From Eledone cirrhosa (taxonomy: Eukaryota): a stretch of 64,000 nucleotides of DNA. Every line of letters begins with the position of its first letter. The stretch's first letter is position 1. Made by a program: the position numbers and the translations under genes. Below, piece by piece: positions 1 to 64,000 of this stretch. The stretch is from positions 249,178,001 through 249,242,000 of the forward strand of contig OZ024740.1 of NCBI GenBank assembly GCA_964016885.1. The letters are read 5' to 3'. The notes below the pieces were generated by a model. That model was not told the DNA's origin. It was given only the letters and a program-made list of their open reading frames with translations, and made no database searches.

Positions 1-465
1 CTCTTACTCTGCGGTAACATTCCTTCCTTATCCTTTCCCTCATTGTCGAATGCTTGATTCCGTCTCCTTCACAAACACCTAGATATTTGTAAGTTTCCTC
101 TTGATCAAGTTCTCTTATCATATTCCCCCGATCAAGATTAATGTCTGAACCCTTCAGCAGCTTTCGTCTGGTGAACGAGGCTTTGGCGCATTTGTCTAGT
201 CCAAACTCCATTTTAATATCATCACTGAACTGCTTCACAGTGGATAATAGTCCTTGCAATTGCTCATCACCTTTTGGAAATAGTTACAGGTCATCCCTGT
301 AGAACAAGTGATTAATGGTTTTGTCATAGACTTTATATTCATGTTTTGTTTTATTGAGCATTTTACTTAATGGTATAAGTGCGATGCAGAATAAAAGTGG
401 TGATAAAGAGCCACAATTAATATTAAATTCTCCAGCTTCCAGTGATTTATTTTCACTATTCAAAA
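1..465 (-). mobile_element. R4/Dong-clade RLE retrotransposon fragment (RT region), runs off window edge
   Basis: Near-copy of 4674-5150 with substitutions and a small deletion; ends at an ATT-like junction (gattattattaat) with the Tx1 copy. Confidence 0.85.
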
Positions 466-477
466 GATTATTATTAA

Positions 478-3260
478 TAAAAATAGAGTAGAGGGAGAGC
501 TAGTCAGAAAGCTAAAAGAGGCGTTTAGGACAGGCATCGCAACCGACGTGCTTGCGGCGAGATTGGCACTCGACCAATTCTTCAACGCAAAACACGAAGG
601 CTGCGTTGTCAGAGCTAGAGCGCGTGCTCTGGGGACAAAAGCCGTCCTATGGGCTCGAGTGGCAGAGGCGCGACGTGGCAACAAAGCCACAATTCGGTCT
701 TTGTCTGACCAAAACGGGTGCGTGATGCTCGAACCCGAGCGGATGTGTGAAGCTTTTCAGCAGCACTTTGCTGAACTGTTCGGGAGCGACGGCGGCCTGG
801 ATCGGGGCATGGACTTCAGTGCATACCTCGACGGACTGTCTCGGCTCTCAACGACCGCAGCACAGTGTTTCGAAAAGCCAATAACAGCCGGTGACATACG
901 GGAAGCGATGGCTAACTGCACAAGGTGTAAATTGCCAGGTTTGGATGGTCTGCCCTACGAGCTTTATGCATTTATGCCAGACTTGTTCCGTGATCTCTTG
1001 GCAGACGTCTACTGCAACTGGCAGCAGAACGGGAGCATTCACAGTTTTGTGAGCCGGAGAGCAGTGGCGCTGCTGAGAAAAGACCCGAACAAGGGGGATG
1101 TTATCGATAATTTCAGGCCCATAACACTGCTAAACGCAGAGTTCAAGATTTTGGCCAAGGTGTTAGCAACGAGGTTGGCGCTTGTCGTCAAGGGTCTGGT
1201 GGGAGAGGCGTAGACATGCGCCATTCCGGACAGATCCATACACAACAACCCCCAACTCATGCGATACATCATAGAGAGGGTGTTTAAGGAACCTGGATAA
1301 ATCCAATGCATTCGATAGGGTCGACCATCGGTACCTGGCGGCGGTCCTCGAGGCAGCCGGTTTCGGGCCCGTTTTCAGGGGTTGGATCGCAGCAATGTAC
1401 AGCGACATCTGCTCAGTTGTAAGGATGAACGGTCACCTGTCGCACCCGTTCAGCATCATGCGCTCAGTCCGCCAGGGTTGTCCCCTCTCGTCCCTCTTGT
1501 ACGTATTGGCTCTCGAGCCGTTACTGCACAAACTGGGGGCGATGATGGACGTCCCACGCGAACTAGGGTGCGGGAAATCCGAGTCGGCTTACGCTGACGA
1601 CGTCACCGTGGTGGTGTCGAGCACCAGACACGTCCAGATGCTCGACACCCCTCTCAAGGAATACGAAGCGATGACAGGAGCAAAGATAAACCAGGAAAAG
1701 TCGGTGGGCTTGCAGCTCGGCACCTGGAGAGGCAAGTCCATGCCCACCGACAGCGTCGTGGGGCGTTGAACGGACGGACCGGTTAAATTGCTCGGGGTCT
1801 GATTCGGACCGGACCTCCAGATGGAGAAAAACTGGAACGAGGTGACGAGCAGGGTGGCCTCCCTCACCCAGAAATGGGCCGAGAGGAAGCTGTCCCTGAA
1901 AGGCAGGGCGGAGGTGGCGAATGCATACATCGCATCCGTCATCTGCTACCGCCTCACCGTCGTCCCTTGCTCCAGCCCAACTCTCACCAAAATGGAGAGC
2001 CTCCTCTTCCGCTTTTTGTGGAAGGGACGCGCTTCCATGGTCAGACGATCCATCTGCTGTCAACACCAGTTGCGTGGAGGACTGGGCATGCCATGGCTGA
2101 TGATGCGCAAACATGCGCTGAGGCTGCGACATCTCTGGTGCTTCCTTGATGGTGAACAGGTGTGGTCGCCGTTCGCCAGGAACGTTTTCCCACAGCTAGT
2201 CTCCTTGACGGAGCTGCAGTCCTGTGTCAGAAAAAGACCGAGGGATAGCGCTTGGAAACTGGAATGTCTCCAGGCGCTCACTGCCCTCTGCCAGCTGGGC
2301 ACCGGTATCGGTGGAACATCCACCTCGGCGTTCTATAGAGGACTAGTGGAGGGGAAGAGCGATGACATTCTCGGAGAGATCCTGGGCGTCGAAGAAGATC
2401 AGCTGTTTGCTCTCTTCCGGAGAACTTTCAGCCCGGGGCCTATGGATAACTTCCAAAAATCCCTGGCCTGGCAGTACTACCGGGGAGCGCTGCCGGTTCG
2501 AGATAAGCTCTACAGGCACGGAAGTGCCGTCAGCCGAGCCTGTCCGAGATGCGCGCAGAGCGAAGAAACCGTCGTGCACGCACTCGTTCAGTGCCCGAGC
2601 ATTGCTGACTTGTGGAGCTATGTCGAACAGTTGCTGTCGCGTATAGGACTGATCAGGTTGTCGACTGAGTCCATTGTGCAGATGGTCTCGCTGTCTTCCT
2701 TCGAGGAGGAAGGGCAGGCGGTTTTCATCTGCCTGGTGGCCATGGCGAAAGAGATTGTGTGGTGGACAAGGTTAAAAGGGTTAAAGACAGACACTTTCCT
2801 CTTCGGCGAATCCCTAATTAACTTTTTCAAGTTTCACTTGAAGAGGAAAATCAGGGTGGAGAGCCATGTGCTCCCTTCTAGCAAGTTTGTTGAAAGGTGG
2901 GTGAATGTAGCGAGAATGGTCCAAGTGAACGGGACCACTCTGAATATACGTCTGTAGTTTGAGAGATGGAAAAATTGATAGAGGGCGCTTGCCCTGGTGG
3001 TCAGGGTGGCCGTGGTCTTTTGTGTGGTTTTCGCCACAAGTAACCCTCGGAGGTTTCCCCCCTATTGGGGAATTTTTCATTGTTTCAATTTTCCTTTTTA
3101 TTGTCTTATATATATATGTTTCTATGTCTATTTTTTTCTTTTCTTATATAAATAATAAAAATATTTACACGCACAAAACCCACATCGTACCGTCCTGTAC
3201 CGCCCTGTGCTGTCTGTAATGTTTTTCTTGATGTCAGCCCTTGTGGCCAATAAAGAAATC
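478..3260 (+). mobile_element. 5'-truncated Tx1/L1-clade LINE (ORF2 RT plus C-terminal zinc finger, disrupted)
   Basis: ORFs 548-1213, 1395-1769 and 1821-2957 carry PGLDG, FRPITLLN, SVRQGCPLS, AYADD and CPRC..ETVVHALVQC. Homologous to 11650-14410. AATAAA at 3249-3254 is followed by (ATT)6. Confidence 0.92.
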
Positions 3261-3278
3261 ATTATTATTATTATTATT

Positions 3279-6200
3279 ACAGTTGCATTTATCTTGCTTT
3301 ATGTTCATACGAGTTATCACCAAGTCACAACCAGTGACCTCAAGAGACAACAAGGTCCGCCATGTTCAAGAAAGAACATACATACTCACACATGCATCTT
3401 TAGTGTTTAGACTTGTGATGTACTTATATTGACAGAATCTTCCTTAGTATATGGGCAGTTCCCATTAGTACTATCTTTTGTATTTCTCCTATACGCGGGT
3501 TTCCTGGGATTTGCGATAAGTAATCATTAGACCCCTTAGGTATCATTCCCAGAGCGCCTACAACCACTGGTATTGTTTTAGTTCTCAATTTCCACATTTT
3601 TCCAATTTCTATCTCCAGGTCTTTATACTTGCTCAATTTTTCAAATGTTTTTATAGATACATTCTTGTCTATTGGAACAGACATATCAATTAGCAGGCAT
3701 ACCCTTTTTTAAAGTCCTTCAATATTATATCAGGTCTATTTGCATCTATTTTTCGGTCTGTTTGGATGCTAAAGTTCCACAAGATTGAGATGTATCTTTT
3801 TCAAGTATGGGAGGTGGTTGATGCTCCCACCAATTCTTTTGATGGGGCAGGTCAAAATGCTTACACATTATCCAATGTATGTATTGTGCAGCTCTGTCAT
3901 GCCTGTTTAGGTATTCTGTTGGAGCTATAGGACTGCACATTGAAATTATATGGTCAATGGTCTCTGGTTGTTTTTTGCATACACGGCATAATGGGCTGCA
4001 TCCATTTTTTTATTATGTTGGCTTGGTAATTTTTTGTTGGCAGACACTAATCTTGTGCTGATATAATCAGTCCTTCAGTCTCCGATTTCAGTCCAGAGGA
4101 TGCCAACCACTGATGGGTTAAAGTTTTGTCAACATCAGGATTATTAGCTCGCTCTGGGTATTTTCCATACAGAGGCTTTTCTTGCCATTTCTTAGCCAGT
4201 TTCTGTAGCAGTTCTTTCTTTGCAGTTACTTTTACCTGCTTTGCTTTTTCTGTGTTTTCCATTTCAGCAGTAAATGGGACTTCTGAAATTTGTAGTCCAT
4301 TACTGTATCTTTGTGCATCTTTTGTAATGGAATATGATCTTTTGATGCTTTCGTGTTTTAAAACGAGTTTGATCATCCAATCATGTGATTCCCTTAGATA
4401 TGTAGATAATCCAATTGTTGCAGTTTTCAACGCAATGTCTAACTGGATTAACCCACGTCCTCCTTCTTTCCTAGGGAGATATATTCTATCTATATCTGTC
4501 TTAGGGTGATGCATTCTGTGCATGGTTAAGAATTTTCGAATTTTTGTATCGAGCCTACGGATCTCTGTGCTTGACCAGTTGATGGCATTGTAACTGTAGG
4601 TTACTACTGGTATGGCAAGCGTGTTTATGGCATCGATCCTATTCCTTGCATTCAATTCCGTTCTTAAGATTGCTCTTACTCTGCGGTAACATTCCTTCCT
4701 TATCCTTTCCCTCATTGTCGAGTGCTTGATTCCGTCTCCTTCACAAACACCTAGATATTTGTAAGTTTTTTCTTGATCAAGTTCTCTTATCACGTTCCCC
4801 CGATCAAGATTAATGTCTGAACTCTTCAGCAGCTTTCCTCTGGTGAACGTTGCTTTGGCGCATTTATCTAGTCCAAACTCCATTTTAATGTCATCATTGA
4901 ACTGCTCCACAGTGGATAATAGACCTTGCAATTGTTCATCATTTTTTGCAAATAGTTTCAGGTCATCCATGTAGAACAAGTGATTAATGGTTTTGTCATA
5001 GACTTTATATCCATGTTTTGTTTCATTGAGCATTTTACTTAATGGTATAAGCGCGATGCAGAATAAAAGCGGTGATAAAGAGTCACCCTGAAAAATTCCA
5101 CAATTAATATTAAATTCTCCAGCTTCCAGTGATTTTGTTTCACTATTCAAAAGGAGTGTCGTTTTCCATGTCTTCATACTGAATGACAAAAACCTCCTGA
5201 CAACGGGGGATATTTTGAAAATCTCTAAACATTTTTCAATCCAACTGTGTGGCAAACTATCGAATGCTTTTTTATAATCTATCCAAGCAATAGATAGATT
5301 TTTGTCTCTATTATGACAATCTTCCAGTATCATTTTGTTAACCAAAAGCTGATCCTAACAGCCATATGAGCCTCGTTTACACCCTTTCTGCTCAATGGGA
5401 AATAGGTCATTTGTTATCAGGTGGTCATATGTGTATTCAGTTAGGACTGATGTTAACATTTTATACATTGTGGTCAAGCAAGTTATCGGTCTGTAATTTT
5501 TGGGATTGTTTGTCTCATCATTCTTCGGAAGCAGGAATGTAATGCCGTTAACTAGCCATGATGGTATCTTTTCTGGCTCCTTAACTATTTCATTGTAAAG
5601 TTGGGCTAACAGCTCATGAGACTCTGTGAAGGCATTTATCCAAAAGTTTTGTATTTTGTCTTTTCCTGGGGATTTCCATTTGTTGGTTTTTCTTAGCAAC
5701 TTCAAGCGCAACTGTTCAACTGTTATATTTTCCCATATTTGTTCCTCAAGGTGAGCTGTATCTTTCATTTGTCTGTCTATCCATGGGGCATGTATGTTAT
5801 GAACTTTTTCTTCGGCCCAGATCTTTTCCCAGAATTCTTGCACTTCCTCCTTGGGTGGTATTGATTTAGCAGTTATTGTTGACTTACCAATTTTTCTGTA
5901 GAAGTTTCTTTGGTTGTTTTTGAACATATTATTGTCCTTATAGAATCTAGATCGTTTTTCAAAGCGAGCAGCTTTGGCCGAGCAGCTTTGGCCGACACTT
6001 TTTGCTTGATTATTTCTATCAGCATGTCTATATCACTTGTTGATTTTATACTGTACTTTCTTTTCAATTTTCTAAGTTTAGTTTGTTTAACATGTGCACC
6101 TACTTTATAGTTTGTTAAAATTTCTATGTCAGATCGGAGAAGGTTTATTTGGCGATTGATGTTCTCTTGCCAAGTAGATTTCTTGTGGGAATTCCTTTGA

Positions 6201-7240
6201 TTTTTCATCTTCACTCCATATAAGTGAGTGGTGACTTTAGCCGATGCATAATAGAGATGATTTAAATCAGTAATGTTTAGTTTGTTTGTGATGATAATGT
6301 TTTTGAGAATTATGTTAGTCTTGTGTATTATCTTTTGGTTCTGTTTGGAGTTCTAGATCTCAGGGAGGGTGTCTCGTTGCCCCATGTCAGATTCTTTCAT
6401 TTTCATCCATTCGATCATAATTTCATCCTTCAAGTTGGCAAGTTCATTCTCATTCATTTCTTTATCATTTACGATCTCATTATTTTCATTTGGAGTTTCA
6501 TCTTGAGCATGCACTCCCTCCACTTTTTCGATCCTTTCTTTAATTTGTTCTGTTGCCAGTGATTCCGCCCCAACCCTGGGATTCGAAGTGTTACAATTTA
6601 CCTCGTTTTCACTGACACATGTTTCATTTTCCCTTCGCTGACTTTGTGCTAATAGCTTGATCTGATCAATTTCTATATCAGTTAGTAACTTTTTTCTTAC
6701 AATATTTCTTCGTATATTGGCTAGTTTGTTACTGTCAATATAGCCTCTGTTTTCGGGATGTTTCTTTTTCCAGTTGATATATGTCTGTTCTGTATTCGAT
6801 GTATTTGATGGGTAGTACATGGCAGTGTAGAAAGCCTCAAGGACTTCTTTATTATCTTCCCTTGACCATTTTTCTCTCTTTTTCTTTGGATTTCTTGGTG
6901 GTGAGCATGGAGGGCCAACAGTAGGAGTATTCCGGTTATGGGAGGTCTCCAGCTCCGAAGTGATGGGAAGGTTTGAACCATTAGCTGATTTTTCGACCCC
7001 AGTCTGGTTCCTCTCTGAGGGACGCGGCCCTTTTTTACCCGGGTGACGGCCGATCCGGTATGAGATTTTATCATTAGACATTTACTTTATTTTGTCGCGT
7101 TTTATCCTTATCCGCCAAGGGGTAATCATTTCGTGTTACCACTTCTAGAACGAGTGTCAACCAAGACTAGAGGGGTCGTTCTCCCCTAGAGACACGGCTA
7201 TTCCCCGCCGGCTGCCATCCCGGTATTTCTTGGTCCCGGG
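3279..7240 (-). mobile_element. Near full-length R4/Dong-clade non-LTR retrotransposon
   Basis: Single frameshifted ORF: N-terminal REKWSREDNKEVLEAFY, RT (NYRPITCL, WIDYKKAFDS, GIFQGDSLSP, YMDD), CCHC finger (CRVC..ETIDHIISMC) and restriction-like endonuclease (RPDII..LIDMSVP..KLSKYKDL). 3' tail is (TAA)n on the minus strand. Confidence 0.9.
3424..7081 (-). pseudogene. Dong/R4 RT-RLE polyprotein with several stops and frameshifts
   Basis: Collinear ORF pieces 6353-7081, 5873-6214, 5355-5927, 4047-5345, 3746-3940 and 3424-3684. Confidence 0.85.
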
Positions 7241-7249
7241 GTTTTCTTT

Positions 7250-8230
7250 TTGTTGTTTTTTTTAAATTGTTATTATCATGAGTGGTTCCTTAATGTGAGC
7301 ATTGCGTGGCTTAAGAATGAAATTATTAATAATTGTCTCCACCCAGTGTATTACAATAATATAATATACTTTTTGCTGAAGTTGCCTGTTATTGTTGTTA
7401 GCTATGTCGGTGGTGGTGCTGGGGCTTTTTATATTGTTGGTGAGGAAGGGGGGAGCCAGCAGTGCCATAGTTGTTGATGATTGTTGACGTTTGGCCGGTG
7501 GCCAGGTCACTAAGTCAATCTATTTATATCTTTTGCTAGCCTCTCCCTTGTCTAGTGATACCGCCCCGCCACCTTCCCCTTTCTTAAGTTAACAGGGGAA
7601 TAGTGGTGGTAGCAATGAAGGAGTGGTGGCGGCGGTGTTGGGATAGTGGTAGCAATGATGGATGGAGTGGTGGCGGCGGTGGCGTTGTCGTTACTGAGTT
7701 TTGTGATATGTAGTATCTATGAGTTTGTGTCGCGTATGTTTAATATATATTGTGTTGACATATTCCCGTAAAATTGGAATTAAACATTTTGTTAAAACTT
7801 GAGACAATAATAATAGTAATTATTATTATGATGCTGGGATTGGTGGTGGTGGTGGTGGTGGTGGTGAAATTGCCGTTATCTGGCTGTTATATTTAGTGTG
7901 ATGGGATGGGGTAGGTGGTGTATCAAGTTTCTGGTGTTGGTGAAATTGCTGTTATTTGGCTGTTCTATATAGTGTAGACAGAGGGTGTTTTCTTCCATTT
8001 ATAACCATTTTCTTTTTTGAATACAAAATATATAATACAAAATTGAATATTTGAGCGATATAACAATATAATATGGATCCGAAATTTTATGGGACTTGAT
8101 TCGGTGGTTTATGCATCATTTGTACTAAGAATTGTTATTTCACAATTGATTTAAATATGTTAAAAATCAAAAACTTACGGGAGCGATTTCATGACCTTCT
8201 ACCACCACGTGCGTCTTCTTCCCTTATTCT
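7250..8230 (-). mobile_element. Probable 5' UTR and low-complexity leader of a second Tx1/L1-like element (or long Dong 5' UTR)
   Basis: Minus strand starts gaagacgcacgtgg...gctcccgtaagttt, resembling gagctccgcaaaggttt at the Tx1 5' end (about 8550). ACC-rich runs resemble 8925-9110. Confidence 0.35.
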
Positions 8231-8249
8231 TTATTATTATTATTATTAT

Positions 8250-8529
8250 TTGCATTTATCTTGCTTTATGTTCATACGAGTTATCACCAAGTCACAACCA
8301 GTGACCTCAAGAGACAACAAGGTCCGCCATGTTCAAGAAAGAACATACATATTCACACATGCATCCTTAGTGTTTAGACTTGTGATGTACTTATATTGAC
8401 AGGATCTTCCTTAGTATATGGGCAGTTCCCATTAGTACTATCTTTTGTATTTCTCCTATACGCGGGTTTCCTGGGATTTGCGATAAGTAGTCGTTAGACC
8501 CCTTAGGTATCATTCCCAGTATCATTCCC
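8250..8529 (-). mobile_element. Short 5'-truncated Dong copy (3' UTR and ORF end)
   Basis: Near-identical to 3283-3550; abuts (TTA)n at 8231-8250; short duplication gtatcattccc at its 5' junction. Confidence 0.9.
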
Positions 8530-8736
8530 GTAGTAAATCGTATTATCGTGAGCTCCGCAAAGGTTTGTTATTTTCAGTTGTTTAAAATTGCCATTTATGG
8601 AAAATTATTATTGTTAACTGTATATAAGTGCACATACATTGATTTATGAAAAGGACACTCAAAAAGATTGGGGCCTTGAGCCCAAAATTTAAACTTTTTA
8701 TAATTATCAAACAAAAAAAAATTTCTTTGAAAAATC

Positions 8737-10636
8737 ATGGCCGACTCACAGCTGAACCCAGTAACTGAGAGCCTTCCTCACAAACTAACATCTCACACCG
8801 ACACCACCATTGTAAATATTACTACGTTTGCCAACACTAAAAATATAAGCAGTAGCAATATTTTAAATTTGTCTCATGCAGACATTCATTTCCCGCCATT
8901 ACCAATGACTGCAGGTGTTAAAGCCGCCACCACCACCACCACCACCACCGCGACAACCACCACCCCACCACCACCGCGACAACCACCACCCCACCACCAC
9001 CGCGACAACAGAAACAAAACAAAAAATAAATTAACTCGTGATATCGAAATGAATTCAACCAAAATGAACGCTTCCACACTGAACACCACTGACGCCACCA
9101 CCACCACCACAACTGAAACTAAAATTAATAATAACAAAAATAACGATAACAACAACAGCAACAATGAAATTAAGAAAAGCACCCTGAGTTTTGCCAGAGT
9201 AGCAAAAAAGTGCGAAGCATTCCAGGTAACTCAGGAGGAATTAGAAGAAGCCAAAAAAATGGTAAAGAAAGATGGGTACAGAGTTGGCCCCCCCCATACA
9301 CACACCTAATAAAATGGAGCATCGGCGCCTATGCACCGTGTCGATTAACATAAAATCGCGCCGAGTGGAACGGGCATCCGAGTCCCAAATCCAAAAAGCT
9401 TTGGGACATGTGTGGGCAAAAAAACCCCACATCAGACGTGGGCAGAAATATGGAACCGTGGACGTGTTCTTTGAAACACCACAGGAAGCCAGAGAACACT
9501 CCATGGCCCCATTAAGAAGTGACGACTTCACACTCGTCCCAAGCTATTGTGGCCAGAGAGTCGTGAAGTTCAGGGTGACCCACGTTCCACCGGCCATCGA
9601 AATTCCCTGGCTAATAGCTTCCGTCCTCGCCAGCATCGAAGCCAACAACAAGATAATCGAAATAGCGAAAGAAAAGCAGCAGAACTGGTCCGGATCTGGG
9701 ATGGAGCTCCTGATCCAAGCGGACCAAAAAAGCATTGAGGAGATCCCAGAGGTAATAGACCTCACTGACGGCAGCCACCTCACCGTAATCGTCGAGGGCA
9801 GAAGGCCTAGGTGTGTCGTTTGTGGTGAAGGAACCCACCTAAGGGCTTTCTGCCCTCAGGCTAAAAGGTTGAGGCCACCTCTCTTACCCACCCCAGTGAC
9901 TCAACCATCAACACCACCAGCAGCAGAAATGGCAGCAACAACAGAAGCAACTGTAACAGCAACAACCCCAGCAACAGTAGCAAAACCAACACCACCACCA
10001 CCCAACGCGCCAGAACTAGCACCAGCGCCTACACCTTTCACCACGCCACAACCAAAACCAACGCCTGTGGAGGATTTTCCACTCCCCGACCTATCACAAC
10101 TGGAGACAGATTGTGACGACGAGGAGTGGGAAACGGTATCAGAAAAAAAGAAAAAAAGAAAAAGAAACCAAAAAAGAAAAAATCCCCCTCCTCCCCCCTT
10201 CAAAAACAAAATACAGAGGGAAACAAATAAACTATCAAACAAAAAAGTTAGGACAGCTATGCCACCATCCACACCAGCATCACCAACCCCATCACCACAA
10301 ACACCAACACCATCACCATCATTAACCCCAACACCACCATTACTAACACCACAAAACTCACCAAAAAGCGAAACAGAAATAAACCCACAACAAACGCAAA
10401 CAAAACAAAACAACCAAAACGATACACACTACACATCAATACAACAACCAATTATTACACTACATCCAACACAACACCAGCATCACAGAAAAAGACTACA
10501 CAACAACCCAAAAGTTCACACCTCCTCCACACATACAAATCACTCGCATCACACAGAAAACGTACACGACACTAAAACAAAAATTCCCCAAAGACATCGG
10601 AGACTTCCGACAAGCACTCTCCAGGAGGATTTATAA
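8737..10636 (+). pseudogene. Tx1 ORF1 (gag-like, CCHC knuckle, Pro/Thr-rich), apparent frameshift at the C-run near 9287-9295
   Basis: ORFs 8737-9309 and 9272-10636 overlap at a poly-C run; knuckle CVVCGEGTHLRAFC; basic KKKKRKR stretch. Confidence 0.75.
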
Positions 10637-10746
10637 AGACATCCTTCCGGAGGAGGCCAGAAGCAGTGAAAAGGATGGAGAAACCATCCTTCCCCTACGA
10701 GAAGTAAGGTAAGTGGTCTTTCCCATCTTTTCCACTCCATTTCAAC

Positions 10747-13700
10747 ATGACCTCACTCAGAATAGGCAGCATAAATGCGCGTGGTTTGGGGTCGTTATGG
10801 AAGCAGGGCCACCTGCTCAACGACCTCAGGTCACTAAACATAGATGTAGTGGCCATCAGCGAGACCAGAATATCCGAAGCACGGGCCTTCGCACCGATCT
10901 TCGGCGGCTACGATGTGTACGCATCTCCCAGCCGTCCGGGATCGGGGGGAGGAGTTGCTGTGCTTTTTCGGAGAGGTTTGGATCTTGCCATACGGGCCAT
11001 CTTCCTGGACCCAGAAGGTAAGTTGGTGGTGCTGGACGTGACCAGCGGAGACGGGCAAGCTTTCAGGTTAGTGGCCGTCTATGCCCCGACAGGAGCAGGG
11101 CGGCCTGATTTCTTCCGGCGTCTGGAGACCTTTCTTGGAACATCCGCTCTTTAGTGTTAGTGGGCGACTGGAACGGGATCTTAGATGCACGCTGGGATTG
11201 TGTGGGATTAGTGGATAGGGAAGGAGGGTACAAGAGTCTCACCAACCTGCTCAGACGTTTTGAACTGTCTGACAGGTACCGAATGGATTTCCCGAATGTA
11301 CCAATGTGGACTTGGACAAATCGCATAGGGTCATCCAGATCATATCTAGATAGAGTATTTTGTAGGGAAATAGATAGGTCTAGCATAGGCTGTCCACAAT
11401 TCAAGATAGTCAGCTACACGGACCACAAATTCGTGATCTGTGTGCTTGACTTAGATAGGCTTCATGGACGAGGACCCGGCTACTGGAAGCTAAACGCGTT
11501 CTTACCAGCGCGCAAGGCCTACGGATCCGAATTAGCGAACTAGTTAAGCGGTCGTTGACGGGGGCCATCGTCAACAACAAGTGGTGGTTTGCTCTGAAAA
11601 GAGCAATTAGAATAGAGTCCATTAGGTTTAGTAAGACTTTAGCAATAGAGAAAAATAGAGCAGAGGGAGAATTAGTTAGAAAATTAGATGAGGCGCTTAG
11701 CAAAGGCATCGCGATCGACGTACTTGCGGCGAAATTGGCCCTTGACCAATTCTTCAATGCAAAGCACGAAGGCTGCGTTGTCAGAGCTAGGGTGCGTGCT
11801 CTCAGACACGAGGGGACGAAAGCCGTTCAATGGGCCCGAGTGGCGGAGGCGCGTCGTGGCAACAAAGCCACGATCCGGTCTTTGGTGGACCACGACGGGC
11901 GCATGCTACTCGATCCCGGGCAAATGTGTGAAGCTTTTCAGCGACACTTCGTTCAACTGTTCGGGGGCAGTGGCGGGCCGGATCGAGGGATGGACTTTAG
12001 TGTCTACCTCGACGGACTGCCGCGGCTTTCGGCCACTGAGGCGGAGTGTTGCGAAAAGCCGATAACAACCGCTGAAGTACGGGAGGCAATGACTGGCTGC
12101 ACAAGGGGTAAATCGCCTGGTTTGGATGGTCTGCCCTATGAACTTTACGTACAGATGCCAGACTTGTTCGGAGGCCTCTTGGCGGTCGTCTACTGCAACT
12201 GGCAACAGAACGGGAGAATTCCCAGTTCTGTGAGCCGAGGAGCGGTGGCACTGCTGAGAAAGGATACGAACAATGGGGATAACATAGATAATTTCCGGCC
12301 CATAACTCTGCTAAACACAGGGTTCAAGATTTTGGCCAACGTGCTAGCAAAGAGGTTGGCGCTTGTCGTTGGTGGTCTGGTGGGAGAGGTGCAGACATGT
12401 GCCATTCCCGACAGATCCATCCACGACAACCTCCACCTCATGCGATACATCGTAGAGAGGGTAGCTAGGGAACCTGGCACGGGTGGGTCCTTGATCAATT
12501 TAGATCAGTCGAAAGCTTTCGATAGGGTCGACCATCGTTACCTAGCGGCAGTCCTGAGGGCGGCTGGCTTTGGGCCCGTCTTCAGAGGCTGGATCGCTGC
12601 CATGCACAGCGACATCTGCTCTGACGTGAGAGTGAACGGTCACCTTTCGGAACCGTTCAACATCATGCGCTCAGTCCGCCAAGGATGTCCCCTCTCGTCC
12701 CTATTGTACGTATTGACTCTCGAGCCATTACTGCACAAACTGGAGACGTTGAGGGGGGTCCCGCGCGAACTAGGATGCGGAAGATCCGTGTCAGCATATG
12801 CCGACGATGTCACCGTAGTGGTGTCGAACGCCAAACACATCGAGGCGATCGGCACTACACTAAGAGAATACGAAGCGGTGACAGGAGCAATGATCAACCA
12901 GGAAAAGTCAGTGGGCCTGCAGCTCGGCACCTGGAGAGGCAGGTCCATGCCGTCCAACAGCGTCGTCGGGCGCTGGACGGACGGACCGGTTAAATTGCTA
13001 GGGGTCTGGTTCCGTCCAGACCTCCAGACGGACAAAAACTGGGACGAGGTAACGAGCAGGGTGGCTTCTCTCACCCAGAAATGGGCCGAGAGGAAGCTAA
13101 CCCTGAAAGGTCGAGCGGAGGTGGAGAATGCGTACATCGCATCCGTCATCTACTACCGCCTGACCGTCGTACCTTGTCCTAAGCCCCGCCTGACTGCGCT
13201 GGAGCGTTTGCTCTTTCGCTTCTTGTGGAAGGGACGCGCTCCGATGGTCAGGTGGTCCATATGCTGTCAACACCCGCTACGTGGAGGGCTGGGCATGCCG
13301 TGGTTGATGATGCGCAGACACGCGCTCAGGCTACCACATCTCCACCTCTTCCTCGACGGTGATCAGGTGTGGTCGCCGTTTGCTAGACACGTTTTTCCCC
13401 AGCTCGTCTCCTTGACGGAGCTGCAGTCCTGGGTCAAGCGAAGACCGAGAGGGAGCGCTTGGAGACTGGAATGTCTTCAGGCGCTCACAGCCCTCGACCA
13501 ATCGGGCAATGTGATCGGTGGAAACTCCACCTTGGCGTTCTATAGGGGATTAGTGGAGGGGAAGAGCGACGACGTACTTGGAGAAACTCTAGGCGTCGAC
13601 GAAAATCAACTAGCCAATCTCTTCGGAAGGACTTTCGGGCCGGGGCCTATGGACAACTTCCAGAAATCCCTGGCCTGGCAGTGCTATCGGGGAGCTTTGC

Positions 13701-14164
13701 CAGTTCGGGATAAACTCTACAGGCATGGAGGTGCCGTCAGCCGGGCATGTCCGAGATGCGCGCAGGGCGACGAAACCGTCCTGCACGCACTCGTCCAGTG
13801 TCCGAGCATTGCTGACTTGTGGGTTTATGTCGAACACCTGCTGTCACGTGTAGGACGGATCCAGCTATCAGCTGAGTCCATCGTGAGGATTGCCCCGCCC
13901 TCTTCCTTTAGCCGGGAAGGGCAGGCAGTTTTTATCTGTCTGGTGGCCATGGCGAAAGAGATAGTATGGTGGACACGTTTGAAAGGGCTGAAGACGAGCA
14001 CTTACCCCTTCGGTGATGCCCTGATTAACTTTTTCAAATTTCATTTGAAAAGGAAAATCAGGGTAGAGAAGGAAATGCTCTCTTCCCAGCATTTTGTTGA
14101 AAGATGGGTGAGAGAAGCAAGTATGGCCCGAATGACTGGGCCTTCTCTGAGTATGTGTCTGTAA
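10747..14164 (+). pseudogene. Tx1 ORF2 (APE endonuclease, RT, zinc finger) with two frameshifts
   Basis: SINARGL, ISET, VYAP, GDWN, SYLDRVF, YTDHK and GPGYWKLN in 10747-11543; 869-aa ORF 11555-14164 with DQSKAFD, QGCPLS, YADD and CPRC..H..C. Confidence 0.9.
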
Positions 14165-14431
14165 GTAAATTAAGGGTGGAAAACTGGGAGAGGGCACTTG
14201 CCCTGGTGGTCAGGGTCACTGTGGTCTTTTAATGGGCTTTCTCCACAAATGTCCCTCGGAAGTCTCCCCCCTATTGGGGAATTTTTCTTTGTTATTTTAT
14301 TTCATCCTCTGTTTTTTACACGCAGAAATGCCCATTTGTACCGTCCTGTATTGTCCTGTACTGTCCTTAATGTCTACTTTATGTAAACCCTTGTGGTTAA
14401 TAAAGAAAACATTATTATTATTATTATTATT

Positions 14432-14690
14432 ACAGTTGCATTTGTCTTGCTTTATGTTCATACGAGTTATCACCAAGTCACAACCAGTGACCTCAAGAGA
14501 CAACAAGCTCCGCCATGTTCAAGAAAAAATATACATATTCACACATGCATCTTTAGTGTTTAGACTTGTGATGTACTTATATTGACAGAATCTTCCTTAG
14601 TATATGGGCAGTTCCCATTAATACTATCTTTTGTATTTCTCCTATACGCGGGTTTCCTGGGATTTGCGATATGTAATCATTAGACCCCTT
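14432..14690 (-). mobile_element. Short 5'-truncated Dong copy
   Basis: Near-identical to 3279-3537; flanked by (ATT)n on both sides. Confidence 0.9.
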
Positions 14691-15879
14691 ATTATTATCA
14701 TCATTATTATTTGTTATTGCAGTTGTTGGTGGTATCATCGTCACCACCATCATTATCAATGGTGTCGTTATTATTTTTACTGCAAAATGTTAAGAGATCT
14801 TTTTCTGTAACCTCAATTAAAAACATTACAAGCTGGTGAGAGATACGAAATAATTATATAACACATGTGAATACATTTTATATGAGTGGATTTTTTTCTT
14901 TTTTCTTTTTTTTCTTCTTTTTACTATTTTTTTTGGAGGGATGGGGATAGTGCTCGTGGCCCTTTTCAGGGTAAGACTGATGGAGAAAGCTATCCTCAAA
15001 CAAAACCTGAGAACTGGCCTGAATACTTGCAACAGGGTAGACTGACTTGGCCCTCAAGTGCGAGATGGTGGCATTAGTTCATGCAACGAACTAAGACCAC
15101 CACCACGTAACAGTGGGATTTGAACTCAGAGCGCAACGATCCGGAAAACATACTGTAACATCTTATCGGACGCTCTAACAATTCCGCCAACTAGCTACCT
15201 TCAGATAGTACCTTATGAGAGTGAAACGCAGTGGCTATTATACCTTTTATGGCCCCCGAGACTAACGGTTAGGAAGAAGGAAGGTAGCCTTAAACTGGAG
15301 ACCTGACCTGAATGCTTGCAATAGTGTGGACTTCGTTGAAGATACACAAGGATGAAATGGCGGTATTAACTGAGAAGTGGATTGCGTCGGCAACTCAAGT
15401 GGGCCATGTTAAGATTTGAAATCAGAAAGAAGGGTAATAACAAATATCGCAAGGCATCTGACACACTCACAGTAAATTATCTGACACACTAACAGTAATT
15501 TATAATCAATTTTCGATTTTTGACTAGATTGACTTGACTTCCTCTACATACAGTATATGAAAACCATGTTTCTTTCTTCACTCAACGCTAATAGTTTGCA
15601 TCTAAATTGCTGGTGTTATTGATTTGTTTTGGATTGGATGAGGGGTTTGTTATTTGTTTGTTTGGTTGGTTTTTCGTTTTTGACTTTTTGGTTTTTTGGT
15701 TTTTTGGGGCTTTGTTTTGGAGCTCATGAATATTAAATGCATTCCGAGACGGATCTACTTTGAATTTTCTAAGAAAACACCCGGACAGACAGAATTACGA
15801 GATGAAAGTCAGCAGAGATATAGAAATGATGCGAGGCATGGGACTGTGTAAATGATGTGATGAAGAGATGAAACACTCT

Positions 15880-16190
15880 AGAGATGGTGAGACGCAGTGA
15901 TTGAGAAATGAGAGACTTTAGAGATGAGGAGACAGTGTAGGCGTTGTGAGATGAGAGACTTCAGAGATGAGGAGATAGTGTAGGGATTGTGAAATGATAT
16001 ACTTTAAAGATGAGGAGACTGAGCAGGGTTTGTGAGATGAGAACTTTTAGACAAGAAATGACGGTGTGGTGGGGAGATGAGAGACTTTAGACATGAGGTG
16101 ACGGTGTGGTGGGGGAGATGAGAGACTTTGGAGATGAAGAGACTGAGTAAGGACTGTGAGATGTTATGCTCAAGAGATGAAACACACAGC
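15880..16190. repeat. GA-rich minisatellite, unit about 41 bp
   Basis: Recurrent gtgagatgagagactttagagatgaggagac-like units. Confidence 0.6.
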
Positions 16191-16358
16191 CATGATGTTT
16201 CCGGGATTGTTATTTATTGTTTATTGTTATTGTTCTTGTCTTTGTTCGTGTTATTGCTGCTGAATATTTAATGTCACAGAATATACATAGATTTCACGAT
16301 CTAATTTACGTTGGGTTTATTGCATCGTTTCTCTTAGCAATAAATAGGATATGGCGAT

Positions 16359-16411
16359 AAAGAAGAAGAAGAAGAAGAAGAAGAAGAAGAAGAAGAAGAA
16401 GAAGAAGAAGA
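16359..16411. repeat. (AAG)n microsatellite
   Basis: Directly visible. Confidence 0.95.
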
Positions 16412-16789
16412 AAACGAAAAATAAAAATAAAAAGAAGAAAAACAACAACAACAACATCAAAAACAACAACATGTCATTGAAAACGAAACGTGTGAATGAT
16501 TCAACATCAGAGATAAGAACTAACGAATACTGACAGACTCCATAGAGCTGGAAATATTTGTGACGTATCTTAATGATTATGTCGCTGAATTTATGTTTCA
16601 ATGTATGGTAATAGCAGTATGTGCCTTGTGCTTATACATGTGTTGGGGGGGGGGGGGGGGGTATAGGCGTTAACATGTGTATACAGTAATTCTACAAAAA
16701 AAAAATAGAAAAAAGTCAGTACGTTAGATAATGTTCATATTTTCAATGTGAATCCGATATAACCAAGAAATTTTGAAAACTTCTTTTTT

Positions 16790-17900
16790 TTTTCTTCGCC
16801 CACTTATTCCTGAGAGGTTCGTAGCGGCAGAGTCCTCAAACACTCCCTCCAACGGGTCCTGTCAGAAGCAACCGTCTCCAACCGATCCTGCTGGATCCTC
16901 AAGCGGGACTAACCAAGCTCAAGGATGTCATCCAACCATCTTGCTCTGAGTCTACCACCTGTTTATTTTGCCCGCAAAATCTGTTCAGCGATTCTTTATT
17001 GAGACATTTCAACCACATGCCCATAGTATCGGAGCTGTGATCTCTCAATTCGGAGAAGTAGTGACTTTACCTGTAGTGACTCTCTGACCACCGAGCTATG
17101 TACTCTATCAAGTAACGTCACTCCAAAGACCCTTCGGAGGAACTCCATTTCGATCGCTTGTATTCCTGATCGTATTCTTTCGGTCATTGCCCAAGATTCA
17201 TGACCATAGGTAAGAGTTGACACGAAAACCGAATTGAAGATAGTGAGTTTGGCTTTTAAACCTACCTCCATTCTTCTGATTACTGAATGCTGAAGCTGGC
17301 GCATTATTTTATCAAAGGGCGGTGGATTGGCAGTATCGGTAGAGGGTCGGACGCCATGCTTTCCAGCATAGTTACGTCCCTTTACCATCTGAGTTCAAAT
17401 CCCGCCGAGGTTGACTTTGCCTTTCATCCTTACGGGGTCGATAAAATAAAGTACCAGTAATGCACTGGTAATTGCTGGCCTTGTGCCTAAAGTAGAAACA
17501 ATTATTTTATCAACTCCTGCAATTCTTGCACATAATTCATCCTCCTGTTATCCATCACTCGTGATCACGGCCTGAGATTCTTGAACTTCTCCACTTGCTT
17601 CAGTAAAACTCCACTCACATTTAGACTGCAGTGAGCAGGCTTCCTTGAGAGGACGAGTGTCTCGGTTTTCGCTGCACTGATTTTTATTCCAGCCATGCAG
17701 CACACGACATCAAACCTATCAATTGCAAGTCGGAGATCATCTTCTGTGGAGTTCAGTAACACCATATCTGCAAAGACTGATTTTGCACCCGCCAGCTCCG
17801 CATGTCAAACCTGTTCATGTAAGTAATGTGCAGCAGAGGTGACACTACGCACCCTTGGCGGAGTCTGACTTTCGATTTAGCACCATTTATCCGAACACAA
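16790..17900 (-). mobile_element. RTE-clade LINE 3' fragment interrupted by a SINE
   Basis: Minus-strand peptides QGCVVSPLL, GIKISAAKTE..LKQVEKFK and LTYGHESW..IERSQLRYYGHV; A-rich tail near 16790. Confidence 0.8.
17316..17500 (+). mobile_element. tRNA-derived SINE (family A) with 13-bp TSD
   Basis: A-box-like tggcagtatcgg, B-box gagttcaaatccc, central gcctttcatccttacggggtcgataaaat. TSD attattttatcaa at 17303-17315 and 17501-17513. Confidence 0.9.
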
Positions 17901-18120
17901 AAAAGTTTATGAAAATCTGAAAACGGAGAAAGAAAGCTTTGCTAGACATCAATTTTTTGTACGTGTTATGAAGATCATTTTTTATATATACCAGGTGCGC
18001 TTTTCGAACGCCCTTTTTTATTATCATTTTCCTAAACTCCGCCAGTTGCAGACTGCGCATCAACGTGAGATATTTTTCTCCGAAAAGTTTGATCATAAAC
18101 AGCAGAGTTATATATATATA

Positions 18121-18183
<63 letters not shown>

Positions 18184-18199
18184 TAAAATAACAGATTAA

Positions 18200-18250
18200 A
18201 GTTTAATCAAAGAATCGCTGCTTTCATCCTTAACGGGATCTTCTGAAACT
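18200..18250 (-). ncRNA. Type I hammerhead-like motif with variant core CAGAAGA, in a PLE pLTR
   Basis: Minus strand: agttt CAGAAGA tccc gttaa ggat GAAA gcag cgattct ttga TT aaact. Confidence 0.5.
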
Positions 18251-18997
18251 AAAAAGAAAAAAAATCTATCTGTGAACACAGAAATAAATATTTCGTAAAA
18301 CGTTGCACCCGAAGGAAAACAGGAACACGATACTTTGGTTCGTGAAGACGTTTCCTGGCAATGAACAGAACAAAGCGAACATAATATGTCGTTATGTGGA
18401 GCGGCGAGAACAAATACATGCAAAGACAAATCCACGTTTATGGTATAAATGGAGTCATTAGACTCATATTCTATTTAGGAAACCGAATGATTCTCGGCTT
18501 CAGAGTTAAGAATACACACATCTATATACGTACATACACGTGCATACGCAAAAACACCCGCCATGCATATACATGCAAGTACACGTAAAGTCGCGCACAC
18601 TACGTAAACCGGCGCGACACATATACCCGAACACATACGAACGTATACACCAAATACACATATAAATATGTGCGTGTGCGTGTGTGTATACATATAATTA
18701 TATATACATATATAAATATGCACGCATAAATGCGTATATAACACACACACATACCTACAGGTAAATACACATATATTTACCAAAGGTACATATACCAGAA
18801 CCCTATGTACACACATACACCATACATACGTGCAAACACGCTTATACACGCATACATACCCATATATACACATATACATACATATATGTGTGTTTAAACA
18901 TTTTGTTTTTAAATACCGACATACATATACATATATACATATACACTCACCTGCATATACAAACATACGGCAAATCATACACATAACCAACGGTAAT

Positions 18998-19058
<61 letters not shown>

Positions 19059-19309
19059 TATACATACACATATACACACATATACAATATACATATATAA
19101 ATATGCATATATACATACATACGTACACGCATACATATACGTAAACACCCACATATATATAAATATCTATATAAAAACAGATACGCAAATAAACAAATAT
19201 AATACACGTACATACACATACACATACTTGCATACCCATACATCCACACACACACACACACGCACACACACATACACACTCACACACACACATATATATA
19301 TTCCTTCTT

Positions 19310-20020
19310 AAAGGGTTAAGAAAAGAATGGGTGTGCATGTAAAGACGCTGCTTGAATCTATTGGCGGTAAACTCTATGTAGACCCTACTGGACGTGGATG
19401 TATCGACCTTACATTTGTAGACAATGTTACTGGAGAGGCATTTCCCGGATAGAGGGCAGGCAATCCGATTGCTACAATTACAGTTAGTACTAACTACAGG
19501 GTTGCACGTGTTCCTACGGCTAGGTAATTAAGCTAAATTTGAAGCAGTGATGTTATGTGCAAAGTTAGGAGTTGTGGAGTAAGATATTTTAACGGTATTT
19601 CTATTAAAAATGTTATCATATTTATGTGCTGAGGGGAAATGCTTCTTAATAAGGGAGAGAAAGATTTTAGCTAATGGTGTGGCCACCTACATATTATATG
19701 TTGGGTTATACCATGTAATGCGTCGGGATCTATTTTTCCTAGGTTTGTGCTCATACTTAGTATATGCTACCTTATCGACAAATCCACTCCGAGCAAGAGC
19801 TTCATTGTCATATGTGGAATAGTCGGTGAAAATATGCTCGTTTGTAGATAGAGGAGAAAGCCTCAAAGAAACGTGTCTTACCGGGTTCTTCTTTATGCTG
19901 GCAGGATAGTTAGCATGCTTACTGATGTAATTAAGCGTGTCATTCGGCTTCTATACGTGTAGTGCAAGCCATTCGACAAATTGAGGGTAACGTCGAGGTA
20001 GTTTACGGCCGAGTGCTTTC
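19310..20020 (-). mobile_element. Naiad-type Penelope-like element fragment (RT thumb to GIY-YIG), flanked by inverted pLTRs at 18181-18510 and 20325-20650
   Basis: Manual translation gives VNYLDVTLNL, NEALARSGF, IFNRNTVKISYSTT and CNCSNRIACPLSGKC..VYKC, paralleling ORF 29981-31738. Confidence 0.75.
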
Positions 20021-20078
20021 GCGTATGCACGTGTATGTACGTATGTAGATGTGTGTATGTATATATTTAATTATTATT

Positions 20079-20270
20079 GGTGGATTGGCAGTATCGGTAG
20101 AGAGTCGGACACCATGCTTTGAAGCATAGAGTTACGTCCCTTTATGATCTAAGTTCATATCACGCCGAGGTTACCTTTGCCTTTCATCATTACGGGGTCG
20201 ATAAAATAAAGTATCAGTAATGTACTGGGTAATTGCTGGCCTTGTGCCTATAATAGAAACAATTATTACT
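20079..20270 (+). mobile_element. SINE family A
   Basis: Homologous to 17316-17500; preceded by ttattatt. Confidence 0.85.
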
Positions 20271-20579
20271 TTTATGATTTTAATAACCTCTGTCATTTTC
20301 GTTCAACTAATTTATTTACAATATTCTTAACTCCTAAACCGAGAATCATTCGGTTTCCTAAATAGAATATTAGTCTAATGACTCCATTTATACCATAAAC
20401 ATGGTTTTGTCTTTGCGGGTAATTGTTCTCTTCGTTCCACATAATGACGTATTATCTTCGCCTTTTTCCGTTCATTGCCAGGGAATGTCTTCACGAACCA
20501 AAGTATCGTCTTCCTGTTTTCCTTCGGTTGCAACGTTTTCCGAAATATTTATTTATGCGTTCACTGATTGAATTTTTTT

Positions 20580-20630
20580 AGCTTCAGAAGATCCCATTAA
20601 GGGTGAAAGCAGCAATTCTTTGCTTAAACA
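20580..20630 (+). ncRNA. Hammerhead-like motif, CAGAAGA core (inverted pLTR copy)
   Basis: agctt CAGAAGA tccc attaa gggt GAAA gcag caattct ttgc TT aaac. Confidence 0.5.
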
Positions 20631-20777
20631 TTAATCTGTTATTTTAATAAATACTTGCTCTAGTGTTCTTATTTATTTGATATATATTTATCCCTATATC
20701 CTCTTCGGATTTTATTATTCACATTTAATATTGTTACTATATATATTCACACATATATATATATATAAATTCATATA

Positions 20778-20811
<34 letters not shown>

Positions 20812-20840
20812 ATAAATGTAATCTGAGATTTTCGAATATT

Positions 20841-21223
20841 AATAATTGTTTATACTTTTGGCACAAGGCGAGCAATTACCACTGTATTACTGGTACTTTA
20901 TTTTATCGACCCGGTAAGGATGAAAGGCAAGGTTAACCTCGACGGGATTTGAACTCAGACCGTAAAGGGACGTAACTATGCTGGAAAGCATGGCGTCCGA
21001 CCCTCTACCGATACTGCCAATTCACCGCCCTTTTCGAATATTAATAATTGTTTCTACTTTAGGCACAAGACCAGCAATTACCCAGTGCATTACTGGTACT
21101 TTATTTTATCAACCCCGTAAGGATGAAAGGCAAAGTCAACCTCGGCGGGATTTGAACTCAGATCGTAAAGGGACGTAACTATGCTGGAAAGCATGGCGTC
21201 CGACCCTCTACCGATACTGCCAA
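20841..21223 (-). mobile_element. Two tandem SINE family A copies
   Basis: Copies at 20841-21030 and 21043-21223; ttttcgaatatt is duplicated at 20829 and 21031. Confidence 0.85.
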
Positions 21224-21326
21224 ATAACATTCGATTCGTTTGCAATTATGCAAACAAGCCTCAATTTTATAGCCATGTCAGTAGAATGAACCCTTCATTC
21301 TTGCTTTTGTGTATGCATAATTGGAA

Positions 21327-21520
21327 CGGTGGATTGGCAGTATCGGTAGAGGGTCGGACGCCATACTTTGCAGCAAAGAGTTATGGCCCTTTATGGTCTA
21401 AGTTCATATTGTGCTGAGGTTAACTTTGCCTTTCATCCTCTACGGGGTCGATAAAATAAAGTACCAGTAATACACTGGGATAATTGCTGGCCTTTTGGCA
21501 AAAGTAGAAACAATTATTAA
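21327..21520 (+). mobile_element. SINE family A, inverted relative to 20841-21030 and sharing its tail flank
   Basis: Flank tattcgaaaa..agattacatttatt mirrors 20811-20840. Confidence 0.8.
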
Positions 21521-21611
21521 TATTCGAAAAACTTAGATTACATTTATTGTATTCAGCCATGTAGAGCGAAAATGTTCTTCTTTTTCTTCTTTTGTTTCAT
21601 CTTTTATCCTC

Positions 21612-21677
<66 letters not shown>

Positions 21678-21702
21678 TATATATATTCATATATATATAT
21701 AC

Positions 21703-21737
<35 letters not shown>

Positions 21738-21739
<2 letters not shown>

Positions 21740-22090
21740 AACGAGTAGGACCCCGACGGCTGAGCTCAAGCCGTCTCGACGGCTAATTCTGGAATAGGAT
21801 TCTGGACTTAGGATTCTGCTGTAGTCGTCACTTTCAACGCACGACTGGGTTTCCTCCACTCCCTCTCCCTCTTTCTTCTACTGGCAAGTTCAGCTACCCC
21901 TTCCTTCCACAAAATGCCATGATAGAATTATGTGTCTCATCAACAATCTTTTGACCAATCCTTGTGACAATCACTTTTACCATATATGGAATATTACCCC
22001 CTATTCATTTACCAGGATAAACATTTTCATTTAGTCCAGAATTAGCCGTCGAAACGGCTTGAGCTCAGCCGTCGGGGTCCTACTCGTTCC
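21738..22090. mobile_element. MITE with 56-bp TIRs and TA target duplication
   Basis: 21738-21793 is the reverse complement of 22035-22090 with 1 mismatch; TA on both sides. Confidence 0.75.
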
Positions 22091-22239
22091 TATTACCCAC
22101 TCTACTACCCTAAGTATTGAGTACTTTGGTGCGTTATGGTCCATCTGGTTCCGTACCACATTTCCTTCGTTATATATATATATATATATATATATATTCA
22201 TATAATATTAATAAAATGTGGAGAAGGGGCAAACAAACA

Positions 22240-22840
22240 AACAAACCGAACATTATAAGTGTTCGGTAAACCCATACGTACATATATATATGTGTGCATC
22301 TACGTCTGTATACATATATGTATGTACGTATACATACATACTTACATTTAAGTACCAGCCGTACTAAGAGTGAGAAATGAAATTTCGTTTCATTCTTTTT
22401 CCATTCATCGTTTTAGGTGCGCCCGGCCGACTAACTCATTCGATATGCAAATTAGGCTTCTCAGCCGTTAATATGCATAAGGAAAGTATATACTTTCAGA
22501 CTTTCAACCATCTGACAGAAAGGTATACGATGCTGACGATAGCTAATAAACTTGAAACTAGTACATCGTTCCTGTGTCAGTGTTGAACAAAAAGGTGACG
22601 ATGGTTGCCTGAACACTGTACGGCGTAATTCGGGCTCTTTGTTTACAAACAAACCGAACATTATAATAAGTGTTCGGTAAACCCATACGTACATATATAT
22701 ATATGTGTGCATGTATGTATATATATATACATACTACTGTACGTCTGTATACATATATGTATGTACGTATACATACATACTTACATTTAAGTACCAGCCG
22801 GACTAAGAGTGAGAACTGAAATTTCGTTTCATTCTTTTCC
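22240..22840 (+). repeat. Hammerhead-bearing pLTR/retrozyme-like unit (about 430 bp, partial tandem)
   Basis: 22245-22400 recurs at 22653-22840; homologous copy at 33896-34460 on the minus strand. Confidence 0.7.
22527..22569 (+). ncRNA. Minimal type I hammerhead ribozyme
   Basis: acgatg CTGACGA tagc taataa actt GAAA ctag TA catcgt: 6-bp stem I, palindromic stem III ACTAGT, GUA site. Confidence 0.75.
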
Positions 22841-22860
22841 ATATATATATATATATATAT

Positions 22861-23231
22861 ACAATATTAAATAAATGGAAACTATATTTATAAAACCATA
22901 TTTATTTCATTATATATATTTCGGGGATATCATATTAACAATATGCTATGCCTTCCTCAGACAAAATACAATATAAACAGTTTTATAGATAAATAGATTC
23001 GACATACCGTAACAACACCGACTTGCATTTGAAGAGGTTGAGCTGGCAGCTCAACCTCTTCAAATGCAAGTCGGTGTTGTTACGGTATGTCGAATCTATT
23101 TATCTATAAAACTGTTTATATTGTATTTTGTCTGAGGAAGGCATAGCATATTGTTAATATGATATCCCCGAAATATATATAATGAAATAAATATGGTTTT
23201 ATAAATATAGTTTCCTTTTATTTAATATTGT
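22861..23231. repeat. Near-perfect 371-bp palindrome of a Naiad-family pLTR, centre 23046, hammerhead in each arm (22903-22968 minus, 23124-23189 plus)
   Basis: gagctg-g-cagctc at the centre. Plus arm: ttg t CTGAGGA ... catatt gtt aatatg ... GAAA tata TA taat. Tail shared with 31875-31915. Confidence 0.8.
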
Positions 23232-23361
23232 AAATATACTCCAAATATTTGTCGAGTGCTTTTATATCAGTTATAAATATTTACTAGTTGTAACCTAACA
23301 ATTTTAAATATAACTTTCCATGTATATATATATATATATATTTATTAAAATAACAGATTAA

Positions 23362-23412
23362 AGTTTAAGCAAAGAATCGCTGCTTTCACCCTTAACGGGA
23401 TCTTCTGAAACT
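23362..23412 (-). ncRNA. Hammerhead-like motif, CAGAAGA core (third copy)
   Basis: agttt CAGAAGA tccc gttaa gggt GAAA gcag cgattct ttgc TT aaact. Confidence 0.55.
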
Positions 23413-23650
23413 AACAAAGTCAATCTGTAAACGCAGAACTGGATATTTCAAAAAACGTTGCAACCGGAGGAAGACAGGAAGACGATACTTTGGTTCGTGG
23501 TAACGTTCCCTGGCAAAGAACGGGAAAAAACGAATATAATACGTCATTAATAGGAGCGGTGAAAAACAATTACGCGCAAAGACAAAGCCACGTTTATGGT
23601 ATAAAAGAGGTCGTAGACTAATGTTCTCTTAGGTGGTGCATAGAGACGGA

Positions 23651-29257
<5,607 letters not shown>

Positions 29258-29507
29258 ATAATAACACATTTGAAGACTAAAATCCAAAGAGGGCTAGATA
29301 AGGATAAATATATATCAGATATATAAGAACCGTAGAGCAAATAACAGATTATAGTTTAAGCAAAGAATCGCTGCTTTCACCCTTAAATTTTAATATTTAT
29401 ATATATATATATATTCATATATATATATTTCTGAGTTCAGGATAATAAAGGCCTGAGTTCATATTCGAAGTTGGAATTATCTGTTTTTTCATCTGATTTT
29501 CTATCGA

Positions 29508-31915
29508 ATGGAATTCTTTAGGATCTCTTCTTCTCTAAAAGACATACATCTACCTAAGAATAAGGACTATCTCAAACAACTCATTGAGAAATCTGACTCC
29601 TTTATAAGAAGACTTAGATAGCGTGCCTTCCATTTCGATAGAAAATCAGATGAAAAAACATAATTCCAACTTCGATATGATCTTCAAATTCAAGAAAAAT
29701 CCACCTAACAACAAACTATTAATGGAATTTGAAAATGAAATAATATCAATTATACAAAACATCAAATTCAAGAAAAACCATTTCGCAGGCCAGGAATATC
29801 TTAAAGGCCTTAAGAATAATATAGAAAATCTTGAAAAAACTAATATCCTCGTTAAATCCTCGTAAAATATCCTCGTAAAATCTGACAAAACTAACAATCT
29901 ATACGGAATGCAAAAGGACGAATATAGTAACCTTATATTGAAAGAACTAAGGAAAAACAACAACCAATGAAGACCTCGAAATGCTAAATAGAAAAGATTC
30001 TGAAATAATTCATAAATTAGGCATCGAAAATAGGACCGAACATAGAAAACCAAAAATTAACCTGAAAGACCACAAAAGAAATTTTGAAATAGAACTACCA
30101 GTTAGACTTATAGCACCATCTAAATCAGACTTAGGCATAGTTAGTAAACATATATTAGATAGAATCATACCGCAACTTAAAGAAATATCTTACTTAAAAC
30201 TATGGAAAGGTACTAACGAAGTTATAGATTGGTTCAATAACATAAAATTTAAACATAACAAAAAATTCATTCACTTGGATATTGCAAATTACTACTCATC
30301 TATCACTCCTAATTTACTTAATAAAGCCCTTATCTATGCATCCAAATATACTGATTTATCTAGTGAAGAAATGCATATGATTTTAACTGCACGAAAAACC
30401 TTAATTAAATTTAACAACCATCTCTGGACTAGAGCGGATAGAATAAATAATTTCGACATCACCATAGGGTCATCGGGCTCGGCGCAGATAACGCATCTTG
30501 TGGGGCTATTTATTAATAATATACTACATAGAAAACTACCGGAGATGACCGGTGGTTTATATCGTGATGATATGCTGCTGTTAAATGAAAATAATAGTAA
30601 TTGTGAAATAAATAGAAAAAGAAAATCAAAAATACAATTTTTTAATAGCTACAATCTTAAGTTAGAAATAGAGAATAACTACAAAATTGTTAACTTTTTA
30701 GATGTAACATTAAACCTTAATACAGGGCTCTACTATCCATTTCATAAAATTAATGAGAACTTAAACTATATAAGCTTCAACTCTAATCATCCTAGATCTA
30801 TTAAAAACACTATTGTAAATTCTGTACAACAACGTATTTCTCGAATCTCTGCGAATAAAAACATATTTGACGATACGGCAGAATATAATAATGAAGCTTT
30901 AAGTAGAGCAAGCTATATAAATAAAATTAAATACATCGAAAACAATGATAAGATAAATAACCATAATATTAATTATAATTATAATAAGAAACCTAACATA
31001 AACTCTAATACTAATAGAAGGAATAGAACTAGAAATATAATTTGGTATGCACCTCCATTCTCACTAAGTATTAAAACACCTTTAGCTAAACTATTTTTTA
31101 AAGCTCTAGATAAATGTTTTCCCAAAACCCATAGATACCATTCAATCTTTAACAGACATACAATAAAACTATCTTACTCTACTACTATGAACTTAGCACA
31201 AAATATAAATAGAATCAATAATAGAAATCTAAACCATAACCAAAATAGCACTAATACCTCTAGCAATATCCAACTTAATAATACCGTTCCGAATAACATC
31301 AACTCTGCTAAATGTAACTGTAGAATTAAATCAAACTGTCCTTTAAAAAATAAATGCTTAGATAAAGATGTCGTCTATAAATGCTCTGTCAAAACTAATG
31401 ACCATATATTTAACTATATAGGTTCTACTTCTACAGACTTCAAATCTCGTTTCAATAATGACAAATGCTCGTTTAATAATATTGGTAAAAAATCTTCAAC
31501 TTCTCTATCAAACCTGATATGGAACTTAAAATCTAAAAGTACAGACTATTATTTATCTTGGGATGTAATTTCAAAAGCACCTGCCTATAGAAACACAGCT
31601 TTATCTAGATTTTGCAAATTGTGTGTTGATGAAATTTTCTTTATACTCCCCCAGCGTAATTTAAATAAACGGTTGTTTTTTCAATTTTGCATACATTCAT
31701 TTGCATACTCACACATAACTTTGAATTACCCCAAATAAGTTTCCACTATCTAGCGAATTTCGGACCGTTAAGGTGTGATTTCCATGGGTATGTCATTATT
31801 TATAAAAAAAATGTTGTATTTTATCTGATGAAAGCGCACCAAGTTTGGCTTGGTCGCCCTTGAAATATATATAATAAAATAAATATGGTTTTATAAATAT
31901 AGTTTCCATTTATTA
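29508..31915 (+). mobile_element. Naiad-type Penelope-like element (RT plus GIY-YIG), disrupted N-terminus, 3' pLTR with hammerhead
   Basis: N-terminus SLKDIHLP..YLKQLIEK..FIRRLR*RAF. ORF 29981-31738 has LKDHK, VRLIAPSKSDLG, DIANYYSSI, GLYRDD, CNC..CPL..C and VVYKC..YIGST..FKSRF. Confidence 0.88.
31817..31881 (+). ncRNA. Type I hammerhead in Naiad pLTR
   Basis: tta t CTGATGA aag..accaag tttgg cttggt..ctt GAAA tata TA taa. Confidence 0.7.
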
Positions 31916-31929
31916 TTATCTTGGTATAT

Positions 31930-32035
31930 ATGGAGACGCAGGACACGGCAGCGATGATGAGGGACAGAGACCGCTGGAGAGAACTCGTCCATGGATCTCG
32001 GGAATTTTACCCGCCTTATAATAGAATAGAATATA
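31930..32035 (+). mobile_element. Short RTE-like 3' end with (ATAGA)n tail
   Basis: Encodes MMRDRDRWRELVHGSR, typical of an RTE C-terminus, followed by atagaatagaat. Confidence 0.45.
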
Positions 32036-32049
32036 TAATAATAATACTC

Positions 32050-32420
32050 TCTGAAAACTAGGAATAGACCATTTACACTGCAATGGGAAGTAGTAGGTAG
32101 GGCCTCATCGTATAAACCACAGAATAAATTGTGTAATCTCTGTCTTTTAGAGACCTATACTATAATCTTTTCGAAACTAGACCTCCTTAATAGAAAGTCA
32201 GAGACATTTTCCTCGTGCCAACACCGATACCGTCACTCGTTCCATAACTTTAGACCTAGCTGTTAGTATATATCAATGTCAGATTTGAATTCCCCACCAC
32301 CATTAACACTTCACATCTAGGACTTATCAGCCTCCACAGCTACACACTCTTTGATCAGCTCTTTCCTCCACACAACACTTTGGTATCTCTAACATTATAC
32401 TCTGCAATAACTGTTAGAAT
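32050..32420 (-). mobile_element. Decayed CR1/L2-type APE endonuclease fragment
   Basis: Minus-strand LMVVGEFKSDIDI resembles the GDFN motif. Confidence 0.3.
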
Positions 32421-32865
32421 TAAACATAAAGTTGCCACCTTTTGGTATAACTAATATAGCTTAATTCTATTATATACAGTAATGAATATTTAATATGTAA
32501 AGACATTTAATGTAATATATAATAATAAACTATATATACATTTATATAATTAAATACTTAAATTAATAACATGTATATAAGGGATCTACCTTTAACACAA
32601 TGTAATAATAATAAAGTATATATACATTTATAATTAAATATATAATGTAATAGCATTGTATATAAGGGATTAATTTTTAAACAATAATGTATATTATTAC
32701 ACAAATGATATATCTATTTGGACATATAAACAGCTATACAATTTTCCATAACATATATCTTGTCCAGTAATGAATAGATAACAATCTTAAGGGACCTTTA
32801 ATGTATTAAAATAAAATACACTGTATTTAAAATCAAGTATAAATGTTTAGCATTATGTAATAGAG

Positions 32866-32974
32866 TTCAAATCCCGCCGAGGTTGACTTTACCTTTCATC
32901 CTTACGGGGGTCGATAAAATAAAGTACCAGTAATGCACTGGCTAATTGCTGGCCTTGTGCCTAAAGTAGAAACA
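32866..32974 (+). mobile_element. 5'-truncated SINE family A with 14-bp TSD
   Basis: TSD attatgtaatagag at 32852-32865 and 32975-32988. Confidence 0.85.
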
Positions 32975-33703
32975 ATTATGTAATAGAGATTCAATTGTAT
33001 CACATTATAATGTGTATTAGAGCAAAGATTTTGAATAACTGAATTTAATTAGCTAGTTACCTCCCCTTACGCATTAGCTCCCCTTACTCACTTCCGGAGA
33101 TTTAACCGTTGGAAAACCTATCTGTTGAACAACTATAGTCCATGAATAAGAATACAATAAGACTAATTTACAATCCATTGCTTTAACTAACATAAACATT
33201 CAATATAAACATTAACTAAAATATAATTCAACATATGTAATGGAAGAGACTGCAATAACTTTATTCTCCTCAACACACACAAATTCAAAAACTATCAACA
33301 TACTACGTCCACCATAGATTTTAATACACTACATGTTTGCTTAAAATACAGTATTTATTTATCTATATATGCATAATAACTTTGCTTATTTCCTTCTCAA
33401 ATATATGACTAACGCATGTACACTTTCTACACACCTGCATATGTATTGCTAATGTACTCTTTCTTTCTCAAAGCTCCTTTCTCAATGCCTCTTTAATTAT
33501 TAGACTATTCTCTTGTATTATCTGTTGCATGTATTCCACTCTGCTTTTAATTTGAATTTGAATGTTTGTACAATTCTCGTAAATTATATGTCACATCCAT
33601 TCCACCCTTTAAATACGAAACTGTTGCTCACAACATCAATATATATGTATCTATATTATTGTTCAGTTGAATAGGAGGTTAATTACATGACCAAAACATT
33701 GAT

Positions 33704-33755
33704 AATGCTCCGATGACTACAAATGAGAGTTTGGAAGAAACGATTGTCAGCTATT
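33704..33755 (+). ncRNA. Hammerhead-like motif with CCGAUGA core
   Basis: aatgct CCGATGA ctacaaa tgagag tttggaa GAAA cgattg TC agctatt; followed by a (TA)n tract. Confidence 0.55.
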
Positions 33756-33788
33756 AAATGATTTGAACACAAATTTGATAATTGTCTA

Positions 33789-33900
<112 letters not shown>

Positions 33901-34163
33901 GGAAAAAATGAAACGAAATTTCATTTCTCACTCTTAGTAGGGCTATTACTTAAATATAAGTATGTATACGTACATACATATATGTATACAGACGTATAGT
34001 AGTATGTATATATATACATACATGCACACATATATATATATGTACGTATGGATTCACCGAACATTTATTATAATGCTCGGTGTGTTTGTAAACAAACATC
34101 CCGAATTAAGCCGTACAGTGTCTAGCAAACATCGTTGCTCATTTGTTCAACCCTGACAAAGGA

Positions 34164-34206
34164 ACGCTGTACTAGTTTCAAGCTTATTAGCTATCGTCAG
34201 CAACGT
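34164..34206 (-). ncRNA. Minimal type I hammerhead (family of 22527)
   Basis: acgttg CTGACGA tagc taataa gctt GAAA ctag TA cagcgt. Confidence 0.75.
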
Positions 34207-34459
34207 ATACCTTCCTGCCAGATGATTGAACGTCTGAAAGTATATACTTTCCTTATGCATATTAACGGCTGAGCAGCCTAATTTGCATATCGAGTGAGTT
34301 AATCGGCCGGGGTACCGAAAACGATAAACGGAAAAAATGAAACGAAATTTCATTTCTCACTCTTAGTACGGCTGTTACTTAAATATAAGTATATATACGT
34401 ACATACACATATGTATACAGACGTACAGTAGTATGTATATATATATATACATACTACTG

Positions 34460-34492
<33 letters not shown>

Positions 34493-35035
34493 ATATGTGT
34501 AGGTGTGTATATGTATATATTTAAATATGTTCTACAGATGTATTTTTTTGTGGTTTATGCTTTGGATATATTCCAATGAATGAAATTTTTGAATTTTTTG
34601 AATTTTTTAAATGCTAACACGTTATAGAAAAAAAAATTAGGTTTTAACAGTCATAACTGTATGACAGGTTGAGTTATGATTTTATAACTTGATATAACAT
34701 AACATAAAATTCATGCTATAATTACACTAATGGATAATTAAAAATGTTTAACATCTTAACTTTATAACATTTCTTTTAACATCTTAACTTTATAACATTT
34801 AACTTTATAACATTTAATCCTTAGAGCTATCTTAATAATTATTATTGATCGTTAGCAATTTCCTTACGCTCTACTGCTATTACATATAAGTGATTATTCT
34901 TCGGCAAACTTTCATAAATTCCATGAGCTTAGAAATATTCGAATATTTTAAACTTAAACATTTTTTAAAATAATTAATTAATTAATTAATTAATTAATAA
35001 TAATAAAATTATATTTGTTTTTTTTAATAATAACA

Positions 35036-35780
35036 TTTTTTAATAATATATATTCTTTAATAATAATATATAGGTCTCAACTTTAATAATATAACATACA
35101 CATTTAAACATTTAAACTACGGATTGAATTGATAAATTATTAATTAAACATTTAATCAAATTTATTAATTAAACATTAAATAAATTCTTCAACTTAGCTT
35201 TATCCATTTTTTATTAGTATCTGTTATTGGTTGTTATTAGTATTCATCCACGCTATATTCTCTCTTCGCATCCTCCCTCAAAATTACGCTATTCTCACTC
35301 ACTAAAATATACTCAGGTTTCTCTCTTTCTTTCTTTCGTTTTTCCCTATTCCAACGGCTTAATTTAAATATACTGTTTTTTAATAATATATATTCTTTAA
35401 TAATATAATTTTGAATAATATATATTCTCAAATAATAATAATATAATATAACAAACACATTTAAACATTTAAACTACGGATTGAATTGATAAATGATTAA
35501 TTAAACATTTAATCAAAATTATTAATTAAACATTATTAATTAAAAATTAGATAAATTCTCCAACTTAACTTTATTATTGTTTTTATCCATTTTATCCATC
35601 TGTTATTAGTTGGTATTCATCCACGCTATATTTATTTTCTTCGTCTTTTCTCTCAAAATTACGCTATTCTCTCTCACTAAAATATACTCAGGTGTCTCTC
35701 TTTCTTTCTTTTTTTCCTCCGATTTTTCTCTTTCTTTTCTTTTTTCCCTATTCCAACGGCTTAATTTAAATATACTGTTT
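35036..35780. repeat. AT-rich tandem duplication (about 340-400 bp) upstream of a Naiad-family pLTR
   Basis: 35036-35375 recurs at 35376-35780, e.g. aaactacggattgaattgataaa and cctattccaacggctt. Confidence 0.65.
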
Positions 35781-35931
35781 TAAACCTTTCCAATACTAAT
35801 TTGCATAATAAACCAACAATAAATCTAATAACTCCACTATCCAGGAGATTCCAACCAGAATGGTTGCATTTTTAAGGGTATGTCAATATTTATTTATAAA
35901 ACTAACCTATATTATATTTTATCTGATGAAA

Positions 35932-36124
35932 AAGGGGCGGTGGATTGGCAGTATCGGTGGAGTGTCGGACGCCATGCTTTCCAGCATAGTTACGTTGCTT
36001 TGAGATCTGAGTTCAAATCCCGCCGAGGTTGACTTTGCCTTTCATCCTTACGGGGTCGATAAAATAAAGTACCAGTAATGCACTAGTTAATTGCTGGCCT
36101 TATGCCTAAAATAGAAACAATTAC
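35932..36124 (+). mobile_element. SINE family A inserted at a hammerhead core, 16-bp TSD
   Basis: TSD attttatctgatgaaa at 35916-35931 and 36125-36140. Confidence 0.88.
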
Positions 36125-36189
36125 ATTTTATCTGATGAAAGCGCACCATAGTTTGCTTTGGTGGCCCTTGAAATATGTATAATGAAATA
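36125..36189 (+). ncRNA. Type I hammerhead, Naiad pLTR family
   Basis: tta t CTGATGA aag..acca..tggt..ctt GAAA tatg TA taa. Confidence 0.68.
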
Positions 36190-36248
36190 AATATGATTTT
36201 ATAAATATAGTTTCCATTTGTTAATATATTGTATATATATATATATAT

Positions 36249-36290
<42 letters not shown>

Positions 36291-36413
36291 GAATATAGAC
36301 ATAGAATATTCGAAAATATTCTGTATGTTTATAATAAACATTTTGAAGACCTAATCGCTATAGAATAGAATACGTCACGTATTACAATTAGATTCTCGAT
36401 AAAAGCAAGGGAA

Positions 36414-36456
36414 GTAATCTACGCGTTTCATTCTCGTTAGAACTCATCAGGACTAC
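36414..36456 (-). ncRNA. Hammerhead in the inverted partial unit (36291-36556)
   Basis: Exact reverse complement of 36663-36705. Confidence 0.85.
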
Positions 36457-36556
36457 ATATCCAGTGCTTTTATCGAGAATGACACAGCTAGAGACTTATA
36501 GAATACTTAGCTGTGTACAGGAACTGGTTTGAAAGAGCGGTTGCCGGTCCGGCAGA

Positions 36557-38103
36557 CTAATTTCTGCCGGACCGGCAACCGCTCTTTCAAACCAGTTCCT
36601 GTACACAGCTAAGTATTCTATAAGTCTCTAGCTGTGTCATTCTCGATAAAAGCACTGGATATGTAGTCCTGATGAGTTCTAACGAGAATGAAACGCGTAG
36701 ATTACTTCCCTTGCTTTTATCGAGAATCTAATTGTAATACGTGACGTATTCTATTCTATAGCGATTAGGTCCTCAAAATGTTTATTATAAACATACAGAA
36801 TATTTTCGAATATTCTATGTCTATATTCACATATATATCGCTATTTCAGAGCATTTATTCCAATTTCTAATTTCTGCCGGACCGGCAACCGCTCTTTCAA
36901 ACCAGTTCCTGTACACAGCTAAGTATTCTATAAGTCTCTAGCTGTGTCATTCTCGATAAAAGCACTGGATATGTAGTCCTGATGAGTTCTAACGAGAATG
37001 AAACGCGTAGATTACTTCCCTTGCTTTTATCGAGAATCTAATTGTAATACGTGACGTATTCTATTCTATAGCGATTAGGTCTTCAAAATGTTTATTATAA
37101 ACATACAGAATATTTTCGAATATTCTATGTCTATATTCACATATATATCGCTATTTCAGAGCATTTTTCCAATTTCTAATTTCTGCCGGACCGGCAACCG
37201 CTCTTTCAAACCAGTTCCTGTACACAGCTAAGTATTCTATAAGTCTCTAGCTGTGTCATTCTCGATAAAAGCACTGGATATGTAGTCCTGATGAGTTCTA
37301 ACGAGAATGAAACGCGTAGATTACTTCCCTTGCTTTTATCGAGAATCTAATTGTAATACGTGACGTATTCTATTCTATAGCGATTAGGTCTTCAAAATGT
37401 TTATTATAAACATACAGAATATTTTCGAATATTCTATGTCTATATTCACATATATATCGCTATTTCAGAGCATTTTTCCAATTTCTAATTTCTGCCGGAC
37501 CGGCAACCGCTCTTTCAAACCAGTTCCTGTACACAGCTAAGTATTCTATAAGTCTCTAGCTGTGTCATTCTCGATAAAAGCACTGGATATGTAGTCCTGA
37601 TGAGTTCTAACGAGAATGAAACGCGTAGATTACTTCCCTTGCTTTTATCGAGAATCTAATTGTAATACGTGACGTATTCTATTCTATAGCGATTAGGTCT
37701 TCAAAATGTTTATTATAAACATACAGAATATTTTCGAATATTCTATGTCTATATTCACATATATATCGCTATTTCAGAGCATTTTTCCAATTTCTAATTT
37801 CTGCCGGACCGGCAACCGCTCTTTCAAACCAGTTCCTGTACACAGCTAAGTATTCTATAAGTCTCTAGCTGTGTCATTCTCGATAAAAGCACTGGATATG
37901 TAGTCCTGATGAGTTCTAACGAGAATGAAACGCGTAGATTACTTCCCTTGCTTTTATCGAGAATCTAATTGTAATACGTGACGTATTCTATTCTATAGCG
38001 ATTAGGTCTTCAAAATGTTTATTATAAACATACAGAATATTTTCGAATATTCTATGTCTATATTCACATATATATCGCTATTTCAGAGCATTTTTTCCAA
38101 TTT
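36557..38103 (+). repeat. Tandem array of five 309-310 bp hammerhead-containing units (retrozyme-like)
   Basis: Unit starts at 36557, 36867, 37176, 37485 and 37794; units near-identical; ends in (TA)n. Confidence 0.93.
36663..36705 (+). ncRNA. Minimal type I hammerhead; identical copies at 36973-37015, 37282-37324, 37591-37633, 37900-37942
   Basis: gtagtc CTGATGA gttct aacg agaat GAAA cgcg TA gattac. Canonical core, palindromic stem III ACGCGT, GUA site. Stem I is extended by a perfect 16-bp helix (36639-36654/36712-36727). Confidence 0.9.
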
Positions 38104-38119
38104 ATATATATATACATAC

Positions 38120-38152
<33 letters not shown>

Positions 38153-38269
38153 CATATTTATATAGATACATACATATATATATATATACATACATATATA
38201 TATATATATATAATTACATACATATATATACATATATACATATATATATATACATATATATATATATAC

Positions 38270-38341
<72 letters not shown>

Positions 38342-38605
38342 AGCCACAAAGTGACCGGTGGCAAAACACGTATATGTATGTGTATGTATATATATATGTA
38401 AACTTTTATATGTAATAATCTCCCACTAGGTTGAGATACAAATTTGGCTGTATTGTGCTGTGCTTTCTAGCAAAAATGCCACCAGTCGTAAGCAACTACC
38501 ACACCCCTTCCAACTTGACCGGGACTACGTCACGATTTTTAGCCATTTTGAAATGAATTCTTGGCGCGATCGTTTTGGAAAATTTAATGTCTAGATATGA
38601 GCGAG

Positions 38606-38688
38606 CTACCTGAAGAATCCGGCGCTCGAGTTTATATAATTATTACATAATTATTGGAAAACTCAAAACACGGACGAAACTATGGTAG
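38606..38688 (+). ncRNA. Degenerate hammerhead
   Basis: ctac CTGAAGA atcc..gagttt..aaactc..ggac GAAA ctatg gtag; cleavage triplet is non-canonical. Confidence 0.4.
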
Positions 38689-38979
38689 AGGTATTTAAAT
38701 GTATTCTATTTTCTCCTAGTTTATTTTAAACCTAATTCTGCTTAGTTGACTGTATCTAGGCGATTACGCTGTCGAAATATTCGATAAATACTCCGCTACG
38801 GCCGACGCGAAGCGCTAGTTTTGGTTATTTATCGGAGATTCCTTCATAGAAGCCTCATTCGTATAGCCTGGTCTATTCGATTTTTTATATAGTTGATTAT
38901 GCTAATTGGGAGAGGAAATAGTATATATTTATCTTGTGATTCTATAGACATGTTTTATGATATACATATATATATATAT

Positions 38980-39043
<64 letters not shown>

Positions 39044-39453
39044 TTTCTCTCTCTCTCTCGTCTGCGTCTTCACAGAACTTATGTTTACCGAATTCGCAGA
39101 CCAGACCCCTTCTTCTTCCTCCCGTTAGACCTGTGCGAAATTCCTTCCTTGCTCACATTTCAACCAGGTCTGATGGTCTTTATTCTCTAGTTCACGATTT
39201 TATCGAGTTTATATTCATAGAAATCTGGGACTTGTCTCTTTCCTCTCACTTTCTGTTGCTTAAACCATTTTGTTTGTTCACCCTAACGTTCTCTTTATTT
39301 ACGTGTCCCAACGACTTTTTTTAGCCGTTGTTCGCACCAACCTGAGGTATATGGCCCTTAAAGCGATGAAATGCCTAGGACGGTTGGAGGGTCACTGATG
39401 AAGGACTCACTTTTTTATATGTAACCCATTTGCAACGCCGCAGCTCCATTATT

Positions 39454-39505
<52 letters not shown>

Positions 39506-39542
39506 CATATATATACATATATATATACATACATATATATAT

Positions 39543-39699
<157 letters not shown>

Positions 39700-39884
39700 G
39701 ATAAATCTACCAAGAGTTTACGGTAGTGTCCAATCCGTATGAAGAACTCAATGTATTCCGGATATCATGGAAAGAAGAAATGTAATGAAAAATCACTTTC
39801 GGTGAAAGATAAACGGTATACAGAGTCAAGATAAAATATTAAACAAATAATGAATAAACAATTCCTTATATTAAACAAAAAAAG

Positions 39885-40038
39885 TTCATTATTTAACGAT
39901 CGTTTCTAGGATATATATGTGTTATAGTTGGCATGCATATTCAACAGATCTATGTACAAAATTATACAAAATTATACAAACTATCAAGATTAAATATACA
40001 TACCAACACATATATACGCCGTCTTCAGAAATAATGAA
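39885..40038 (-). ncRNA. Long-stem-II hammerhead (inverted copy of 41721-41874)
   Basis: Reverse complement of 41721-41874. Confidence 0.65.
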
Positions 40039-40748
40039 ATATATTTATTGATAATAACAACAATTCAAACTTTCAGGTCCGTTTGGGAACAAAATTGACC
40101 AATGAAAATACAAAAGGTTTAATGCCGTTCGGTGTGTGTATATACATGTAATAACCCTTACACATATTTTACAAAAATATATGCACAACCTGTATACTCA
40201 TACAAAAAGGATGGATGCAAATACAAAATTTCAAGGTTAATGTCTCTGTAAGTTTATAATGCACAGATAAGATGCGTATAGATACATAAATATGAAAAAA
40301 GTGTATACACATATTTTCATACTAACACATATCCGTACAATCACACATACACGCGCGTATATGCATAAACATACACATAAACTACAAACATACAAACACA
40401 CACACACCACCACTCACATATATATATGTGGATATAAAATCCTAAGCACATGTATATGTTTCTCTATTTGTATATGTATATGTGTATGGGTATATACCTT
40501 TTTCTTTGTATGTCTGAGTTGTGTGAGAGTGTAGTGGTGTTTGTATGTATATACCGATATATAGATGCGTAAGTATTTGTCTGTATGTATGTATATATGT
40601 CTGTATGTATTTGTGTGTATATATAGGTATGTATGTGTATATCTGTATGTATATATGTATGTAAGTGTAGGTATATGTGTATGTATGTGTGTATATATAT
40701 GTGTGTCTATATAGTATGTGTGATTATATGCCTATGTATGAGTGTATG

Positions 40749-40825
<77 letters not shown>

Positions 40826-41037
40826 GTGTATTTATATGTATGTGTGTATTTGTATATATGTGTGTATATGTATATGTTTATATATGTGTGTGTATGTTAT
40901 GTTCTAAGTGTGGATGTGTGTATATGTATGTATGTGTTTGTATATGTGTATGTATATATGTATATGTCTGTGTGTGTGTGTATGTATGTGTATGTATGTA
41001 TATGTGTATGTATATATATATATAGATATATATATAT

Positions 41038-41072
<35 letters not shown>

Positions 41073-41720
41073 CTTGATATATTTCTTTTTTCTTTTTTCT
41101 TTTTTCTTTTTCTTTTCTTTCCTTTTTAATGTTTATTTATTATTTATTATTATTTTTTATTTTTTATTTTCTTAGTTTATAGATACATCTATATTAAGCA
41201 GGCAGCCCAAACCGTTGAATACTGACCTCTCCCCCCCCCCTCCCACCTAATTTCTGTATCTTTATCTAAATGTGTGTGCCAGTGTTTATGTGAGTGAATT
41301 AATATCCATGTGCTTAGGATTTTATATCCACATATATATATGTGAGTGGTGGTGTGTGTGTGTTTGTATGTTTGTAGTTTATGTGTATGTTTATGCATAT
41401 ACGCACGTGTATGTGTGATTGTACGGATATGTGTTAGTATGAAAATATGTGTATACACTTTTTTCATATTTATGTATCTATACGCATCTTATCTGTGCAT
41501 TATAAACTTACAGAGACATTAACCTTGAAATTTTGTATTTGCATCCATCCTTTTTGTATGAGTATACAGGTTGTGCATATATTTTTGTAAAATATGTGTA
41601 AGGGTTATTACATGTATATACACACACCGAACGGCATTAAACCTTTTGTATTTTCATTGGTCAATTTTGTTCCCAAACGGACCTGAAAGTTTGAATTGTT
41701 GTTATTATCAATAAATATAT

Positions 41721-41874
41721 TTCATTATTTCTGAAGACGGCGTATATATGTGTTGGTATGTATATTTAATCTTGATAGTTTGTATAATTTTGTATAATTT
41801 TGTACATAGATCTGTTGAATATGCATGCCAACTATAACACATATATATCCTAGAAACGATCGTTAAATAATGAA
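41721..41874 (+). ncRNA. Type I hammerhead with about 115-nt stem II domain
   Basis: ttcattattt CTGAAGA [cggc gtatatatgtgtt ... aacacatatatat ccta] GAAA cgatcg TT aaataatgaa; perfect 10-bp stem I. Confidence 0.68.
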
Positions 41875-41919
41875 CTTTTTTTGTTTAATATAAGGAATTG
41901 TTTATTCATTATTTGTTTA

Positions 41920-41987
<68 letters not shown>

Positions 41988-42644
41988 AATAATGGAGCTG
42001 CGGCGTTGCAAATGGGTTACATATAAAAAAGTGAGTCCTTCATCAGTGACCCTCCAACCGTCCTAGGCATTTCATCGCTTTAAGGGCCATATACCTCAGG
42101 TTGGTGCGAACAACGGCTAAAAAAAGTCGTTGGGACACGTAAATAAAGAGAACGTTAGGGTGAACAAACAAAATGGTTTAAGCAACAGAAAGTGAGAGGA
42201 AAGAGACAAGTCCCAGATTTCTATGAATATAAACTCGATAAAATCGTGAACTAGAGAATAAAGACCATCAGACCTGGTTGAAATGTGAGCAAGGAAGGAA
42301 TTTCGCACAGGTCTAACGGGAGGAAGAAGAAGGAGTCTGGTCTGCGAATTCGGTAAACATAAGTTCTGTGAAGACGCAGACGAGAGAGAGAGAGAAAAAA
42401 AATTCATACCGGCTTGGCCAAGAGTGCGCGAGAAAAGAAATCGGACAGGTCAAGCGGGAAGAAAGAGGAGTGGAGGAGAGGTAGTGACAGGGTATGAGTG
42501 AGTGAAAGTTGAGGAAGAGGCTAACAGAGAGAGAGAGTGCTAGAAAGGGTAAAGATACAAAGAGAGAAACAGACGGGTGGCAGCAGAGGAAAAAATATGT
42601 GTAAATATGATAATAATGGAGCTGCGGCGTTGTTGCAAATGGGT

Positions 42645-42738
<94 letters not shown>

Positions 42739-42778
42739 TAGAATTCACAAGAATCAAAGCTATGTTGAAAGCATTTAT

Positions 42779-42837
42779 TCACTTACAATTGTTTCATCCA
42801 CACCTAGGCTTGGTCTCTTCGGAGCATTTTTCAATGT
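42779..42837 (-). ncRNA. Hammerhead-like motif with CCGAAGA core (relative of 33704)
   Basis: Minus strand: atgct CCGAAGA gacc..ggat GAAA caattg TA agt; flanks homologous to 33665-33770. Confidence 0.5.
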
Positions 42838-43119
42838 TTGTACACATGATTGACCTCCTTTTCAACGCAAGAGACATACAGATACATATGTATATATAGA
42901 TGTACAGTGGAGTGACATATATTATATTATATCTGTAGAACAACTGATGTTATTACATTGAGCTATTTATCTTACTGGTAATAAGGTAGTAATAAATTAC
43001 TGACCTTCATTGTTTAGGGTTTAAAATATATATAACTATAAAAAGTTTTAGTATATACATAACCATAAATAGTATCCTTAATATTATATACATATATATA
43101 TTTACATATATATATATAT

Positions 43120-43150
<31 letters not shown>

Positions 43151-43181
43151 CATACATATATATATATACATACATATATAT

Positions 43182-43230
<49 letters not shown>

Positions 43231-43331
43231 TATATATATATATACATGTATATATATATACATACATACATAAATATATATACATACATATATACATACA
43301 TATATATATATACATACATATATATATATAT

Positions 43332-43387
<56 letters not shown>

Positions 43388-43412
43388 ATATATATATACA
43401 TATATATATATG

Positions 43413-43500
<88 letters not shown>

Positions 43501-43610
43501 TGTATATACATGATGATGGCTGCCCCCTCGTTATCGAGTATGGCCATTGCACGAGGAGAAAAAAAATATTAATAGATAAATAAAAAATAAAATAAAATAA
43601 AAAAAAAGAA

Positions 43611-43643
<33 letters not shown>

Positions 43644-43699
43644 TATACATATATACACACATATATATATATATACATACACACATATACATTAATAAC

Positions 43700-43888
43700 A
43701 ATAATAATGTTTCTACTTTAGGCACAAGGCCAGCAATTAACCAGTGCATTACTGGTGCTTTATTTTATCGACCTCGTAAGGATGAAAGGCAAAGTCAACC
43801 TCGGCGGGATTTGAACTCAGATCGTAAAGGGACGTAACTATGCTGGAAAGCATGGCGTCCGACCCTATATTGATACTGCCAATCCACC
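43700..43888 (-). mobile_element. SINE family A within a (TAA)n tract
   Basis: Reverse complement of the family consensus; (AAT)n on both sides. Confidence 0.88.
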
Positions 43889-43938
<50 letters not shown>

Positions 43939-44029
43939 CAATAATAATATACATATACATATATATATACACACACACGCGCACAGATAAACATATCTAT
44001 ACACACACACACACGATAGCAACTAACAG

Positions 44030-46572
44030 CGCTGCGATCGAATGTGGTCCAGCCAATCATCTAAAATGTCTTGCACAGAGTTGGCAACCAAAACATTCAC
44101 TGGGAATAGTCGGCTGTGGTTGGAGTTCATGTACTTTTGCATGTTGCTTGAGCCCTCCTGCTGATTTACATTCTCTACCACATGTTTGGCAAGCATGATG
44201 AGTAGCATCTCCAACAGCAGCCTGGTAGTCAACCACTGGTCTTACTTTATGACTGCGAAGATGACTTTCGAGTCCAGCTTTGCTTAGGCAGATTCTCGCA
44301 CATACGCTGCATGTCAGCACCATAGGAGGACCCTCGCCGTCCGGAAGTGCAACAGCAATGCCCTTCCTCACATCCCGCTTTACTTTCTCGTATGCGATTC
44401 GAGATGCCTCAACTTCGAGAAGCCGCAGCTTTTCCCTCATATACAGTCTTTATCCATTTATTACGATCAGCAGCAATATTTTCCCATGTATCAGCAGAGA
44501 TGTTAGAGTCTTTCAAAGAGGCTTTCAAGGAATACTTATACCTCTTTTTTAGTTCATGTGGCGGTCGTATTCCTTTAACCAACTCTCCATAAAAGAGTGG
44601 TTTTGGTATTCTAGAATCCTTCATCCTGGCAAGGTGACCACTGCAACGGAGTCGTTGCTTAAGCACAAGAGCTTCTATACTGTCACACAAAGAGCTTTCC
44701 AAATCTCGACATCACTGATGTGGTCCCTCCAGTGAACGCCATGGATCCGTCTGAGACACATCTGATCGAAACGCTCCAATTGCTTAAGGTGGTGTCGATA
44801 TGTGACCCAGGTCTCGCAGGCATAAAGAAGACAAGAGAGCACACATGCCTTGTACACCTTAACCTTTGTCCTCCTGCATATGTCTCGCCGACCCCAGAGT
44901 CGACTTTCTAGCTTTCCGAAAGCATCACTGCTGCCTGAGGTTCGATATCGGATGTAAACACCATGCTCGCAATTCCTGAATGCAATACAGAAAACCATTG
45001 CAAGGTATATGGCAAACAGTGTCGGTGCTGGAATATCCCCCTGTTTCACTCCATTTTTTACTGAGATAGGCTCCGACATGTTACCTCCGACATTAACCCA
45101 AGCCTTCATGTCGTCATGGAAAGACCTAACTAAAGCAAGGAACTTATCAGGGCAACCAAGTTTCTGGAGAACCTTCCATAATGCATTTCTGTTAACAGTA
45201 TCGAAAGTTTTTGTCAGATCGACAAAAACTTGATACAGATCCAAATCTTGTCCTATGCACTTCTCCTGGAGCTGTCTAGCTGAGAAGATCATATCAGTGG
45301 TGCCGCGTCCAGCACGAAAACCAGATTGACTTTCAGGAAGAACACAATCTGCAATGTGTGTCAGCAGACGGTCCAGAAGCACCCTACATAAAACTTTCCC
45401 TACGACAGAAAGCAATGATATACCTCTGTAGTTCCCACAATCATTCCTGTTACCCTTTCTCTTGTACAAAACCACCATTACTGCATCTCTCCAGTCCTCA
45501 GGTACGGATTCATTAGCCCATATCCTGCCAAACAAAGAGTGAAGATGTTGCAGGAGTCTCTCACCACCATATTGTAGGAGCTCAGCATGTATGCCACCCA
45601 TACCTGGAGACCTTTCTACTGTTCAGCTTCGAGATAGCCACTGCAACCTCCACAAGCGTCGGAGGTTCTGCGAGAGCTATTTTCATAGGACTTTCTGGAA
45701 TGAGATTGAGGAAATCTTCACTGACGACAGACGGCTGATTCAAAAGATCATCAAAGTGCTCTCGCTACCTTCGTAGAATTCCTTGTGAGTCACGAAGAAG
45801 TTCTTTGCCATCATTGCTGCGAAGCGGTGTCACCAGAGAAGACGGTCCATAAACCTCACGTAAGAGACTGTACAACAGCTTTGTGTTATTGGAATCTGAC
45901 GCAGTTTGTATCTCACCAGCTTTCTCACTCCACCACTGATCCTTCATCTGAGAAAGACTCCGCCTAACACGTGATTCTATATCCTTGAGTTCCTCATGCA
46001 ACGTATTCCTCTCCTGTGGTTTTGCCGTCAAGTAGCGTGACAGAGCACGCCTTTTATCAGCCAACAAGTCTTCTATATGTACATCATTCTCGTTAAACCA
46101 GTCCTGATGTTTTCTCTGCACCAATCCCAGAACACGTCTGCCTACATCATAAACCGACTTTTTAAGGGTCGGCCAATCCTCACCAAGATCTGCAGCCTGC
46201 ATCTCTTCTTCCAATGTCCTCTTCATATTTTTATCCTTAAGACGAGCAGCATTCAATCTTTTGGGCAGGGCAACACCAGGTGCCCGGATTTTACGTTTAG
46301 TGATTAGTTTCACTTTTGCGCGTACCAGGCGGTGGTCCGTCCAGCACTCAGCTCCACGAAGAGCACGAACACACTGCACATCCTGTCTGTCACGCATCCT
46401 GACTAGGACGTAGTCCAAAAGATACCATTCCTTAGATGCAGGATGCATCCATGTGGTCTTGAATTTGCTCTTTTTTTGGAACATGGTGTTGGTAACACAC
46501 AGACCCAGCTTCTCACACATCTTTAGCAGGAGCATACCATTGTTGTTACACTTTCCCACCCCTAGCCTTCCG
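44030..46572 (-). mobile_element. RTE-clade LINE, 5'-truncated, internal RT deletion, C-terminal C2H2 fingers
   Basis: TTWMHP..LLDYVLV..WTDHRLV (APE), NYRGISLL, FVDLTKTFD, GVKQG, LYACETW and CSVC..HLRSH; YADD segment missing. Confidence 0.88.
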
Positions 46573-46630
46573 ATTGGTAGAGTACAGATGATTCTTTATT
46601 ATCTTGAAGGTCTCGCCAGTGTTCATTTAT

Positions 46631-47674
<1,044 letters not shown>

Positions 47675-48099
47675 ATTCCTTTCTTTGTTTCTGTGCCTCT
47701 CCTTTGTTCTGTCCTACGCCATTTTGTTTCTGTGTGTGTGTTGTGTGCTCAGTCTGCGCATGCGCCACATCCGTGTGTGTTTATGTTCATTTATCTATTT
47801 GTTTATTTACATGTTACTGGTTGGTTGTTTGTTCTATGTGTGTGTGTGTTTTCATTTTGTCCTTAATTGTAAGTTGTGATGTTGCTGTTCCACTCATATT
47901 TTCTATTTAATTTTGGTTGTAATTCTTTTATGTTTATTGCTTCTGTAATTTGTCTAAACATTGCATCTTTTCTGTGTGTAGATTCTATTTTTATTTCTAT
48001 GTTCTCTAATTTACCCTTGTGTTCTATCTTAGCATGTTGGTAGAGTACAGATGATTCTTTATTATCTTGAAGGTCTCGCCAGTGTTCATTTATCCGTTC

Positions 48100-48545
48100 T
48101 TATATATAGTCATAGTTCTTTCGTCACACACTCTGTGACCTCTTCAGTGACTGGGGATAAATGAACACTGGCGAGACCTTCAAGATAATAAAGAATCATC
48201 TGTACTCTACCAATCGGAAGGCTAGGGGTGGGAAAGTGTAACAACAATGGTATGCTCCTGCTAAAGATGTGTGAGAAGCTGGGTCTGTGTGTTACCAACA
48301 CCATGCTCCAAAAAAAGAGCAAATTCAAGACCACATGGATGCATCCTGCATCTAAGGAATGGTATCTTTTGGACTACGTCCTAGTCAGGATGCGTGACAG
48401 ACAGGATGTGCAGTGTGTTCGTGCTCTTCGTGGAGCTGAGTGCTGGACGGACCACCGCCTGGTACGCGCAAAAGTGAAACTAATCACTAAACGTAAAATC
48501 CGGGCACCTGGTGTTGCCCTGCCCAAAAGATTGAATGCTGCTCGT
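48100..48545 (+). repeat. Inverted duplicate of 46242-46686 (hammerhead plus adjacent RTE endonuclease segment)
   Basis: ORF 48228 repeats the N-terminus of ORF 45765-46559 (MFQ vs MLQ). Confidence 0.88.
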
Positions 48546-48611
48546 ATGTATATATATGTATATATATATATATATGTATGTATATATATGTATACATATA
48601 TATATGTATAC

Positions 48612-48645
<34 letters not shown>

Positions 48646-48684
48646 ACATATATATATGTATACATATATATATATATATATATA

Positions 48685-49044
48685 TAATAACTAGAAATTG
48701 ATTAACATATATATATACATGAATAATCACAGGAGATAATGTTTACAAGCGTGTAACCACGCTTGGCTAGTTGGGTAACAAATGAATAAAGTTGACTACA
48801 ACTTCAAAAATATATACCTTTAAGTATGATTAATCTTCCCTGTATATATCCCATTAAAGAAATATATTTCACCAATTAATCAGATGGTAAGTCACGGAAA
48901 GTGGATATTATTGGATTGTCAACAAGGAAGAATAATGTCCAGCGATCCATGCTCACACAGCGAGTTCAAATCCTCATCTGGCCGCTACCACGTGTTGTGT
49001 CTACACATCACAGCAGCGTCGTTTCATATATATCTATACACACA

Positions 49045-49076
<32 letters not shown>

Positions 49077-49137
49077 CATATATATACATATATATATACA
49101 TATATATATACATATATATATATACATATGTATATAC

Positions 49138-49170
<33 letters not shown>

Positions 49171-49985
49171 ATAACTAGGAATTGATCAACATATATATAA
49201 ATAAATATAAACATGAAAAATCACAGGAAATAATTTCTACAAGCGTGTAACCACGCATGGCTAGAAGGTAACAAATAAATAAAGTTAACTAGAACTTCAA
49301 AAATATATACCTTTTAATGATTAATCTTCCCTGTATATATTTCATTAAAGAAATATATTTCACCAATTAATCAGATGGTAAGTCACGGAAAGTGGATATT
49401 ATTAGATTATCAACAAGGAAGAATAATATCAAGCGATCCATGTTTACACTTCGAGTCAAAATCTTAAACTGGCCGTTACCACGTGTTGATATTACACATC
49501 ACAGCGGCTTCGTTTCAGTGGCGTGAATAGGTATTCGACAACTAGAAATAGCAGTCAATTCCCTTCAACAGAGTTAGCTCTACAATTAAGGAGAAGTATT
49601 TATATATCTATATCCAAAATTAAGATAGATTAAAAGAATTCAATCACAATCGAAATTGTGGGTGTCATTCCTTAACAGAATGCGCCATATCGCCCGGAAA
49701 ATAAGCTCTAGGACTTTGAAGGTACGAGCATTTAATAATAACTAGGAATTGATCAACATATATATAAATAAATATAAACATGAAAAATCACAGGAGATAA
49801 TTTCTACAAGCGTGTAACCACGCATGGCTAGTAGGTAACAAGTAAATAAAGTTAACTATAACTTCAAAAATATATACCTTTTAATGATTAATCCGGGCGA
49901 TATGGCGCATTCCGTTAATGAATGACACCCACAGTTTCGATTCTGATTGAATTCTTTTAATCTATCTTAATTTTGGATATAGATA
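48685..49985. repeat. Unclassified repeat: three direct copies (48685, 49168, 49735) plus an inverted segment (49605-49706 vs 49893-49985)
   Basis: Shared taataactag..acaagcgtgtaaccacgc..cttcaaaaatatatacc; embedded in (TA)n. Confidence 0.7.
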
Positions 49986-50094
49986 TATATATATACATAT
50001 ATATATACATATATATATACATATATATATACATACATATATACATACATATATACATATATATATACGTATATATATATATATATATACATAC

Positions 50095-50201
<107 letters not shown>

Positions 50202-50292
50202 CACATATATATATACATATATATATACATATATATACATATATATATACATACATATATATATACATATATATACATATATATATACATAC

Positions 50293-50389
<97 letters not shown>

Positions 50390-50418
50390 CATATATATAT
50401 ATATACATACATATATAT

Positions 50419-50457
<39 letters not shown>

Positions 50458-50461
50458 CATA

Positions 50462-50511
<50 letters not shown>

Positions 50512-50548
50512 CATACATATATATATACATACATATATATATACATAC

Positions 50549-50579
<31 letters not shown>

Positions 50580-50846
50580 CATATATATACATACATATCC
50601 TAAACGGACAGTAGTCTGTTTAGTAATATTGTTGTGGTCGTGTTTTCGTTGGCAATCGTCTGTTTACGACAGTACAGCGCGGCTCTACTTTATTTAACTG
50701 AGATAAAACTTATATGAGCATAAACAGTAGATCATTACGCATCTTTTAGCTTAAAAATCTAGAAATTTGGTCCAGCGGGAAAAAGTTTATAATCAAAGTT
50801 TGCTGATAAATCTTGTGTTCAAGTGAGTGAGTAGTAAGCGTGACGC

Positions 50847-50977
50847 TAGGGGAGGTAATCCAGAAATGACGAATTTTTTTCGGCGGAACTCTTGTGATTG
50901 TGATTACGTTAGTCAAATGTAGTCAAATCGCCGAATGCCCTCCTCCTAATTGACTACGTCATTTCTGAACGGCCCTA
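50847..50977. mobile_element. Possible small PIF/Harbinger-like MITE
   Basis: Imperfect TIRs taggg..cagaaatgacg / cgtcatttctg..cccta. Confidence 0.3.
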
Positions 50978-51810
50978 CTTGCGTCAGTGTGAAACATTAC
51001 TTCACTTTTCACTGCTAAAATGCTTTTTAAATACTTCGTTAAAAATTTATGTTTATTATCACAGCTATTTTTTGTACCAATCTATCAATAGTTTGCGAAA
51101 ATATAGGTAAACATGTGAGTCAAATTTTTTTTAATCGCATCGATCGCTTTGTCGCACCGACTGTGACACTGTCTGACTGTCTGTCTGACTGACACCTTTG
51201 TCGGACCGACACCTTTGTTCAAGCGGACAACTTTGTGTCACTGACACCTTTGTTCGTGCCGGCATCTCTGCGAAACACCGATGACAACAACCAGACCAAA
51301 ATTTCATTTCATTCTTCATTCTTCTTCAAGACCGATCGCCGACCGATCGTATCGGTTGCTCTTCATATACCAGGTATTCAACAGATAGTTTGCACTTCTA
51401 GTATTATTAACAGTCGTGCGATTTTTTGTACCGATAGGTGCGAATAGTGCGCTATATTTTTGTACCGATAGGTGCGAATAGTGTACAATATTTTCTGAGA
51501 TTTGCATCCACTAATTTCGCTTAATTAAAAATGATGTTTCGCGGCTTTTTGATCGGCTTATTCATTTTTTCCATGGCACGGAAATGGAGTATTTCCATTT
51601 CGAATCAAAACTTTTCACTAAAATCGGGCAATTGGACTGATCAAATTCACATTCATGCCAGTTTTTACAAATCCATAATTAGAAATGTGGCGAAATCGAA
51701 TGACCAGAAGGTATAAAAATATTAATTCAAATGTATTTACTTATCATACCAACAAAAATACTTAGATATTTTGTATACCTGGGGCTCGTCAGGGCCAGGT
51801 AATGTTAATA

Positions 51811-52323
51811 GCCAACATTGTTATCTGTTGTCCTTTTGTGAAAGTATTGGTGGTTCATGTCGGCTCTAATGATCTGAATCCTCGTCACACCGTTGACACT
51901 ACAAAGCTGTGCAAAGTAATACAATAATTTTTGCCCAAGTATTTTTTATTAATCATTTATTTGTAAATTAAGGACAAAGTGCCCATTCGAGGCACAAAAC
52001 CGGAAAAACAGGGGAAGAGTCTCTTTGCAAGGCTACAGAAAATAGCGGAAAAGCACCACTATACACCCATTTTCTACAGTGGTGTCATTCCACGCCCACA
52101 AAGTGTAATTGAAAATAAAAATGACTTGCGCAAGAGAAATTCTCGTTTGGAAAAGTTTAATTACTGAAAGAAATGATTCAAAAAATTGAACTTGCCCAAT
52201 CTTCACAACATTGAAAATTGGTCAAAATTTGACAAATCTGACTTCAAACCAGATATGATTCATTTGAACAATGTCGGAAATCTTAAATTGACACACATTT
52301 TTGCCAATGTTTTTGCCACCTGA
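51811..52323 (+). pseudogene. SGNH/GDSL-hydrolase-like remnant with a 57-nt GT-AG intron (51916-51972) and two internal TGA codons
   Basis: VVHVGSNDL (block III), YSGVIPR and PDMIHLNNVG (block V) in one frame; AATAAA at 52361; catalytic GDS block not seen. Confidence 0.6.
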
Positions 52324-52503
52324 TCCTTGTTCTATGGATGACTGACTAATTTTGTGACTTAATAAAATGTCATCATACTAGTAATGCACAATGGTCATTT
52401 TTAAATTTAAATTTTATTAAATAGTTGTTGCTTGTATTGCCTTAAAATAGTAACAAGAATGTACACATACTTTTTTAAAATACATCATTATCAGTCAAAT
52501 CAG

Positions 52504-52864
52504 TCAAATGTCACTAAAAGCCAGGTGGTCGATAACAACTTCTATAAGATTAGTTACATGCTCAAACATTGGATCACCTCTCATCAATGGCATTGGGTGT
52601 CTGAGATAATCGTGAAGATAACTGATGAAGTCACAAATGAAGTGATGGTCTTCCAGTGTGAACAACTCCCTATACCCATTGATATATGTGATGGCTTCCG
52701 ATTCATAGGTGCATTTTATGAGGAATTCCATGCATCCGATTTTCAGTGATTCAATGGGCATTTTATCAGAGATGATAAGGTATTTGACCACGTTTTGCTT
52801 TGTAAGTAAATTGGAGAGAATCACTGCAGTCAAAGTCATTTCTTTGCATGGGTTTTTGTCCATT
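52504..52864 (-). CDS. Probable terminal exon with a BACK/SPOP-C-like motif (BTB-family protein)
   Basis: LTKQNVVKYLIISDKMPIESLKIGCMEFL fits the BACK helical pattern; ttttag acceptor upstream; minus-strand AATAAA near 52413. Confidence 0.4.
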
Positions 52865-53016
52865 CTAAAAAGTTAAAATGATAAAGTATTACTACTATAT
52901 AACTTACATCTATTGTTGTAACACGATTGAAATGCACAAGTTTCACCAATTCACTATTATGCACTAATCATCTCAAATGCATTCATGATTTACTAGCTTT
53001 GTCATTAAGCCAGTTG

Positions 53017-53216
53017 NNNNNNNNNNNNNNNNNNNNNNNNNNNNNNNNNNNNNNNNNNNNNNNNNNNNNNNNNNNNNNNNNNNNNNNNNNNNNNNNNNNN
53101 NNNNNNNNNNNNNNNNNNNNNNNNNNNNNNNNNNNNNNNNNNNNNNNNNNNNNNNNNNNNNNNNNNNNNNNNNNNNNNNNNNNNNNNNNNNNNNNNNNNN
53201 NNNNNNNNNNNNNNNN
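53017..53216. other. Assembly gap (200 N)
   Basis: Run of N. Confidence 1.
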
Positions 53217-53539
53217 AATGATATTACCTATTTTTATGGGGACCAAGTAGCAACCAATGATTGTAGTGCCATATAAATACATGTTTTTTATAGCTATCTT
53301 TGTAGTTTTTTATAAATTAATGAACAACAAATTAATTTAAACAGCTTCTTTCAAAGTTAAATTAAAATCGACCATACTGTATATCCTACTATTGAAATAA
53401 TACCAGGAATGGCACATTATTATTATCTCTCATTACTTGGAAACATTATACAAGCAACCTCTGATCTTCAATTTCATAAAAAGTAAAGCCAGCTTTGCCA
53501 AAATTTGAACTCTGGACAAGGCCTCAAATTTGATACTGT

Positions 53540-53795
53540 AAAGTGATCATGGTGGCAACACAACAAAAAGTGCCCAGCCTCACTGTAAAGTGGTCATGTA
53601 GGTGTCATGATAAAAAGCACCCAGTGCATACTGTAAATGTGGTTAGCATTATGAAGAGCAGCCAACAGTACAAACCAAGCTAGAAACAGTTCTGAGTGAG
53701 CAAGATGTGGTCATCTGACCTGGCTTATCTCACAATGGAATGGTTCATCTAACCCATGCTAGCATGGAAAAATGGACGTTAAACGGTGATGACGA
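53540..53795 (+). mobile_element. Decayed RTE-type 3' tail repeat
   Basis: Repeated ctgtaaagtgg..aaaaagcaccca units ending acccatgctagcatggaaaaatggacgttaaacggtgatga, related to 55310-55450. Confidence 0.5.
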
Positions 53796-55101
53796 TAAAG
53801 CATTTGACCTAGATTCTTACTGTCAAGTCCAATTGTATCATCCTCAATATTTTAACTTTTTTGTTTCTATATTTCCACATGTTTAAATTAATTTGAAAAT
53901 AATCAAAAATTTAAAGGTACTTAATAAAATAAATGTTTTTCATTAATACGCTTATGTTTACGACATTTCGCAAAGAATGGCTCTTGCCAGACTTTTTGTA
54001 AAAATATAAAAACTTTAAAATGAACTGTTTTGTATCATGATCTGAAGTAGATTGGCACCAAAAGAATTAATATGCAAAATCCATTAAAAAATGTCCATTT
54101 CTTGTTAATTGTTGCTTAAGATCCATTTGATACTAACCCAACCAAAACTGCCTGTTTCTATGTTTCTTCCGTTTATCCTTTTAGTACTTAGGCCTTTTTA
54201 GCTATACAGCGAAAAACAATAGAACATGTTAACTCTTAACAGCCTGTAATGGTTTAGCAGAAAATATCAAGAAACTGGTCTGTTAATTGAAATGTTTATA
54301 GTATCTTTATTAATGGACAAATTGTTGTGAAAATGCTTGCATGAGTTGGACAGGTATCAAAATACATTTTTGCCATATCATTTGAAAGTTTTTGTATTTC
54401 CACACATTTACGTTTGTCTCATTTTTGAAAACAATAGTCATGAAGAGGACTTGTTTTGCTTTATTTTGACATAGAAATTGAAGAGATAATCGTTATGAAA
54501 TATAAAAGTGAAAATTTTAATTTTCACTTAAAAAAAACATATTTTCAAGATTTTTATAAAATTTCTCACAAATTCATTACAGCCATTGCCGATTCTAACC
54601 ATGAGATGACGCAAAAGCACAAAGTCAATAAAAAGGGGAATACTACAGATCTTATAACGCATATTGAGGCTACCTGTCAAAATGCCATGAGAGCTAAGAC
54701 AGAACAGGATTCCAAGGCTTCAAATATCAAGTTTGAACCAGAATTTCAAGAAATGAATAAGCTAATTGTTACACAAGTCTTCTAGAGCCCAACATTAGCA
54801 TTAATAACACTTATTTATTACTAAACAATCCTGTTATAAAGTGTTATGATATTTATCAATAAAATTATTCAATTTTATTTAATTATTAATGAAACTTTCT
54901 CAGAATTGCATGTAGACCTAGATTAAAAACAAACAAAATGTGAAAACTAATTCCTGTAACTCGTTAGGGAAAAAAAACCAATCGACACTACTTGTGAAAA
55001 TGTAAACACAGAAATTATCCTACAGTATTCAAAATCAGAAAAAAAATATCACATCGGACTTTAACTTTTAGCACACTATTGACGACTTCATGCAGGCACA
55101 T

Positions 55102-55450
55102 GGAGGCACATGGCTTAGTGGTTAGAGCATTGGCCTTGCAATCGAAAAGTTGTGAGTTCAATTCTCAGACCGGGTGATGTGTTGTTTCCTTGAGCAAGAC
55201 ACTTTATTTCACATTGCTCCAGTTTACTCAGCTGTAGAAATGAGATGATAGGGACTGGGGTCGATATCATTCCATTGCAAAGTGGTCGTGGAGGTGCCAC
55301 GGCAAATTAGCACCCAGCACTCACTATAAATGAGGTTGGTGTTAGGAAGGGCATCCAGCTGTAGAAATCAAGCCAGAATCAGTTCCCGTCCCACCCTTGC
55401 AAGCAGGGAAAAGCGAACGTAAAATGATGATGATGATGATGATGATGATG
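55102..55450 (+). mobile_element. tRNA-derived SINE (family B) followed by an RTE-type tail with (ATG)n
   Basis: A box tggcttagtgg, B box gagttcaattc, ccttgagcaagacactt core, tail ggaagggcatccagctgtagaaa..(atg)n. Confidence 0.75.
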
Positions 55451-55579
55451 CACCATAGAGTAATCTTTATGGATTCTATTCGGGTAATGAATTTTTATGA
55501 TTTACACAAGCTGATAATTGATGGTAAAGTAGTAGATGCTCTGGAAAACAGTGTAACTTGTGGATATGCTCATCTTTAG

Positions 55580-57050
55580 TTGATAGATTTTTCGGAGAGA
55601 ACTGGGTCCAAAGACGTGCCTGATGGCATTTCCGAAGACCAACTCTTTTGTCTGTTTTTTACAGATGAAATAATTTCATTTCTTGTTAATGAAACAAATA
55701 AATATGCCAGCCAGGTGAAAGAAATGAGGTGCACATGCTGGTACTCATTCGTATATCAACATGTGGAGAAAGGTTACTTTCGAGGAGATTAAGGCTTTTG
55801 CAGCAATTATTCTTTTGATTGGGATAAGCAAAACGCTTATCATTTGATCTGTACTGGACTACAGATCACCTTATTCAGATGGTAGGCTTCCGTAACATCA
55901 TGGCAAGGGAAAGATTCTTTAAAATTCTATCCTTTTTGCATATTTCGGACAACACAACATCAAAATCAAGAAATCACCCTGAGCATGATAGAGCTTAGAC
56001 CATCTGGCCGCTGTTTGAAAAACTTGTGCCACTTTGGCAAAAATATTTTTATCCTGGAAAGGAGCTGTCGGTGGATGAAAGTATGATTCCTTTTAAAGGA
56101 AAGACAAGCCTGCTGATGCCAGCAAAACCAACCAAGTGGGGTCTCAAAGCCTGGGGCCTGGCTGATGCAAAAAGCGAGTACATGTATAACTGGCAGCTAT
56201 ACTTGGGCCGAGAAACAAGCCAGACATCAAGGACAATTGGAGTTGCACATCAAGTGATCACTTCCCTCTCGGAAAAAATATACCATAAGGGACATGTAAT
56301 CTACATGGACAATTTTTTTCCACACCTTGGCCAAACAGGACAGGAGCGTGCAGTACACTACTTGTAAACTGCCAGTGTGTGCCCAGTGAAATCAAGGCAG
56401 CGAGACTCCGAGCAGGCAATCCCCCCCATCACACAGAGAGATGACCACATTCTGTACATTTCATGGTGTGATAGATAGAAGGCAAGTGAACCTTTTAACA
56501 ACTGCCCACTCTGCTGAGACCTTCCAAACTGAGTTCGTTCAAAACTACATGAGGGCCATATTCGAATTATGTACAAAACTTGTGCTATACAGTCCTACTC
56601 TCAGTATATGGGGGGAGTAGACAGAGTGGACAAACAGATGACTTATTACATGGTGCAGTACAGATGTACCAAGGGGTGGAAGAAAGTTTTCTTCTACCTC
56701 TTCAAAGTATGTTTCTGTAAAGCCAAATCAACTCGCCGGAACCTTACTGAAGAATTCAGGCTGAAAATTGTGCATTCTTTACTGAAAGGGTTACCAGTCA
56801 GATGTGTCTCACAGGAGAGGGAGGAGGAGAGGAGATCCCCAGAAAGGATGATATTGATGGCCCACTAGCTCGTCATCAACCCCAGGCGCCTAAATTCCGG
56901 AAGGCCTCCTCACTCAAACTGTGTTGTGTGTTCCAACAGTGAGAAGAAGCGCCACCAGGCCTAGTTTGTGTGCTGAAAGTGTGCTGCAGCACTCTGCCCA
57001 TATCCCTGCTTCCAGAGGTTGCACAGTCTGATGGATTACTTGATAAACTT
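55580..57050 (+). pseudogene. piggyBac (PGBD-type) transposase, fragmented
   Basis: LFFTDEI..VNETNKYA, LSVDESMIPFKG, KPTKWGLK, IYMDNFF, YMGGVDRVD, WKKVFFY and a Cys-rich end. Confidence 0.88.
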
Positions 57051-57200
57051 GACTGCACCCCAGAATGTTTATATTTTCACAAGTAGTGCCAATTCGTTTT
57101 CTCTCTCAGCCCCTAATGAGTTTGCTTACAGGAATTAGTTTTCAGATTTTGATTTATTTTTAATCTATGTCTACATGCAATTCTGAGAAAGTTTCATTAA

Positions 57201-60200
57201 TCTATATAAATAAAATTCAAATAGTGTCCGTCCGTGTGTCAGTCCACTCATGAGATGAATGAATTAAAATGAAGGAATCCACAGTATATCCATGAGCGTA
57301 CCCAAGATGCACTTACATATGTCAGACACTATGGTCGTCCAAACCTTTTTTATACATTCACATGTAAGCCAACATGGCATGAATTAAAGAGTGAACTTTA
57401 TCATCATAAAAAACCCAAAGATCACCATGATATTATTGCTAGGGTGTTCAGACTTAAAGTCATAAAGCTGATGGGTCTCTAAAAAAAGGTGAAATCTTTG
57501 GACCAGTCAAATGTGACACACAGTTGAATGGCAAAAACAAGGATCACTATATGCTTACATTTTGATTTGGTTACATAATATCCTTTGCTGCATGAAATTT
57601 GTCAAGTCACAGATGATTCATGAGCCCTGTGGTTCAATTAATCCATCCTCTCCATGCATGAAAGATAAAAGGTGTACCAAGAACTACCCTCGTCCCCCTG
57701 TACAATAAATGAAAACTGGAAAAGATGGCTACCCCATTTACAGAACAAGAAAATCTGGGCTGGGTGGATTCACTTCGAAAATAAAATGAGAAATGGGCAA
57801 GAATTCATCACTGACAATCTTCTTACAAACACTTTCAAAGCCCATATAAATGTTGATTTCTGCAACTCTGTTAAGTCTATTAAGTATGTTTGCAAATATG
57901 TAAACAAAGGGTTTAGATGCTACAAAATACACTCTTTTGCAGAACGTCAGTCAGCAGATAAACAAAAATGACAAAGTTGTACAATGAGGCTTTTTGGCAC
58001 ATCTTCAATTTTCCTGTTCATGAGAGGCACCCAGCCATCATTCAACTAATCCTTTTGCATGAAATACGTGGTCCCAAATCATTCCAAGATTTGAGATGTG
58101 TAAATGCTCGTGCGTTAAACTAAAAGAGAAGCATGCTACCAAAAAGGTTTGTTAGAAAATGATCATTGGGACCTTGCACTGAATGAAGCATCAGTGTCAG
58201 ATTCTCCAAGCAAACTTTAACCCTTATGCCAATATGCTGAACATGTGCTAAATTGGTAGTCCCCTACAACTTTCGATGAAACATCAAGAGGACATGGCTG
58301 GAGACTTAAAGTATGCAGTTCAACAGGCAAACCTAGGTATCAATTTCAGTTCTGTAAAGAAATTTTCAATCAACCATTGAGGGGGGGGGGGGGGGCAATA
58401 ATTTGCAAGCGTCTGATTCTGGATTGCCAAAAACAAACCATCATATTAGTAGTTTAACTTCAAGAGAAACAAATTATGACATCACATAGTTGGCTACTTT
58501 TGTGAATGAACATGAGCCTAAACGTTTTCCAGAACAACGCTGGGCATATGTTGAAATAATTTTGTCAGTCAGAAGAATTTTCTTTCTTGATACTCCAGGT
58601 GGCACAGGTTAAGTATTTGTAACAACACTGCTTCCCTCCAAGATAAGGCAGCAAAAAAGAATTGCACTTGCTGTAGCATCGTCTATATTGCTGCCACCCT
58701 TCTCCCAAGAGGACGAACAGCTCATTCTGCTTTTAAATTACTGCTAAACCTAGTCACAAATGACACTCTAATTTGTAACATAAGCAAAGGCTCAGGTTCA
58801 GCAGAAGTGTTGTGCCAATGTCACCTGATCATTTGAGATGAATGCACCACAAATGTGACATAGAGGAGCAATGGAATCTCTTGATAAGACTTTACAGGAC
58901 ATAAGAGGAAACAATACATCTATGGGAGGAGTTACATTAGCTTTATCAGGACACTTCAGACAGACATTACCAGTCATTCTGACAGGAACAAGACCTGGTA
59001 AAATAAAAGCATGCATTAAGTCTTCACAGATATAGAATAAAGTACAGAATTTCTCCTTCAATACTAACATGCAAGCTTTATTACACAGGGACCAATGTAC
59101 AGAACAGTTCTCAACCTGACTCCTTCAATTAGAAAATGGAACAGTACCAGTTTGATAGGAATGGTTGTATCAACTTGGCTCATATTGCTATCATAGTGGA
59201 TTCACCAGCTGAATTGAAGAACAGGGTATTTCCAGACTTAAATAATCCTTATAATTCACACAAATGGTTGTGTGAAAGGGCAATTATTGCTAAAAAAAAA
59301 TTAGACAATGGTAAGGATTAACCATGAGCTAATGAATAAGATTCCAACAGTCATTAAGGCGTACAAATCAGTTGATTCAGTCCTTGATGAAAATCAAGCT
59401 GTCCACTACCCTACAGAGTTTCTTAATTCTCTTGGGCCACCTGGAACTCCTCCACATAAACTTTTCCTGAAGTTTGGAGTCCCAATAATGCTTCCAAGAA
59501 ATTTAGATCCTCCTAAATTATGCAATGGGACAAGGTTGATTGTGAAGACATTAACACCTAATGTGATTGAAGCTACCACCATCACTTGGTGTGCCTCTAG
59601 GGAAAATATTTTCCTTTCAAGAATTCCAATCAAACCAACGGACATGCCAACGAACACAATTCCCAGTGTGACTTTGCTTTGCAATGTCTATCAATAAAGC
59701 TGAAGGTCAGACTTTGAAATTTACTTGCTTGCACTTAAGTTAACCTTGCTTTTCTCATGGCCAACTTTACTTTGGATGCTCCAGGGTGGGTAGTTTACAA
59801 GACTTATTTGTCTATGCTCCGAACCAGAAAACAAAGGCTGTTGTTTACCCAGAAGCTCTTAAGTAATTTCCTTCAACATGTGATAGAATTTATCTCCTCT
59901 CATAAAAGTGATAAATTTTTTATTAATTTTTGTATTATGAATTCAGAATTGATTTCATCATGTTCTTCAATTGAAGAATAAATAGAATTTAGAATAACAA
60001 ATTTCTAAACAACATGTTTTGCTTTCTTCTAATATATAAGGAACACTTTCATTTCTGAGCAATGCTGAGTGCCCCTGTTAGAGGGCCTGCGGTTGGCCCT
60101 TTATCTATTTGTATGTGTGCCTGTCTGTCGTACACAGCGCAAAGAGCTTTGTTTTGGTAACCTGTCTAGTTAGAAATGACAGCAAAATAAAACCTTAGCT

Positions 60201-60472
60201 TCTACCACACCCACACACAGATTGAGTTGTATCTATTTATGTATTACTCTTTCTGTCTCTATGTATTCCTATCTTTCTATCAACGTTGTGATAATTGATT
60301 TGGCTAGAAATGACAGCAAAATAAAACACTAGTTTCTACAACACACACACACACATTGATTTATACCTGTATATGTATTACTCTTTTTATCTTTATGTAT
60401 TCCTATCTATCTATCACCAACTACAGAATACAGAAAGCATTCTCCAAAGGAGATTGAACTGGATATGTCTAG
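57201..60472 (+). mobile_element. Helitron (decayed Rep-helicase, internally deleted) with both termini
   Basis: 5' TC at 57201, 3' CTAG at 60469-60472, A/T target with no TSD. Motifs YGRPNLF.TFTC, VEWQKQG, KSIKYVCKYVNKG, DTPGGTG, NLDPPKLCNGTRL and SINKAEGQT. Confidence 0.88.
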
Positions 60473-61721
60473 TAATTGAATAAAATTGAATAATTTTATT
60501 GATAAATATCACTAACACTTTGTAACAAGACTGTTAATAACACTTTGGTTAACTTTTAAGCCTCAACAAATGCTGTATTGAATTCATGACCAAGTGTCAG
60601 ATTTTCATCAAAAGTATATAAGAAGGAAGTTCACATCCACAATTTTCTAATGATATATAATTGTCCACAGAAAAAATGTATTTGACGTGAAAATGTTCAA
60701 GCAAACTGTGTGTATCGCCCCTTCCACAGAACTCTACAGGGATACCTATTAAATATATTGTAAAACTCCAAACATACGGAGAGGATTCAGTTTTATACCC
60801 TGTACCAGTGTATCAAAACTGAGCCCCCTACAGATAATGGATCACAATATAGCCATGTCTGAAAATGTATGGAAAGCCTGAGACAGCCTTATTTCATTCT
60901 TGATTATTTTAAAAATTAATTTAAAGTCATAAACTGCATTTCATTAAAAATATGGTCATAGCCTCTGGAACTGGTGCGAGGGAGGAGGGTATCTTCCAAC
61001 CAGAGATCTAGCCCTGAATGCTTAGAACAGAATGGACTCTACTAAAGGTAGCCACAGCAGAATTGGAACTCAGAACTCAAAGAGTCAGAACAAATAACAC
61101 AACATATCCGACACTCTATCAATTCCAAAGTAAGAAAACATACTAAGTCTCAATATTCAGCTGAATGTTGTTTCAACAGAAATCCCAGCATAAATGCAAA
61201 TTTTGGCAAACTAAAATCATTTCAACCATATACTTAGGTCTTATATTACCAACTATACATTACAATTTACTATCACGTTGCTGCAAAAACTATCTAATCA
61301 CTTGAAATAGTGTCAACAGAAGAGAGAGAGAGAGAGAGGGGGGGGGGGGCAATAATACAGAAAAACTGCTAACTGCTATAATTAAACTATCTCCTCGACT
61401 ATCTAGTTTCACAGTTGATGCATTAACCAACAGTCGCGCAAAAATTGGATTCAACTGCATAAACACGCATCAACTTGTCAGACAAGATATGAAGAGTTAT
61501 AGAACCAACTGGGTAGTCAATACATATAACAAAGTATTACATATTAGCTTGCTTATAGTTGTGAGTGAGTGTGCATGTGTGTGTGTATACATACATTTGG
61601 AAAACATATATATATTTATTTATTACCATAAGGGAGCTTCAGATAATTATATTGGCAGTAATTCTTCCTTGATTGAATATATCACTTCAAGGATTTTATT
61701 ATTATTATTATTATTATTATT

Positions 61722-61885
61722 ATGCTTTCCAGCATAGTTACGTCCTTTTACGATCTGAGTTCAAATCTCGCCGAGGTTCACTTTGCCTTTCATCCTTACG
61801 AGGTCGATAAAATAAAGTACCAGTAATGCACTGGGTAATTGCTGGCCTTGTGCCTAAAGTAGAAATAATAATTATTATTATTATT
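61722..61885 (+). mobile_element. 5'-truncated SINE family A in a (TTA)n tract
   Basis: Family consensus flanked by (tta)n. Confidence 0.85.
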
Positions 61886-61989
61886 CTAAAGAGCAGACAT
61901 GACTGTGTTGTTAAAAACTACTTTAGCCTTGGAGTGAACATGGCAAACAGAAATTATAAAAATAGCCTATCCCCCACACCACTACCCCC

Positions 61990-62240
61990 ATTGAACCTAA
62001 CAGCCATATCTTTTATGTTAGGGACTTTTTATGTTGCACTTCCACACGTCTTGTCTATGGACTGTAGTGCATGATATGCAAGGCCAAACACACTGGTTAG
62101 AGAGGCTGAACATCTACGAGACAACCATTTCCATACTGCCAGTCATTCCACAGATCAACTTACTGAACCCCAGACACAAGCCTCCAGTAGGAACAGGGTT
62201 TATTTTATTTCTAAATACATCCTATAGCCTTAATAAACCA
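61990..62240 (+). mobile_element. Decayed Penelope GIY-YIG 3' remnant
   Basis: CCTSTRLVYGL*CMICKAKHTG and FILFLNTSYSLN resemble a Neptune-type GIY-YIG. Confidence 0.4.
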
Positions 62241-62811
62241 CCCCTTTTCCTCTAATCTACTCTTCCCATTGCATCCAGTACCATTCCTCATCCACAAGCC
62301 CACACAGACCTATTCACACACACTTAGATACTTTACACATACAACAACAACAAATTTAACACACCTATAAATAAACAAACATGTAGAAAGACACACATCA
62401 GCACATATACACATGCGTTTCTTACTTAGGGTATAATAGTGTGTTTTTGTTTTTTATTTATTTCAACATATATATATAGGGAGCTCATAGATAGGACAAT
62501 ACACGGTTTTTCGTGGGGGTAAGTTTTTACTAATTTTCGTATTCTGAAAGACCAAAATACAACAAAAATTTTTGCTCATTGGAAGCCGGGAATGTTCTGA
62601 CAAAAGCTGTGGAAACTATAGAAATATCCATATATTCTTCCAGAGCAATCTCTCGATTTAAAAATATACATTTTACTCTTACTTGTCCGCCATTGCAAAA
62701 GGCCATATTCAAATTTTGAAAAGAGAGGAAAAGGGACAAGTGAACTATGAACTTGAACATCTCACTTCCCCCCCCCCCCCCCCCGGCCACCAGAATGACA
62801 ATAACAGCTAT

Positions 62812-63740
62812 ATTCGCTAGGTACTTCTCCTGTAGTTGTCGTACAATGAAAAGAGCGTCTGTGGTACTTTTGCCTGACACAAACCCGGACTGCATTTCAT
62901 CTAGATCAATTCTCTCTCTGATTAGTTGCGCTATTACTTTTTCCGTGACATTCATGACCTGGTCGATTAATTTAATGCCTCTATAGTTATACCTATCTAG
63001 GGCGTCTCCTTTACCCTTGTAACAGTTAATGATGATGCTGCTACGCCAGTCCTTCGGAACAACCCCATTCTGTATGACTTGGTTTACTATCCGGGAGACC
63101 ATCGTGTGTCCCACCGTTCCAGAGGCTTTCAGCATCTCAGCAACTATTTCCGAAGGCCCAGCCGCCTTACCCGCCTTCATATCTTTGATTGCCTTACTTA
63201 TTATACTACCTTCGACTAACACTGCTGGTCCCTCTATTGGATCGATGTGGGGGAGATTGTCTTTCTCCCATTTATTCTCTTCATTTAGAAGCCTTTCGTA
63301 GTGACTCTTCCAAGCTACCTTCTTATCGGCGTCAGTGATGGCAAGTACGCCTTCATCATTAAGTACACACTTCTCCCCGACAATATCACGGTTTTCCTTG
63401 ACACATTGCCTAGCAATCCTGAACACCTCACGTTTTTGGTCCTCGCGTTGTAGAACATGCTTGAACTTTCTTTCCTCTGCTTCCCTTCTTGCGAAGTACA
63501 CTTGTCTCCTAGCCACTTGATAGTCTTCTCTACTTCCCCCATCCCGCCATACTTTCCAAGCCTGCTTTTGGGCCTTAATTGACTCCTCCACCTTACTGTT
63601 CCACCACCATGTTACTCTCCTCCTACCTACAGGCCTGCTCCAGCCACAGACTTCGTCTGCCGCCGTCAGCAGGTTTGCCTTCAGGAATGTTCACTGTTCC
63701 TCTATATTATACGACTCTAATTGCTCTTCCTTACTGTCGA
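62812..63740 (-). mobile_element. RTE-clade LINE fragment
   Basis: WKSHYERLLN, GKAAGPS, KGKGDALDRYNYRGIKL and STTDALFIVRQLQEKY; the ORF reads through into unrelated sequence below 62812. Confidence 0.85.
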
Positions 63741-64000
63741 AAGCATCAAGTAATATGCTTTGAAATTTATTTCTGGCTGTGGGGTCCTTTAGCTTCCATA
63801 TATGAGGTCGCTAATTATCAGTCTATGTTGGGAGGTGCATTCTTCATGGGGGAGGGATTTAGTGTTAACAACAGACACTCTGTCACGTCTTCTGGTAAGG
63901 ATATAATCTACCTGGCTTGTATGTTCCCCCGATCTATAGGTGATCAAGTGATTGTCTCGTTTTTTGAAGTTAGTGTTACAGATAGTTAGGTTATTTGCGT

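Follow-up and report, generated by a model that had tools for sequence, protein, structure and literature searches.

A young hammerhead family forms mirror-image arrays in Eledone cirrhosa, probably inserted by PLE machinery copying circular monomers

The hammerhead array in a 64,000-nt stretch of the Eledone cirrhosa assembly (contig OZ024740.1; hereafter the window) is probably one insertion of a young, protein-free family of 310-nt units, laid down as a palindrome in (AT)n by a Penelope-like element (PLE) reverse transcriptase, likely of the Hydra clade, that copied one predicted circular monomer for many laps from both target strands. The family (hereafter family A) is over a thousand young insertions, mostly mirror-image, and on its sequence features it is a real, young non-LTR retrozyme family, with cleavage predicted. 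Below we establish the architecture and copy numbers of the inserts, their two end sites, the single haplotype of each insert, the lack of a stop at the cut site and the conservation of the fold.

The window array is one arm of a palindrome

A sequence-only reading of the window had described five tandem hammerhead units at 36557-38103, and TRF bears this out (period 309, 5.0 copies, 99% matches). The five cores are identical, and the predicted cuts fall where that reading had placed them, after 36699, 37009, 37318, 37627 and 37936; the resulting spacings of 310, 309, 309 and 309 nt agree with its monomer length of 309-310 nt. The usual unit of the family is 310 nt, against mostly 309 nt in the window array, and its GC content is 108/310 (~35%). 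Unit positions are numbered after the copy at 36866-37174, with the predicted cut after unit position 144.

Absent from that reading were a sixth core and an inverted arm, which make the insert a head-to-head palindrome within (AT)n. The inverted arm matches the unit at 99.3% over 276 nt (BLAST), and the palindrome is perfect over 36348-36771, with 209-bp arms around a 6-nt central spacer. The array is not uniform: at unit position 302 the direct unit nearest the centre departs from the other four. Rfam miRNA matches below gathering level at the window are explained by the palindrome itself. The features of the locus are as follows.

36224-36289, no strand: (AT)n target, left (TRF)
36281-36556, minus strand: inverted arm, 5'-truncated, unit positions 8-283 (BLAST); its outer end is the 'short' end site, followed by (AT)n
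36420-36450, minus strand: sixth hammerhead core, in the inverted arm (exact core match; Rfam HH9, 18.6 bits)
36557-38103, plus strand: direct arm of five tandem 309-310-nt units, starting at unit position 2 and stopping at the 'long' end site (308-310)
36557-36562, no strand: 6-nt spacer at the head-to-head junction, the palindrome centre
36639-36727, plus strand: type I hammerhead of unit 1, alike in all five units, predicted cut after 36699 (fold, covariation)
36669-36699, plus strand: hammerhead core 1 (core match)
36979-37009, plus strand: hammerhead core 2 (core match), predicted cut after 37009, unit position 144
37288-37318, plus strand: hammerhead core 3 (core match)
37597-37627, plus strand: hammerhead core 4 (core match)
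37906-37936, plus strand: hammerhead core 5 (core match)
38076-38103, plus strand: ~25-nt 'tail' (unit positions 284-309) on the outer end of the direct arm, missing from the outer end of the inverted arm
38103-38339, no strand: (AT)n target, right (TRF)

A young family with two fixed ends

In the 3.0-Gb assembly a 17-nt unit motif is matched exactly at 19,020 places and the hammerhead core pattern at 11,756 (controls 0 for both), and the units total ~6 Mb of the genome. Counting exact junctions between unit and (AT)n gives 1,046 for the long end and 1,239 for the short one (controls 0), a lower bound on the number of inserts. Many units at separate loci are identical, so the family is young. 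Two older sister families share the whole unit: family B, with 5,489 matches of its tail variant, occurs mostly as one or two units in inserts of the same two-end layout, and family C is the other.

To describe the inserts we used three samples. The first held 20 stretches from a DNA search, two being distant relatives, and the second the first 16 loci of contig C1, of which 12 were two-armed, one of these interrupted by a gap. Together with the window these gave 37 loci, 25 of them two-armed and 24 with both ends visible (one was cut by the N gap). The third, a test sample, comprised 80 fresh stretches chosen only by their long end and in list order; it covers 81 of 100 listed long-end rows, the 13 from earlier samples and the last 6 being excluded.

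All 24 evaluable two-armed loci of the first samples ended at ~274-283 on one arm and at 306-315 on the other. In the test sample 75/81 clusters were head-to-head and none was tail-to-tail, and each of the 73 complete two-armed inserts had a short end opposite a long end. The inserts thus have two fixed end sites, ~25 nt apart, one per arm. The short end can be placed no more precisely than 274-283 because the unit itself is an AT run there; at least 3 further AT pairs lie beyond it in 66/73 inserts, the long ends having been selected for AT.

This layout is that of PLE inserts, in which a 5'-truncated copy lies inverted and just one of the two ends bears a tail, given as 30-40 nt (PMC8557442, PMC3846280). 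In the anole PLE (PAc), both target strands are cut and extended and the tail is the stretch between two internal start sites of reverse transcription (PMC11167929). Because two fixed ends, an inverted arm and a one-sided tail match the PLE layout, insertion by PLE machinery is very likely for family A. The PLE-driven origin that the sequence-only reading had proposed for the array is supported in the same way, by an inverted arm and a tail in 73/73 complete two-armed inserts. Fold-back of sequencing reads is not the cause, since such artefacts are mirror-identical and would yield equal ends, not ends at 283 and 308 with different flanks; expansion by the assembler is unlikely for the family.

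The hammerhead fold is conserved

The hammerhead of unit 1 comprises a 16-bp stem I extension, internal loops, a 6-bp stem I, the core, stem II and a palindromic 2-bp stem III. The stem I extension, already noted from the sequence, is a perfect self-match of unit positions 84-99 with 157-172. The hammerhead region has a fold z-score of -5.5, with 0/200 shuffles equally stable, and the monomer folded as a circle reaches z = -4.8 (0/100 shuffles equally stable). All hairpins that had been listed are present in the circular MFE, two of them with 3-nt loops in place of the 1-nt loops first given. The ribozyme had also been called canonical; core and stems are indeed found in all six copies, but the word is too strong for a stem III of 2 bp closing 2 nt. 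The suggested Infernal search against Rfam turned up nothing at gathering level, its only match being Hammerhead_HH9 at the six cores (18.6 bits, E 0.36).

In an alignment of 14 natural copies, 21/58 consensus pairs are altered on both sides among the three subfamilies, counts that represent three lineages only. The two-sided changes include 7/13 pairs of the stem I extension, plus stems I and II. The C3-G8 core pair is U-A in both subfamily C copies, one of which has another core change, and stem III keeps a palindromic or near-palindromic sequence in each of the three subfamilies. Covariation across these three lineages thus supports selection on the predicted fold. Three family C copies (L082:2295-3060, L032:2802-2971 and L118:653-799) have U3-A8 as a core pair and a palindromic stem III of 12 nt.

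In co-fold prediction stem III pairs between two molecules. The axolotl HHR_Amex1, which likewise has a weak palindromic stem III, cleaves well only as a dimer (PMC7229834). From the weak stem III of family A we infer that it would cleave as a dimer, through palindromic stem III pairing.

Each insert carries one haplotype

Both arms share the diagnostic haplotype in 22/23 informative inserts of the first samples (shuffled mean 3.4, maximum 11) and in 65/67 of the test sample (shuffled mean 10.5, maximum 23), in support of the monomer template that had been proposed from the window. The 71 multi-unit inserts of the test sample hold 28 haplotypes, 20 of them seen once, and 63/71 are uniform arrays. 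Thirteen variants each occur in a single insert and there in every unit that covers the site, 11 of them on both arms (for example, 25/25 units). Variants at unit position 31 have 16 matches genome-wide, of which 7 fill both arms of one locus, 3 lie in the inner units of a single arm, 5 are isolated units and 1 is a junction. One base variant, seen at one position genome-wide, is present in 7/7 units across the two arms of a locus and otherwise in a single unit at another site.

The arms are long. In the test sample their medians are 983 and 1,215 nt and their maxima 5.9 and 8.5 kb, so that each arm runs for up to ~27 laps of one 310-nt unit. Most exceed the limits that a linear cut monomer would set (139 and 165 nt; 70/73 and 69/73, respectively), and both arms are longer than 620 nt in 54/73 complete two-armed inserts. 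Inner junctions are not enriched at the predicted cut site (4/146 against 3.3 expected, pieces shorter than 25 nt being invisible). The enrichment that two loci had prompted us to consider was not seen; these are L040, with an inner jump at that site, and L037, with the end of an arm there. The same L040 locus has a 43-nt duplication with its joint at the predicted cut site.

One haplotype per insert, long arms and no stop at the cut site together point to a closed monomer copied for several laps, and the inserts are likely to derive from single monomer circles, the circle being predicted. Four sequencing runs, of unrecorded kind, each gave one 340-nt contig (310+30) with one haplotype; a tandem DNA array gives the same, so these contigs speak neither for nor against expression.

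Eight of the 71 test arrays are non-uniform, with variants in 2 to n-1 units. Inner and outer haplotype blocks occur in L236, L262, L040, L215-217 and L219; together with the window difference at unit position 302, such blocks suggest template switches or re-priming within an older array. Variants repeated at a distance in the long arrays L225, L226 and L248 and two-unit blocks in L214 point to DNA-level duplication or multimeric templates. L262, L219 and L040 are symmetric mosaics, their outer units of one haplotype and their inner units of another on both arms, and may reflect re-priming inside an older palindrome. L041 holds two near-identical arrays 5.4 kb apart that have a single-unit variant in common, a segmental or assembly duplicate.

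Linear templates and later expansion

The serious rival to a circular template is an uncleaved linear multimer, with the same PLE machinery and two start sites and with parent arrays homogenised by DNA turnover. It would also account for long arms, a haplotype common to both arms and the lack of a stop at the cut site, and the repeated variants in L225, L226, L248 and L214 fit it as well. Circle copying also has to be squared with the anole PLE, whose main substrate in vitro is uncleaved RNA and whose hammerhead mutants insert normally (PMC11167929); with the 8/71 non-uniform test arrays and the window's own non-uniformity at unit position 302; and with the partner PLE considered below. The weak stem III could, moreover, leave many transcripts uncut. 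A linear multimer would, however, require a separate long uniform parent for each of the 28 haplotypes in 71 inserts, and its arms could only shrink with each generation, yet they reach 8.5 kb. Of 48 single-unit variants in the first sample only 3 turn up again at another locus, which in one case is a segmental duplicate. We therefore consider a linear template unlikely, though it deserves to be taken seriously.

Less probable still is that PLE inserts of one or two units were expanded later by unequal exchange, slippage or the assembler. The longest arrays do contain clear DNA-level duplications, inserts of the older family B mostly hold one or two units, and Li et al. 2026 propose local amplification (bioRxiv 10.64898/2026.07.22.740005). 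Both arms are nevertheless multi-unit in most inserts of this young family (54/73 above 620 nt on each side), and 135 single-unit variants have not spread, yet 63/71 arrays are uniform.

Non-autonomy and the candidate partner

The family had been read as non-autonomous, and the sampled loci support this: none has a unit linked to an ORF, and none holds an ORF with RT and GIY-YIG within the element. That the unit is simply the pLTR of an autonomous PLE, with the inserts as its 5'-truncated copies, is barely credible, even though the layout equals that of truncated PLE copies and a young Hydra family (L097-L126) yields many palindromes of its terminal repeat only: the 73 complete two-armed inserts consist solely of units, the inner end of 4 single-armed ones abuts (AT)n, the two nearest same-strand ORFs are set apart from the units by (AT)n and another element's arm, and all 16 genome-wide matches in which the leader hairpin is followed by a different base remain inside arrays. 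We also rejected an ancestral form whose ORF opened with an ATG at the presumed former start, no ORF there exceeding 72 aa in the 30 of 64 loci examined.

We also considered as autonomous parent a family (D; L047:2690-2895, L145-L174) with a core like that of family A, and rejected it, as 30 loci showed no linked ORF. Family D forms ~200-nt young head-to-head inserts with a long-stem-III hammerhead (1,022 first-look candidates). Its core and stem II nearly match those of family A while the rest is unlike, and its inner junctions cluster just upstream of the core; the core likeness is possibly a module exchange.

Several PLE families are present in this genome. One element (L129:1013-5448) is full-length and intact, with a 738-aa ORF, a partial tandem, an inverted arm, a tail of ~80 nt and (TA)n targets. 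It is very young, its copies being identical over 261 nt at 16 places, and its inserts have the head-to-head layout of family A. The motifs RWR (RWK-like), DKT and CxCX5C, given for the Hydra clade in PMC8557442, were read from its translation, and its assignment to that clade is by motifs. Organism-named homologues of a resident PLE protein come only from Argonauta (36-41% identity). Further long Hydra-type ORFs lie in L134 (772 aa) and L140 (821 aa).

The family A unit has no significant similarity to the terminal repeat of L129, and the tails differ (~25 against ~80 nt), a point against L129 as the partner in circle copying. Similarity to the L129 leader was equalled by 4/1000 shuffles for family B, 13/1000 for family C and 834/1000 for family A, in 12 post hoc comparisons, with an nhmmer E of 2.9; the likeness of B and C to the leader and first codons is weak. 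On visual inspection, a small RCTC...GAGYRCT hairpin directly follows each start site in several Hydra leaders, and GCT...GAGCA stands at the matching position of the retrozyme tail. A Hydra-clade PLE is the likely partner, and young intact elements such as L129 are unproven candidates for it. A chimera of a Hydra arm and a retrozyme arm (L051), the one direct join to family A in the locus set of one search, was rejected as proof of partnership: the insertions were probably sequential, since many young copies are identical to its Hydra arm whereas its retrozyme arm shows 95% divergence.

Neighbouring elements

The (AT)n that received the window insert is provided by the 3' end of a decayed Hydra-type PLE at 29505-36223. 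Its ORF fragments (29505-31738) match L129 at 58% over aa 145-724, and it has minimal hammerheads at 31825 and 36132. Pfam returned no family for the three window PLE fragments. Inside the decayed element's hammerhead lies a SINE-like insert (35932-36124) flanked by 16-bp direct repeats (35916-35931 and 36125-36140). A second PLE-like ORF at 24739-26450 (minus strand) is, judging by its motifs, presumably Neptune-like, and near it, at 22900-23250, a Hydra terminal repeat forms a perfect palindrome in head-to-head orientation. Another hammerhead family is present at 46640, 47665 and 48147, with one copy on the plus strand and two on the minus strand, all next to long (AT)n tracts; it occurs in L045 too. 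A further palindromic element with a minimal hammerhead core (L062:4470-5300) adjoins a family A insert.

A>G variants

The idea came from the first samples, in which 12/16 variants fixed in one insert, against 1/38 single-unit variants, were sense-strand A>G changes. The test sample gave 4/13 fixed and 10/135 single-unit variants (Fisher p 0.022), and pooling gave 12/25 against 11/173, with 2 T>C and 1 C>T. One insert accounts for four of the fixed A>G variants and an older subfamily for several, and in the test sample alone the strand asymmetry is not significant (4 vs 2). RNA editing before reverse transcription is a lead only for this excess; tolerance of G-U pairs is an alternative, although it should favour C>T as well. 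In the fold, 13/16 A>G sites are paired (p 0.11). An ADAR neighbour preference was also tried and dropped: 0/16 A>G sites follow G when site 146 is omitted (background 18%, p 0.045), and significance is lost once that site, which follows G, is counted.

A tentative and rather doubtful extension would have both strands of the cut (AT)n prime one PLE dimer on one ribozyme-made circle, 25 nt apart, each jump thereby writing a palindrome of several kb; long dsRNA from read-through of the palindromes would be edited by ADAR, and the edited monomers rewritten as new uniform arrays. If this were true, A-to-I editing would be a main source of heritable change in the element.

Discussion

We propose the following cycle for family A. 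The array would be transcribed, and hammerheads pairing through their palindromic stem III would cut as dimers after unit position 144, the monomers then being ligated into circles. A PLE protein, perhaps a dimer, would cut both (AT)n strands, and reverse transcription would begin internally, at ~274-283 on one strand and ~308 on the other. Both cDNAs would go several laps and be joined at random far ends, giving tail-out palindromes of 0.2-10 kb, some of which may be altered later by template switches or DNA-level duplication.

Retrozymes, retrozyme circles and the PLE hypothesis are already in print (PMC7229834). Family A resembles the metazoan non-LTR retrozymes described there (newt satellite 2, axolotl Rtz331/353, mussel and coral) in its tandem, protein-free, low-GC units of ~300 nt with a type I hammerhead, in its weak palindromic stem III and in sharing its genome with PLEs; unit length and GC content fit the non-LTR retrozyme range (150-450 nt, GC below 50%). 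It differs in that most of its inserts are palindromes joined head-to-head, with both ends fixed and lying in (AT)n, whereas the main text of that paper nowhere uses the word 'inverted', and in being known from sequence alone, whereas expression and cleavage were demonstrated there. The available text leaves the mobilising element and priming open (Cervera and de la Pena 2020, PMC7229834). Li, Clavereau and Pollet likewise argue for PLE origin and PLE-dependent mobility, from co-occurrence and pLTR homology in Xenopus, and favour local amplification (bioRxiv 10.64898/2026.07.22.740005); the available portion of their main text differs in having no inverted arms, tails, start sites or per-insert haplotypes.

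With EN+ PLEs (PMC3846280, PMC8557442) and the Anolis PAc (PMC11167929), family A has in common the head-to-head inverted 5'-truncated arm, the tail at one end and AT-rich targets, as far as these are set out in the available text. Unlike EN+ PLEs it lacks an ORF, runs for up to ~27 laps per arm and has a tail of ~25 nt instead of 30-40. Hydra-clade PLEs also target (TA)n (PMC8557442, section 11), and L129 has the same insert layout, but its hammerhead and ~80-nt tail are unlike the family A unit, only B and C being weakly similar to its leader and first codons. The Chlamys element MRC1 offers a parallel of non-autonomous PLE derivatives in multicopy head-to-tail inserts, in a green algal clade whose canonical hammerheads are mostly missing (PMC8557442). 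Our literature search, which covered subscription papers poorly, found no paper on head-to-head retrozyme arrays with PLE tails, on per-insert haplotypes or on a cephalopod retrozyme, and the available main text of a 2026 Octopus repeat annotation has neither 'ribozyme' nor 'retrozyme' (PMC13282606).

When rolling-circle reverse transcription by PLEs was proposed in 2020, enzyme and priming were unknown (PMC7229834). The present family gives that proposal a countable genomic footprint: reverse transcription from two start sites, both target strands as primers, a single template for each insert and copying that continues for laps beyond the cut site. RNA, target and candidate enzymes can now be named for a direct in vitro test. 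For the animal itself, these recent and nearly perfect palindromes, more than a thousand in number and up to several kb long, are a likely source of dsRNA, and of trouble in genome assembly.
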